Shown: positions 1 to 64,000 of the stretch, piece by piece
Layout: every line of letters starts with the position of its first letter
Position numbering within the stretch: position 1 is the first letter of the stretch
Assembly (NCBI GenBank): GCA_019828565.1
Contig: JAHDYR010000067.1
Span: forward strand, 62,001 to 126,000
Direction of reading: 5' to 3'
DNA: 64,000 bases
DNA from: Carpediemonas membranifera BICM
Taxonomy: Eukaryota; Protista; Fornicata
The notes under the pieces: model-generated
What the model was told of the DNA's origin: nothing
The model's input: the letters and a program-made list of their open reading frames with translations, nothing else
Databases searched by the model: none
Program-made: the position numbers and the translations under genes

Positions 1-370
1 CATGATTGAAAAGATCATGACGATAGATCACACCAAGGGCGGTCTCTTCAATTGGCTCATTCTGGGGAAGCAAGTTGACTGTGAATTATGCGGCAACCCG
101 ATCGATTTCCCAGAAATAGTATCGACAGAATTATATAAACGATCTCGAACACACAAAAACTGTAGCTGCGTCCATAATTGTCCATAAGAACTGTAATCTG
201 AGCCCAAGCAGTCAATGTTAAATACAGGCTAGACGCTCTTCATATCTTACTCATGGCAGGAGATTACATCATTAAAATTCGATGGTTACTTATGTTGAGT
301 CTGCTCCTCTTAACACACCACTTATAGCTGACTTTACAACGGATAAACACGGATAAACTATTTCAAACTC

Positions 371-3300
371 TCAAAACACAGTGACAGTCGGCTTGACTGC
401 AACGCTGGCGTCACCACTCATGAGCAAACTACCCCTCGACGGCTGGCACCGCATGATTGGGAGACTTATCACACCCGGTCTCCTTGGAGTCAACCGCAGT
501 GTGACGTCCCGTGGGCCATCATAAAGGACACGGGTGAGACCGGCCACGATCCACTCGGCGGTGTCCCAGTGGGTCTCGACAGTCAGCGGGGACGGGGCTG
601 AGCCGCTAAGATGCACTGTCATTGAGAAGGGAACGTCGGCAATAGCCTCGTCAACTGCAATAGCGCGTGTCGCCTGAAGCACAACCGGGCCCGGCAAGGG
701 GATTCGGAGAGGAACAGTGGTCTCGAGGGGCGCCACGGGCATCCTTAGCAGGGTGGGGGACCGCGTCATAGCGAGATGCAGTTTAGCGTCGAGCACCGCA
801 CCACTGGCCGACGTCCAAGCGGGCAGCGAGAGGACCTTACCGGGGGAGAGAAGCTCGTCCGTGACCTCAGCCGCAGGAATGATGCTTGTCTCATCCAGAC
901 GTGCGGAGAGTTTCAGTGGCAATGCCATGATGGGGGTGATACGGACCTGAGCCAACACCCTCCCGTCAGGGCCTCTGGTGGCGGTGGGCTCAATGTCGAT
1001 GAGGGAATCTAGGTCGAGCAGGATTACGTTTGACCGGACGTGACTATCGAACTGCTCCCCAGTATCCTTAATATAGGCCATGTGGATGTCGATGGCGTGT
1101 CGTCCAGCAGGGCCTATGATGGGGAAAGCAACCTGTACCTCGACGTGACTCTTGATGGAGACCAGCTCGACGTCTAGTCCATTAGCAGACGGTACGGCAG
1201 TCAGCTCCTGCACATTGTCCCCAATAGCGTCGGTGTGGCTGTACAGTGGCGCCTGTGATGCCGCGGAGATGTCGGTTGTGATGGTGAGTGTCGCACCAGC
1301 AATACCGTCGATGTCGGTGGCCACGAGAATGGCCGCGTAGTTGACGACGTTAGCGACTAAGGCTTCATCTGCGGCCATAGCAAGCTTCACATTGGGTACG
1401 GAGGGTTCGATTCTCAGGAAATGCGCAGGTTTGGGCTTATACGATACGAACAGCAGCGAGAGGTTGTTGATAGCAACAAGCACCTTCTGGATGAAATAAA
1501 CGCCTGTCCTGCTTGTTCGCCGTCCAATGACGTTAATCGAGTCGACCTCGTTCGACAACTCCACGCCCCTCCTGCTGAACGTCAGGGACGGAGACCCCGC
1601 TATCCTAGTGTGCTCCACAGGGTCGACCGGCACTAGCACGACAGAGACAGCAGTGGCGGGCAGAGGGTGGTCCAGCAGATAGTTCACTTTGACTTTGATG
1701 GTGGCGGGCTGACCCGTCATGACAGTTTTAGTCAAAGGGGTTGCTGAGAGATGGATGAGAGGGCCAGACACCTGACGTAGGAGGGGCTGCATCAGCTGCT
1801 GTGAGGATTGAATGATCTCGGATATCAGTGATTCAGAGTCAAGATCTGTCTTTGCTCCAAAAGATTCGAATACATCATGAGATTGACCTCTAGTGGCAGG
1901 ATCCGATGCTAGTATCTCTAGACACAGTGCTATATACTCACTATGGTGTCCCAGAGCCTTCTGACACTTGGCAAGGGCGCCACGGACACTGTTGCCAATG
2001 TCGTGCCATCCATCGTCGAAGAACGACCGCATGAACGTCTTAAACAGCACCTCAGCGTCCTGGTACTCGTCCCTAGCAAAGTGGACGAAGGCGGCATCAC
2101 CGTGGAGTCTGGAGACTGTCCTGTGGCGCCCCCCCATGGTGTAGTGGAGGATGGCCATGTCGGTGAACTTGAGGTAAAGGTCCCTGTACCCGCTCTCGGT
2201 CGTCAAGCCCCGTCTCAGCACTGGGGGGATCGTCTGGGCGGTTCCCAGGCTGCTGGCGTCGATGCCACTATCCTTCCTCGTGTGACTGCCGGTAATAGGC
2301 GTCGGCGGTGTTGGTGGAGCCCCCATATCTGCCCCGGACCTCGCTGTCTGCACCCCCTGCCACTGCTGGGCAACAGTGGTTGGATCCGCGGGAGTTCTTA
2401 CGATGTCTGCCGCAAGGGTGGGTGTGGAGAGGTCTTCAGCCTGCGATAGGCGGTAGAGCTGGTCGAGCAGGTTTCGAGCGAATATGAAGAGGTTAGCGGT
2501 GAGTATGACGAGGTCATGGGCCCCTTTCGCCTTGGTCTTGCCGACCAAACTTTGGGCGTAGACGGCGATGCTGTAGTGCATACAGAATCGCCAGATCAGT
2601 GGGAAGTGCGGTGGGAAGGCGTGCGCCTCTATGGACTCGCCCATTGATGCAGTGAAGTCCATTAGTTTCTTCACCGCCCCCTGATAATCTCCACAATGCT
2701 CCAGAATCTGCCGCTGCTGATCGACGAAGTAGAACCGGACAGAGGTCTCAGTCAGCCCCTTGGCTCTCAGTATGTTGTGGGAGAGCCCGTGGGTCGAGAC
2801 GGGCAGGTCTGGGCAGCGTCGGAGGGACGCGATGGCATCAATTTCACCGATGGGGAGGGCCCGGTTGGTACAGAGGGCGTCGAGCTCATCGTATATTCGT
2901 ATTGCCTCTGTAGGCCGTTGGATAGCAACGTTAATCTGCACGATCGACTCCTTAATGCTGACGAACTGAGCTAGGTTGAACGCCGTCCTGTTGCCCCGTA
3001 GAGCCTCTACTCTGCGGGCCTCGGAGTGGTACATCATCATCCTCCGCTCAAGTTCTCTCACTACACCGCTCTTGATGTGCTGAACAAGCTGGTGCAGAGG
3101 ACTATCGCGACCGCCACCAGTGTGGATCTTCAGAAGTGAGGGGTGGCCTCTACTAGTGGCGAAGTCCTGCTTCATCTTGTCCCATACCTTTCTGTGGTTC
3201 CGCCCAAGTTGATCGGAGGTGAGTATTCCAGCATGGTCGACTGGGACGAACACCAACAGAGATGAGGTGGCCCGGGAGCTGATCATGGAAAGCCAGTGAC

Positions 3301-3637
3301 GGACGGGGGGACGGATGGAAGAGACGTAGTCGGATGATGCACTCACAACGGCCAGATAGACGTCGAATACTGGTGCTTCAAGGGAAAGGATGCTGCCGTC
3401 GGATGAGTGCGGGGCCACCGTGACCTCAGGAAGGTGCTTGAAGGTGATTGGGAGGCGTTCGATTGTATCCTCTGCATTGGTACAGGCGTTAGTCCATGTG
3501 ACATTCTGTAGGGACGATAAGGGGATGTACTCTGATAGAGCGGACCACAGGGAGCCCCAGATGTTCGATGGATCCTCGTCTGTGTTAAAATGTTGTTATA
3601 AGCTGTGCATACACGCTACAATCGTCTGATAGTCCAT
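371..3637 (-). CDS. TRAPPC10: TRAPP II subunit TRAPPC10/Trs130-like; join(3637..3613,3579..371), ~1077 aa
   Basis: The 1015-aa ORF is open upstream to a 33-nt intron (3580-3612, GTATGC...TTAACACAG). Splicing gives the N-terminus MDYQTIVAYEDPSNIWGSL. Motifs include FVSIKESIV...EAIRIYDELDA and the C-terminal WIVAG..LTP..PG...LP. Confidence 0.75.
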
Positions 3638-3865
3638 CAGACGTGCAATGGACTTGGATTAGCCGTCGTTGCCAGGCCGACTCTGAGAGCGAGTCAGAAA
3701 TGTGGCACTGAACTCAGCTACTCAGCGGAAGTGCAGGGGGGCAGGATAGACCCACTGTTGCTGTCTCTGATCGCCGGCAGTCTGTGAAAAAATGCTGCGA
3801 ACGAAATGTCGAAAAGGTACGAATGGCCCTGAACGAAGGCTGAGAATTCCCTGATATCATAACCA

Positions 3866-4375
3866 ATGAGTGATATGACACGAACGGCGACGTCGAAGAT
3901 CCATGAAAAGCCCCAGGATCGTCATCACCAGCCGCCTCCTTCATCTCAGACGCCCTCCACGCCCCCTCATGGAGCAGGCATCGGATACTCATCCCCAATC
4001 ACACCAATGGCGACCCAAATGACCGCCAGCTCCCCAGACCGATCGATCTTCATCCCGCGATCCCCGTTGACGCCCTACGCCGCCCTTTGGCCCCACACGC
4101 CTCTGGACCTCATGTGCGATGCTAAGGCACAGGACAGGATGCTCCGGGAACAACAGCCGCTGTGTCTGCAACCCGATACGGCGGACTTTATGCTCATGTA
4201 TGAGCGACTAAGGGTTGCAGAAAGAGAGGCGGTGCAGAACCACAGTAGAAACGGACTGCAGGCGTATGCCGTGTTCAGACCTGATAGCCCCGCCCCCGTA
4301 AGGCGGACCACGCTGTCGGCCGAGATGCCCGAGCCTCCCTCGGCACGACGACTGCTTTTCGATGACTTGTTGTAG
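3866..4375 (+). CDS. Hypothetical S/T-P-rich protein with C-terminal RRLLF (cyclin-docking-like) motif
   Basis: 169-aa ATG ORF in an otherwise empty interval, with many SP/TP sites, ending SARRLLFDDLL; AATAAA follows the stop. Confidence 0.55.
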   Translation: MSDMTRTATSKIHEKPQDRHHQPPPSSQTPSTPPHGAGIGYSSPITPMATQMTASSPDRSIFIPRSPLTPYAALWPHTPLDLMCDAKAQDRMLREQQPLCLQPDTADFMLMYERLRVAEREAVQNHSRNGLQAYAVFRPDSPAPVRRTTLSAEMPEPPSARRLLFDDLL

Positions 4376-4612
4376 ATGAGAGATTGATGGTTTAATAATA
4401 AAGTCGACGTCGGGTGACAGGTGGTGGCACCCTGTGTGCTTTTGATATGGGAGTTGACATGCTTTTGCAGCGATGGGGCTTGCACTGACTCCATCTAGCT
4501 TCCATCTCGCCGATGCATTCCTCTATTTCCCTCCAGTCAAGCACTCAGAGGACACCGCAGCTTATGGCACCTTTCTTTTTCATTCTCCCATCCACAACAA
4601 TTCTTCTTCTCA

Positions 4613-4759
4613 ATGGGCGTCAACCACTCTCAAATGCAGCCTGATAACCTGATGATGACCGATCTCCGCGGTATCGAGGAACCCGACACCCTTTCCTGTG
4701 GACTTAGGGTTGGTGTCGTCGATCTCGGCAACAGGACCGGTGCTAGCAAGTCGGGATAG
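4613..4759 (+). CDS. Candidate 48-aa microprotein with N-myristoylation-type start (MGVNHS)
   Basis: Hand translation: MGVNHSQMQPDNLMMTDLRGIEEPDTLSCGLRVGVVDLGNRTGASKSG*. Preceded by a pyrimidine-rich leader. Below the ORF-track size cut-off. Confidence 0.3.
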   Translation: MGVNHSQMQPDNLMMTDLRGIEEPDTLSCGLRVGVVDLGNRTGASKSG

Positions 4760-4914
4760 GCACTAGATATAAACTGACAGCGATAGACTACATATCCAGC
4801 TTCTAAGCCGTGATTTGGATTGATGCTGCTTCAAATCTGATGTGAGTCTTCCCCTTGCTTCAGTCCTCAACAGGACACGAGTAGCACAGCTCCCGTTGTT
4901 TACACACGTCCATC

Positions 4915-6193
4915 TCAGCCTAAGCACGCCGTGACCGTGAGAGGAGTGAGTCCGGGCGACATTTCCCACAGTTGCATGGGTTCCGGAAGCACCACGGGCT
5001 CCGTCACCATGCACGGCTTGGAAACCAGCGGCTGCCTCGAACCCACGCCCAGACCCACCCCGGCGTTGTGTCCGAATGCGAAGAGAGAGCCATCCTTGCA
5101 CTTGACCCAAGTTGACCCGACCATCTCGCCCTCGAAGACCTCCGTCACATCGATACCGCTAAGCTCCTTCCACTGTAGACCGGAGAACCCGTCGTCGCCG
5201 CTGCCGAGCCCAGCTGCCGATATACTATACCAGGTCTGTGTGTCGGCCCGCTTAGCGACCATGCTGCCGTCCTGGGGACAGACATACAGCCCGAGCACAG
5301 GCCAGGGGAACTGGAGTGGGGCGGGTGTGACATAGACGTTATGTCCGCCCGGCATGTATGCCTTGATGCAGCTGTGCGACACGTCCCCCGCCAGCATGAC
5401 GATCTTTCGCTGGGCGAGGAAGAGGGTGCAGGTTGGGGCTGTCACCGCTGCATGGATGGGGAAGCCCAGCGGTGTCAGTGTGCGGGCATGTATCACGTCG
5501 GGCCCGAGTCCCAGTCGCCCCCTGCGATTTGACCCGACCACAAAGCACTTTGACTGCGATGTCACGAGAGCCATCCTATCATGACCGAGACACACGTCAT
5601 GGACGTCATCGAAGTCGACCCGCACCAGCTGGTCCACAGGCCTGTCGTGCCCGAGTCCAAGCTGGTAGTCGCGGTTGGCGCCAGTGACGAACAGACTACC
5701 GCTAGCAAGTACTGCTGCACATCCGCCGTCGCACACCAGCTTGGTCACGGAGCTTGCGTCCACCCGCACGTCGGCCTGCTTGTTGACCTTCAGCAAGGAG
5801 GGTCTAGCAGTCCCGTGGAAGCGGATGATGCCCTGCTCAGTAACACCGACGGCCAGACCCATCGAGACAGCAATCTTGGAGACACGGAGGATGGGTAGTC
5901 TCGTGATGGCAGTCGGTGCCTGGTTGTCGGTGGCAAAAACTCGGCCACCGAAGCTCACAAAGGATGCAGTGCCATCGTTGACTGGTGTGGCTCTCGGGGT
6001 TGCAGTAGTCTTAGATAGAAACCACATGGGGGATTTTCTCGGACATAGGCCGGCTGCTGACGTCAGAATTGCCCACATGATGTCTGGTGGAAGCTCAGAG
6101 AACGTCACGCCGGACGAACGCTTTCCAATGCGTTGTATTGATGTTTTGCTGATTCCACAGCCCTGTGTTATAGCTTAAAGACCCGCTAACCAT
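4915..6193 (-). CDS. RCC1/BLIP-II repeat protein with F-box-like segment and MGCGIS acylation motif; join(6193..6191,6162..4915), ~416 aa
   Basis: RCC1-type motifs LFVTGANRDYQLGLGH, VGSNRRGRLGLG and FAFGHNAGVGLGVG. FSELPPDIMWAIL is F-box-like. A 28-nt intron (6163-6190, GTTAGC...ATAACACAG) directly after an ATG restores an in-frame MGCGISKT start. Confidence 0.65.
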
Positions 6194-6738
6194 TTCAAAT
6201 CGCCTTTTCGTTGTCAGAATCAGATTCGTAATCTCCGAAAAATCGAGACCAGCGAGGAACCGTAGTGAGGGTGTCCATATATCACCCATCAATGGTCCAA
6301 GTCGCACACGGTCGAGGTTGAGAGGGGTGGTGACAGTGATCTTTGTTGCTGTCATGGTCGCACGAATGATGCCCTTCACGACGTTCTCCAAAGTATCGAT
6401 AGTAGTGGTCGACCTGCTCGCCCTCTGTCATGGTCGCACCTTTGGTTGATTCTGCCTCTGTTGTCCAGGGCGAAGAATGCAAAATTCGTTAAACTCTTGA
6501 ATTAATCAGAAGATGCGACACCCTCGGAGTCATGGGCGTGCATTGACCAAAATAGACGACCCTGATTCTCCACACCTTACCACCATCACATTTCATCTGC
6601 TGGACAGACCGAGTCCCCAGGTTGTATTGATTGGGTCGGCCCTGTGATCGACCAGGCAGCCAAGGCGGACAGGCAGCGGGATGCCATGCCATGTAAGCGT
6701 CATTCCACTTGTTGAGGCGGTCAACCATTATATGAGGT

Positions 6739-7307
6739 TTAGTAAGCAGCCTGGAAGCCGGAGTCGGGGGGAGGGGCGCTGGCGGCCCCGGGCATCGTAA
6801 GTGGGTTATCCACGGGCTTTTCGGCCTGTCCATTTTCAGCCGCATCATTGGCAGCCTGGAATGTCATGATGCCGCGGTAAATAGCGTAGATTTTTCCACC
6901 TATAAACCCGACGAAGAAGAAGGCCATGCCGCCGAAGATGAGGAGCATGATGAGGCCAATAAGAAGGAAGTTCAGGAACATAGTGATAAGGGCACCGAGG
7001 AAGGGGATAATGGCCCACAGCATGTTGAGAATGAAGAGGGGGATAGCGATGGGGATAAGAATGATGCCAACAAGAGGCCACGGGACGACAGTGAGAAGGG
7101 AGAGGAAGCCGATGATCACGGTTTCCTTGTGGCCAGACATATAGCCAATGATGATTGAGCCAAGGCCTGTGTGAGAGCATTGCAAGCTGAATGTAGAAAA
7201 ATCAAACCAGTTGGAAGAAGAAGGTCGAGAAGAAGCATGAGCAGAGCATGCTCGGGACTTTCTACTTGCGGCACTTCCTGCCCCTTCACGGCTGCAATGA
7301 ACGACAT
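6739..7307 (-). CDS. Small multi-pass membrane protein, Spec3/Stum-like; join(7307..7208,7166..6739), 175 aa
   Basis: Two ORF fragments are joined in frame by a 41-nt intron (7167-7207, GTTTGA...CTCACACAG), giving LLLDLLLPTGLGSIIIG followed by several hydrophobic helices. Confidence 0.6.
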
Positions 7308-7554
7308 GATTTGCGTAGGATTCGACTCGACTCGGTCACAGGCTGAGAACATCGCCGTTAATGACTGCTCTGAACCGCATCATCCATCGCCTCATTCCCG
7401 GGCTGCCAACCTCTGCTGACATGTCTGTGTGTTGTGAGTGAGTCGGATCCGTGGAAATCCATGCGCCTGATAACTAGAAGAGAGCGGTGTCATTTACGAC
7501 CAAGCTCCTACCGCGCATGGCTTCCACAGGCTGCAACCCCATCCGACAGGGCTC

Positions 7555-7986
7555 TCATGGGAGGAACTGCTCGAGGTCTCTCATCTGGGCTAGGATGACC
7601 TCTTTCCCCGTCTCCTGGATCTCACCGGCAAGGAACATCTCGTCCACAATGGCATACACCTTGAGGAAGTTGAACACGAGGTCCAGCTCACAGACGTTGC
7701 CGAAGAACTTGTCGAGGACTTCGACGAAGAGATGAATCGCCTCAAGATGTGCAAGCTCGTTATCATCCTCGTCAATGCCCATTGTGAAGAATAGGCCTGC
7801 ATACCTTCTGTATATTACTTTGAATGTCCGATATTCCACGAAATTGGTGAAGCGAGGGCTGCGCGTGGTCACAAGCGAATGCACTTCAGCTTCTACTTTG
7901 TGCTGCTCGTCTTCTTCGTATGGAATATACCATTTGGACAGACGAGTCCGTCCCTGGCGGTTCTGTATGAGGAAAAAACGGATCAT
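7555..7986 (-). CDS. AP2S1: AP-2 adaptor complex sigma subunit
   Basis: 143 aa; [63 protein letters not shown]. Confidence 0.92.
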
Positions 7987-8373
7987 TAGCTTTTGACAGC
8001 TCGTGCAGAATAAGGATAGTATATAAATATATTAATGTAGCGTTTAGAGATGTTTACTGGGGGTTCATGTGAAGAAGGCTTTAGACTCAAGTATTCTTAT
8101 CCTGCTAAGCACCTCATAGGCTTAAAAGAGTCAACCGACCGTCAACCAATCGTTGGGTGCGTAGTTGGTGTCAGTCGATCGCGGTGAGACTGTCCCAGGG
8201 AGAGCACCGAGAGCACCCATACCCGGTCCGACGAACTGTGGGAGGACTGTCATTTTACCCCAATTATGATCAACTGGCCACAATCTTTACTCGTCTACAA
8301 TTCCTGCAAGGTCATTGACACTGCCACGGCATGTCATCGGTGTCAACAAGACTCTGGTGGTGGCAATTTATCC

Positions 8374-8864
<491 letters not shown>

Positions 8865-9048
8865 TCAACAAAAGTTGTTCCTAAACCTGCGTATAGAATT
8901 GATCTCGTCACCAAATCAGCATGCCACGCGTGACCCAGTTGTCTCATCGCTGGACAGCGTGCAATGCTGTCAGTATCACAACCACGCCCAGTCTCTGTAT
9001 TCACGTCACACTGAGATACAGACAAATCTGCGCGCCAAATCATGGTAT

Positions 9049-9835
9049 TTACAAGTCCTCCTCTCCCTGGTTCTCGGATGAGGTCCAGAGGGTGAGGTTG
9101 TCGCGGAGGAGCTGCATGATGAGGGTAGAGTCCTTGTAGGAGTCCTCGGTCAGCTCATCGAGCTCGGCAATAGCGTCGTCAAAAGCCTGCTTGGCAAGGT
9201 GGCAAGCGCGGTCAGGTGACGACAGGATCTCGTAGTAGAAGACGGAGAAGTTGAGGGCAAGGCCGAGACGGATGGGGTGGGTTGGGGGCAGGTCGACCTG
9301 AGCAATGTCGGAGGCGTTGCGGTAAGCACTGAGGGACTCCTCGGCAGTCTCCTTGCGGGAGTCGCCGACGGCGATTTCAGCGAGGTAGCGGTGGTAGTCA
9401 CCCTTCATCTTGTAGTAGAAGACCTTGGCCTCACCAGTGGTGGATGAGGGGAGGAGGTTCTTGTCAAGGAGAGTCAGGAGATCGGTGCAGATGTCGTTAA
9501 GCTCACCCTCGATCTTGCGGCGGTACTCACGGATGATCTCGACGTGGCCCTCGGCACCACGGGACTCCTCTTTGGACTCAATGGAGGAGACAATGCGCCA
9601 GGAGGCACGGCGGGCGCTGATGACGTTCTTGTAAGCGACAGAGAGAAGATTACGCTCCTCAACAGAAAGCTCGACGTTAAGGGCAGCAACATCCTTCATG
9701 CAGGAAACCATCTCTGAGTAAGAGCATCGGCACGAGTTAGAGGATCCAAAACCTCTCACGATACAAACCCTCATAACGCTCAGCGGATTCATTCAGCTTA
9801 GCCAGATAGATCTTGTTTTCACGGTTCTCGCTCAT
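9049..9835 (-). CDS. 14-3-3 protein; join(9835..9769,9713..9049), 243 aa
   Basis: [40 protein letters not shown] and [17 protein letters not shown] 55-nt intron (9714-9768, GTTTGT...CTTACTCAG) restores [22 protein letters not shown]|EMV. Confidence 0.97.
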
Positions 9836-10152
9836 GCCTGTAGGCGGAGATATAGCTCGTTCTTTGTTCTTGCACTTTTTCGTGTCAAGAAAAAAGCTGG
9901 CGCGATTGCAGCCATCAATCAGCGCCAGCAGAGGATAGTGATCGCATGATAAGGCACTGACAACAGTTGTACTGGTACAAACGACTCATTGCCAGGGTTA
10001 GAGATCAGATCCAGCCCCGCATGGAGCAGATTGGGTCTGGATCAGGTCAGGAGACGGTTGCATGGCGTTGTACAGGACACATGCTAGTGTAGGCTAGTAC
10101 AGCGAAGGCCAATAGGTGTGTGAGTTGGTCAACTTGCCTATGTAAAACGTAA

Positions 10153-11700
10153 ATGGATCACCACCGACGACGATCATCGTTAATGAACGTTGCGGAGGAC
10201 GTAGAAACGGATGAGCGGTACGTGCAGAATGCGCTAGGGAATTCTTTGCGCAATTTCGATGATTTGCCTGTGTTCAAGAAGTATTTAGCCTATGTGAGTA
10301 CCACTGGCGATAACGACCGACTTCTCGAGGCCTACGAGTTTGCTACACGCCGATTGGGTTATCACATGGAGTCTCTTCCCTTTTGGCAGGAGCTCGTTCG
10401 TCTCACAATCAAGCTGGGCACATCTGAAGCTGAGGCGCTTGAGAAGGTCCCGCGACTCCCAGTCCCGGGTCTTCCAGACCTCCTAGGGCTCACTGGCGAC
10501 GAGAAGCAGAGTCTAGAGATCCAGATTCACGAGCGTCGTAAGTTTGAGCGCTGTATTGTCCGGACAGACGACACCGAGAGGCCGAAGGACGGACCAACCA
10601 CGGAGTACAGGCAGTGGGCACCGTACATCGCGTGGGAACTCGAGCAGCAGTCACCGTACAAGCACTACCGCGTCTGCTCCGTGTTCGAGCAGGCTCTGCT
10701 GAGCTGTCTGCACCATCCGGTTGTCTGGCTGAGATACTCGCAGTATCTGATGTACAGACGCCCTGAGGATCCAGAGGGAACTGACAGGGAGCTGGTCAGA
10801 CTGTGGGGCAGACTTGATTGTGCCGACCTGAAGTCCAACATCCCCTTCTTCGCAGCTGCTGACTATTTCGAGCAGTTTAGTGCAGTTGACGATGACCTCC
10901 GTAGCGCTTGTGTGAGCATATTCGAGACACTATGCGACCGGGGTGACCCTCTTGGTTGGATCGAGTACTACAAATTCGCCCAGCGTCGGGGTAACCCGGT
11001 CCAGCTGCGAGCCATCACCGAGCGGATGAAAGCTGCAGCAGAGGAGAACGAGGGCGACGACTGGGTCCAGGTGAGGGCGGCCCTCGGTGTCCCCCCGCCC
11101 CCAGATCGGCCTACTGGTCATGAGAACGCCATGGTCGACCGTATTGTCCAGCATTCCTTCGGGGCCCTGCTGCCCTGCTCGAGGGCAACAGTGGAGGCCC
11201 TGGACCCGCAGGCTGCTGGTGTGGCTGGCCCATTCATGGCAGACAAGGTCAACATGACCAACGCTGACCTCCAGCGGAGAGCGGCGTCAGTGCAACCTCC
11301 GGATGTGTCTCAAATGGTGGTGGTTGATTCACTCAATAACAAGCTTGTATCTGTAGATTGTGCAGATTCTGTGGTCCCGCCTGGGCCTGGCAAATATCCT
11401 GAAACCACACCAATGGCGGTGGCGGCCCTTGTCAAGAAGCTATATGCCAGTGAGGCCACGCGTCACACACGCCTTGTCCCGACAGTCACCGAGGTGTCAG
11501 AAGCTACCAGCATCCTGGACCTGCAAGTTGTGGCCCCAGAGGGCGTGGTGCCGACCGAACCAAGCATGTTGGTCCCACCAAGGCAGACCAGGGGCGATGA
11601 GCATGAGGAGACGGCTGTTGTTGGGACGGGCGTGAAGGTGCTCAGCAACGTGTTCACGAGACGGATGGCGAGGAAGCTGCAGGTGCGGGAGTCTGTGTGA
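10153..11700 (+). CDS. HAT-repeat protein, CstF-77/Rna14-like
   Basis: 515 aa; AYEFA...LGYHMES.PFW, WAPYIAWE, RVCSVFEQALL...HPVVWLRYSQYL, and a C-terminal NVFTRRM motif. Confidence 0.6.
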   Translation: MDHHRRRSSLMNVAEDVETDERYVQNALGNSLRNFDDLPVFKKYLAYVSTTGDNDRLLEAYEFATRRLGYHMESLPFWQELVRLTIKLGTSEAEALEKVPRLPVPGLPDLLGLTGDEKQSLEIQIHERRKFERCIVRTDDTERPKDGPTTEYRQWAPYIAWELEQQSPYKHYRVCSVFEQALLSCLHHPVVWLRYSQYLMYRRPEDPEGTDRELVRLWGRLDCADLKSNIPFFAAADYFEQFSAVDDDLRSACVSIFETLCDRGDPLGWIEYYKFAQRRGNPVQLRAITERMKAAAEENEGDDWVQVRAALGVPPPPDRPTGHENAMVDRIVQHSFGALLPCSRATVEALDPQAAGVAGPFMADKVNMTNADLQRRAASVQPPDVSQMVVVDSLNNKLVSVDCADSVVPPGPGKYPETTPMAVAALVKKLYASEATRHTRLVPTVTEVSEATSILDLQVVAPEGVVPTEPSMLVPPRQTRGDEHEETAVVGTGVKVLSNVFTRRMARKLQVRESV

Positions 11701-12246
11701 GTGTCCGTTGGTGTAAATGGTGATCATTTGATTGAAGTCGTGGCGGTGGATCTGATCAAGAGTCTGCTGTGCTTCTGGCAGGACCTTGGGCAGTTGGCCA
11801 TCCATCGGGATACGGCCAGGCAATAAACGGGGACAACTGTCAAGCGGGATTAGAGAATGTTACGGGGCGGCACTAGACCCTTTCAGTACCCCAACCAGAC
11901 TGCCCAATGTGGATCTTGCCAGACATGGCGGCCTCTCTCGACATCATGGCCACCTCTGAGTTTGTCAGGGGGTTCGACAGAGGACTGGGTCGACTAGTGC
12001 CACAGCGGATGGTCAGCAACCAGGGCGTAACCCCAGACACTGTAACAAGCTTTGTCTCAGCAGCTCCCCTTCACTCCTCTCCTCTCACAACGTCGTAGTC
12101 TTCGTTGGTCAACGTGACATGGACACCGCCGCCACTGTACTACTACCCCTGCTACACACTCTATCCACCGTCCGATGGCCGCGTGTGATTGCGTCACGGG
12201 GGTGAGGTTGAGACGACCAGCCGAGACTATCGCAACCTTGCCAACA

Positions 12247-13086
12247 ATGGCCGATCGCCACACCATGGATCATGCACTGAAAGAGCCCAAGAAGGACTTC
12301 GTCACTGCCTTTATTTCGCATGCAGTCGCACGGTCGCTCCATTTATCTGAGTATGCTGGCGTTGGAAAGGCTGCATTCATTGGCGGCATGTCTGGCCTCT
12401 CCACGGCCCTGTTCTTCACCGCACCGACCACCTCCGATGAGCTACAGAAGTTCCTCGCCGTTTCCCGTGGCGTGTTCAACTCCTCCGCCTTTGTCCAAGC
12501 ATCCGATGCTCTATTCCGCGTTCCCTTCCTCACCCCACAGTGCCGACGCGGCAACTTCCGCAACTTCTACACCCACAGCTTCTTCTGCGGCGCTGCAGTG
12601 GGCGTGTCCGGTGAGTTGTGGTCCAACTACGTGTACGGCGCGCCCCATCACGTTACGTGGGCAAATATTGTCATCACCAACGCCCTAGGCAACATGATGT
12701 GGGATACCTTCTTCCATGCCTCATGTGCTGTGGGTCGAAGGGTGAGAGGCGCATTCCCGGCAATCCCGCAGCTCCCCGTCGCCGTGCTCTCTCTTATCAT
12801 GGGTGGCGTAGGAGGTTCGTTCGGTGCCAACCTGGCCTCGTATGGCATGCACAAGTACTACCATGTCATGGCTGATCGCGGTTCGGCCCGCAATAAGGAC
12901 CTTCACGACAGGATGGTGGCCTACTACGGTTTCGAACACGAGCCTGTCATCAGGGATTGGGCATTCGCGTGCATGCGGAAGTGTATGAACAGCGCCGTGT
13001 ACTTCACAGTCTTCGGTACTCTCACCGACGGCATGGATCGCCTTGGCAAGAGATTGTTCCGCCCCATGAATCGCAAGAACATATGA
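12247..13086 (+). CDS. Glycine-rich multi-pass membrane protein, possibly a very divergent mitochondrial-carrier-like protein (~279 aa)
   Basis: Host-like codon usage. Hydrophobic GxxxG helices (AAFIGGMSG, SFFCGAAVG, SLIMGGVGG) and a terminal helix MRKCMNSAVYFTVFGTL. Alternative start at 12175. Confidence 0.55.
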   Translation: MADRHTMDHALKEPKKDFVTAFISHAVARSLHLSEYAGVGKAAFIGGMSGLSTALFFTAPTTSDELQKFLAVSRGVFNSSAFVQASDALFRVPFLTPQCRRGNFRNFYTHSFFCGAAVGVSGELWSNYVYGAPHHVTWANIVITNALGNMMWDTFFHASCAVGRRVRGAFPAIPQLPVAVLSLIMGGVGGSFGANLASYGMHKYYHVMADRGSARNKDLHDRMVAYYGFEHEPVIRDWAFACMRKCMNSAVYFTVFGTLTDGMDRLGKRLFRPMNRKNI

Positions 13087-13338
13087 GACTTTTACTTTTG
13101 AATATGAATACTTCATCGCTTCTGCTGTTTTGTGTGTTGTTTTGCTGTTGATTTGCCAGCTCTCGGCTTGGAAAAATGGTATTGTTCTCATTCGCCATGA
13201 AGAAGACTGATATTGGTTAAAAAGAGACTATATGATCGGTAACCAAGCCAGCATGGGTAGAATACGGCACAGGATTCGAGAACCGTCCCCTGTGGCGCTC
13301 ATGCCGTCCACTTTGCGATCAATGACTCCAGTTCGAGT

Positions 13339-13462
13339 TGTGATTTGCTCGGGGTGAACGGCCCGTGAGGGGAGATAAAGGCAACAAGAAGTTGGTACGT
13401 GCAATGCCGCGGCAGTGCTGGGGGAGTGAATGTACACCATAAATGGAGTTACGTAATTCGCA
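13339..13462 (-). repeat. 3' LTR (124 bp)
   Basis: TGTGATTTGC...GTAATTCGCA on the plus strand, identical base for base to 18484-18607. Confidence 0.95.
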
Positions 13463-13473
13463 CTGCCTTTCTC
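13463..13473 (-). promoter_or_regulatory. Polypurine tract (PPT) of the retrotransposon
   Basis: GAGAAAGGCAG on the minus strand directly abuts the 3' LTR. Confidence 0.7.
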
Positions 13474-13671
13474 GATAGCTGGCCAAGCTTGGACGGCTGA
13501 ACGTGAGGGACGAACGCAAATCACCTGCGGACGATCTTCGACACTCCTTTGGGTCGTTCAATCGTGCATCGGATGATCCTTTAGCGCACCTGGGCGTCCC
13601 CAGGCACTGGAGATTATACTGACGGGCCAAGGAAGCGTTCGGAAAAGGCCTTAGTCTATCAGTTAGTACAA

Positions 13672-16600
13672 TTACTGGTACTTAGGGTTTGGTTGGCGGT
13701 TTCTCGTTGGATAGCGGCGTGGAGCGTCAAATTCTTTCGCTGTTGTGCTCGGGGGCACTCTGGGCTTCGTCTGGCGTGTTCTCCGAGGGTACCGGTCGCG
13801 AGGCTTCCGTACATCAGACGGATCTGGATGTTTGGGCTCAGCAGCGCGGTTCTCTGTCCGACGCTCTACTGTCTTTGGCGCCGCGTGCTTTTCTAGGACG
13901 TCGGCTGATACAGTAGTTCCTGCCCCTCTCCCGGGGTCGGTCCTCGGTGGACTAGACTCGTGGTCCCGTCCTCCTGGGGTTTCCCGTGGTGAGGGCTCCT
14001 TGCGCTTCTCCTCCAGCTCCCCAGTTGGGGTGGCACTTGGCACCGAGTCGGGAGGGTTAGCGGGCGGATCGAGTGGATGCCTGGGTCGACGCTGTCTGCG
14101 GTACTTCGCGACTCCGGGGAGCTTAGCGAAGCCATCATTGGCGTCAATGAACTTTGCCAAGGTGTCTCGGCCAGCAAGCTGGTCGATGTTGATCCACGTG
14201 GCCTCTGATTTGGTCATGCCAGCCCAACGTACGAGCATGCGGTAGGGCGAACTGCCCCGTTGCTGTTCGTAGTCAAGAATCTCTTCCGGCACAGACCGGT
14301 AGAAATCTTGTGCAGCGATACTACGAGCTTGCTCTTCGGTTAGGGCTTGCACTGGTGACCAGTACAGGGAGGAGCCGTGGCGAATGATCTTGACAGTGTC
14401 CTGGATGAGGTCTTGGAGTTCGTACCTGTCTCTGGTGAGGGTTTGGAGGACCCGATACGGGCCCCGGACTGGCAGGTCCAGACGGCCTCTGGCCCTGGGT
14501 TCTAAGGAGACGTACACATAGTCACCGGGGGCAGGCCTAGGCCCGGCGACGGGGAGATGGTCATCTTTCCACTTGCTCCTCTCAGCCAGCGCGTCGTTGA
14601 CTGTTTTCAGCAGTCTTTTCGCCCGGTCAATAGTCAGTCTGGGGTTGTTCTGACTGCGCTTGAGGTCGGTTGTTGTGGCGAGTAGAGCTGCGTGGGCTTG
14701 GAAAGGTGAGAGGTCCTCGAGTGGAGCGGATGGGGTATCGTTGACTGCGGTCTGGGCGTCGCTCAGCACTTGTGTCCAATCCTCATCTCGCACTTCGTGT
14801 ACGAGCTCTCTGAGCGCCCGGTTGACGGACCGGATCACGTTTTCCACGGCCCCGTTGGCTTCGTGGCGCAACGGAGTGGTCACGTGGTGGTCGATGCCGA
14901 GTAGTTCAAGCTCTCTTGAGAAAGCTAGTCCGAACTGGGACCCGCTATCGGTTTGGACTTGTTGGGGTAGCCCCCAGTGGCGTATGTAGCCACGTTTGAG
15001 AGCGTTCAAGGCCTCCGCTGTACTAGAGTTTTGCATTGGCTCCAGCACTGTGAAGCGAGTGGTAGGCTCTTTGATCACCAGGACGTGAGTGAATCCTTGG
15101 TGCTCGGGGAGAGGACCTAGGGTGTCCACGTGCAAGTGATGGATGGACCCGACAGGTGCGCGGGAGTCTGGCAAGTGTCGCTGGTCGATTGGGACCGGCT
15201 CGAGCCGGGACTTGGAGCAGATTGGACACGCGAGCAGGCGCTCGGCGATGTCGTGCTTGATCCCGCTCCAGAGCGTATCGTCCTGCTTCAGCCGGCGGAA
15301 CATGGCTTTGGCCTTGCGGTGATACTTGCCGTGTGCGCGGTCGAGAAGGTCCTGTTTCGCCTCTTCCGCAAGCTGATCTGGTAGGTCGGAGTCTTGGGAG
15401 GTGTGGCTGAGGCTACACAGGTACGCGGACGGGGTGATATCCACTGAGGGCCGCGGCCAATACCGTGACAGTGTGTCGGCCACAATGTTGTCGGCCCCCG
15501 GAATGTGCGTGATGGAGATGTCGAGGTCAGCAATCTCCGTGAACCAGCGACGGACCTTACGGTTGTTCGTCGCCGAGGCGAGAACGAGAAAGGCAGTGCG
15601 GTGGTCAGTCTCGACATCGACGTGATGTCCTTGAACGATGTCCTCGAACTTGAGGAGGCTGGCAACGACGCCATAAGCCTCTTGCTCAATTGTAGGCCAG
15701 GCAGCCATCGTGTCGTTGAACTGCTTCGAGTAGAACGCGATGGTTTGTTCTGACCCATCGTCTGCCAGCTGGAACAGCTGGGCTCCGATGCCGTGTACGG
15801 AGGCGTCTGTCCGGAGACGGAACGGCCGGTCATAATTGGGATGAGCGAGGTCCTCGGGCTCCGCGATGATGGCTTTGAGGGTCTCGAACGCTTTCTGATG
15901 GTCTCTCGTCCAGGACCACTGGGTTCCCTTGCCGAGGAGGGTGTTCAGAACCCGGGTCTGGTCTGCCATGTGGGGTAGGAATGGCCGGAGGTAGTTGACC
16001 AGGCCGAGGAATGAGCGCAGCTCACGTGGGTTCGATGGTGGTTTGATTGTAGCGATGGCGTCGATGCGGTCCTGTGAGATGTGGACACCCGACTCGTCTA
16101 CAAGAAGACCGAGGATCTTGGCGCGCTTAGTGCCGATGATAGACTTCTTGGCCTTCAGACGGAGGCGGCATTGAGCACAGCGGGTGAGGAACCGGTCGAC
16201 CCGATCATAGAGTTCCTCAGGAGTTCTCCCGAGGACTACTGCATCGTCAATGAAGACGAACAGCTCGTCACGGTCGATCGAGTCTTGGAAGACCTTGGTA
16301 ACTGCCCGCTGGAAGGCGGCTGGCCCATTGCGCACTCCAAACGGAAGTCGGTTGAACTCATAGAGTCCGTTGGGTCCCTGGAATGCTGTCAGGTGTCGGG
16401 AACTCTCGGCAACCTTCAGCTGGTGGAACCCTGACGTAAGGTCGAAGGTCGCGAAGTACTTGACCCCACGGCACTTCTCCCTCAGTTTGTCTGGCGACAA
16501 CATGGGGTAGGCGTCGGCTCTCGTAACTGCATTCAGCTGGCGGTAGTCAACGCAGAAGCGCCAAGTATCGTCTGGCTTCCGGATCAGCAGAACTGGAGCT

Positions 16601-18453
16601 GCCCAGTCCGACGACGACGGGCGGATGATGCCCTTCTGGAGCATGTCGCGGATGCCGTCCCTAACCGCCTCAGTCATCTTTGGGTTCTTGTGGCGGTACG
16701 CTGCCCGAACTGGGATGCTGCCAGGGTTGAGGACGAACTCGAATTCGCCCAGATCGGCGCCGCCTGGATGGGGGTCGCCGAAGGTGTTCTGAGCGACGTG
16801 CCTGCCCAGGAGGTCCTCAAAGCGGCCACGTACCTCGCTAGGGAGGTCGTCGGAGATGGTGGGTTGACCCTCGTCGGCGCTGATGAGGTGATTGAAGAGC
16901 CGACCGAGGTCGAGGTTGGCTACCTCCTCCTGCATAGTTGTAGGCGGGCTTGCCAGGTACTCTGGGGTCAGACCCAGGGTGGCAAGGACCCTCTGGCCAA
17001 CAATGCAATCGACTGACAGTTGGTGAACCGCCAGGACGTGCACTGACAGCTTGGCACTGGCGGGGAAGTGGTCACCCCACAGCTCCACGTCCACGACTCC
17101 GTGATGGGTAACTCGGAGCGGGTTCGCGGGGTCTGCGGTTGCGATGACCTCGTTGCCAGCGGCGGCAGGAAGGTGGAGCCGTATGGCAAGTGATGTCGGT
17201 ACCAGGACATCAATGCCTAGGGCGCCCGTGTCCAGCAGAGCATTCGTCTCGAGGCCGGAGCCAAGAAACTTGAGCTGGGCGTAGTACCCTTGGGAGGTGC
17301 CGCCTGAGCACAGACCACACAACAAGTACTGGGAGGCTTTATTGGCCTGCCCACGGCACTCGGCGTTGGTGTGGTTGGCCCAGGGGTGGATGAGGCACAG
17401 GCTGTCAGGGGCGGAGGTCCGCACGGCAGAGATGCCGAAGAGGTGGGCGGCCTCGGAGGGGTCCCTGACCATGGCGGTGATCGCCTGCGCCACTCGGGTA
17501 GCTCGGGCACAGATCTCCGTGTCCTCGATCTGAACGCCATGACGCACCCAGTGGTCCAAATCGTCCTTCAGGTTTGCCATGATCCGCGTAAACGCAGAAC
17601 TGATGGGAAGGGACGAGGGGACCCTGGTTTGGCGAGTGCGTCGGCGGGTGAGGCGGAGCGGGGCCAGAGCTGTGGTGAGAGCACTCAAGGACAACGTGGA
17701 GCGACGGCTTGAAGTTGAGGAGTCGTCGCTAAACTGCACCTCCCGAGGGGCAAAAGCTGAGCGGTGCAGAGGGATGGCGGCTTCGCCCACGGAAGGATGA
17801 TCCACAGAGGCTTGCGACCACTGATTGGAAATCGTGGATACGAGATAGCTGGATGCTCCTGCGCGCTGAAGCGTCTTACGCAGGATCTTTGGCGCATCCC
17901 ACAGCGAGAGGGTGCTGCGGTCCAGGAGCAGGCGGAGCGTGTCCAGGCGGCCAAATTCCGCCAGGAAGGCGCTCAGGGAAGTGGCAGAGAGCGGCTTGCC
18001 CGGTGTGATTTCCTCGGCTGCCGAGAACCAGGCTCCGCGGCTGTTAACGACCTGTCGGGTGGCGTCTCTTGCGGCAGTGGTCAGGACTTCGTTAGCTAGG
18101 CGAGCCCATTGGCAACGCCTTACCAGCTTAGTGGCCCTTTCGATCTGGGAGGATCTCAGGTCGGGGCACTCGGCGTGTAGCTGGTCGAGGAAGCTCTCGA
18201 GGTCGTCCCGCATGGGGGTCAGATGCGTGGCGCTGATCTCTGGCATCCATCCCAGCTGACGACCATTGGCGGCCGTCGGGAGGATCGTGTCGGGGGCGCC
18301 GAGGTCCGCGTCCGTGGAAATGCGATCGAGCAGGTCGACAAAGAACCGGACAAGGCTCAGCGGACTGTCAAACTCGGCTGGTTGCTGGGCGGTGGCGACG
18401 GAGGAATGAAGCAGCGTGCTCAAGGAGGTTTTCTTGTTACTTTTCATGGCCAT
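13672..18453 (-). CDS. Gag-Pol polyprotein, single ORF, ~1593 aa
   Basis: Zinc knuckle variant CLIHPWANHTNAEC, protease LLDTGA, RT (WRFCVDYRQLN, LPFG...P, VFIDD), RNase H (TDAS, EQEA, TDH), integrase (H..H..CPIC, HVDTLGP, TDSGSQF, E; GPY), chromodomain EEILD...MLVRWAG...EATW. No stops or frameshifts. The first ATG after the 5' LTR is at 18453. Confidence 0.95.
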   Translation of the reverse strand: MAMKSNKKTSLSTLLHSSVATAQQPAEFDSPLSLVRFFVDLLDRISTDADLGAPDTILPTAANGRQLGWMPEISATHLTPMRDDLESFLDQLHAECPDLRSSQIERATKLVRRCQWARLANEVLTTAARDATRQVVNSRGAWFSAAEEITPGKPLSATSLSAFLAEFGRLDTLRLLLDRSTLSLWDAPKILRKTLQRAGASSYLVSTISNQWSQASVDHPSVGEAAIPLHRSAFAPREVQFSDDSSTSSRRSTLSLSALTTALAPLRLTRRRTRQTRVPSSLPISSAFTRIMANLKDDLDHWVRHGVQIEDTEICARATRVAQAITAMVRDPSEAAHLFGISAVRTSAPDSLCLIHPWANHTNAECRGQANKASQYLLCGLCSGGTSQGYYAQLKFLGSGLETNALLDTGALGIDVLVPTSLAIRLHLPAAAGNEVIATADPANPLRVTHHGVVDVELWGDHFPASAKLSVHVLAVHQLSVDCIVGQRVLATLGLTPEYLASPPTTMQEEVANLDLGRLFNHLISADEGQPTISDDLPSEVRGRFEDLLGRHVAQNTFGDPHPGGADLGEFEFVLNPGSIPVRAAYRHKNPKMTEAVRDGIRDMLQKGIIRPSSSDWAAPVLLIRKPDDTWRFCVDYRQLNAVTRADAYPMLSPDKLREKCRGVKYFATFDLTSGFHQLKVAESSRHLTAFQGPNGLYEFNRLPFGVRNGPAAFQRAVTKVFQDSIDRDELFVFIDDAVVLGRTPEELYDRVDRFLTRCAQCRLRLKAKKSIIGTKRAKILGLLVDESGVHISQDRIDAIATIKPPSNPRELRSFLGLVNYLRPFLPHMADQTRVLNTLLGKGTQWSWTRDHQKAFETLKAIIAEPEDLAHPNYDRPFRLRTDASVHGIGAQLFQLADDGSEQTIAFYSKQFNDTMAAWPTIEQEAYGVVASLLKFEDIVQGHHVDVETDHRTAFLVLASATNNRKVRRWFTEIADLDISITHIPGADNIVADTLSRYWPRPSVDITPSAYLCSLSHTSQDSDLPDQLAEEAKQDLLDRAHGKYHRKAKAMFRRLKQDDTLWSGIKHDIAERLLACPICSKSRLEPVPIDQRHLPDSRAPVGSIHHLHVDTLGPLPEHQGFTHVLVIKEPTTRFTVLEPMQNSSTAEALNALKRGYIRHWGLPQQVQTDSGSQFGLAFSRELELLGIDHHVTTPLRHEANGAVENVIRSVNRALRELVHEVRDEDWTQVLSDAQTAVNDTPSAPLEDLSPFQAHAALLATTTDLKRSQNNPRLTIDRAKRLLKTVNDALAERSKWKDDHLPVAGPRPAPGDYVYVSLEPRARGRLDLPVRGPYRVLQTLTRDRYELQDLIQDTVKIIRHGSSLYWSPVQALTEEQARSIAAQDFYRSVPEEILDYEQQRGSSPYRMLVRWAGMTKSEATWINIDQLAGRDTLAKFIDANDGFAKLPGVAKYRRQRRPRHPLDPPANPPDSVPSATPTGELEEKRKEPSPRETPGGRDHESSPPRTDPGRGAGTTVSADVLEKHAAPKTVERRTENRAAEPKHPDPSDVRKPRDRYPRRTRQTKPRVPPSTTAKEFDAPRRYPTRNRQPNPKYQ

Positions 18454-18483
18454 AGAGAGAGTTAATCGATTAATTAACGTTAA

Positions 18484-18607
18484 TGTGATTTGCTCGGGGT
18501 GAACGGCCCGTGAGGGGAGATAAAGGCAACAAGAAGTTGGTACGTGCAATGCCGCGGCAGTGCTGGGGGAGTGAATGTACACCATAAATGGAGTTACGTA
18601 ATTCGCA
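18484..18607 (-). repeat. 5' LTR (124 bp)
   Basis: Identical to 13339-13462; flanked by TSD GAGT at 18608-18611. Confidence 0.95.
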
Positions 18608-18618
18608 GAGTCGAAGCG

Positions 18619-21039
18619 ATGGCTCCAGCTCAAAAGGGACCATCGAACGAGGACCAGCGTGTTTGGTATGTCCATTAGCCTTCTCACTGCTTATATAGGC
18701 TTGAGGATGCCATGAGCACCGTTAAGCAGAACGCTGTGCGCCTCCGCCGTGCCATCGAGCAGGATAATTACCAGGAGGTCATCAAATTCGCCACTCTTGT
18801 GCTCAACGAGCTTCGTACATCCATGCTAAGCCCGAAGCGCTACTACCAGCTCTATTCCGCCGTCTTTACCGAGCTGAACTATGTCGAGCAATACTTTGAG
18901 GAATACTGCCTGACACACAGCATCCAGGACGTCTACGACCATGTTCAGCAGTGCGGCAACATCATTCCCCGCATCTACCTCCTGATCACTGCCGGCGTCG
19001 TCTTTCTCCGCCGGGCGGATTCCCCCGCCGCCGACATCATGAAGGACCTGGTTCAGATGGCCAAGGGAATCCAGCACCCAGTCAGAGGTCTGTTCGTCCG
19101 CCACTACCTCAACCAGGCGACCAAGAACGCGTGGAAGCCCGATGCCTCCGAGATGCAGGGCACTGTAGAGATTGTCCTATCAAACTTCGCGGAGATGACT
19201 CGACTCTGGACCCGCCTCGCCACAGCCCCCGCCTACACCATGAGCAGGCACCGTGCCGAGGAGGAGCGTACCAGCCTCGAGGAGCTCGTCGGCCACAACC
19301 TTGTGCGACTGGTCAACCTCGACGGCATGGACGCCCTCGCATACCGCAAGTACGCCATCCCCGCCATCACTCGGCATGTACTGAGCTGCCATGACCGTAT
19401 GGTGCAGTCCTACCTCCTCGACACTATTGTCCAAGGTGTCCCGGACGAGTTCCACGCACAGACCCTTCCGTACCTCGTCTCCATATTCAGAGCTGTGCTC
19501 GACACGGTGCCCGTGGTTCCTGTGATGGTCTCGCTGGTGGACAGGCTGGCCTCCTTTATGAACTCTCGGGCGGACGACCCAGGCATGCTCGAGAGTCTAG
19601 TGGAGCTCAGCGAGGAGACGCTCGCAGTGAACCAACTTGGCGGTGACTTTGAGGACATCGACACCAACGACATCATACCCGTCCCCGCGGCCCCCGAGCC
19701 CACCGACGACGAGCCCCAAGCGTGCTTCCTCCTTCGACTGGCTGGCATGCTCGAGACTGTTATCGAGCAGAGACCCACACTGGGAGCCGAGGACGCTCTG
19801 AGGGTTCACCTGGCTTTGCTCAAGGCCACACTGAGCGTCATGCCTGACCGTATCGACATGATCTGCCCTGCTTTCAGCCGTTGCCGTGCGGACGTCACCG
19901 CCATCCACGGCGCCCACCCTCTTCTGGAGCAGGTTCTTACTGCACCCATCATGCATATCGGAAGCGTGCTCAACCTGGCATCCATCGAGGGCTATGACTC
20001 CGTCCTTGCTGTAGCCTCACCGCAAGTCAAGCTTGCCGTAGCCACGATGACATGCGAGCGGGTTGTCGCCGATGCCCAGCCGCTGTCCCGCCCCGCCGAA
20101 GTCCAGCGTGTGTTGACGATGGCGCTGCCGCTGCTCAGTGGTGCTGACGACGAGGACGAGGTCAGCGAGCATTGCGGGTATGTGGCCGGCATCGTAACCC
20201 TCATCGACAACCCCGACCCCGCTGTCGCCATCGAGCTGCTCGACATCACGCGGTCATTCATCCAGAAGGGGGATCTCGACCACGTCAAGGTTGCCCTGCA
20301 GCCCCTCATGCATAAGGCCCTCGACATCGCTCTCAGTGCAGGGCTCGGTGGAGTTACGACCGACCCGCTGTTCCGGTTCGCCACAGAGATAATCCACCTC
20401 ATGGCTGAACTGGACGTCGACACCGCGCTGCACCTGCAGATCCTGGCCGCACTAACGTCAGACAAGGTGGGGCTGGATGATGTTACATTCGACTTCGTCG
20501 GCCTGGCCATCACGACCGTGCAGGATAAGATTAGTGGGTCGAGACTTCAGTTTGAGGGGCTACTGGAATGCGTATCTGCTATCACGACGCTCACTGCGAT
20601 GTCACCTGAGAACTACGAGACCATTGCTACCAATCTGACACATTTTGCATCACGGTTTATCACAAGGCAGGATCAGTGCCGCGCGGTGGCCGCATGTGCG
20701 TCTCTCTGGTGGAATGGTGTCCTCCGCAAGGGCGACAGGGTGCTGGAGTGCATCAAGAGGAGTCTGACCGCAGCAGACAAGTGTAAGACCTCCATGGTAT
20801 CAGAGCAGTACTACTACCCCCTGATCCTCGAGATGATCGACCACACAATGTTCTTCATAGACCGGGGATGCCCCGAAGTCACCCCGGAGCTGCTGTCAGG
20901 CCTAATGGCCGTCGCTGACGCTGGGCTGAGTGAGTCGACGGAGACGCACTCACAGCACTACGCTGCGATCAAGACGCATGTGTCGGCAAAGGTGGATGCG
21001 GGGGTAGAGGCGTACTGTGCGGTTGTCAGTCACGAGTAA
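18619..21039 (+). CDS. VPS35: Retromer subunit VPS35; join(18619..18665,18699..21039)
   Basis: ELRTSMLSPKRYYQLY, VQQCGNIIPRIYLLITAG and GIQHPVRGLFVRHYL. A 33-nt intron (18666-18698, GTATGT...CTTATATAG) restores the typical N-terminus MAPAQKGPSNEDQRVWLEDAMSTVKQNA. Confidence 0.93.
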
Positions 21040-21148
21040 AGTTGAGAGGACATCTCAGTTGACTGGTGGATCATGCTATAGTCTACGTGCTCAATCGTAA
21101 ACCCCAGGCAGACCATAAATACGAAAACGAGAGTGTCATTCGACGCTG

Positions 21149-23401
21149 ATGCTCAGTGCCCCTGTCTTTGAGGAACAGCAGACAGCACAGAACGCTCCTG
21201 CGCCAGTTCCAACGGCAACAAACAACGCGCAAGCCCCGCAGCAAGCTTTCTCGCAGCCTCCACCTCCAACAGTGGACACCAAGCCCGTGGGAGAGCATCT
21301 CAGGTTAACAAACAGGTGTATTGGTAACAGCTCTTCCATGATGAGCAAGTGGCCTGTCCCCTTTGGCGCAGTGGCCCGTCCTCTCGCCCCCATGGCGAAG
21401 CCCGTGCCGGTGATCAACTTCAACGACATCAGTCCCGTCCGGTGCTCCAACTGCAGGTCCTACGTCAACTGCTACACCCCCTTCGTCGACCACGGCAGCC
21501 GCTGGAAGTGTCTGTTCTGCGGCACGATTAACAAGACGCCCGACAGGTACTACCAGCCCCTCGACTCCAACGGACGCCGCATCGACGCCGAGAACAGGCC
21601 CGAGCTGGCCAACGGTGTGTACGAGCTCGCCGCCCCCGAGCCCTACATGGTCCGCCCGCCCCAGCCACCAGTCTACACGTTCGTGCTCGACGTCTCTGAC
21701 CCGGCAATCAAGACGGGTCTGGTAACTGCAGTCTGCTCGACACTGAAGTTCAACTTGACCCGCATGGCGCAGGATACCCGTATTCTCGTCTCCTTCATCA
21801 CTTTCGACTCGGCTGTGCAGTTTTGGAGATTCCCGCCACATACCGAGACGGCCCACGAGATTGTCGAGCCCGTGACCGCTGGTGCCCCGTTCATTCCTAT
21901 GCCCCTCCAGGGCGACCTCATCGTCAACCTCGCTGAGAACCTCGACAAGATCTGCGGCTTCCTCGACATGCTGCCCCATCGTTTCTCCGAGGCCCGCGCC
22001 GAGCCTTCAGGCGCCTTTGGCCCTGCAATTACGAGTGCCGTGCGTTCCATCATGACGTACGGCGGGCGGGCGCTGTACTTCCTTGCTTCCCTGCCAACCA
22101 TGGGCGTCGGCTCCTTGACTGACCGCGAGTCGGCCGGCAAGCTGAACATTGACGGAAAGGGCCTCTTCTCGCCTTCCAACGACGCGTACAAGGAACTCGC
22201 CACCGAGGCGTCCCAGGCGCACGTCTGCATCGACGGCTTCCACACCGCCTCCACCTACATGGACGTCGCGACCCTCTCTGTCCTGTCTCGCCTCACGAGC
22301 GGGTCTGCCGAGTACTACCCGACGTTCCTCGCCGTCAGAGATGGTAGGAAGCTGTCGAGTGATGTTGGCCGGGTCCTCAGCCGGGAGACGGCGCTCGAAG
22401 CAGTCTTCCGCGTCCGCTGCAGCGCGGGGGCAAAGGTGACGAGGTACCTGGGCCACTTCTTCACACGCCAGACGAACCTGCTCAACATGGCCAACGCCGA
22501 CGCCGATTCGGCCGTCGGCCTCGAGATTGCCGTCGAGGACACTATCATGGCAAGGGCCATTTATGTACAGACAGCGCTCCTTTACACAACAATGAGCGGC
22601 GAGAGACGGGTTCGTGTGTGTACGGTGCCGATGCAGACGACGGCAGAGACGAGCGACCTGTTCCAGACCGCGGACATGGACACGATCCTCTGCCTCGAGG
22701 CGAAGAAGGCAGCAGACAAGCTCGCCGACGGTGCTAAGATCGAGGAGGTCCGCAAGGACATCGACCGCCGGTGCCAGCACACCCTGGCGCTCTACACGTC
22801 GACAGCACCCAACCCGAGCCCCAACCAGACCCTCGTGCTGCCCGAGACGATGCGACTCTACCCCCTCTTCTCCCTGGCGCTGCTCAAGACGTCCATGGTG
22901 CGCATGTCGGCACACGCCAAGGCTGACGAGCGGGCTTTCGTGCTGTCGGTGCTCCTGTCGAAGCCCGTGGGCATGGTCCGGTCGATCATATACCCGTCGT
23001 GCTACTGTGTTGATGCCCAGTCGGATAGACTCAGCCTCGCGAGACTGAGCATCGAGTCAATCAAACCCGATCAAATCTATATTATCGAGGACAACCATGC
23101 GATTTACGTATTCGTGGGCCGCGGCGTGTCGACTGAGGTTGGCATGGAGGCGTTCGAGCAGTTTGACCCGAATGACAACAAGCTGGCCCTCAAGCTACGG
23201 ACCGACACGCATGCCGGAAAACGGATCATGGACGGCCTCACTTTGCTCCGGAACCGGCGTGTCAGCGAGATCCCCTATTTCATTGTCAGACAGGACGGTC
23301 CTCTGCAGCGGCACTTCTCGGAGCTGATGCTTGAGAGCAGCGTCAACGGCCAGAGTTACAATGAGTTCGTTGCTTATCTTCAGAAGAGTATTTCGGCGTA
23401 A
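21149..23401 (+). CDS. SEC24: COPII coat subunit Sec24
   Basis: Zinc finger RCSNCRSYVN...WKCLFC, RPELANG.YE.AP..YMVRPPQPP, FVLDVS, EAVFRVRCS, QTALLYTT.SGERRVRV, and a gelsolin-like C-terminus. Confidence 0.93.
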   Translation: MLSAPVFEEQQTAQNAPAPVPTATNNAQAPQQAFSQPPPPTVDTKPVGEHLRLTNRCIGNSSSMMSKWPVPFGAVARPLAPMAKPVPVINFNDISPVRCSNCRSYVNCYTPFVDHGSRWKCLFCGTINKTPDRYYQPLDSNGRRIDAENRPELANGVYELAAPEPYMVRPPQPPVYTFVLDVSDPAIKTGLVTAVCSTLKFNLTRMAQDTRILVSFITFDSAVQFWRFPPHTETAHEIVEPVTAGAPFIPMPLQGDLIVNLAENLDKICGFLDMLPHRFSEARAEPSGAFGPAITSAVRSIMTYGGRALYFLASLPTMGVGSLTDRESAGKLNIDGKGLFSPSNDAYKELATEASQAHVCIDGFHTASTYMDVATLSVLSRLTSGSAEYYPTFLAVRDGRKLSSDVGRVLSRETALEAVFRVRCSAGAKVTRYLGHFFTRQTNLLNMANADADSAVGLEIAVEDTIMARAIYVQTALLYTTMSGERRVRVCTVPMQTTAETSDLFQTADMDTILCLEAKKAADKLADGAKIEEVRKDIDRRCQHTLALYTSTAPNPSPNQTLVLPETMRLYPLFSLALLKTSMVRMSAHAKADERAFVLSVLLSKPVGMVRSIIYPSCYCVDAQSDRLSLARLSIESIKPDQIYIIEDNHAIYVFVGRGVSTEVGMEAFEQFDPNDNKLALKLRTDTHAGKRIMDGLTLLRNRRVSEIPYFIVRQDGPLQRHFSELMLESSVNGQSYNEFVAYLQKSISA

Positions 23402-24129
23402 GATACCGGAGTAAATGTTTATGCTGCTTTGCTGGTGTGGTTTGCTTCATTAAGACGGTTATACCGCGACCAAGAAGCGTCCCAGCGCCACATCAGTTCA
23501 CTTGAGGTTGAGACTGAGAGCATGGACATCCCCGCTCTCGATGTGCGGTTGGAGGAGGGCCATGACATCCTGGTGTCGTTGGACATGCCGCTTGACGCCA
23601 TCGGGCCACTGGGCATCTTTCATCTCCAACAGGAGCTGCAGACCGGAAGAGCATGCTGTGTTAGCGTCTGATGAGAGAAACATACACGTGTCTGGCGTCA
23701 CATCGAAGATATTGAGGGTCTTTGGAGAGTATGTCGTCTTCAGCTGCTGTCAGAGTGATGATAAAGAACAAACGGTGTTGTATAGGTCTCCGATAAGCTC
23801 ATCCTTTGGTATGGAGAGGAATCGAGCGAATGTTGACAGCATTCTTCACTTTCGGTTCTATGGGCACAGAGTTGATCTTGTCAGGGCGCATGCTGGGTGC
23901 AGGGAGAGCACCGCAACATACCCGTCACTACAATGACTACGACAAGAAATGCCGCGCATCATGGGAATTTCTTGTAATCCACTGAACAGCGATGAAAAAT
24001 CGCCGAATTTTGGGCAAATCATAAAGCGTGTGATGTAGCCTGAGTTGTTCTACCGTATGCCTCGAGATTCAGCCCATATTTCATGATTTGTCAACATCGA
24101 CTGTGGGGTGAGTTCGCAGAACCAAAGCA

Positions 24130-24645
24130 ATGTCTGACGTTGAGCAGTACGAAGCTCCTCCCGCTGAAGTCCACGAGGAAAGCGACAAGGAGGAAGAAGT
24201 GATCGATACCTCCTCCTCTTCCTCCGATTCTGACAAGGAAGAGGCCGTCGAACATCCTGAAGAGCCCGAGAAGGTCGAAGAGCCCGTCGAGGAGCCTGTT
24301 GAAGAGGCTGTAGAGGAGCCTGTGGAGGAGACCATCGAAGAGAAGCAGGAAGATACTATTGAAGAGAAGGAGGAGGAGCTCCAGGACGAGGAGGAGAAGC
24401 CCGAGGAGGAGGTCACAAAGCCTACTCTCAGGAAGACCGCCTCTGCCAGCAAGATCGGCAAGTCCTCTGAGGAGCTCTGGAAGAACGTCTTCGAGTACAG
24501 CAAGACCCACGCACCCATTGTTGCTGAGCACATCAAGTCCCGCATGACGTCGGCGTTTGATACGAACGCATCCTCGATCGTACACGTCACTTTCCTCGTG
24601 CTCGTGGCCATGCTGCTCTACACAGTCTTCTTTGACCGCAAGTAA
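24130..24645 (+). CDS. Acidic (EEPV-repeat) protein with C-terminal transmembrane anchor
   Basis: 171 aa with strong host codon bias, a Glu-rich low-complexity N-half, and a hydrophobic helix ending in FDRK. Confidence 0.65.
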   Translation: MSDVEQYEAPPAEVHEESDKEEEVIDTSSSSSDSDKEEAVEHPEEPEKVEEPVEEPVEEAVEEPVEETIEEKQEDTIEEKEEELQDEEEKPEEEVTKPTLRKTASASKIGKSSEELWKNVFEYSKTHAPIVAEHIKSRMTSAFDTNASSIVHVTFLVLVAMLLYTVFFDRK

Positions 24646-24878
24646 ATGACATAGAGGTAGGTTATGGGTTGTATGCTCGACGGTCGGCTGTATCTTGTCA
24701 ATCTCCAGATAGGAAAGCACAACCTTAGCATACTCGCCAGTCATTGACGCTGATACAAGCCTGCATTGCCAACAACCCACACCGACAACCCAAGAATCTC
24801 AAGCATAGTGTACCCAAGGACTTTACAACGGGAGCTAAAACAGAGAAACAAAGACACAACACCACACGCGCCAGAGCT

Positions 24879-25331
24879 CTAGAAGGACGCGTCGTCAATG
24901 TTTGTGTCGAACTGGTTGTCGAAGGACATGTATCCGCCCAGCCTCCGGGCCCGAGCTCTGATAAAGAGAACGGACTGGACGGGAGCGTTCACAAACACAC
25001 CAGTGGAGAGGAAGATAACAGCGACAGCACAGGGAATCACACAGACCCAGATAATGGCAAGGAGGAGGAAAGAAAGCAAGATTAGCAAGATCGCACCGAT
25101 CGCGAGCACTTTCGAGACATCGCTTTCGAGAACAGACTTTGTAGTGGTTGCTAGATACGCTGCGGCTCCAATATGGCCGGGGAGGTGCTGGAACACCATG
25201 ATGGCGTCGTCGATGAAGGATAGGACGGAAGAGGTTTGACCCTGTGAGACTGCTGCTGGATGCAACAGCCTCCTCCCAGCTAACCAACTGCCCCAATACA
25301 GTGCCGATACCAACATACACTCCACCTCCAC
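24879..25331 (-). CDS. Hypothetical small membrane protein (start uncertain)
   Basis: Long hydrophobic hairpin VLAIGAILLILLSFLLLAIIWVCVIPCAVAVIF. The ORF begins at a non-ATG codon, so the true start is unresolved. Confidence 0.4.
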   Translation of the reverse strand: MEVECMLVSALYWGSWLAGRRLLHPAAVSQGQTSSVLSFIDDAIMVFQHLPGHIGAAAYLATTTKSVLESDVSKVLAIGAILLILLSFLLLAIIWVCVIPCAVAVIFLSTGVFVNAPVQSVLFIRARARRLGGYMSFDNQFDTNIDDASF

Positions 25332-25446
25332 CTTTCCACCTCGACATATCCACTTGTCACAGTGACCATCACCATCGTATGAACGCCGGGCGTGTCCGCT
25401 GCTTTACTGATGCTTATACATACTATGCTGCTACTCTCACACCATC

Positions 25447-26310
25447 CTACATCAATACAATGTCCACCGCGCTCCTGATTACACCACTGATCGCCCGGAT
25501 GACTCCATGAATGACTCGACGCACACTCACCAACAGTGTCGGATAACGGCCGGCCCGCTCACACCTGGGGAATGATGCGCCACCCACCTCTGCCGCGTCG
25601 GCCTCTGTTGCTGTGTTATGCGTGGCGGATGACGTGGTTGTCTCTTCGAGGCTGACTTCGTCGTCACCCTCGGGCACAGTTATCGAGAGCTCGGAGGCGC
25701 TGGCGTACTTCGGTAGCTCGCTCACTGATGCATTAGGAGAGATACATGAAGCCGATGTAAACGTGTAAGTCTCATCTGTGTTGGACAAGTCAGTCTCATC
25801 CACCTCGGTGATGGGCGCGGCGATGTCGAGACGGAACAGTGACCTCTCAGGGAATGAGTGCACCCTCACGGCCTGTACTGCTGCAATGTCGAGGTTGAAC
25901 ACGTCCCCTGACCCGGGTGTGAGTTGGGACACCGCGATCTTGGGAGAAGACAGGCGGGGCGATCCACCACGACTAATAAATGGCTCGCTCGATGATCGTC
26001 GCATACCATGCCGCTGTGGCGTCGAGGATTCGGTGCTGCCGCGCCGAGCTCGAAGGCGACCCGATACGGAAGCTGCCGCGGGAGGCGGAGTGGAGTAGCT
26101 GACGGACTTGGAGCGCTTTCGAGGCGTAGGAGTGGCCACATAGTCATTTCCGTTGAGCTCCTGCGCCTGTTTCGCCGTGAGACCGACTAGAGGTGCGGCC
26201 TGAGCCATCGATAAGCCACTCATCAAGAGGGATTGGAGCCGTTTCCTCAACGCGGCCTCAGCGGCAGGTGTGATGATTTTTCGTCTGTTCTGCGCTGATT
26301 GAGGGAACAT
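25447..26310 (-). CDS. Hypothetical Ser-rich protein with N-terminal helix-turn-helix-like segment
   Basis: Long ORF; LQSLLMSGLSMAQAAPLVGLTAKQAQEL resembles an HTH, followed by a basic/Ser-rich region. First ATG at 26310. Confidence 0.5.
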   Translation of the reverse strand: MFPQSAQNRRKIITPAAEAALRKRLQSLLMSGLSMAQAAPLVGLTAKQAQELNGNDYVATPTPRKRSKSVSYSTPPPAAASVSGRLRARRGSTESSTPQRHGMRRSSSEPFISRGGSPRLSSPKIAVSQLTPGSGDVFNLDIAAVQAVRVHSFPERSLFRLDIAAPITEVDETDLSNTDETYTFTSASCISPNASVSELPKYASASELSITVPEGDDEVSLEETTTSSATHNTATEADAAEVGGASFPRCERAGRYPTLLVSVRRVIHGVIRAISGVIRSAVDIVLM

Positions 26311-26620
26311 TGGGTTCCCGAGGGCCCTGATAGTTGCCACCAATCTTATGCAACTTCAGGGTGCATTCGAAATTGGAGTGGAACAAGGCACACTGCCAAC
26401 AGAGGCCGTGGGTGGGTTCATTAGGGGACACCAACGCCAGTGCTCCGACGTTGTCTCCGGGAACAGTCCTCTTGAGGATGGGGGCGATGACCGAAGGGGC
26501 CAGGGACATTGTATTGTGTCCATAGATGCAGTTTGACCTCGGATATCAGCCGGATGAGGATGCTTGAAGCTGCTTTAAACCTGCGCGCCAGACGAAATCA
26601 GGAGGACGAAACGACGTGCA

Positions 26621-28831
26621 ATGAGAATTCACCTCCAATTGGACCTTGATTTAGAGCCTGATGAACTCAATAGCTATGCTGGTGCCTTTGTTGTCGCGCT
26701 TCAGCGTATCACTGAGGAACTGCAGCAAAAGTCCACTGAGATGAAGGCCAGCAAGACTGAAAGCGAACCATCTGCACCGATTTCTCCTAAGAGATTCACT
26801 GACACCAAGCCTCATGAAGGTTCGCCCCCTCGAGACCTCACGGACCGGGAGTTCATCCATGAGTTCCTCGAGGCCCTTCGTAACGACGAGCACCACGCCC
26901 GCACCATCCCTGCGCTGACGTCTTTCCTCCTCTCGCCTAAAGAGAGCCCCCGACGCCTTGAACGCCTCCAGATGCTGCTGGAGCTTCTGTTCAACAACTT
27001 CCTGCTGAACATCAACATCACGGAGCAGGTGCTGCACCCCCTCTTCCGGGGCCTCTTCCTTCTGCCCGCCACGTTCCAGCAGGTCATCCACAACTTCTTT
27101 GTCACCCGCGTCCATCACCGTCTCGTGAAGACTATCCGTGTGTACCACAAGCAGCCCTCGGAGCTCCTCAGCAACATCGTCCTGCTGTCCAGGGCCTCCT
27201 GCATGCTCGTGTCGTCCGGCTACCTCGCCCCCAAGCTTGTATTCAAGACTGTTGTTGACTTCCTTGACTCTGAACAGTCGTGCATCCCCGCAATCGTCCT
27301 GTTCTCGTTTCTGGACGGCATCTGCTCCGACCGACTCGAGCAGTCCGTCCCCCCGCAAACCCTGGCCGACCTCCGCCGCCGTGTGAACGGGCTTCTGTCG
27401 GACCCGCGGATGTCGGACATCCAAGCGAAGCTAACCATGCTCGCAGGGAGGGTTGGTGCTACTGAGACAGCAGACCCACGGGGCCCCGAGTCCGTCCTGT
27501 CTGATGCCGACACGTGCGACTCCGACGATTCGTTGGATGCGGCCTCGCTGTCGGTGACACCCAGGTTCACTGCGAGGGATGTTATTGAGATACCAGACCT
27601 GGATCCAGTGGACGGCGTAGCATCCGATGATCCACTCGATGTTGTCCAGGAGGCCCGTGTCATGTCAGACTTTACCGAGAGCAGCTTGTCAAATGATGAC
27701 ATCACCGATGACGAATGCACGGACTCTGACGAGAGCGACGCCACGACTGCTGGCACTGCTGACAGGGGTGTGCCCGTCCCCTCTCTGCTCACCAGATACC
27801 AGCGGTACCGCACGGCCGGAAAGAAGGCCACCCCCAAGGAACGCATCCAGGCGAAGAAGTACACCGACGCCTGCTCCCTCCACGGCCACACGACGCTCGC
27901 GCGGTCCATCGCCATCGACGAGTGCGGCTCCGTCGTCTCTGTCGGCCCCGACAAGGTTGTCTCCCACTCTGAGCATGGGCTCCCATGCGACTCGTTCAAG
28001 GTCCAGCTGCCCGCCGTGGAGGGCTCGGGCGACGACCAGATCCGCACCCCGGTCCTGGTGGCGGCGTCGGGTCCCTACCTCGCCGTTGCCGCGGTCGCCC
28101 TGGACATCCATAAGTTCGGATGGGCCACTGTCTCCGTCTACCGTCGCAGCGGGGGCGGCCACTGGACGTACCTGGCCACGACCCGGCTCGACAACGTCCC
28201 CGCCGTGACAGCACTGGCTGGTGTCCGAGGCGGGTTCATCGCAGCCACATGCAGGCGTCAGGGCGTCGATCTTGTGCCCTCGCTTGACCTGGTCGCCGTC
28301 AATACCGAGGGCGGCTGCGTCTTTACTCGCCTGTCTGCGGTTGGCCCCCACGAGATCTCGAACATGGCGGTCGCCCCCGACGGGAAGCACTATTCCTTCG
28401 TGACGACGGACGGAGCTCTTACGGTCGGCTCCATCGACAAGGCCTCCCACATCGCGGTCGACTCGAACGCCACTGCGGGCCACCCTGTGATCAGTATCAC
28501 CATGCCGGCCGAGGACACTGTGGTGTTCGGGACCACGGAGGACGGCGGCATGGTCTGCGTCTACTCGGCCAAGGAGAGGGCCGTTGTACAGCACGCGGCC
28601 ACCCAGCAGACACCGCTGTCAATCGTCTCGGTGGACAGTGATAGGCTGGCGGTATCGACGGACGCGAACCTCGTCATTTATCACACACCATCGAATTCGA
28701 TCACCAACGGCCCTCTACGCGAAGTCTACAGCGGTGGTGTGGTGTGGAATAAGACGACTGGCGTCATCAGCACGATGGTGGGGGAGAAGGCGCGGGTTGC
28801 CCAGTTCAAACCGTGCTGGGACATGGAGTAA
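26621..28831 (+). CDS. Hypothetical protein: helical N-domain, acidic linker, C-terminal WD40-like beta-propeller
   Basis: 736-aa ORF with host codon bias; LHGHTTLARSIAID and repeated beta-strand units in the C-terminal half. Confidence 0.6.
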   Translation: MRIHLQLDLDLEPDELNSYAGAFVVALQRITEELQQKSTEMKASKTESEPSAPISPKRFTDTKPHEGSPPRDLTDREFIHEFLEALRNDEHHARTIPALTSFLLSPKESPRRLERLQMLLELLFNNFLLNINITEQVLHPLFRGLFLLPATFQQVIHNFFVTRVHHRLVKTIRVYHKQPSELLSNIVLLSRASCMLVSSGYLAPKLVFKTVVDFLDSEQSCIPAIVLFSFLDGICSDRLEQSVPPQTLADLRRRVNGLLSDPRMSDIQAKLTMLAGRVGATETADPRGPESVLSDADTCDSDDSLDAASLSVTPRFTARDVIEIPDLDPVDGVASDDPLDVVQEARVMSDFTESSLSNDDITDDECTDSDESDATTAGTADRGVPVPSLLTRYQRYRTAGKKATPKERIQAKKYTDACSLHGHTTLARSIAIDECGSVVSVGPDKVVSHSEHGLPCDSFKVQLPAVEGSGDDQIRTPVLVAASGPYLAVAAVALDIHKFGWATVSVYRRSGGGHWTYLATTRLDNVPAVTALAGVRGGFIAATCRRQGVDLVPSLDLVAVNTEGGCVFTRLSAVGPHEISNMAVAPDGKHYSFVTTDGALTVGSIDKASHIAVDSNATAGHPVISITMPAEDTVVFGTTEDGGMVCVYSAKERAVVQHAATQQTPLSIVSVDSDRLAVSTDANLVIYHTPSNSITNGPLREVYSGGVVWNKTTGVISTMVGEKARVAQFKPCWDME

Positions 28832-29007
28832 TGTCGATGTGCAGTTTAAAGAAGTATCCTTTTCGAAAAGGAGGGACCTACACCCTTCAACATACGCTCA
28901 CTTAAACGGCAACAAAGCTGTTCCAAGGCGGTTGGAGTCCAGTTATAGTACGCACGTTGAGTTCAGTCAGAGTGGCAGAAGGGCGTTGAGCTCCAATTCT
29001 TCTGGAT

Positions 29008-30129
29008 ATGGCTGAAACACGCCAGAAACGCATTTGTAGGTGCAAATTGGATGATGGCAGTGAGTGCGGCAAGCGATTCAGCAAGGATGGCGAGCTTCAC
29101 GTCCACATCGAAGACTTTCACCGCCGAATCCCATGCAAGGCGAATAGGTGCGGCCATGGCTTCGATACCGAGGATCTGATGATCGCTCACATGCGCCAGC
29201 AGCACAAGACCTGCGTCTGCAAAGAATGCGAGTTCGTTCGTCACAATGCTAACACAGCACTACACTGGGACAAACAAGGGCGATGTGGAGAAGCATTACA
29301 TCGCCACCCACAACGATAAGTGCAATAAGGTGACGCGCCCGAAGAAATGGTGCCCTGACTGCAAGAAGGTCTTCGCCAAACTCGACCGCCACATCGCCAC
29401 CGTCCACCCTGAGCGCCTTGAGGAGAACGAGGCGCTCAAGAAGCGCTTTTGGTGTGAAGAGTGCGAGAAAGCATGGGCAAATCTCGCGGTACACAGAATA
29501 CAGCAGCACGGCCCGAAGACCAACTGCCCAGTCGACGGATGCGAGTTGCAAACGGCCGACATGAGCATTTTGAAAAGGCATCTCAAACAGAGGCACAAGC
29601 TGAGCGCCGACGCGGCTGAAGACCTGATGTACCAGCTCCGCCAAGCCCAGGCGGCCAAGACCGGGAAGACCATCGAGCGCCAGTACCGCCGCCACGACCT
29701 GCCGCCCCTCGAGACCCGCGCCGGCTTCATCGAGATCGACGCCGACTCAGAGCTCGACTGCCCCCTCTGGGGCCGCGAGGTCGTCAACAAGAGCACGCAC
29801 AGGCTCGCCAGCTTCGGGGTCGACCTGACCCACCACGCCGGCCCGATAAAGTGGATCAACCACTCGCACACGCCCAACTGCAACCTATTCGTGCTGCCGA
29901 CCAAGGACGGCACCGCCGTTCGGCACCTGACCGCGGCCGAAGAGATCGTGCTATTCGCCGACGGCCCCGGCAAGTGGACCTCGCAGCAGCTGACGTGCCG
30001 CTACGACTTCCCCCACGACGTCCCGCTGCCCCCCTGGTACGACCCCATCACGGCGATGGCCTCGGGCCTGCGCCAAGAAGCCGTATGTCAAAAAGAAGCC
30101 CTTGCCGCGCAGAGGGTGAGTGTAAAGGA
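29008..30129 (+). pseudogene. Internally deleted copy of the C2H2-PHD-SET-like gene at 55475-57144
   Basis: Near-identical to the reverse complement of 55465-57175, but lacks 390 bp (PHD plus N-terminal SET half) and 161 bp (frameshifting), and has indels around the intron. Confidence 0.75.
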
Positions 30130-30152
30130 CTATTTTATGACGAGCGCTCTGA

Positions 30153-32099
30153 TCAGTATCTGCTACCCCTGCCATATCCATGCCCGAAGTTGTCACGGCC
30201 GTATGGACGATCTCTACGGTCATCATAACCGCGACCGAATCTTGGGCCCCGGATATCAGTGAGCGTCTTTCCGGACAGACGGTCGCTGAGGAACCGCGTC
30301 TTCACCTTCCCATCTGCTTCCAGTTTCCTGACTTTTTCGATGTGTTCAAGCAGGTAGGCACGATCGGCCTCTGTCAGATGCACATAAGGACATGCATCAC
30401 GGTGACACCTTATACCACGTTCCCGGAGTTGCGTTGGAGCCAGATGGTTGCGGCAGATTTCCTGGCTCGCCAGGAAGTGGACGACGCCCATGCCACTCCG
30501 ATCCCAGGTGTGCTCGACGATTTCAGGCGATGTATCGCGTCCTCTGTCAGGCACACGGTCATTGTAAGGGTCCCGTCTGTCCCTGGGGACATCCCTTGGG
30601 GTGTATGACCTGGGAGGGCTGGGCTGGATCGGCTTGACCTCCTCCTTCGTGACAATAAACTCTGCTGTGTCGGCCGGGTGCGTGGGGGCCGGTATCGTTG
30701 TGAGAGGAGCCCAGTGGCGGCCAGTTCTTATGGCGTTAACCTCAGCTAGGTAGTCGCCCCAGCCCCTCTCCATCCGCAGTGACGGGTCGAGTAGGACTCG
30801 GGATCGTAACTCCGCGGGAGGTTCGATGTCGTTGTCGTCGGCGTTGCCTTGGCCTGCCCTCGCCTTTGCCGCAAGGATGACGGACTCATGCGCATCGATA
30901 TTAGTCATGGTCTGCTCGATGCTGGTCAGATTTCCTGACTTGATCCAATAGTGATTAAGTGCCTCATCAACAGTGCACCGTTTCAGAGGATCGAGCTCAA
31001 GCATCCAGGACACGAGGTCAAGGCATGGGGCGCTGAACACCACCCGGCGACCTGTGCGAGGTTGGGCAGAGGGCTGTCTGAATAGACTGTGGCTCCTCAA
31101 CTGGTCGCCGATTTGACTCTGTACATGCTCTGTCGTACGTCGACCCTGCCTGAGGTCAACCATGGGAGGAGGTATGGCTTCATACCGGGCAGTGGGATAG
31201 GGAAGCAGGGCTGCCTCCGTGTATCGGGGCAGTTTAGTGCCAGCGGTCCAGCTCCTGACTAGGGGTGACCCAACCCTCTCATAAATGGCATGGATGGTAT
31301 CACCCTCCGTCTTGCCGGCAAATGCGGGTCGACCAATGATGAACTCGAGGAGGATGGCCCCAATAGCCCACATATCGGCGGGTTCTCCGTAGTGGCCGCG
31401 GTCAGGCCTGCTCAGGATGATCTCTGGGGGACGATACCAGAGGGTACAGACGTTCGTGCTCATCGCGCGCGTGGTGGTGTGACAGGCAAGGCCGAAGTCG
31501 GCAAGCTTGATGCTTCCCGACTTCGTGAGGAGAATATTGGCCGGCTTGATGTCCCGGTGCAGGATTCCTGACTCGTGCACATCCCGGACGGCGAGAAGGG
31601 TGTTCTTGATAATATAGCGCACGGTCTCCTCCATGCTTGCATCGCCGTTGGGGTGGAACGCGTTGTGACGGAGGAGGCCAGACAAGTCATGGTTCACAAA
31701 GGGAAAAACCATGTAGGTGCAGACGTCGTCGCCATCAGCGTAGTGCTCGGTGTCACACTCAACGCATACCTCGGTCAAGGCTACCACTCTTGAGCTCTGA
31801 AGGAACTTGAGACAGTTGATCTCCCGGATCGTGGCAACAGAAAGACCGCGCTCGCCGCTGTCGAAATGACGCTTGATGGCGACTTGGAAGCCAGTGGTGC
31901 GCTCTATACCATAAAATACTTGTCCGTATGTCCCCTTGCCCAACTGGTGCGTCGTGCGGCCTCCGCTTGCGCTTCCATTGAGATCATGAAAGAAATAGTT
32001 GGATTCAAGAAAGCGGGCACGCCTCGCTCTACGTGGAACGTTTTCCTTTGGTCCTACACACTTCGGTTTGAACTGGTGAGCCCGGAACGGCGTAGCCAT
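30153..32099 (-). CDS. CMGC kinase, CDK9/CDK12-like, with C-terminal CCCH-type finger and Arg/Asp-rich tail
   Basis: LGKGTYGQV, VAIK, GLSVATIREI (PITAIRE-like), HDLSGLL, HRDIKPANILL, LADFGLA, VCTLWYRPPE; C-terminal CRNH...CHRDACPYVH. Confidence 0.85.
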   Translation of the reverse strand: MATPFRAHQFKPKCVGPKENVPRRARRARFLESNYFFHDLNGSASGGRTTHQLGKGTYGQVFYGIERTTGFQVAIKRHFDSGERGLSVATIREINCLKFLQSSRVVALTEVCVECDTEHYADGDDVCTYMVFPFVNHDLSGLLRHNAFHPNGDASMEETVRYIIKNTLLAVRDVHESGILHRDIKPANILLTKSGSIKLADFGLACHTTTRAMSTNVCTLWYRPPEIILSRPDRGHYGEPADMWAIGAILLEFIIGRPAFAGKTEGDTIHAIYERVGSPLVRSWTAGTKLPRYTEAALLPYPTARYEAIPPPMVDLRQGRRTTEHVQSQIGDQLRSHSLFRQPSAQPRTGRRVVFSAPCLDLVSWMLELDPLKRCTVDEALNHYWIKSGNLTSIEQTMTNIDAHESVILAAKARAGQGNADDNDIEPPAELRSRVLLDPSLRMERGWGDYLAEVNAIRTGRHWAPLTTIPAPTHPADTAEFIVTKEEVKPIQPSPPRSYTPRDVPRDRRDPYNDRVPDRGRDTSPEIVEHTWDRSGMGVVHFLASQEICRNHLAPTQLRERGIRCHRDACPYVHLTEADRAYLLEHIEKVRKLEADGKVKTRFLSDRLSGKTLTDIRGPRFGRGYDDRRDRPYGRDNFGHGYGRGSRY

Positions 32100-32736
32100 C
32101 AGATGAGACTAACCATAAAATGCACCAATGAATAATGAATGTGCAACAGGAGGCTAAGCTGGCTACAGACTGCTCGAATACACGCAGGAAGTCTCCCGGC
32201 TGTTATTTCCTTAATTGTCAGATTTGCACACAGCAAAGATGAATCCCGCTGATGTCTTCAGTGATCAGCAGCTGGCAATATACGCCACTGGCGCGCAAGT
32301 TACCGTGAACCTGCCGTTCGAAGACTTCCCCAAGATACATGAAGTCCAGGATATTGGCGTCGCACAGCGTGTTTTGGCCAGTAACTGGATTGCAGACGGC
32401 CTGTCAAACATGATTCGCAGGGAAGAGTGATATTTGTATGGGAATACGACCATTTATGCTACCGATGTGCTACATTTTCTCTTATCCATCCCACTAGCGT
32501 CAGCCGTCCACTTTCCTCCAATAAAGCAGAGCGATGTCGGCACTATGTAGTATAGTTTGGATAGAGTAAGGATGGATACGACATGAAGGCGCACTTGTTA
32601 TGAAATTGCTGTCATCTGGTCATCATGCAAGGTGTCTTGTCTCCAGTGGGAACAATCCAACGTATCAGCTTCATTAAACAGTGCAGACAAGAACAAGGCA
32701 CCCAGAGTCTCTTTATGTGCAACCCTCGACTAAGGA

Positions 32737-33117
32737 TTAGTAGCCGACAGACTCGAGGTAGTCACCAAGCTTGGCAACAGTGAGGGCGGCGGGCTCGGGC
32801 ACCTGCTGGTCGTCGTGGACGCCAATGATGATGGCCTGCTGGGTCTTGCGGAGGAAGACACCGTTGGTGAGCTTCTTCATGTACAGAGTCTTGTCATCGC
32901 CACGGATGAAGGTGTACTTCATGCCGTTGAGGGTGAGACCACCGGTCTGGAGGACGGAGAAGTCATCGTGACCCTTGATGATCTTTGCGATCTCGGCCTG
33001 ATCGATGTTGAAACCGTTGCTGGCGGCCCAAACGTCGCCGGAGTGGCCAATGATGGCACCATGGCGGAGGGTGCCGGTGCTGAGGAGCTGGACGTCAACG
33101 TATTCTTGCCAAGACAT
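32737..33117 (-). CDS. Profilin
   Basis: MSWQEYVDVQLL...GAIIG..G.VWA...KLGDYLESVGY, 126 aa. Confidence 0.95.
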   Translation of the reverse strand: MSWQEYVDVQLLSTGTLRHGAIIGHSGDVWAASNGFNIDQAEIAKIIKGHDDFSVLQTGGLTLNGMKYTFIRGDDKTLYMKKLTNGVFLRKTQQAIIIGVHDDQQVPEPAALTVAKLGDYLESVGY

Positions 33118-33383
33118 CTTGAAGTTTGAAGTTAGGAGGTTGTGTGTTCTGTTCCATTTTTTCCAGCAAAAAAAAGCGAGATCAATTTGTCATGTGTCGA
33201 ATCGTAAGACAGAGGCTATGTGGTGTTTACTTGCCATATGCATCGCCTAGGCGGACACAATTTTTTTTGCACTCAGATTTTTATCAGATCAGAGGAATGC
33301 CGGCGCTGCTGGGGCGCCGCTAAACAGTATCATCCCGCATCACAGGCCTGCCATTTACCTAACATATGTAACACCCGCTCTGT

Positions 33384-34124
33384 TCATCTCGCGGCCTGCT
33401 GATACTGCCTCTGCGCCTGTGCGTAAAGCTGGGCCTGGTGGGTGCGTGTAGCGAGCTCATGCCTTTCCTTGAGCACAAGACGGGTACGCTCCCTCTGTAT
33501 GTCGTGCATGTGGCCCTTAATCTGCACTACGGCAACACTGGGCGGGACGGTACAAAGGTCTGGGGCATGTATGACCAAGGCCGGGTCAGGCGGCACCAGC
33601 TCAGCCTCAATGAGCGCGTCAGGGTCAACTGGCGGTCTCTTCTCCTCCATTCTCGTGGGCTGCAGCTCTGTGAACGTGCTGAGGAAGACTCTGGGGCTGC
33701 CTTCCTTCAGGGCCCTGTGCACAGAGCATATTGGGTCGCCGCAACGGGCTGCTCGCTGGCAGCGTCCACTCTTCTTGGACACCGCGCAGCACTGCGTGTA
33801 CAGGAACTGGCGGCTGTCCTCGTGGCCGTGGCAAGGACAGTAGTCTGAGAGCGGGAGCGCGAGCTCGCCGCAGCCGTCATGCTGGCACATGCGTCGACCA
33901 AGCCCAAGCATCTGTTGGATCTCAAAGGGGAGCGTAACAAGGGATTCTGGACGCAGACGCTCCTCTGTGTTCACTTTTTCGATGACGGCCTGGCGTTTTG
34001 TGGCCTCATGGAGCTTCTTGGTCAAATAATCAATATACATGGTCCGCAACTGGGCGTCTAATGCGCTGTTCTGCCGCTCATATGTCTGCAGCAGTGCTTG
34101 CTGCTCCTTGGTCAGTTCACTCAT
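33384..34124 (-). CDS. zf-C3Hc3H zinc finger protein (INO80D/KANSL2-like)
   Basis: CQHDGCGELALPLSDYCPCH..ED.RQFLYTQC...C...CSVH double-finger pattern. Confidence 0.7.
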   Translation of the reverse strand: MSELTKEQQALLQTYERQNSALDAQLRTMYIDYLTKKLHEATKRQAVIEKVNTEERLRPESLVTLPFEIQQMLGLGRRMCQHDGCGELALPLSDYCPCHGHEDSRQFLYTQCCAVSKKSGRCQRAARCGDPICSVHRALKEGSPRVFLSTFTELQPTRMEEKRPPVDPDALIEAELVPPDPALVIHAPDLCTVPPSVAVVQIKGHMHDIQRERTRLVLKERHELATRTHQAQLYAQAQRQYQQAAR

Positions 34125-34398
34125 TGCATGGTCAAATCTGGCAAATCATTTTCCAGCATAGGTGAGGCAAGACATGACAGATGGCTCTCTATGGGCATAC
34201 AAGGCGCTAGCCGTGGATTCTGCTGTTTTCAAGATGATGTTGTTGGATGTCCCTTGACGCTTGAGAAATCGAAAGATGATGGGAGATTGGCAAGCGACGC
34301 CTCTTCGCTGCCCAGCGGTGCCATGCTTGACTCTGCCGCGGCACTCCAATCAAAGGGGGCTGATGATTGATTTCTTGTCAAACTTGAGAACAAAAAGA

Positions 34399-35016
34399 AT
34401 GGGCGACATCAGCACCTACAACGGCAGCGCCATTTTGGCGATGACTGGGAAGAACTGTGTGGCTATCATTAGCGACAAGCGCTTTGGTGTTCAGTATCAG
34501 ACCATTTCCATGGACTTTGACAAGATCTACTCCGTTACGCCCAAACTATTCTACGGCCTCGGCGGCCTGGTTACAGATATGCAGACATTCTCTAGTAAGC
34601 TCAAATTCAGGACTAATCTGTACGAAATTAAGAACGGCCGCACGATGGAGCCGGCCGTCCTCACAAAGTGCATCTCAAGCATGCTCTATGAGAAGCGCTT
34701 CGGCCCGTTCTTCGTGCAGCCTGTCATCGCTGGTCTAGATAAGGACAACAAGCCCTTTATCGCCTCCATGGACTCCATCGGCGCGTGCACGTTCCCCGAT
34801 GACTTTGTTGTTGGAGGCACAGCCGAGGAGAACCTATTCGGCATGTCTGAGTCGCTGTGGAGGCCAGATATGGAGGCTGATGACCTCAAACACGTCTGCA
34901 CCCAGTGCTTCCTGGCAGGTATCAACAGGGATGCCCTCAGTGGTTGGGGCGCGGTCCTTTACCTCATCACCCCGGACGGCGTGATCCGGGAGGACATTGA
35001 GGGGCGCATGGATTGA
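34399..35016 (+). CDS. PSMB3: 20S proteasome subunit beta-3, 205 aa
   Basis: YNGSAILAMTGKNCVAI.SD.RFG, SMLYEKRFGPFF, RDALSGWGA and a terminal RMD. The ATG at 34399 gives the canonical length. Confidence 0.95.
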   Translation: MGDISTYNGSAILAMTGKNCVAIISDKRFGVQYQTISMDFDKIYSVTPKLFYGLGGLVTDMQTFSSKLKFRTNLYEIKNGRTMEPAVLTKCISSMLYEKRFGPFFVQPVIAGLDKDNKPFIASMDSIGACTFPDDFVVGGTAEENLFGMSESLWRPDMEADDLKHVCTQCFLAGINRDALSGWGAVLYLITPDGVIREDIEGRMD

Positions 35017-35573
35017 GATGTGCAGTGCTAAATAGCTGTGATGAGGTTGTGTGTCATGGTATGGTTGAAGGGGGCATCAGACACCGATACTACTACTGAT
35101 GGTGCTGCCACACTACTGTGTTTACTCGGCCTCATGCTTAGTGCATGCCCATCTCTTCTCTTACTTCCGAAGCAGGCTGGCGAATGACCGAGGCTCGGCC
35201 GGCTTGCCCCTGATGGCGTCCAGCAGCGGTTTGAGGGTGTAACAACTTGCACCACTGCCACTGACACAACCAGGTTGCTGCTGGCCTCCCGAGGCTTCAG
35301 GTCCGGCGGTCTCGACTCCATCAATGGCCCCACCGCCAGTCTGGGCATCCGTTAATGACGAGTTTCCTGCAGCAGTTTCAATGAGATGGTTAGAGTCTGA
35401 CTGAATCATTTTTGAGACGATTTGGTCCTGATCTGACATTATTCGACTTGTGGAGTAATCTGCCGTCAACCACACACCCATGACATGTGTCATCCTGGTC
35501 TTGTAAATCCCCAGCGACTAGGGGTGGTGAGGGCATCCTGCTTGGTCCGGGCGCCTCTCTCGGAGGTCAAGCG

Positions 35574-36434
35574 ATGTTTTTTCCTGACAAAACCACGTTC
35601 ACAATGCCAAGTGACGCTATGCTTGCGGAGAATCAGACAACAACGATAGTTAGCTTTAACATACGGTATGGAACTGCCAATGACGGCGGAAACAAGTGGG
35701 ATCGGCGCAAGGAGCTCCTCATTCGGACCCTCCAGAACCTTTCTGCCGATGTTGTGTGCCTGCAGGAGGCGCTACAGTTCCAAATCGACTATGTCCTCTC
35801 TCAAATGCCTATGTATCAAGCTATCACTCGTGGCCGCGAAGCCTCTGGCGATGGGGAGCACTCGACGATTCTATACAACGCATCCATCATGACACCACGC
35901 CACCACGGCACTTTCTGGCTCTCAGAAGAACCTGAGACCCCAGGTTCTGTCGGATGGGGTGCTTCCTTGCCTCGCATCTGCACCTGGGCCCACTTTTTCC
36001 AGTGGGCGACAGGCCGTGCGTTCTATTGCTTCAACACCCACATGGATCACGCAAGTTCCAGGGCCAGACTTGAATCAGCTCATCTCCTGGTTGACCGCAT
36101 CCGTGGCCGGCAATACCGTTATGATCCCGTTGTCCTCTGCGGTGACTTGAATGCCACTGAGAGGACCGCTCCGATCATGTTCTTGCAGGATAATTTAAGG
36201 GATGTTTTAAGGGAATCACATGGTCCCAACGCTAACCTGGGGTCCTTCCACGACTTTGGCCGCCAGACGAAGCCAGCCCGCTACGATTACATATTCGTCG
36301 TCAATGGAGAGAAGAGCGACGTCCTAGTCCGGGCTGCGGAGGTGAAGGATGTTCATATTGGCACGTTCTACCCCTCTGATCATCACCCGCTGATGGCGAG
36401 GCTGCAGTTCAAGTTCTTTTTCCCGGCAGGATAG
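35574..36434 (+). CDS. Endonuclease/exonuclease/phosphatase (EEP) family protein, bacterial-like
   Basis: SFNIRY, LQEA, GTFWLSE.P, LPRICTW, NTHMDH, GDLN, DYIF, PSDH. The start could be 35574 or 35604. Confidence 0.85.
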   Translation: MFFPDKTTFTMPSDAMLAENQTTTIVSFNIRYGTANDGGNKWDRRKELLIRTLQNLSADVVCLQEALQFQIDYVLSQMPMYQAITRGREASGDGEHSTILYNASIMTPRHHGTFWLSEEPETPGSVGWGASLPRICTWAHFFQWATGRAFYCFNTHMDHASSRARLESAHLLVDRIRGRQYRYDPVVLCGDLNATERTAPIMFLQDNLRDVLRESHGPNANLGSFHDFGRQTKPARYDYIFVVNGEKSDVLVRAAEVKDVHIGTFYPSDHHPLMARLQFKFFFPAG

Positions 36435-36494
36435 TTTTACGACACAAATAAACGAGCACTTTTGAACATAGGTGTGTTAAAGGGTTTACAGAGC

Positions 36495-37664
36495 TTAGAA
36501 GGCAAGCTCGATAACGGCAGCGACGTCCTCGGGGGTGAAGCCGTGGGGGCAGCCGACGTCGCAGACAAGCTTGGCGATGTGAGGAATCTGCTCCTTCTTG
36601 AAGCCGAGCTCGCCCATGGTAGTGGGGTGGCCCCAGGTCTTGAGGTCCTTGACCCACGCCTCCATGCCTGCCTTGTATCCGTCGACACCGTAGACGTTCT
36701 TCGCCCAGCGATCGTAGACCTCCTTCTTGCCGATCTTCGTGGCGAGATACTCGATGACTGCGGGCATCAGCACGCCGAGGCCAGCGCCGTGGGCGACAGC
36801 AGGGTCGATGGCGCTGAGTGCGTGCTCAATCATATGGACCAACCAGGATCCACCGCGGAGAGAGAAGCCGGAATAGCCGTTAAGAGCAAGGGTCGCAGCC
36901 CAAGCAACGTTAGCGCGGAGGTTATAGTTCTCAGGGTCCTTCTGGAGGCCGTGGCCGCAGTTGACGAGGGAGCGGAGCAGACCCTCGTCGAGCTGAAGGG
37001 CGGTCTCCTCAGAGCCATCGGCACCGGCGTACAGCTCAAGGGTGTGCACCATAGCGTCGACAACACCGTTGACAGTCTGGAACCACGGGAGGCCAGTCTG
37101 GAAGGAGGGGTCGATGCAGCTGACGGTGGGGAAGTTGTCGGGGTGCATGTACGCAACCTTAAGCTGCTTCTCGTCGTCTTGGAGTACGTAGCCGTTGTTC
37201 ATCTCAGACGCAGTGGCAGAGATGGTCAGGACCGTGAAGATGGGCAGACGCTTGCTCACCGGGGGGGTGGCGCGGGGGACGTCCCATACGTCGCCGTCGA
37301 AGAAAGCACCAAGAGAGAGGGCCTTGGAGGAGTCAATGACGGAGCCGCCGCCGATGGCGAGGATGGCTTCAGCCTGGTTCTCGCGTGCGAGCTTGACGCC
37401 CTCGCGGACCTTGTTGACCTCGGGGTTGGCACGAATGTCGCGGAGTTCGGCGACAACCTCGACGTTGTTGGCCTTCAGGGAGTCGATAGACTGCTGATAG
37501 GAGCCGTTCTTCAGAGCAGAGGCGCCACCCATGGTGATGATGACGCGTTTGAAGCCACGGGAGGCGATCTCCTCGCCGATCTTTGACGTGGAGTCCTTGC
37601 CAAAGATGAGCTTGACGGGGTTGTAGAAAATAGAGCCTGTAAGGGAGCCGTTGGGAGCAAACAT
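36495..37664 (-). CDS. Iron-containing alcohol dehydrogenase (butanol dehydrogenase BdhA/YqhD-like), 389 aa
   Basis: FYNPVKLIFGK, ANP, AIGGGSVIDSSKA, TISATASEMN, DAMVHTLE, HMIEHALSA and HGAGL metal ligands; strong codon bias. Confidence 0.9.
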   Translation of the reverse strand: MFAPNGSLTGSIFYNPVKLIFGKDSTSKIGEEIASRGFKRVIITMGGASALKNGSYQQSIDSLKANNVEVVAELRDIRANPEVNKVREGVKLARENQAEAILAIGGGSVIDSSKALSLGAFFDGDVWDVPRATPPVSKRLPIFTVLTISATASEMNNGYVLQDDEKQLKVAYMHPDNFPTVSCIDPSFQTGLPWFQTVNGVVDAMVHTLELYAGADGSEETALQLDEGLLRSLVNCGHGLQKDPENYNLRANVAWAATLALNGYSGFSLRGGSWLVHMIEHALSAIDPAVAHGAGLGVLMPAVIEYLATKIGKKEVYDRWAKNVYGVDGYKAGMEAWVKDLKTWGHPTTMGELGFKKEQIPHIAKLVCDVGCPHGFTPEDVAAVIELAF

Positions 37665-38251
37665 GTCACTTGGAATGCGAGTGGACAAGTCGAAATTCGA
37701 CTCTGAAATCCTTGATCAGTCTCGATCCCAAGATCGGTCTGTGATTCGGTCTCAAATCTAAGATGGGTCAGGGCATGTCTGGCGGGCTCGTTGAGGACGT
37801 CGGGCCTTGCGTTCACGGGGTTGATTCGTCTCATTTCCAAGATGGGTCGACGGTGACGAGTGACATTCGACCATGCCGCCTTCCTGCTGGGAAGGGTGGC
37901 ACACCCGTTCGCCTTCGGACATTGCTGAGGTGGAGTCGACGGTAACTCCGGTTTTAACTGCGGAGTGGTTCGTCAAGTAGTTGATATCGAACCAGAAGCC
38001 AAGGTCAACTTGGGGTGTCCACATGTTTCCACAGAGACCTGGCTAGTATGGGCCGGCTGGTTATGGCTGTGGACTCCCAGCGCTCGAGGACTACATGGCC
38101 TGGTGGTCAGCCTCGAGAGCTGTACCCAGGAAACTGACTGTCAGAGAATGGTATGAGTTTGGTCATTGCCCACATCTCATCGTCTGTTCGCAGTTGACGT
38201 CGGCGGTCGGCAGTCAGAATTTGGCAATCAATGAACTGAGCGCTACAACCA

Positions 38252-39878
38252 ATGAGCAGTGCTATTTCCTCTCCATCAAGTGTGAGAGATGCGCTTATCT
38301 CCGCATTCCGCGCCTCGCTCGTTGTAACGGCCTCCATCCCCGGGAGCATACCATCCTTGATCCAGTGCGCCTTCTCCAGGCACTTCAACAAGCGAATGCC
38401 CTCGATCTACAACGCAGAGAGCACTAATACATCAGCGAGCGCCGATTCTCTCGAATCCCTCATCACCGCGCTCTCAGAGATCCCCTCTCAAGCCAGCCGC
38501 GCAAGCCCTCCTCGACCGCGCGCACTCGATCCTCACCATCGGTCCCCCGCTGTCCATGAACGTCGAGCTCTCGCCTGGCGAGGAGCTTCCGGTCGCCATG
38601 CACACACTCAACCAGGGCGCGGTGTGGGCGTGTCTGGTGGGCGGCGGGGCCAACCCAGACCTCGAGGACAGGGTGCTGGGGAAGGCTCAAGAGGCGCGGC
38701 CACGCGGTACCGAGTTGCACAACAAGATCCGCAAGATTCTCACCCCCGAGGCCAAGTGCTTCTGGTTCCTCTGCCGCAAGTTCTTCTTCACGGTGAACAT
38801 CGCCGAGAAGGACGGCGAGAGCTATCATTACGCTGGATACGACACTTGCTACCACCACCGCATGTACATGGGCCGACTCTTCATGCTCCACACTGACAAA
38901 CACACCGCCCTCACCAGGGCCAGGATGCCCAGGGCCCTCGAGGTCTACAGCGACAACTACGGCGCCCACATCGCCAGGACGCCCAAGGGCATGTGGAGAT
39001 GGGGGTATAGCGGACTTGGCCAGCTGGGGTTCCAGTCATCTGACTTCGTCGACCCGACCCGCCTCACCTTCCCCGCCTGCCCCAAGGTCCCCAAGCTCGA
39101 GGCCAGCCTGCCCCCCTGGGAGAAGCACGGGATAGTTACCGAGGCGTCTATACAGGGCAAACAGACGTTCATACTCACCCCGGTCGGCACTGTCATGGCG
39201 GGCGACAAGGCATGTTTGTTTACCGGCCCAGTCCAGCAGGACAAGAGACTTCTATTCCACCCTGTCGCTGTGCCTGCTGGCTTTGTCCCAGATCACATCC
39301 TGCATGATAATTGGACATCAGTGATACTCTCCATGGGCGATCGGCAAATGATCGGCGGGAGCAACGAATGTGGCCGGCTGGGACTCGGACACGAGAATGA
39401 GATAACGGGCTTCGTCGACCTGCCATACAGGGTCGACCGGATCATGCCAAGCCAAGCAGGTTACTGCAACGCCTTCCTCCATGGCCGTCAGCTGCTCTTT
39501 GTTGGTCTAGTTCCCCTTCATATCGCCCAGTCGGGCCTGCTTCCTGGGAACCGCGAGGAGGAACGCTGCCTCACACCCACCCCGCTCCGGTTCTCTGAGA
39601 GGGTCAAGCGATTCTTTTGTTCCGAGGTTGTTGTCTGGGTCACTGAGGGCCGCACTCATCTATGCAACCGCTACACCCAGTTCTGTGTGCCTTTGAGGCC
39701 ACGGTTCTGGGCATACGAGTTTCGCGCTTCGGAGAAGTCATCTCATTCTGCGACTCCACCCACCAGTGGTTTGAGGTGAAGACGGTGTCAGATGGGGTGG
39801 CTGAGTTGGTCGAGTGCAGGGCGCCATATGATCCCCAGTCGTTCTGGAATCACGCCAGTCGACGTCGACCCAGCTTAA
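38252..39878 (+). pseudogene. RCC1-like repeat family gene interrupted by ~3 single-base frameshifts (pseudogene or assembly indels)
   Basis: ORF pieces at 38252, 38556 and 39662 join via shifts near 38483, 39690 and ~39848. Motifs WGYSGLGQLG and GSNECGRLGLGH. Confidence 0.55.
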
Positions 39879-40853
39879 CTTAAATGTTGTCCGCTCTTCA
39901 CGTGGAGGCATTATATGTGGTGGGGCAGACCCAAGGAGCTGCACCCGCCCAGGTCAACGTTGGTCAAGGGTTTGATTAATTCATAAAGACGTAGCACTAC
40001 ATATATACTATGTTACAACCGCTCCCTAGCGTTGACAGTCTCGTCATACGAAGCAAGTTTGACCCAGTGACAGTGTTGTATTCAGTCCTCACGCTGAGGT
40101 CGAACCGACACCCTCACACAGACCTCCTGTCAACCGCGCTGTTTCGAGGAGTTAATAACCCATACGTGCATCACAAAAAATCTGAAGCTCCATGCTGCAT
40201 GTTGCCGCCTAAGATTGGTCACCCTCTTGTTGGATCGGGGTGTGACTCAACCAGGCAGGCAGATCATGACTTGTGGACCGCGAATCGTTTGACAAGTAAA
40301 CCATGCGATGTACAGTCTAGCCGCGAGTGCCACGGGCTCGGCTCTATGTGGTTCCAGAGACTGTCAGTCGAATGGCGGGGTGAGTCTTGCCGTCATTACA
40401 AAAGAGTCGAGTAGCAGCAAGTGGCACCCTACCACAAGTTAGACACACGATGTTTCTACTACTACTGCTATTATCCCCAATAGACCCACATCTCAACCGG
40501 CAGTTGTCAACCCGTGTGAGACAGCTGAACATGTGGTGTGGCTGACCGCCTCAAGCATTGGCCTGACCAAACGCATATCTGCGCAATGATCATGATAAGC
40601 ATCATTTGCCGGTCACCCATCACATGGACGGTGTGAGGAGTGTCCCCTACTCAACTGTTCTAGAATACCTGAGGTCGTCCTCGAAAGATGAAACTTGGTT
40701 GACTGGTGGCATGATCCCTGATATACACGAGGATGATCCTCGTTGGCCCCTCATTGGTGGCTTCTCTTGTGTCCAAAACGGGTGACGTTTTTATTTCGAA
40801 GAAAAACCAGAACCCAACGTGCTCCGTTGCACAACAAATTGTATCCACCTTTA

Positions 40854-43800
40854 ATGAGCACAGAAGCATCACGTGATTCGTCACGTTTTCAGTTGGATGT
40901 AGCTGCGCTCGATAGGCTTTCTAACAGCCGGCGGACCAAGGATGTCGCTGAACTCGGTGGTGTCCAGGGAATCATGGAGAAACTATGCACCAGCACCGAT
41001 GGTCTGTCCCAGATTGATATCGACGACGGCTGCAGCGAGCGCTACCAACTTTTTGGTCGGAACGTTTACCCACAGCCCAAGAGCAAGTCCTTTATTCGTC
41101 TATGGCTCGAGTGCCTCAAGGACCCGATCCTCATCATCCTAATCATCTCCGCTGTCATCTCCTTCGTTCTTTCCTTCATCCCCAAGGAGGACGAGGGCAG
41201 CGAGGGCAACTGGGACTGGATCGAGGGTGTTGCCATCCTCGCCGCCATCGTGATCGTCTGCACTGTCACTGCTTTCAACGACTGGTCCAAGGAGCGCCAG
41301 TTCCGCAAGCTGAACGCTGCCAAGGAGGACCGTATGGTCACCGTCATCCGCACGGGGCTTCAGCAGACCGTCAACATCCACGACCTCGCCGTTGGTGACG
41401 TCGTCGACATCCAGCAGGGCGACCAGGTCCCCGCTGACGGCATACTGATCGCTGCTATCAACCTCGAGCTGGACGAGTCGGCTCTCACGGGCGAGTCCGT
41501 CACGGTCACAAAGGACGCCAACTCGCCGTTCATGCTGTGCGGCTGCACCATCGCCACTGGCAACGGTACCATGGTCGTCACCAACGTCGGCATCCATTCT
41601 GAGTGGGGCAAGACCCTCGCCTCCCTCGTCAAGGAGCCCGAGCCCACTCCCCTCCAGAACAAGCTCGACTCCCTCGCCAAGCTCATCGGGTACTTCGGCG
41701 CCGGCACCGCACTCTTCACCGTCCTCGTCCTCGGCATCCGCTGGGCGTACAAGGAGATTGTGAAGAAGGTCATCGTCGACGGTGGTTCATTTGCGCTTTC
41801 CTCTCTCACCGCCTGGATCGACTTCATCATCCTCGCAGTCACCATCGTCGTCGTCGCCGTGCCCGAGGGCCTCCCTCTCGCTGTGACGATATCCCTGGCC
41901 TACTCCATGAAGCGTATGATGAAGGACAACAACCTCGTCCGTCACCTCAACGCCTGCGAGACCATGGGCGGCGCCACCAACATCTGCTCCGACAAGACAG
42001 GCACACTGACCCAGAACAAGATGACCGTCACCCAGGGCTGGTTCGCGGGCAGACTGTTCGACCGAGTCCCCGCCCGCGACGAGCTCCCCGCGTCCATCGT
42101 CGCCCACATCGGTGTCGGCTCCGCAGTCAACAGCAACGCATTCCTGCAGGCCAACGAGGCCGGCCAGATGGAGTTTATCGGCTCGAAGACCGAGTGCGCG
42201 CTCCTCCAGCTCTCCCGGAACTGGGGCCTCGACTACGTCCCCGTCCGCAAGGCCACGTCCGAGATCACCGAGTACGACTTCAACTCTGACCGTAAGCGCA
42301 TGTCCAAGGTCGTCGACATGACCCAGTCGAGCTACGAGGAGGCCGCCCGCGACTTCCCCGACTTCACCGCCCACGCTGGCCCCCGCATCTTCTGCAAGGG
42401 CGCCTCTGAGATGGTGCTCTCCCTGTGCACGTCGTACCTCGACGAGCAGGGACAGGTCGCCCCCATGACCGAGGAGGTCCGCAAGTCCATCGACGAGGCC
42501 ATCATCACGCTCGCCTCGAACGGCCTACGCACCATCATCCTTGCATACCGCGACATCGAGCCGGGCCAGACCCCCGAACAGCTTAACGACTCAGACCTCA
42601 ACGAGAAGGAGCTCACGTGCGTCGGCCTGACTGGCATCATGGACCCCCTCCGCGAGGAGGTGCCCGAGTCCGTCCGCCGCTGCCAGATGGCGGGCATCAT
42701 GGTCCGCATGGTCACGGGCGACAACATCCTCACCGCCAAGTCCATCGCCCGGTCCTGCAACATCCTGACCGAGACGGGCACTGCCATCACCGGGCCCGAG
42801 CTCCGCCGCATGACGGACGCCGAGCTCGACGCCGTCATCCCTACTCTCCAGGTCGTCGCCAGGTCGACACCGACTGATAAGCTCAAGCTCGTCACCAGGC
42901 TCCGTGCTCTCGGCGAGGTCGTGGCTGTCACTGGCGACGGCGCCAACGACGCCCCCGCGCTCAAGGAGGCTGACGTCGGCCTCGCCATGGGCATCAGCGG
43001 CACTGAGGTCGCCAAGGAGGCCTCCGACATCATCCTGCTCGACGATAACTTCCACTCTGTCGAAATGGCCATCCTATGGGGTCGTGCAGTTTATGACAAC
43101 ATCCGGAAGTTCCTGCAGTTCCAGCTCACCGTCAACGTCGTCGCCCTCGTCGTCGCCTTCACCGGCGCCCTCTTCCTCGGCGAGTCTCCCCTCGGCGCTG
43201 TCCAGCTTCTCTGGGTCAACCTCATCATGGACACCCTCGCCGCCCTCGCCCTCGCCACTGAGGGCCCTCACGAGGGCCTCCTCAAGCGCAAGCCGTACGG
43301 CCGCTACGAATCCCTCATCTCACCCGACATGTGGAAGAACATCGCCTTCCAGTCTGTGTTCCAACTGGTCGTGCTCTTCGTCTTCATGGCAATCCTGCCC
43401 GACGGCAACTGGGCGAACTCCAGCTACCTGACTGATCTCCCTGTGCTGGGTTCGGACTTCTTCTATGGCGGGGGGACCATCGCCTACCGTAAGGATACGA
43501 TCATCTTCAACACGTTCGTCTTTAGCCAGCTGTTCAACGAACTGAACGCCCGTAAGATCACCTGGATGGATTGGAACATTCTCCAGAACATCCACAAGAG
43601 CCCCATGTTCATCATCGTCATGGTGCTCACCGTCGTGCTCCAGGTCCTCATCGTCACTTTCGGGTCGTACGCCGTCCGTGTCCACCTTCTCGAGCCGCAG
43701 GAGTGGCTGTACACCATCGCCATCGCTTTCCTGTCCATCCCCATTGGTTTCGTCCAGCATCTCGTCCCGATCCCACCGCCACTTGCCCGGTTCATCGAGA

Positions 43801-44042
43801 GACTCACAGCACCCCGCAGGAAGAAGGCGAAGAAGGGCGTCGTCGAGGCATTCTCCGGCTCTGATTCGTCATCCTCCTCGTCTTCCTCTTCGTCGGCATC
43901 GTCCTCGGCCAGCTCCAGCGACAACGAGGGTGATGACCACCCCCACGGTGTTGAGACCAACGAGGTCGATTACATGGCATCACCCTCGGTTGTCCCGGGC
44001 GCTTGTGACGATCCCGCTCGGCCCACGGCCCCTGGGGAGTAG
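40854..44042 (+). CDS. P-type IIB Ca2+-ATPase (PMCA-like), ~1062 aa
   Basis: DESALTGES, VVVAVPEGLPLAV, ICSDKTGTLT, KGASE, MVTGDN, TGDGANDAPALK, FLQFQLTVN, QLLWVNLIMDT. First ATG at 40854. Confidence 0.95.
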   Translation: MSTEASRDSSRFQLDVAALDRLSNSRRTKDVAELGGVQGIMEKLCTSTDGLSQIDIDDGCSERYQLFGRNVYPQPKSKSFIRLWLECLKDPILIILIISAVISFVLSFIPKEDEGSEGNWDWIEGVAILAAIVIVCTVTAFNDWSKERQFRKLNAAKEDRMVTVIRTGLQQTVNIHDLAVGDVVDIQQGDQVPADGILIAAINLELDESALTGESVTVTKDANSPFMLCGCTIATGNGTMVVTNVGIHSEWGKTLASLVKEPEPTPLQNKLDSLAKLIGYFGAGTALFTVLVLGIRWAYKEIVKKVIVDGGSFALSSLTAWIDFIILAVTIVVVAVPEGLPLAVTISLAYSMKRMMKDNNLVRHLNACETMGGATNICSDKTGTLTQNKMTVTQGWFAGRLFDRVPARDELPASIVAHIGVGSAVNSNAFLQANEAGQMEFIGSKTECALLQLSRNWGLDYVPVRKATSEITEYDFNSDRKRMSKVVDMTQSSYEEAARDFPDFTAHAGPRIFCKGASEMVLSLCTSYLDEQGQVAPMTEEVRKSIDEAIITLASNGLRTIILAYRDIEPGQTPEQLNDSDLNEKELTCVGLTGIMDPLREEVPESVRRCQMAGIMVRMVTGDNILTAKSIARSCNILTETGTAITGPELRRMTDAELDAVIPTLQVVARSTPTDKLKLVTRLRALGEVVAVTGDGANDAPALKEADVGLAMGISGTEVAKEASDIILLDDNFHSVEMAILWGRAVYDNIRKFLQFQLTVNVVALVVAFTGALFLGESPLGAVQLLWVNLIMDTLAALALATEGPHEGLLKRKPYGRYESLISPDMWKNIAFQSVFQLVVLFVFMAILPDGNWANSSYLTDLPVLGSDFFYGGGTIAYRKDTIIFNTFVFSQLFNELNARKITWMDWNILQNIHKSPMFIIVMVLTVVLQVLIVTFGSYAVRVHLLEPQEWLYTIAIAFLSIPIGFVQHLVPIPPPLARFIERLTAPRRKKAKKGVVEAFSGSDSSSSSSSSSSASSSASSSDNEGDDHPHGVETNEVDYMASPSVVPGACDDPARPTAPGE

Positions 44043-44152
44043 GCGGTTGAGGGTCCCGCGCCTTTATATAAACAGAATCGGTCTTGTTCACGCAGCAGTG
44101 GCTTCAATTGGGTGGGAAAGACGCTGAATCGTGTCAATTCTGCTCCTCACTC

Positions 44153-44376
44153 TTTTTTCACGAAAATTCTAGAGTCGAGCAAGTCTCGATAGAAAAGAGT
44201 CCGCTGAATCGTTAACTAGAGTACGCTTTGAGGGCTCTAAGCACCCTCATAGCCGAAGTACGGTAACGGCTGTATAATCTGATCGTTAGTGGGGCATTTG
44301 TCGACAAACCTGCAATGTTGTCTCAATCCACGATCAAATAGCTTCAATAACTAACATCAAGAGCCCGGAAGCTCAT
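44153..44376. repeat. 224-bp direct repeat, copy 1
   Basis: Matches 45345-45568 with 2 substitutions (offset 1192 bp). Confidence 0.92.
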
Positions 44377-45344
44377 AGCTGTTCTGCATCGCTGTATTTA
44401 ACACAATATCAAGCTTTGAGCCATTCCAGTCTGTCCAATACTTGCGATGACTGATGCCGAGGAATTGTTGCTGAGCGGCCTTGCCATCCACCGGCCACTG
44501 TCACAACCGATGTGATGTGACCGGTACACACGTTGTTGCTGCGACTGGCCCTTTGACTCGGACTACACGACTCTAGACGACAGCCAATCTACTGAGGCAC
44601 ACACCACGGGCACAGACCAACTGAGGTAGACCTCTCCTTGGTGATGTTCGCAGTGCTATGCACTAACGTTGCATGAAGCTTCCTTGAGCGCGACGAAGAC
44701 ATGCCTTCCGAAACAACTGACGCATGAACTGACGCATTAAGAGAAGCGGGTCAGCATTTATCTCGGGCGCCGGGGCAGCCCTGTGTTAGTTGTTTGGTTG
44801 GCAACAAGAGGAAGAGTGCCGGTGACCATATAAGGAAACTACTTTATCGATCGAGGCTCGCTTAGTTGACGTCTCCACTTGACTCTACCAGATCCCCGAG
44901 CATCCTGTGATAGTGCCGTCACATGCTCCGGTGTCAAGTCCATTCATCGGATTTCAAAGCCAGACCTGCAGCTCCATGGGTCGCCTGCCACGCTCCAGAA
45001 GTTTATCATTGCGGGACCACGACATGCTATGGAACAGGGTTGGTTCTCTTTGCGCCCTTCAGAAGCAATAATGAACGCCGGCACAAGGACGAGCCGCGCA
45101 GCTTACGATCATGCCAAATAAAGACCATATAACAAAAAATTCCTCGGTCGAGACAAGCAGAGCTGACTTATCCAATTTATGATTGCTCACGTAAAGGTTG
45201 AGATTGGCTGACTCCCCAATGCTGTGGTTGGACAGACAAAATAGAAGGCAGACGCAACATTGGGCCGAGAATAGGGAAGTACTGGCCGTGTAAGCTAGTT
45301 TCATGCCGATCTCATCTCACACCTCAGCTCTGTTGTCACCCACT

Positions 45345-45568
45345 TTTTTTCACGAAAATTCTAGAGTCGAGCAAGTCTCGATAGAAAAGAGTCCGCTGAA
45401 TCGTTAACTAGAGTACGCTTTGAGGGCTCTAAGCACCCTCATAGCCGAAGTACGGTAACGGCTGTATAATCTGATCGTTAGTGGGGCATTTGTCGACAAA
45501 CCTGCAATGTTGTCTCAATCCACGATCAAATAGCTTCAATAACCAACATCAAGAGCCCAGAAGCTCAT
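45345..45568. repeat. 224-bp direct repeat, copy 2
   Basis: Matches 44153-44376 with 2 substitutions. Confidence 0.92.
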
Positions 45569-45623
45569 TAAACCACTTTGAAAGGTCAAATAGACCATAT
45601 TCTCCGATCTAAAAGTTACTGTT

Positions 45624-46172
45624 TTACATTGCCATCTTGTGTCTGGGTGTAAGCGGAGACACCTGGTTTTGGTGGCATTCATCGACAAACTTGGTGAAGC
45701 TGTGGCCCTCAAATACCTCACCGCCGGACTTGCCGAGGATCTGCGCCTGCCGCTCCTTCTGGTCTTTGTCAATCATGCTATTGGCTAGCGTGCGAGCCAG
45801 AGAGGGGCTGCAAGCTGGGTTTGCTGGGTTAAACGCAGATCTTGGTGGCAGAGTCCGAGTGCGCTGCTGGCTCCCTGTGGGTGACATGGTTTCGGAGAAG
45901 GTCTTGGAAAACCCGACGTCGATGGCAGTAACAGGGGTGCGAGGCATTCTACCGATCGTAGGGGAATCAGTAGTCATGTGGTTGAACTGCTCAGGCATCT
46001 TGGCCTTCTTCTCAAGGTGAATTGAGATGTCCTGAGGCTTGTGGCGGACATCACGAGGCAAGGAGGACGCCAAGGGGGAACCTACCGTGCCATACACACC
46101 GTTTTCAATGCGAATATGCTCATTCCAGTGCCCTGCCTCTTGAGCGGGTGTCAGATGATCGTCAAAGTCCAT
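45624..46172 (-). CDS. Hypothetical protein, 182 aa
   Basis: ATG ORF filling the interval, with protein-like composition; no family recognised. Confidence 0.55.
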   Translation of the reverse strand: MDFDDHLTPAQEAGHWNEHIRIENGVYGTVGSPLASSLPRDVRHKPQDISIHLEKKAKMPEQFNHMTTDSPTIGRMPRTPVTAIDVGFSKTFSETMSPTGSQQRTRTLPPRSAFNPANPACSPSLARTLANSMIDKDQKERQAQILGKSGGEVFEGHSFTKFVDECHQNQVSPLTPRHKMAM

Positions 46173-46348
46173 TATCTATATTGTTGCCTCGAAACCCGAG
46201 TTTCGCCGCAGTCGAAATGAAGGACTCGGCATCAACCAACGCAATGGCAGCAGTCCATTCACCGCGCATGCCTTCGCCGACCTAATGCATAGTTTATTCC
46301 TACTTCTGGTGGTCTACCAGTTCTAAGATCCGCGCCATTCAACACCAA

Positions 46349-47080
46349 TCAGTATGGCGATGAAATGTAGGATGGTGACACGAAGTTGACCGTGGCATCT
46401 GAATACTGGCGCCGCCTACTAGCTGTCGGTGTCTCACTGAGCAATTGATACTGCTCCTTCTTGGTGCTCTTCTTGCGACCCTGGCATATCAACACCAACA
46501 CGACGCACACACACAGGAGGGGAAGGACAGCAATCAGCGCCATGACCGTCGGGATGGGATATGCGGCAGTGACAATGGCCACGACGGCACCGAGGATGAC
46601 CCACCAGAGACGGATGCCACGGCCGGAGGGGCCAGAGGGGTTTCCAAAGTTGAAAGGATCGGAACACCCACCGGCCTCGCCAGACGCGTCGAGGACGCAG
46701 GCAATGTACTTTCCCGCGCCCATGGTGCCGACTGGGATGTAATAGAAGCCAGCGTTATCCTTCACCGTCTTCAGCGTGGTTACTGACAGGCTGACAGTGT
46801 TCTGAACATACAGGGAGAAGGGCTTCTGAGCGGTGCAGTATGATATGGCGGCTGTGAACCTATCCCAGGCGAAATACACCTCATCAGCACTTGGGATGTA
46901 CTGCATTCCAGTCTTTGGGTCTGTTTTCCACACATTGATGCGGTCTCCGGGGACAGTGACGTTGAAAGTCGCTGTGGTGCAATCAAGGCTCTTGTGCAGA
47001 GCGCTGCTGGTATCAGCACATGCAACAAGAGCTGTGAATAGCAGCAGCATGGCTACTATGCTTGTGCAGTGAACGTTCAT
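46349..47080 (-). CDS. Type I membrane protein (signal peptide, Cys-containing ectodomain, TM, cytosolic YxxL motif)
   Basis: Hydrophobic N-terminus MLLLFTALVACA, a long TM region followed by RKKSTKK, and a tail containing YQLL. Confidence 0.65.
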   Translation of the reverse strand: MNVHCTSIVAMLLLFTALVACADTSSALHKSLDCTTATFNVTVPGDRINVWKTDPKTGMQYIPSADEVYFAWDRFTAAISYCTAQKPFSLYVQNTVSLSVTTLKTVKDNAGFYYIPVGTMGAGKYIACVLDASGEAGGCSDPFNFGNPSGPSGRGIRLWWVILGAVVAIVTAAYPIPTVMALIAVLPLLCVCVVLVLICQGRKKSTKKEQYQLLSETPTASRRRQYSDATVNFVSPSYISSPY

Positions 47081-47183
47081 ATTGTACTGGCCTCCTGGCC
47101 TCGTGTCGACTCAAGATCGACTCACTCGGCCAGACAACGCTCAATGACATCATTTACGTCACAAACTGATATACACACCCTTC

Positions 47184-48764
47184 TCACGTAAACAGAGGCC
47201 ATATGAGGTCCTTGAGCAGCAGTCCGAGTGAGAAAAGGAAGCAGCCAGTCCCAACAACGATGACGAGGATGGGAAAGACTGTGTAGCTGTACCAGGAGCC
47301 GTAGGGCGTCTGCACAGCCTTCCTGGCTGACCCATCAACTGCTAGATGGGGTTGCATCGCCACGAGCTTCTTGACCCTGAACCGACTTCTGAGTTGAATG
47401 AGTGCAGGCGAGAAGAACATCAGCATGAAGGCGGCCAGACCCCCGAACTGGACGACAAGAGTTGCCTTCCTCACGATGGCTGCAGCGATGAGCGGCGGTA
47501 AAACTGCGCACAGTCGGGCGGCCAGCCTGAGGGTCTTCGAGTGTCGACCAAGGAAGGTGCCGGGCCCCCTGAGCTTCATCGGGAGAGACTGGGCGAGGTT
47601 GTTACCGAAGGTCACACCGTTGAGCGGGAACGCTGACAGTAGATCAATAGGTGGGAACATGATTACGAGATATGATATGATTACCGCGTACCAGACCCGG
47701 CGACCGCTCTCAGCGGTGTAATTCATCCATTGCAGGGTGAGAACATCGGCTACATCTGAGCCAAAGTACAGAGTGGCGAATATACCGAGTGTGATGTAAA
47801 GGGTGCAGGTTGTGAGAATGGCACCAAAGAACACGCGGCGGGCATCACTCTTCCGCTTGAGCATGGAAAGCAGGGGCGTGGTGCTGTGGTGGAACAGCTG
47901 TGAGAACGTCGAGGTCGAGAAGACTTGGCCGATTCCATGCCAGTCGAATATCGGCGGGCGACGGTCGATGTATGGGAATGCATCCCTCGACCCCTCGCTG
48001 AACGGGTGGCGGGCAATAGCAGCTGCCAGAGTGACGAGCATGACAGCTATTGCGAAGAACCTGAATAGCGTGAGCGAGACCTGGACGATTGCTTGTTCCT
48101 TCATCTCAGAACATGACAGAGGAATGACCACAAGTGCAAAGACTGCGAGGAAGAGCCAGTAAGCACCCTTGCACTTCCAGCTCTCGTGTTCCGAGTACAT
48201 GTCGCATTCTCCTGCCGTTGTGACCCAGGGAATGGGGATGGCCAGTGCCATGCTCGACGCAAAGATGCCAGCGTACGTCCATAGCGCAGAGAACATGTAA
48301 AGCATGAGGCACACCTCGTAGAACCTCTGCCCGATGACGCCGTAGAAGATCTTCATCAGTTCATTACCCTCGTAGCATGTTTCAATCGAGAAGGGAATCC
48401 GAGCCGATGTCCCAAGGTCCGTGTCACCAAGAACTGGGCTGACAGGCGACATTGCTGGTGAGGAGAGGAGCGTGAGGCTCTCGTCACCGAAGACGCTCTC
48501 GCTCTCGTCTCTCCTGTGCTTCCGAACCTCGACAGCTCGTGTCAATTCAGATGCACGGCCACTGGATTCCACCTGCCACATTGCAGTTACAGCGGCGATG
48601 ACACTAACGCTCAATATGAATATGATACTCAGCCCAATGCCGCCGTGGGCCATGGCAGCAGGAATTTCAAGGCATCCAACGCCTAGTATGTAGTTAATCG
48701 TGAAAGCATACGTTGCAATGGCACTTGGTGCCGTAGATTTGAATGTTCTGAAGTTAAAGGCCAT
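47184..48764 (-). CDS. Amino-acid transporter family protein (Aa_trans, TMEM104-like)
   Basis: 526 aa, ~11 TM helices; FTINYILGVGCLEIPAAMAHGG, FSQLFHHS.TPL and LSAFPLNGVT.GNNL. Confidence 0.8.
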   Translation of the reverse strand: MAFNFRTFKSTAPSAIATYAFTINYILGVGCLEIPAAMAHGGIGLSIIFILSVSVIAAVTAMWQVESSGRASELTRAVEVRKHRRDESESVFGDESLTLLSSPAMSPVSPVLGDTDLGTSARIPFSIETCYEGNELMKIFYGVIGQRFYEVCLMLYMFSALWTYAGIFASSMALAIPIPWVTTAGECDMYSEHESWKCKGAYWLFLAVFALVVIPLSCSEMKEQAIVQVSLTLFRFFAIAVMLVTLAAAIARHPFSEGSRDAFPYIDRRPPIFDWHGIGQVFSTSTFSQLFHHSTTPLLSMLKRKSDARRVFFGAILTTCTLYITLGIFATLYFGSDVADVLTLQWMNYTAESGRRVWYAVIISYLVIMFPPIDLLSAFPLNGVTFGNNLAQSLPMKLRGPGTFLGRHSKTLRLAARLCAVLPPLIAAAIVRKATLVVQFGGLAAFMLMFFSPALIQLRSRFRVKKLVAMQPHLAVDGSARKAVQTPYGSWYSYTVFPILVIVVGTGCFLFSLGLLLKDLIWPLFT

Positions 48765-49121
48765 GAATATCGCCTCCGCTTTGTGGGTTCACGGTTTTGC
48801 TTGCGGACCCAAAGATTGGCTGAATCTATTTCGACCTACACTCGATCTAGCAGACCAATTGAGACCATCACCCGGTGCTGGTTGGGTACATCCCAGGTTG
48901 ACCGGCGTGAATATTGAGTTTCTAAAGCTATGACAATCAGATCATGAAGGAATCACGATAGATTCGAACGAGATTACCCGTCAGGCGCCGCTGAATAATC
49001 ACTTTGTCTGAAACGGCAGTAGTTTCGCCAGATAGCCTCCTTCCATACGAGAGGTGTGCGTTCTAGCCAATCACAACGAAGGAATGCATTTACGCTGAAA
49101 CTACCGTATGACATAACAACA

Positions 49122-52100
49122 TCACCGCCGGGTCAGCGTGACTCTGAGCTGGCGGGAAGACTGGAAGCGCTTGAGCCATGCCGCGTCATCCCCTACTCTA
49201 GAAAGGTCTGCAGCGCGTGGCGAGGCAGCACTAACAGGCCGGGTTTGCTCTGGCACCCTCAGCGTGGCAGCGGGGTTGGAGATAGGCTGAGGCATGATCA
49301 CAGCTGCGGGTATCTTGATCGGAGCGAGTACAACACCGACACTGGCCGCCAGCCGCTCAGTCCAGGCGAGACGCTCGGCAAGACTGTGGCGCTCAAGATG
49401 ATACTGCTCAATCCTCGCAGCAACCTTCGCACCGAGCCTATAGGTCTCCTCACCCTCAATCTCAGCTAGTACATTGGTCTCCCCCAGCAAGTGAGCTCGG
49501 GTGGACGCTAGTTGTTTGACTTCTGACTTGGCCCAACGCTCTTCTGACTTGATGAAGACGGCTACACGTGTCTCTGCATCCTTAGCTGCCTTCTCTTGCA
49601 GCTTTGTCATGTGTCGCTTTTGTCGGCTGATATTGGTGGCGATAATCTCTAAATCTCGGTGCCCCTTCTCAATCTTCTTCGAGATATCGTGACATTCAGC
49701 GGTCACCATCTGCCACTCTTCGTTGGCAGCCCCTAGAGCGTCCTGTTGCCGTTCCATCTTCGCTTTCATATCCTGTTGTTGACGCCGCAGCTCATCTCTC
49801 ATGCTCTCAGCTTCCTCGTCGATGCCGGCGAGCTCAGCCTTACGGGCTGCGATCTTCTGCTCAACCCTCACCAACTCCGCTTGTTTCGACTCTGTAACGC
49901 GTTGGGCTGCCTCGTACGCCCTTCGTTCGGCTGTCTCTACCTCCTGCTTGGCCCTGGCGATGTCCTCATCCATCTCTCTGAGAGTACTTCTCTTGGCGCT
50001 GATCTCGGCGTCTAGGCTGCTCTTAATCCGCTCATACTCCTTCGTCAGACGGGCCTTCTGGGTCTCAGCCGCGGCAGCTCTCGTCTCGAGCTCAGCGTTA
50101 GCCTGGCGGAGCTCCTCCTCGGTGGAGTCTAGCTCCTGTCGCGCAGTCGCCAGGTCATTGTTGAGACCTCTCACGCTCGACATCAGCGTATCTCTCTGCT
50201 GGGCGACTTGCTCTCGTTGACGATCGAGGGTCTCCTGCATCTCCGACTGTGCCCTGGAAAGCTCATCTTGCTGGGCCTCCAGGCTGGCGTTGACTGTTGC
50301 AAGTTCGAGGCGGCTGGATGCTACCTGCGCGGTGACCTCGGTCAGCTCGTGTTCGACAGTCTCGAGCTCAGCCTTGCGCTTCTGGGCAAGCTCAGCTTCG
50401 CGAAGCACAGAGCTGAGCTCCTTGCGCTTGGATTCAATCTCGTCGGTCAAGCCGTTCAGCGTGCGCTCGTGCTCGACCTTGGAAGATGTCTGCGACTCGC
50501 GGTTGCGAGAGATCGATGCCTTGAGGTCATCCAGCTCCGCCTTGTGCTCAGCGACTGCGCTGTCGAGTCTGTCGAGTTCGGAGCTGCGCTCAGCCTCGCG
50601 TGCAGCCACGGAAGAGTTGAGGGATGAAAGCTCGAGCTTGCTGGCGGTGACCTGCGCGGTGACCTCGGTTAACTCGGCCTCGACGCTGTCGAGCTTGGCC
50701 TTGCGCTCCTTGGCGAGGTCAGCCTCCTTCTGAAGTGATGCGAGCTCCTTGCGCTTGGTCTCGATCTCAGCTTTCAGGCCGCTGAGTGCAGCCTGCTGCT
50801 CGGTCTGTGACTCGCGGCTGCGAGTGATGGATGTCTTGAGATCTTCAAGCTCGGCCTTCTTACCCGCAACCTCGGCGTCAAGCTTCTGAAGATCGGAGCT
50901 GCGCTCGCTTTCCTTCACGGCGAGGGATGAGCCGATTGAAGAAAGCTCGCGTCTACTTGAAGTGAGTTGCGCGGTGACCTCGGTCAGCTCGTGTTCGACA
51001 GTCTCGAGCTCAGCCTTGCGCTTCTGGGCAAGCTCAGCTTCGCGAAGCACAGAGCTGAGCTCCTTGCGCTTGGATTCAATCTCGTCGGTCAAGCCGTTCA
51101 GCGTGCGCTCGTGCTCGACCTTGGAAGATGTCTGCGACTCGCGGTTGCGAGAGATCGATGCCTTGAGGTCATCCAGCTCCGCCTTGTGCTCAGCGACTGC
51201 GCTGTCGAGTCTGTCGAGTTCGGAGCTGCGCTCAGCCTCGCGTGCAGCCACGGAAGAGTTGAGGGATGAAAGCTCGAGCTTGCTGGCGGTGACCTGCGCG
51301 GTGACCTCGGTTAACTCGGCCTCGACGCTGTCGAGCTTGGCCTTGCGCTCCTTGGCGAGGTCAGCCTCCTTCTGAAGTGATGCGAGCTCCTTGCGCTTGG
51401 TCTCGATCTCAGCTTTCAGGCCGCTGAGTGCAGCCTGCTGCTCGGTCTGTGACTCGCGGCTGCGAGTGATGGATGTCTTGAGATCTTCAAGCTCGGCCTT
51501 CTTACCCGCAACCTCGGCGTCAAGCTTCTGAAGATCGGAGCTGCGCTCGCTTTCCTTCACGGCGAGGGATGAGCCGATTGAAGAAAGCTCGCGTCTACTT
51601 GAAGTGAGTTGCGCGGTGACCTCGGTCAGCTCGTGTTCGACAGTCTCGAGCTCAGCCTTGCGCTTCTGGGCAAGCTCAGCTTCGCGAAGCACAGAGCTGA
51701 GCTCCTTGCGCTTGGATTCAATCTCGTCGGTCAAGCCGTTCAGCGTGCGCTCGTGCTCGACCTTGGAAGATGTCTGCGACTCGCGGTTGCGAGAGATCGA
51801 TGCCTTGAGGTCATCCAGCTCCGCCTTGCGCTCAGCGACTGCGCTGTCGAGTCTGTCGAGTTCGGAGCTGCGCTCAGCCTCGCGTGCAGCCACGGAAGAG
51901 TTGAGGGATGAAAGCTCGAGCTTGCTGGCGGTGACCTGCGCGGTGACCTCGGTTAACTCGGCCTCGACGCTGTCGAGCTTGGCCTTGCGCTCCTTGGCGA
52001 GGTCAGCCTCCTTCTGAAGTGATGCGAGCTCCTTGCGCTTGGTCTCGATCTCAGCTTTCAGGCCGCTGAGTGCAGCCTGCTGCTCGGTCTGTGACTCGCG

Positions 52101-52763
52101 GCTGCGAGTGATGGATGTCTTGAGATCTTCAAGCTCGGCCTTCTTACCCGTAACCTCGGCGTCCAGCGTCCCGTCCTCACCATTGCTCGTCGTCTCCTTC
52201 AGCTCGTCCTTCGACGCACGGGTCGTGTCTGGCGAGAAGCTCAGGCGGCGTCGTCCACGGCTGGTAAGCTCATCGAGCTCATCTTCGATCGAGTCAAAGT
52301 CTACAGCATCCACCAAGCCGTCAATACCGGGCAAATCGAGCTCGGCCGGGGGTTGTTTCTTCCCACCGACTTCGAGGCTTTGTGTCATCCGCATACTCCT
52401 CTCGAGAAGAGGCTCGGCATCGGTCTTGGGCAGAGGAGTACGCATGCCGTCTCTGGTGCTCTTGAGCATCTCTTTCTTCGCCTTTTCCTGCTTGTACCGA
52501 TCCTTGAAGATCTTGTCGCAGGGGTGCTCCCACGTACTCTCCTGTGTCTCGAAGTTGAAGTAAAACACGTTGCTGTCGTTCGACTGGCATGGCTTCCAGT
52601 TCTCTGGGAGTGGCGTTTTGAGCGCATCGCGGGCAATATAGTACAAATCTTCGTCTTCTTCTGGAATACCGAGATATGTGGCATATTCCTTGATCTCCTC
52701 CTCGGTGGGCTCATAATTTGGATCAACCACCTCTTCTAGCACCTGAACAGAGTCGTCATTCAT
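49122..52763 (-). CDS. CEP164: CEP164-like distal-appendage protein (N-terminal WW domain plus long coiled coil), ~1213 aa
   Basis: VLEEVVDPNYEPTEEEIKEYATYLGI...LYYIARDALKTPLPENWKPC...FYFNFETQESTWEHPCD is the CEP164 N-terminal signature. First ATG at 52763. Confidence 0.8.
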   Translation of the reverse strand: MNDDSVQVLEEVVDPNYEPTEEEIKEYATYLGIPEEDEDLYYIARDALKTPLPENWKPCQSNDSNVFYFNFETQESTWEHPCDKIFKDRYKQEKAKKEMLKSTRDGMRTPLPKTDAEPLLERSMRMTQSLEVGGKKQPPAELDLPGIDGLVDAVDFDSIEDELDELTSRGRRRLSFSPDTTRASKDELKETTSNGEDGTLDAEVTGKKAELEDLKTSITRSRESQTEQQAALSGLKAEIETKRKELASLQKEADLAKERKAKLDSVEAELTEVTAQVTASKLELSSLNSSVAAREAERSSELDRLDSAVAERKAELDDLKASISRNRESQTSSKVEHERTLNGLTDEIESKRKELSSVLREAELAQKRKAELETVEHELTEVTAQLTSSRRELSSIGSSLAVKESERSSDLQKLDAEVAGKKAELEDLKTSITRSRESQTEQQAALSGLKAEIETKRKELASLQKEADLAKERKAKLDSVEAELTEVTAQVTASKLELSSLNSSVAAREAERSSELDRLDSAVAEHKAELDDLKASISRNRESQTSSKVEHERTLNGLTDEIESKRKELSSVLREAELAQKRKAELETVEHELTEVTAQLTSSRRELSSIGSSLAVKESERSSDLQKLDAEVAGKKAELEDLKTSITRSRESQTEQQAALSGLKAEIETKRKELASLQKEADLAKERKAKLDSVEAELTEVTAQVTASKLELSSLNSSVAAREAERSSELDRLDSAVAEHKAELDDLKASISRNRESQTSSKVEHERTLNGLTDEIESKRKELSSVLREAELAQKRKAELETVEHELTEVTAQVASSRLELATVNASLEAQQDELSRAQSEMQETLDRQREQVAQQRDTLMSSVRGLNNDLATARQELDSTEEELRQANAELETRAAAAETQKARLTKEYERIKSSLDAEISAKRSTLREMDEDIARAKQEVETAERRAYEAAQRVTESKQAELVRVEQKIAARKAELAGIDEEAESMRDELRRQQQDMKAKMERQQDALGAANEEWQMVTAECHDISKKIEKGHRDLEIIATNISRQKRHMTKLQEKAAKDAETRVAVFIKSEERWAKSEVKQLASTRAHLLGETNVLAEIEGEETYRLGAKVAARIEQYHLERHSLAERLAWTERLAASVGVVLAPIKIPAAVIMPQPISNPAATLRVPEQTRPVSAASPRAADLSRVGDDAAWLKRFQSSRQLRVTLTRR
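50326..52163 (-). repeat. Coding tandem repeat, 642-bp period, ~2.9 copies
   Basis: Blocks recur at 642-nt offsets (e.g. 50962 and 51604). I saw only two substitutions among the copies. Confidence 0.93.
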
Positions 52764-53066
52764 TTGGCTATCGAGATCTCGGACACGAGTTTTTGCCGTA
52801 TTCTGCGGCTTTTTGCGATGGTCATGGGCCACGCGCGCTGGGTCTGGAGACGGAATCTACTCAGGTAGTGGCCATGCTGACCGACTGTCTATTAGTATTG
52901 CTGACTCCAGGCTGAATTGGGACAAATTGTGCAGGAAGGGTCGAATAATGGATAGCTCTCTGTCTGTCTGTTACGGCACCAATACGCACCAGCACGTCCA
53001 ACTTGCGGAGGTACTGTATGATTGTATGACCGCCGCATTTTTAGAACAGAAACGCCAAATTTCTCA

Positions 53067-53993
53067 ATGCTGGGGGAAGCAGGCCCGTTCAGGTTTCTTA
53101 GAAGGAAGAAGCATGTGAAGGATATCCTGAATGATCTAGAAACTGCGGCTGCGCGTGTCAGGCAGCGGCAACTCCGGTTTCTTGGCATCGCACACCGTTT
53201 CTTCATGGTCACTTCGCTAGCACTGATGGCAATCACTGTCATCGTTAGCTTTGTCCTATTTATGCATTTCCCTTTCCACAGGATGCCTGAAGAGCTTACT
53301 ACCGGCCATATTGTCGGCATCTTTATCCTATTCACTCTCACAGCTGTTGTAGCCTCATTCGTGGTCCTTTTCCGCGTGTACATCAAGCTACGTACCGGTA
53401 TATCTAATTACTTCGATCTCAAGATCCAGGACTACAACGACCGTATGCAGGCGACTGTCAACAAGCTTAAGGAGACAAGCAGCTTCTACGAAACTCTGCA
53501 GCTCATCAAGCAGTACGCGCCTGATGAGTTTAGCGAGCTCCCCGCCAACATCAAGATGATCGTCACCTCCCCCTCTGCCCCCTCTCCGACGGAGGACGTC
53601 GAGCCCCTGATGAGGGTCGCACCCCCGCCAGACACGCCTATAGTTGGCCACGGTGTCGTGGGTAAGAAGGGTCTATTCCTACGCATGATGGACGCCGTGG
53701 TGTCTTCTGTGGTTTCTGACTCTCCCGAGAGTCGTATGGCCCTCATATGCGGCCGTTGCCACTCACACAACGGCCTGGTGCCAATGGAAGATTTTGTCAA
53801 CGGCGAGATCACGTACAGATGTCCAGTATGTCATGCGCTCAATACGACCAACGGCGGGACAGCAGTTCACGAGGTTGACTCCTTTGCTGATGACGACCTT
53901 GCCGACGAGGAGGTTCTCTCGATCATGACTGATACGACCAGGGGCGCTCTCAGCGACACTAGCAGACTCACACCTACCTCGCCATTTACATGA
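53067..53993 (+). CDS. Lunapark family ER junction protein
   Basis: Two TM helices, a coiled coil (LKETSSFYETLQLIKQY) and the zinc ribbon ALICGRCHSHNGL...YRCPVCHALN. Confidence 0.88.
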   Translation: MLGEAGPFRFLRRKKHVKDILNDLETAAARVRQRQLRFLGIAHRFFMVTSLALMAITVIVSFVLFMHFPFHRMPEELTTGHIVGIFILFTLTAVVASFVVLFRVYIKLRTGISNYFDLKIQDYNDRMQATVNKLKETSSFYETLQLIKQYAPDEFSELPANIKMIVTSPSAPSPTEDVEPLMRVAPPPDTPIVGHGVVGKKGLFLRMMDAVVSSVVSDSPESRMALICGRCHSHNGLVPMEDFVNGEITYRCPVCHALNTTNGGTAVHEVDSFADDDLADEEVLSIMTDTTRGALSDTSRLTPTSPFT

Positions 53994-54067
53994 GAATGCG
54001 GGTCATGTATATTTTCTCGGATGATCGATAAACTTTTCTTCGATGATGATGGAAGCAGGGTGGTCGC

Positions 54068-54538
54068 TCACGATCTAAACTTGGCTATGAGGTCAAATGT
54101 TGACTGCACAGTGCTCTCAAACAAGCTCTGAGATGGCATGGGTGTCAATGCTGTCTGTGTCTCAGCCCCTGCTCTTGCGGGGGACACATACTCAGAGTCG
54201 GGTGACTGTACAGAATATGGCCGGAACGGGTCTGGCGTTCGGCCAGTACTTGGTACCGCCCTCGGAGACTCCTGTGGCGATGCCGACGGAGAAGGATCCG
54301 GTGTGGCCGCTAGAGGCTCGGGTGATGGAACCGAGTCCGTCGATGGAGACTCCGCCCATGCTCTAGAGGTGCGGAGAGAGTGGTCATATATACTAGATGT
54401 TGAACACAAAGAGGCGTTAGTGCGCCTGGAAACGGAGTAGGATGACATTGGAGAAATAATCGGAGATGCAGCAAGCTGCTCACTCTTTTGCGCATACTTC
54501 GAGAGAAGCCTGCTGATTTGGTCTTCAATTTTGCTCAT
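54068..54538 (-). CDS. Hypothetical Ser/Pro-rich protein, 156 aa
   Basis: ATG ORF with short helical ends and a low-complexity centre. Confidence 0.5.
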   Translation of the reverse strand: MSKIEDQISRLLSKYAQKSEQLAASPIISPMSSYSVSRRTNASLCSTSSIYDHSLRTSRAWAESPSTDSVPSPEPLAATPDPSPSASPQESPRAVPSTGRTPDPFRPYSVQSPDSEYVSPARAGAETQTALTPMPSQSLFESTVQSTFDLIAKFRS

Positions 54539-54640
54539 GCTGTCTCGATTGCCCCTAAGGCGCCGTGGTAGTCCGCCACAGAAGTTCTTTAATCAGTTGA
54601 TTACTACACCATCGGAATCACCTAATCGCGGTCCGCAGCT

Positions 54641-55399
54641 TTACTTCTCCTCCAAGATCTTCAGGATGCTTGGTGTGGCGCGAGGGGTCGACCAGACATG
54701 CTCGGCCGTCCCCGCGCTCAGCGTCGTACACGGGTCAGAAGACGTCAGCGGCGTGTCGAGCGGCTTATTGCTGCACTTCCAGTGTGTCACGCGTTTCTGA
54801 TAGAACCCGGCGAGGGACGACGGAATGGGGCCATGGACCGAGTCGGTCAGCATGAGGCGGTTCACGCGGTCAGTGAAGCCCGGGACCTCCTTGGCCGCGC
54901 GCAGCATGCAGACGCCGCCGTAGCTATGGGCAATGATGTCGACTGTGATCTCCGTGTCGAGCGGCTCGATGAGCTCGGTCCAATACTGCGCGGTGTGGTG
55001 ATGCGGGTGCGAGGTGGCGTTCGGGTTCGGCACAATGACGGGTATGCCACGCTCATGCGCCCAACGCACTATGGGCAGCATAGAACCGTCATCCAAGCTG
55101 TTGTTGATGATGACTGAGCGCGCCCATTGCCCGAGGGTGACGAGGCCGGTACCTTGATGGAGAATGAGCACGCGGCTGAACTTCTTTGTCGAGAAGGAGC
55201 TAGATACGAGCACCGTGCATTCTGAGGCCGTGTTCTCTCCCACGGTCCGCTCCTCCATGCCGAGGGTGCACATCGCCTCGATTGTGTGCTGCTTCACGTA
55301 TACCGCGAGTTCCTCGTATGCATCCTCTGTTGTAAATGCGAATGGCTCACCTGTGTCCTTGTGCGCGAGCTTTCCGTCTTTAAAGCTGTATTCGATCAT
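54641..55399 (-). CDS. FAM172A/ARB2 family alpha/beta-hydrolase-fold protein
   Basis: YSF.DGKL....TGEPF, GQWARSVIINNSLDDGSMLP, IIAHSYGG, LTDSVH and SAGT.EH.W. Confidence 0.85.
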   Translation of the reverse strand: MIEYSFKDGKLAHKDTGEPFAFTTEDAYEELAVYVKQHTIEAMCTLGMEERTVGENTASECTVLVSSSFSTKKFSRVLILHQGTGLVTLGQWARSVIINNSLDDGSMLPIVRWAHERGIPVIVPNPNATSHPHHHTAQYWTELIEPLDTEITVDIIAHSYGGVCMLRAAKEVPGFTDRVNRLMLTDSVHGPIPSSLAGFYQKRVTHWKCSNKPLDTPLTSSDPCTTLSAGTAEHVWSTPRATPSILKILEEK

Positions 55400-55474
55400 T
55401 CGTTGTACAGTCAAGTTGGGTCGCGACCTACTGGTTGGATGATAGCACTGGCAAGCTCAATCAATCCTTTACAC

Positions 55475-57144
55475 TCACCCTCTGCGTCTGCGCGGCAAGG
55501 GCTTCTTCTTGACATACGGCTTCTTGGCGTCGGCCTCGTGCTGCCAGGCGGCGCGCTCCTTGTTGAAGCTGGAGCGCAGGCGCTTGAAGTCATCCTTGAC
55601 GGCGTCGTGCTGCTCGACGGTCATGGGCCACGGAAGGCGGTCGGCCCACTCGCCGGCGGGCGTGCGGCCGAAGTCGGCGAAGATCTGGCGCAGGCCCGAG
55701 GCCATCGCCGTGATGGGGTCGTACCAGGGGGGCAGCGGGACGTCGTGGGGGAAGTCGTAGCGGCACGTCAGCTGCTGCGAGGTCCACTTGCCGGGGCCGT
55801 CGGCGAATAGCACGATCTCTTCGGCCGCGGTCAGGTGCAGAACGGCGGTGCCGTCCTTGGTCGGCAGCACGAATAGGTTGCAGTTGGGCGTGTGCGAGTG
55901 GTTGATCCACTTTATCGGGCCGGCGTGGTGGGTCAGGTCGACCCCGAAGCTGGCGAGCCTGTGCGTGCTCTTGTTGACGACCTCGCGGCCCCAGAGCACG
56001 AAGCGGCTGGGGCGGGTGGCCAGCTCGTCGTGGGGGACGCGCGGGCTTCGGAACACGGCGAGGCTGGCGCCCTTCGCGATCGTCGGGCAGCGCCGACTGG
56101 TGATGGTCAGGCTGAAGCCGAGCTCCTCGTCGCCGTTGCCGAGCACCGTGCGCGCCGCGTTGACGCTGCATGCGATGCCGAGGCGCTTGGTCATGTCGGC
56201 GGTAGCCTCGCGGGCCCGGATGCAGTGCGTGCAGCAGTAGTCGCAGCGGCAGGACGGGGCGATGCCGTGGACGCCGTGGTTCGAGGCGCAGCTGGCGTGG
56301 ACGGCACGTCCGCACAGCATGCGGCAGGGGACCATGTCGTCGCCGTCGGCCTGCTCGCCGCACACGTGACACGGCGGGGCGACGAGGGGGCAGTCGAGCT
56401 CTGAGTCGGCGTCGGTCTCGATGAAGCCGGCGCGGGTCTCGAGGGGCGGCAGGTCGTGGCGGCGGTACCGGCGCCCGATGGTCTTCCCGGTCTTGGCCGC
56501 CTGGGCTTGGCGGAGCGGGTACATCAGGTCTTCAGCCGCGTCGGCGCTCAGCTTGTGCCTCTTTTTGAGATGCCTTTTCAAAATGCTCATGTCGGCCGTT
56601 TGCAACTCGCATCCGTCGACTGGGCAGTTGGTCTTCGGGCCGTGCTGCTGTATTCTGTGTTCCCCGAGATTTGCGCATGCTTTCTCGCACTCTTCACACC
56701 AAAAGCGCTTCTTGAGCGCCTCGTTCTCCTCAAGGCGCTCAGGGTGGACGGTGGCGATGTGGCCGTCGAGTTTGGCGAAGACCTTCTTGCAGTCAGGGCA
56801 CCATTTCTTCGGGTGCGTCTCCTTATTGCACTTATCGTTGTGGGCGGCGATGTAATGCTTCTCCACATCGCCCTTGCTTGTCCCAGTGTAGCTGTGTTAG
56901 CGTTGTGGTGACGAACGAACTCGCATTCTTCGCAGACGCAGGTCTTGTGCTGCTGGCGCATGTGAGCGATCATCAGATCCTCGGTATCGAAGCCATGGCC
57001 GCACATATTCGCCTTGCATGGGATTCGGCGGTGAAAGTCTTCGATGTGGACGTGAAGCTCGCCATTCTTGCTGAATCGCTCGCCGCACTCGCTGCCATCG
57101 TCCAATTTGCACCTACAAATGCGTTTCTGGCGTGTTTCAGCCAT
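55475..57144 (-). CDS. Multi-C2H2 zinc finger, PHD finger and divergent SET-like domain protein; join(57144..56921,56891..55475), ~546 aa
   Basis: A 29-nt intron (56892-56920, GTTCGT...CTAACACAG) restores CEECDYTGTSKGDVEKH with exact C-x12-H spacing. PHD: CHVC...CRMLC...HASC...CDYC. SET-like motifs: KWINHSHTPNC and QQLTCRY. Confidence 0.75.
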
Positions 57145-57531
57145 ATCCAGAAGAATTGGAGCTCAACGGCCTTCTTCCTCTGTAGGGATTTCTCCGGACA
57201 TCGCAGAATCAGGACCGAATCAGGGATAATGCCGCGTCGATGGCCCAAACCAACCCTATAAACGTGCTTCCAATGCTTACTAGGCCTATTCTCAGAGCAG
57301 GCTGTCCCACCCCACCATCTCAACGCCGAGATTCAAAGCTGGTCTGCTTTAAACTGCGCAACGACCAGACAACCACACAACACAAAACCGACATCCTATC
57401 CTTTTGTCGTCGGCAAGGCTTGGGCATAGCAACACGCGCCTTCTGCCCCACCATCGTGCTGATGACTTTAACACGACAGACGCCTGCCAAGGCACACGTG
57501 ATGGAAATGAGAAGCATATGCACAATACAGT

Positions 57532-58683
57532 TTAGAACAGCGCAACCAGGGCCACAAGCAGGAGGAAGGCGGCGACATGGATGGCGGTAGCAGAGTCCAC
57601 CGACCCTGTGGTGACCGAGACTACAGAGATGGACGAAGAGCTGGCAGAAGCGGTGTAAGAGAGGTCAACGTTAGTCCAGTCAGTCGAATCGATCTCAGAG
57701 TTGATGTCGTTCAGGCCAGCCGTGCCAGAGGCATCGCCATAGTTGGTAACGGCAACGCTGACACCGTTCGCAGAGGAAGAGTCGATGGTGGGGGTGGCGC
57801 CGTCCGCGTCAACGACAACGGCGCTGATAACCTCCACGGCGATGCTAGCCCACGGAGAGCCTGTGGACACCGCCCAATCCTTGCAGAGGGCGACGACGGT
57901 GTCCGTGGCCAGATCAGTAATGCCGGAGATAACAAGCTCCGTGGTGGTGGTGGCAGCCTTGTCGTGATCAACGATGCAGGAGGCTGGGGGGTCGACCTCG
58001 CACAAGGTGTAGAGGTAGTCGAGATAGGAGCTTGCCTTATCGTTCACAAGGTCATCAACCTTGCCCACGAAGTCAGTGATGCAGCAACCCCAGGAGTCGA
58101 TGATGTCGCTGAATGCATCGCAACTTCCCTCTGCCTTGATGGTGTCGACCGCGTCATAAAGGTCATCGAGGGAGAGAGCCTCTGTGCACCTGGGTAAGCG
58201 ATGGAATGGGGACACACCATTCATTGTTCTCGTTCTTCCAGCAAACGAACTCAGCGAGCTCGACGGCGGCGGCGATGTTAACGTTCTCGCCAAGGATGAA
58301 CGAGAGGGCGCAGCTGTCAAGAAGCTCGACGATGGCCTCGATGATCTCGATCAGACCCCTGTCATGGCTGTGTGAGCGAAGTCGGGATGGTCTGTTTGAG
58401 CGTTTCTATTGTGTCGCCACAAATTACGGAACCAAGAAACATACCAAATCTCAGAACGAATGTCGTCAGTGAACTTACCACTGATGAGGTTGTAGAGGTG
58501 GCGATACGACGAAGAATAGGTTACGCTAACGTCGACAAATGAAGCAATCGCGGTAACGCAGCTAATAACGCCGTCGGCCTCAGCCTCAGCGGCCTTCTGA
58601 GAGCGCATAATCTCGTATCCGTTCAAAGGATCGCAAAGAACGGCAGAGAGCACGAGGAGAAGAAGGATTACAGCCTTAAACAT
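57532..58683 (-). CDS. Cys-containing secreted, probably GPI-anchored surface protein; join(58683..58445,58367..58218,58189..57532), ~348 aa
   Basis: Signal peptide MFKAVILLLLVLSAVLC. Introns of 77 nt (58368-58444, GTATGT...CTCACACAG) and 28 nt (58190-58217, GTGTGT...CTTACCCAG) keep the frame. Ser/Thr stalk and hydrophobic end DSATAIHVAAFLLLVALVALF. Confidence 0.75.
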
Positions 58684-59058
58684 GTTGTGGCTGAGAAAAA
58701 AATTTGAAGATCCATTGACCATCCGAGATTCCCATATCATCGCGTATCCTCAAGTAAGACCGACCAATAATCAACAGCTGACGTCACATTCATCAGAATT
58801 GCTGCTCTCAGGGCTGTTCGGATACAGATGTGGTCAATGGGGAAATAGATTCGGTGACAATCAACGTCAAAGAATCTCATGTCCTCGCTTCCAAAGCAGA
58901 CAAGCTTCCAACGGCAAACTTGCACAAAGCCACGCCAGGAAGCGACGACTCGCCTGCGACACGATTGAAGGCCAGCAACGATCTGTCGTCATAAACAATA
59001 CGGACACAAAGAGAAGTATTTACATTCCCATATTCATCATACGTATACACAAGTTGGC

Positions 59059-61542
59059 CTACATGGCGTCAGGCTCCATTCCAACATTTTCAACGTCCTC
59101 GTCGCCCGAGAAACCGAGCTCCTCAATGGAAGAAGCTGACTCGGGCCTGGAGATCTTCATGCCGACCTCGTCTTCACCGATGATCTCTTCGATTGATGAC
59201 GCCGACGACATGCGAGCGATGCGGAAGTCTTCTTCCCCCACGATCTCTTCAATGGACGACGCCGAGTCAGGTCGGCTGATCTGTGGGTGAAGGTAGTCAG
59301 CCTCGTCCTCGGCGTCGGCATCTTCATCCTCGTCCTCAGCTTCACTGGGGGTGTTGGAGTCGGTGTCCTCGTCGTCGGATGCTTCAACGTCATCATCGAT
59401 GTCAGCCTCAACAGCTTCAGCATCCTCCTCAGCAGACTCGTCGGCACTCTCTTCGTCGGACTCCTCGTCTGCGGATTCTTCCTCCTCTTCCTCTTCAGCA
59501 TCTTCCACCTCTTCATCCGACTGTTGTGTGACTTCAGGCTCCTCGGGCTCCATTGGTGATTCGGGTTCCTGAGGCTCCATTGGGGGCTCGGCTTCGTCAT
59601 GGGCCCTTGCTTCAGACTCAATCACGACGTCGCCCTCGACAACAGCCTCAGGCTCGACGACCACGGCCTCCGCCTCGGCAGCAACTGGCTCAGGCTCCAC
59701 AGCCTTCTCCCGGGTCCATGTCCCAGGACTGTGCATGGGCGCGCCCTTCTTCACCGCGGGCAGGGCACCGGGGTAATGCCGCCTCTTCTCCAGCAGCGCC
59801 AGTCCCCGCCTGTGCTGGATTTCCGCCTTCTTCCTAGCCATGATGTCCTCTCTCACCCCGGCCTGGGTCAGGGGCCCTCTGGCGTTCGACAGGCCCTTGA
59901 CCTCCTGGGACGCCTTGGCCGTGAACTTCTCCATCTGTTGAACCCTGGCTGCCCGCTTCCTTGCCTCTAACTTGCTGACCTCGGCTGTGAACTTCTTCGC
60001 ATGGGTCTGAATCTCACTGACCTTGATCGGTTCAAAGGCCTGCCGCCGCTCAGCAAGCATCGCCTGCTCCTTTTCCATGGCCGGAATGACGACCTTACGG
60101 ACGTACCGCCCCTCCATCTTCCGGTAGAGTGGCGTCGGGATCTTAGGGCCCTTGACCAGGTTGAGACGCCGTTCCCGGTCAACCTTGGCGGCCTCCCGCT
60201 TGGCCCGCATCGCCTCCAGCCTGTCCCTGCGTTCCTGTTCCATTCTCTGCTTTCTCTCCTCGTCGCGTCGCTTGGATTCCTCCACGGCAAGCCGCTCCTC
60301 TTCCCGTATCTTGTCCTCGAGCAGCTTACGGCGGTTAGCGGCCTTCATGCGTTGCTTCCGGGCCTCAGCCAATGTCCGTTTGAACCTGGCTTCGCTCTCT
60401 GGGTCGCTGCTCAGTGACGTGCGAGTGGGGCTTCCGTAGACCTTGCCAGAGCCACTCAAGCTCTTGCTGCTCTCCCGGGAGAGCTTGGATGGCGGCGTCC
60501 CCCTCATACGCCCAGGCCTACTCTGTACAGACCCCGAAGTTGAGGGTGAAGGGCTGGGTCGATTGTACTTGCTGCTCTTGTGTGTCATGGCGGGCAGTGC
60601 GGCGGGGGGCGTCTGTACTGGGGCAGGCATGTCATCCAGGGCACGCGGGGCCTCTGAGATTGGCCGGGTGACCTTGGGCTGAGTTGGCCGGGTTGGCTTG
60701 GCAGTCTTCTTGGGGCGGGACCGCCACGTCCTCTGGATGGTGCGGGCTGCACTCTCTTCGTCAGCAGCGGGAACAGTCTCCTGTGACTCCTGTGGTTCGG
60801 GCTGGGCGGGTGTCTGACTACGACTGCGCCACCCCTTCTGTATCGTCTTCGCGGCCTCGTCCCTCGCCTCCCGCTCAACTTTCCGGGACTGGCTGCGGCG
60901 CCACTGCGACTGAATGGTCTTTGCAGCACCGTTCTCGTCTACATCAGGCTCCACCACCTCTCGCTCCGGCTCAGGCTTTAACTCGACCCTCGAGGTCGGC
61001 CTGCTCCGCCAGCTGCGTTGAATCGAACGGGCTGCGTCATCTTCCTTGGACTTCTGCTTCTTCTGAGCGTCTGTACGCCGCCAGGTATGCTGAATCTTCT
61101 TGGCGGCCTCGTTCTCCTTCTCGGCCATCTTCTTCCTCTCGTCGGTCCGCCTCCAGCTCCGTTGGATCGATCTTGCCGCCTGGTCCTCTTGAGCAGCTTG
61201 TTTCTTACGGCTGTCGTTCCGTTTCCAAGACTTCTGGATGGTTCGGGCGGCTGCGTCCTCACGTTTCGCCATGGTCCGCTTGGCAGCGAAATTTCGATAA
61301 GAGCGTTGGATGGTAACTGCCGCTTGTGCTTCTTCGCATGATGGCTCAACAGCCTGTGGTTCGTTCTGGTCAGTTTCAGCGGCTGGAGCCTCGTTGTTGT
61401 CATGACCTTCAGTGTTTTCTGTAGACGAGGGCTCCTGGGGTGCTTCTCCAGGATTTGGCGCTACATCGCCCTTATGGAGATCGTCTGTCGATATACGGGC
61501 GCCGCTAAATCGCAGCACCCTGTTCTCATCATCTTCTCCCAT
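59059..61542 (-). CDS. IQ-motif repeat (calmodulin-binding-like) coiled-coil protein with acidic tail, 827 aa
   Basis: Eight AAxxIQxx(W/Y)(R/K) motifs, a charged helix, an Asp/Glu-rich tail and three SASSIEE repeats. Confidence 0.75.
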   Translation of the reverse strand: MGEDDENRVLRFSGARISTDDLHKGDVAPNPGEAPQEPSSTENTEGHDNNEAPAAETDQNEPQAVEPSCEEAQAAVTIQRSYRNFAAKRTMAKREDAAARTIQKSWKRNDSRKKQAAQEDQAARSIQRSWRRTDERKKMAEKENEAAKKIQHTWRRTDAQKKQKSKEDDAARSIQRSWRSRPTSRVELKPEPEREVVEPDVDENGAAKTIQSQWRRSQSRKVEREARDEAAKTIQKGWRSRSQTPAQPEPQESQETVPAADEESAARTIQRTWRSRPKKTAKPTRPTQPKVTRPISEAPRALDDMPAPVQTPPAALPAMTHKSSKYNRPSPSPSTSGSVQSRPGRMRGTPPSKLSRESSKSLSGSGKVYGSPTRTSLSSDPESEARFKRTLAEARKQRMKAANRRKLLEDKIREEERLAVEESKRRDEERKQRMEQERRDRLEAMRAKREAAKVDRERRLNLVKGPKIPTPLYRKMEGRYVRKVVIPAMEKEQAMLAERRQAFEPIKVSEIQTHAKKFTAEVSKLEARKRAARVQQMEKFTAKASQEVKGLSNARGPLTQAGVREDIMARKKAEIQHRRGLALLEKRRHYPGALPAVKKGAPMHSPGTWTREKAVEPEPVAAEAEAVVVEPEAVVEGDVVIESEARAHDEAEPPMEPQEPESPMEPEEPEVTQQSDEEVEDAEEEEEEESADEESDEESADESAEEDAEAVEADIDDDVEASDDEDTDSNTPSEAEDEDEDADAEDEADYLHPQISRPDSASSIEEIVGEEDFRIARMSSASSIEEIIGEDEVGMKISRPESASSIEELGFSGDEDVENVGMEPDAM

Positions 61543-61675
61543 TTGTACTCAAAACTGCCGGCTCATGCAAGAAAAATATCACAAGCTCGGGCCAGCCCAT
61601 GGCAGGGCCCGCTGCTGGTGTCGTGCCCTGTATTGTGTCTCTTTTCCGCTGATTTATTTGATGCGATCATTAGGC

Positions 61676-63250
61676 ATGGTTCTGCTCCTTTGTCCACCGA
61701 CAGCTGACTATGAAGGTCCCAAGTACTATGGATCGGTCTCTTTGAAGCGTATAGAACGCCTTACTATGCGCGATCGTGTCGATGAATGCCTCAACGGCGC
61801 GGACGAGCTGAAGAGCCCCGGCTCCCCGGCACCTGCTGTAGAGGACGATCTCCTCTTCTCCTCTGGCCACACCACCGACTACTACGAGCTTCTTGGTCTT
61901 GGTATGATCCGTCACCGCGCCTCTTCCGACGACATCCGCCGAGCCTACAAGAAAGCCTCTCTTCTCTTCCACCCCGACAAGTCGGACCACCCCAACGCCA
62001 TCCAGAGGTTCAAGGCCATCACCAAGGCCTATGAGATCCTGTCTAACCCCGAGAAGCGTCTTGCCTTCGACTCTACTGACGATGTGGATGACTCAGTGCC
62101 TGACCGAGTGAGTGCCCACGCCTTCTACGCCACGCTGCGGCCGGTGTTTGCCAGGAATGCCAGGTGGAGTGTTGTGCAGCCCGTGCCTGATCTTGGTCAC
62201 GAGAACACTGCCATCGATGAGGTCCTAGCATTCTATGCTTTCTGGGACGGTTTCAAGACATGGCGTGATTTCAGTGCCGACTGTGAATACGACCTGGACG
62301 AAGCCCACAACCGAGACGAGAAGCGCTGGATGATGCAGCAAAACCGGCGGGAGCAAAAGGCCAAGGTGAAGGCTGAGAAGGAGCGGATTGAGAAGCTGAT
62401 CAACTTGGCCAAGACCAATGACCCCAGATTGGCAGCGTACAAGGAGCAGAAGGAACGCGAGAGAGAGGAGCAGGAGGCCGCCCGCGTGGCTGAGGAACAG
62501 AGGCGGAAGAAGTCCGAGGAGCGGCGGGCAAGACTCCGGGCTGAGGCAAAGGAGCGCGAGCGGGAGGCTAAGGAACGCAGGTTTAGGACGGCCCTGACTG
62601 CGCTGGAGGGAAAGAACGACGGAAGCGCCGAGATGGGGTATCTGCTCAAGAGCCTTACCATTGAGGATGTCGACAAGGCTGAGGTTCTCATGGACGAAAA
62701 GAGTCTGGCTGCCGAGCTCTCAGAGATTAATCAAAAGATTGAAGCTCAAAAAGCTGCATTCGAAGCCAAGGTCGCCCAGTCGCACGTCGAAGAGGAGTGG
62801 ACTGACGAGCAGGACCGGATGCTCGCCGTCATGGTGAAGAAGGTCAACGAGCTCGTCCCCAAGCGATGGGGGAAGATCAGCAACGCAGTGGGGCGGACAG
62901 AGAAGGACTGCATCAAGCGGGTCAAACAGCTCGGACACAGGAAGCTCACACAACTCAGGGGCAACACCACTGCGAATAAGACCACCGTCATTGCTTCCAA
63001 GCCCGTTGAGACCGAGCCTGAAACTCCGCAGGATAAGGCGGAGGACGACGGGTGGACCAAAAAGGAGCAGAAGGCCTTCGAGAAGGGTCTGCGGGCGTAC
63101 CCAGAGGCGCAGTGTCGGGCGGACGGCATTATGCCCTCTATGCGCTGGGAACTCATCGCTGGATTCGTGCCTGATAAGGATGCAGAGGAGTGCAAGCAAC
63201 GTTTTATTTGGTGCAAGGAGCAGGTGGCCAAGAAGAAGGCCTCTACATAA
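61676..63250 (+). CDS. DNAJC2: Zuotin/MPP11-type J-domain protein with SANT/Myb domains, ~524 aa
   Basis: DYYELLGL...HPDK, F.RNARWS...P.LG, FY.FW..FK.WRDF, NRDEKRW and DPRL, plus two C-terminal SANT repeats (WTDEQ, WTKKEQKAFE). Confidence 0.9.
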   Translation: MVLLLCPPTADYEGPKYYGSVSLKRIERLTMRDRVDECLNGADELKSPGSPAPAVEDDLLFSSGHTTDYYELLGLGMIRHRASSDDIRRAYKKASLLFHPDKSDHPNAIQRFKAITKAYEILSNPEKRLAFDSTDDVDDSVPDRVSAHAFYATLRPVFARNARWSVVQPVPDLGHENTAIDEVLAFYAFWDGFKTWRDFSADCEYDLDEAHNRDEKRWMMQQNRREQKAKVKAEKERIEKLINLAKTNDPRLAAYKEQKEREREEQEAARVAEEQRRKKSEERRARLRAEAKEREREAKERRFRTALTALEGKNDGSAEMGYLLKSLTIEDVDKAEVLMDEKSLAAELSEINQKIEAQKAAFEAKVAQSHVEEEWTDEQDRMLAVMVKKVNELVPKRWGKISNAVGRTEKDCIKRVKQLGHRKLTQLRGNTTANKTTVIASKPVETEPETPQDKAEDDGWTKKEQKAFEKGLRAYPEAQCRADGIMPSMRWELIAGFVPDKDAEECKQRFIWCKEQVAKKKAST

Positions 63251-63527
63251 ACGGTGTCGCTGATCCGGGAGGGTGCTTGCGTGCAGTGCTTTCTGCGCTG
63301 ACTTAGGTTTGACCATTCTTGACCGAGAGAATCAAGGTGATCAAAGGTTATAGAGGCTACCCTGAGCGTCTAAGGGCGCTATACAGTCACAAGCAAGGTC
63401 TGATTGGGGGAAATCTCGGCAGGATCTGGCAGATATTTGTTGTCCTGACCCTTGTTGACGGGACCCCTCTGACGATCAACGACCGTTGTTACCTGCAAAG
63501 ATGGTGTCTCCGCAGAACTCACCAGGA

Positions 63528-64000
63528 ATGAGACGCCGTTCACCAGTAGTTTCGCAGAACCGGGAGATCGACGAATCCACGGAGCAGGCGGATGCGTTGA
63601 ATCAAAGTGCACATGGCGCCTGTGGACGTGGCGAACAAACTGATGCCATCGTTGATGCTTTGAATCAAGAAGCTCACGATCTCTACCAGCGTGGCGAGTT
63701 TACTGACGCTTTGGTGGTGTGCGAACGCTCACTCTCCATCGATCCCACACAGAGTGTCGCCCATAACACTCTCGGCAATGTATACAGGGCGCTGGGGCAA
63801 CACCAGCTCGCCATCAAGTCCTACGAGGCGGCCGTCCATGCCGAGCCGGACGCAGCCACGGCATTTACCAATCTTGCGAATCTCTACCTTGATCAGGGTG
63901 AACTCAAGCAATCAGAGCAAGTGCACCTGTTGGCACTGGAGCGTGACAGCGCCTCAATGCCGTCTCTCATGAGTCTGGCGTTCATATACCGTCAAATGCA
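63528..64000 (+). CDS. TPR-repeat protein, 3' end beyond the window
   Basis: Hand translation is open to the window end and absent from the ORF track: AHDLYQRGEFTDAL...SIDPT..AHNTLGNVYRALGQHQLAIKSYEAAV..EP..ATAFTNLANLYLDQG. Confidence 0.75.
   Translation, partial: MRRRSPVVSQNREIDESTEQADALNQSAHGACGRGEQTDAIVDALNQEAHDLYQRGEFTDALVVCERSLSIDPTQSVAHNTLGNVYRALGQHQLAIKSYEAAVHAEPDAATAFTNLANLYLDQGELKQSEQVHLLALERDSASMPSLMSLAFIYRQM

Follow-up and report, generated by a model that had tools for sequence, protein, structure and literature searches.

How does an LTR retrotransposon begin reverse transcription when the position of its primer-binding site offers no complement to a tRNA 3' end? The question is raised by a Ty3/gypsy element on the minus strand at 13339-18607 (5,269 bp) of the window, the 64-kb stretch of Carpediemonas membranifera DNA analysed here. 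Its LTRs, of 124 bp each and with TG...CA ends, lie at 13339-13462 and 18484-18607 and show 100% identity, a purine tract lies directly before the 3' LTR, and an ACTC duplication flanks the element on both sides. The domain order PR-RT-RH-IN was found, with RT, RH and IN identified by Pfam and the protease motif by eye (Table 1); two of the motifs are zinc-knuckle-like (aa 353-366) and aspartic-protease-like (the DTG at aa 408). The element sits 11 nt upstream of the likely ATG of VPS35 (18608-18619), a gene that runs in the opposite direction and whose start and intron were placed by eye.

Table 1. Parts of the Ty3/gypsy element, in window coordinates
Feature	Position	Strand	Remarks
5' LTR	18484..18607	-	124 bp; U3 ~nt 1-57, R+U5 ~nt 58-124, probable division from RNA 5' ends
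Palindrome 1 ATTAACGTTAAT	18473..18484	-	starts on the last A of the LTR; primer-binding-site position; lineage-wide feature
Palindrome 2 TTAATCGATTAA	18462..18473	-	not conserved
Single gag-pol ORF, 1593 aa	13672..18453	-	ATG (18453) 31 nt past LTR end
Zinc-knuckle-like C-x2-H-x4-H-x4-C, aa 353-366	17356..17397	-	read from translation; no Pfam match
Reverse transcriptase core, aa 624-783	16105..16584	-	RVT_1 E 2.7e-26
RNase H, aa 848-975	15529..15912	-	RT_RNaseH_2 E 2.5e-27, RT_RNaseH E 4.1e-23
Inverted copy (16 nt, exact) of PPT/3' LTR junction 13459-13474	15585..15600	+	within RNase H TDH motif
Integrase zinc-binding and core domains, aa 1031-1195	14869..15363	-	Integrase_H2C2 E 9e-5, rve E 2e-7
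Chromodomain-like segment, aa 1388-1435	14149..14292	-	Chromo E 0.0021, below Pfam cut-off
Polypurine tract (PPT) GAGAAAGGCAG	13463..13473	-	precedes 3' LTR
3' LTR	13339..13462	-	same as 5' LTR; adapter-joined RNA 5' ends at 13405, 13400
Target-site duplication ACTC, 4 bp	13335..13338	-	other copy 18608-18611

The 5' LTR is followed by TTAACGTTAATTAATCGATTAAC, and a TGG-type site for a tRNA 3' end is absent after it. Direct reading of the minus strand from 18484 to 18461 (ATTAACGTTAATTAATCGATTAAC) confirmed the original prediction of two perfect 12-bp palindromes at this position, bridged by TTAATTAA and lacking TGG. The window contains only 18 palindromes among its 63,988 12-mers, so one that starts exactly on the last base of the LTR is far beyond chance. 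Contigs from runs X1 and X2 (one each; the runs are of equal size and perhaps one data set) span 17284-18513 with zero mismatched letters. No tRNA genes were found within the window, an Rfam scan gave a single weak match, far below threshold and inside gag, and an exact search of viral contigs for palindrome 2 plus leader returned 0 matches. Two other roles were considered for the site and rejected: that of a stop-codon linker, since the reading frame is open through it, and that of an AT-rich initiator of the kind used by host promoters, since no like motif was seen by eye ahead of 6 host genes.

Relatives of the element were drawn from 85 loci recovered in scans with a 20-protein alignment and fetched with patterns from an alignment made in this analysis; they include metagenomic loci, 66 were assessable and 19 were too short. 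Under a strict rule (ACA plus a palindrome of at least 12 bp including the A, upstream of RT), the site is present in 28/66 assessable loci, compared with 2/71 loci bearing a tRNA-Met site. The latter belong to 82 loci fetched later, the other 11 of which include two strict positives: L166, the one later-fetched clade member in which the region is present, and L087, which lies outside the clade and was rejected as a true bearer, being a chance positive. Resampled upstream regions yielded 0-2 positives (30 resamplings) against 25/64 observed, a count that misses five circular loci. Where two diverging LTR copies fix the LTR 3' end (L015, L016, L017 and L028), a different perfect palindrome runs from the last A in each of the four loci. 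Many of the 38/66 loci failing the strict rule have shorter cores, CA for ACA or apparent 5' truncation, or lie outside the clade. No clear site was seen at L010, L055, L062, L069 or L071, L013 is without the terminal A-T pair, L003 (outside the clade) carries an ordinary ACA-T-TGG site, and neither of the two loci on genome contigs has the strict site.

A hand-picked set of 42 anchors, for which shorter cores and CA were allowed, contains 30 distinct cores of 8, 10 or 12 nt with 12 different centre tetramers, G being first in 33. The nine 8-nt cores among them are weaker evidence because a loose rule (CA + 8-nt core + T, or a core of at least 12) also matches 30/71 control loci. When the terminal pair was left unforced, a T came after the core at 36/42 upstream sites versus 8/18 in pol; the corresponding figure of 41/42 for terminal T is inflated by the way in which the anchors were found. 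Among close relatives (L007, L012 and L019) the letters of the site differ and its symmetry is kept. In the subclade of L072, L073 and L075 the palindrome reaches further into the LTR end, with CA or ACA paired, and the long ORF ends near RNase H. The overlapping palindrome 2, to which a role had also been ascribed, has a counterpart nearby in only 4/33 relatives (L024, L036 and the pair L053/L054), so that the overlap is particular to the family of the window element; judged across the relatives, the first palindrome and not the second is the common feature.

The lineage carrying this feature was placed with trees of RT-RNase H, built without Tf1, sushi, Ty3, Skipper or microsporidian elements; the protein searches returned no sequence named as Tf1, sushi, Maggy, Tcn1 or Skipper. 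In the unrooted tree, 20 palindrome bearers and a protein of Aduncisulcus paluster are split at 100/100 from the 15 other rows. Rooting on six pararetrovirus-like contigs groups 16 bearers with 2 unscored rows in one clade (99/97), whose sister is formed by the gypsy matches from plants, algae and animals; within the clade the window element joins the Aduncisulcus protein (97/92), both on long branches. The wider group includes Dysnectes brevis and proteins with the ANDGO prefix, which we take to denote Andalucia. The window element is separated from plant and algal chromovirus-like elements, which are database matches and not curated lineage members, by 99/97 and 98/96 in the rooted tree and by 100/100 in the unrooted one. 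By this sequence comparison the palindrome bearers are a distinct protist Ty3/gypsy clade, apart from the sampled plant and animal gypsy matches. The Chromo match in the ORF is weak, reaching 18.4 bits (E 0.0021) against a cut-off of 25.1. Given the separation of the element's RT-RH from the chromovirus-like elements, its initial classification as a chromovirus is unsupported. Chromo matches occur in the C-termini of 14/39 relatives and are missing from many palindrome bearers, indicating that it is the palindrome that characterises the group, and not the chromodomain. For the subclade without a chromodomain, a protein search turned up no named host.

The identity of the two LTRs supports a recent insertion, and the reading frame is open, as the original prediction held in calling the element intact and recently active. 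Activity of this particular copy is unsupported; its RNase H motif is damaged, reading TDHRTAFLV in place of the TDHRNLTFL of its sister P0001. The two residues at the altered place are NL, SL, AL or PL in 309/319 motif matches among the fetched proteins. The motif is altered because the 16-nt inverted copy at 15585-15600, which covers the PPT and the first 4 LTR bases, sits inside it; about 0.003 such repeats are expected. This inverted copy may reflect a slip of reverse transcription in which the plus-strand primer region was captured, or an assembly error. P0001, the nearest database protein, is labelled Carpediemonas membranifera and is 98.7% identical over 1472 aa; its cluster has 2 members, and every other database match is near or below 39%. 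The predicted N-terminus of P0001 begins to match the window at palindrome 2 and shows no match at palindrome 1; no AG is available there for splicing, so the sister copy probably has another sequence in place of palindrome 1. The divergence of P0001 upstream of palindrome 2 and past aa 1472 suggests another 5' end or LTR, plus a frameshift in the tail.

Elsewhere in the window, an inverted duplication of ~1.3 kb (28763-30123 and 55477-57466, 83-100% identity) adjoins an ORF with an Arb2 domain, and a WW-domain coiled-coil ORF at 49125-52856 contains 642-nt internal repeats. A 224-nt direct repeat (44153-44376 and 45345-45568, 99% identity, 1192 nt apart), each copy of which carries the 12-bp palindrome TTTGTCGACAAA, is possibly a small non-autonomous LTR-type element or a tandem duplication.

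A palindrome in RNA may fold back on itself or pair with a second molecule, and symmetry at its centre fits the two-molecule duplex and not the hairpin, because a hairpin loop gains nothing from it. Among sites picked solely for paired outer arms, the 4-nt centre is symmetric in 28/39 upstream sites versus 1/27 in pol. For the window palindrome the predicted energies are +2.3 kcal/mol as a forced hairpin and -10.1 kcal/mol as a duplex, and the leader is predicted to form a dimer of -44.3 kcal/mol against -34.2 for two monomers, a gain of ~10, with palindrome 1 as the intermolecular helix. Flanking the palindrome, U5 (GGCCGU) is predicted to pair with the start-codon region (AUGGCC) within 18453-18510. 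Such U5-leader pairing around the site shows a weak trend among the relatives (-5.99 vs -4.90 +/- 0.34; 10/5000 permutations). Self-priming by a hairpin was among the modes first suggested; it would take place in a single RNA cleaved on the 3' side of the palindrome. The arms can make a 4-5-bp stem ending on the last A of the LTR, and in a few GC-rich relatives the predicted folding energy is -1.4 to -4.7 kcal/mol, but the energy of the forced hairpin is 0 or positive in 26/34 anchors and this, together with the symmetric centres, makes cis priming a very improbable explanation. Pairing of two genomic RNAs, proposed alongside it, emerges as the best supported of the earlier ideas, from the predicted duplex and dimer energies and the symmetric centres.

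Priming in the manner of Tf1, from the 5' end of the element's own RNA, calls for a complement of that end at the site. LTR sequence stops at 13400 in run X3 and at 13405 in X4 (LTR nt 63 and 58, both between C and A; one contig from each run, both runs from one sample) and continues as a loose end matching a published RNA adapter that is ligated to 5' phosphates, as given in the available text of PMC1838911 (also PMC4176332). X1, X3 and X4 are presumed to be RNA. These candidate RNA ends are likely transcription starts, and the LTR drives transcripts: the adapter-marked contig of X4 starts at LTR nt 58, leaves the 3' LTR and extends at least as far as 12800, antisense to a 303-aa ORF at 12175-13086. 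Another loose end at 13338 (X1 and X3) belongs to a second LTR insertion in the same organism with a different 3' flank.

The RNA 5' ends thus placed lie 62-67 nt upstream of the site, and no ~11-nt complement of either end was found at it, the ends being those of the two contigs from one sample; nor does any LTR window pair with it above chance. An 8-bp bulged pairing of site nt 4-11 is possible from nt 58 (-3.3 kcal/mol), and half-tRNA primers are reported in copia lineages in the accessible part of PMC6317226. The ensemble probability that the site pairs with the first 15 nt of the RNA is 0.0, however, the best-pairing LTR window does no better than shuffles (45/100 shuffled LTRs pair as well), and none of 34 anchors has an exact upstream complement of more than 7 nt. 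The original prediction drew attention to a bulged match close to where the LTR begins; it is likewise at chance level by the same 45/100 shuffles and is located in U3. Tf1-type priming is therefore unsupported, and a transcript 5' end pairing with the site, named beforehand as evidence that would count against a new mode, was looked for at nt 58 and 63 and was not found. As for tRNA halves, which in the mode of copia, Ty5 and Bianca would pair through the anticodon arm, the 30 different cores would each require a palindromic piece of tRNA. Self-priming from the RNA 5' end or from a tRNA half accordingly has little probability left, and the expectation that neither a tRNA 3' end nor Tf1-type pairing primes this element is upheld, with no TGG and no 5'-end pairing above chance; both are very unlikely.

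Across the clade, then, the site is symmetric, 10-14 nt long and in fixed register with the LTR end, and has neither a site for a tRNA 3' end nor a complement of the RNA 5' end. We propose, with a probability of roughly 0.5, that the palindrome on the last base of the LTR is a primer-position site that works by pairing of genomic RNAs, an RNase H cut and priming on the partner. Two genomic RNAs would pair through palindrome 1 in the predicted RNA-RNA duplex. By analogy with Tf1, one of the paired strands would then be cleaved by the RNase H of the element, at the 3' edge of the helix, and the 3'-OH so freed would prime copying of the U5-R of the partner RNA. The primer would thus come from the partner's own site and not from an RNA 5' end, in a geometry like that of Tf1, a 10-14-nt RNA duplex abutting U5, and the same duplex would double as a dimerisation contact. 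More speculatively, the conserved terminal A-U pair might position the cleavage or cause a single ribonucleotide to stay on the end of the DNA. The weak step of this proposal is that the donor keeps ~62-67 nt of R-U5, which plus-strand synthesis must halt before or remove, and if both RNAs are cut, the template is left without the site on which the second strand transfer depends.

The palindrome could instead be a contact for dimerisation or packaging only, like the retroviral DIS or the PAL sequences of Ty1, with a host RNA or a protein as primer. All the evidence for intermolecular symmetry fits such a contact, the weak trend of U5-leader pairing flanks the site, and Ty1 palindromes are proposed to mediate dimers in the portion of PMC4974528 available. 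A dimer signal need not begin on the last base of the LTR, however, and a fixed register and a length of 10-14 nt suit a primer; the retroviral DIS is also additional to a PBS (PMC5445492, as far as its available text goes), and none is seen here. A contact alone is therefore an unlikely account, if the strongest of the alternatives.

It is more doubtful still that the dyad works on DNA, as the site of a dimeric protein (a promoter element, or end processing by integrase or RT) or in plus-strand transfer. A perfect dyad is what a DNA-binding protein that acts as a dimer typically recognises, and the LTR does drive transcripts. Against this, the change of letters with retained symmetry in L007, L012 and L019 would not be tolerated by a protein that reads sequence, the RNA 5' ends lie upstream of the site by the distance given above, and priming would be left unexplained.

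Priming on a partner RNA, if true, would make genome dimerisation obligatory for initiation, and the retention of symmetry without letters offers a sharp genetic test of it. Beyond the single element, a deep protist-wide gypsy clade, sister to all other sampled gypsy, may supply its own primer from the co-packaged RNA; such mutual priming would be a third mode beside tRNA and Tf1, reached independently by GalEa copia elements. This wider reading is offered tentatively, at slightly under even odds. The palindrome bears on the ancestral priming mode in Ty3/gypsy, and it gives an easy means of recognising a large, as yet unnamed gypsy clade of protists, in which annotation based on tRNAs would score no primer site.

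The site is, on this analysis, real and a tRNA-free priming variant in LTR retrotransposons, for which a mechanism is proposed. The priming of LTR elements without a tRNA site is described as an open question for GalEa, Skipper and SM-Tcn1 in the published text available. No palindromic primer-position site in Ty3/gypsy was found in the literature covered, which consists mainly of open-access papers; the accessible parts of PMC10886601 and PMC2864245 contain no mention of a palindrome, and that of PMC11042837 has mentions in its reference list only. The claim of an undescribed priming mode is qualified by the palindrome already published, without a mechanism, for GalEa copia elements (PMC5445492, available text).

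In Tf1, Tf2 and Tj1 (Tf1/sushi/Tcn1), likewise tRNA-free, a short RNA duplex abuts the LTR end and the C-terminus is chromodomain-like (available portions of PMC7175516, PMC4600332 and PMC6317226). According to the accessible text of PMC7175516, the RNase H of Tf1 acts on an 11-bp RNA duplex at the same position, the cut falling between bases 11 and 12. Tf1 is primed by the 11 nt with which its own RNA begins, on a site that is non-palindromic, whereas the RNA 5' ends of the window element do not pair with its site. Skipper of dictyostelids, compared by description only, is a chromodomain-bearing protist gypsy that likewise lacks both a TGG and a complement in the LTR and for which novel priming is suspected, but it has a polypyrimidine tract in place of a palindrome and two ORFs (PMC5006619, in the part available). 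The PAL or tRNA-palindrome sequences of Ty1 and the retroviral DIS resemble the site as palindromes proposed to join two genomic RNAs, and differ in lying beside a normal tRNA site and not being fixed to the LTR end (PMC4974528, in its accessible sections). The Conserved Hairpin Site of fungal GalEa Ty1/copia elements, as set out in the available text of PMC5445492, shares with the window element a short post-LTR sequence that is palindromic with the last A of the LTR, the absence of a PBS and of a U5 complement, and a suspected role in priming whose mechanism is given as unknown. GalEa has in addition a second complementary segment, CHSeq2, 12-41 bp downstream with one mismatch (PMC5445492, same text), of which no counterpart was found in 34 anchors, the best candidates having 2-7 mismatches. 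GalEa is a copia and the window element, by its domain order, a gypsy, and while the GalEa site is described as 10 bp long with two main sequences, that of the protist clade spans 10-14 bp and takes 30 different cores.
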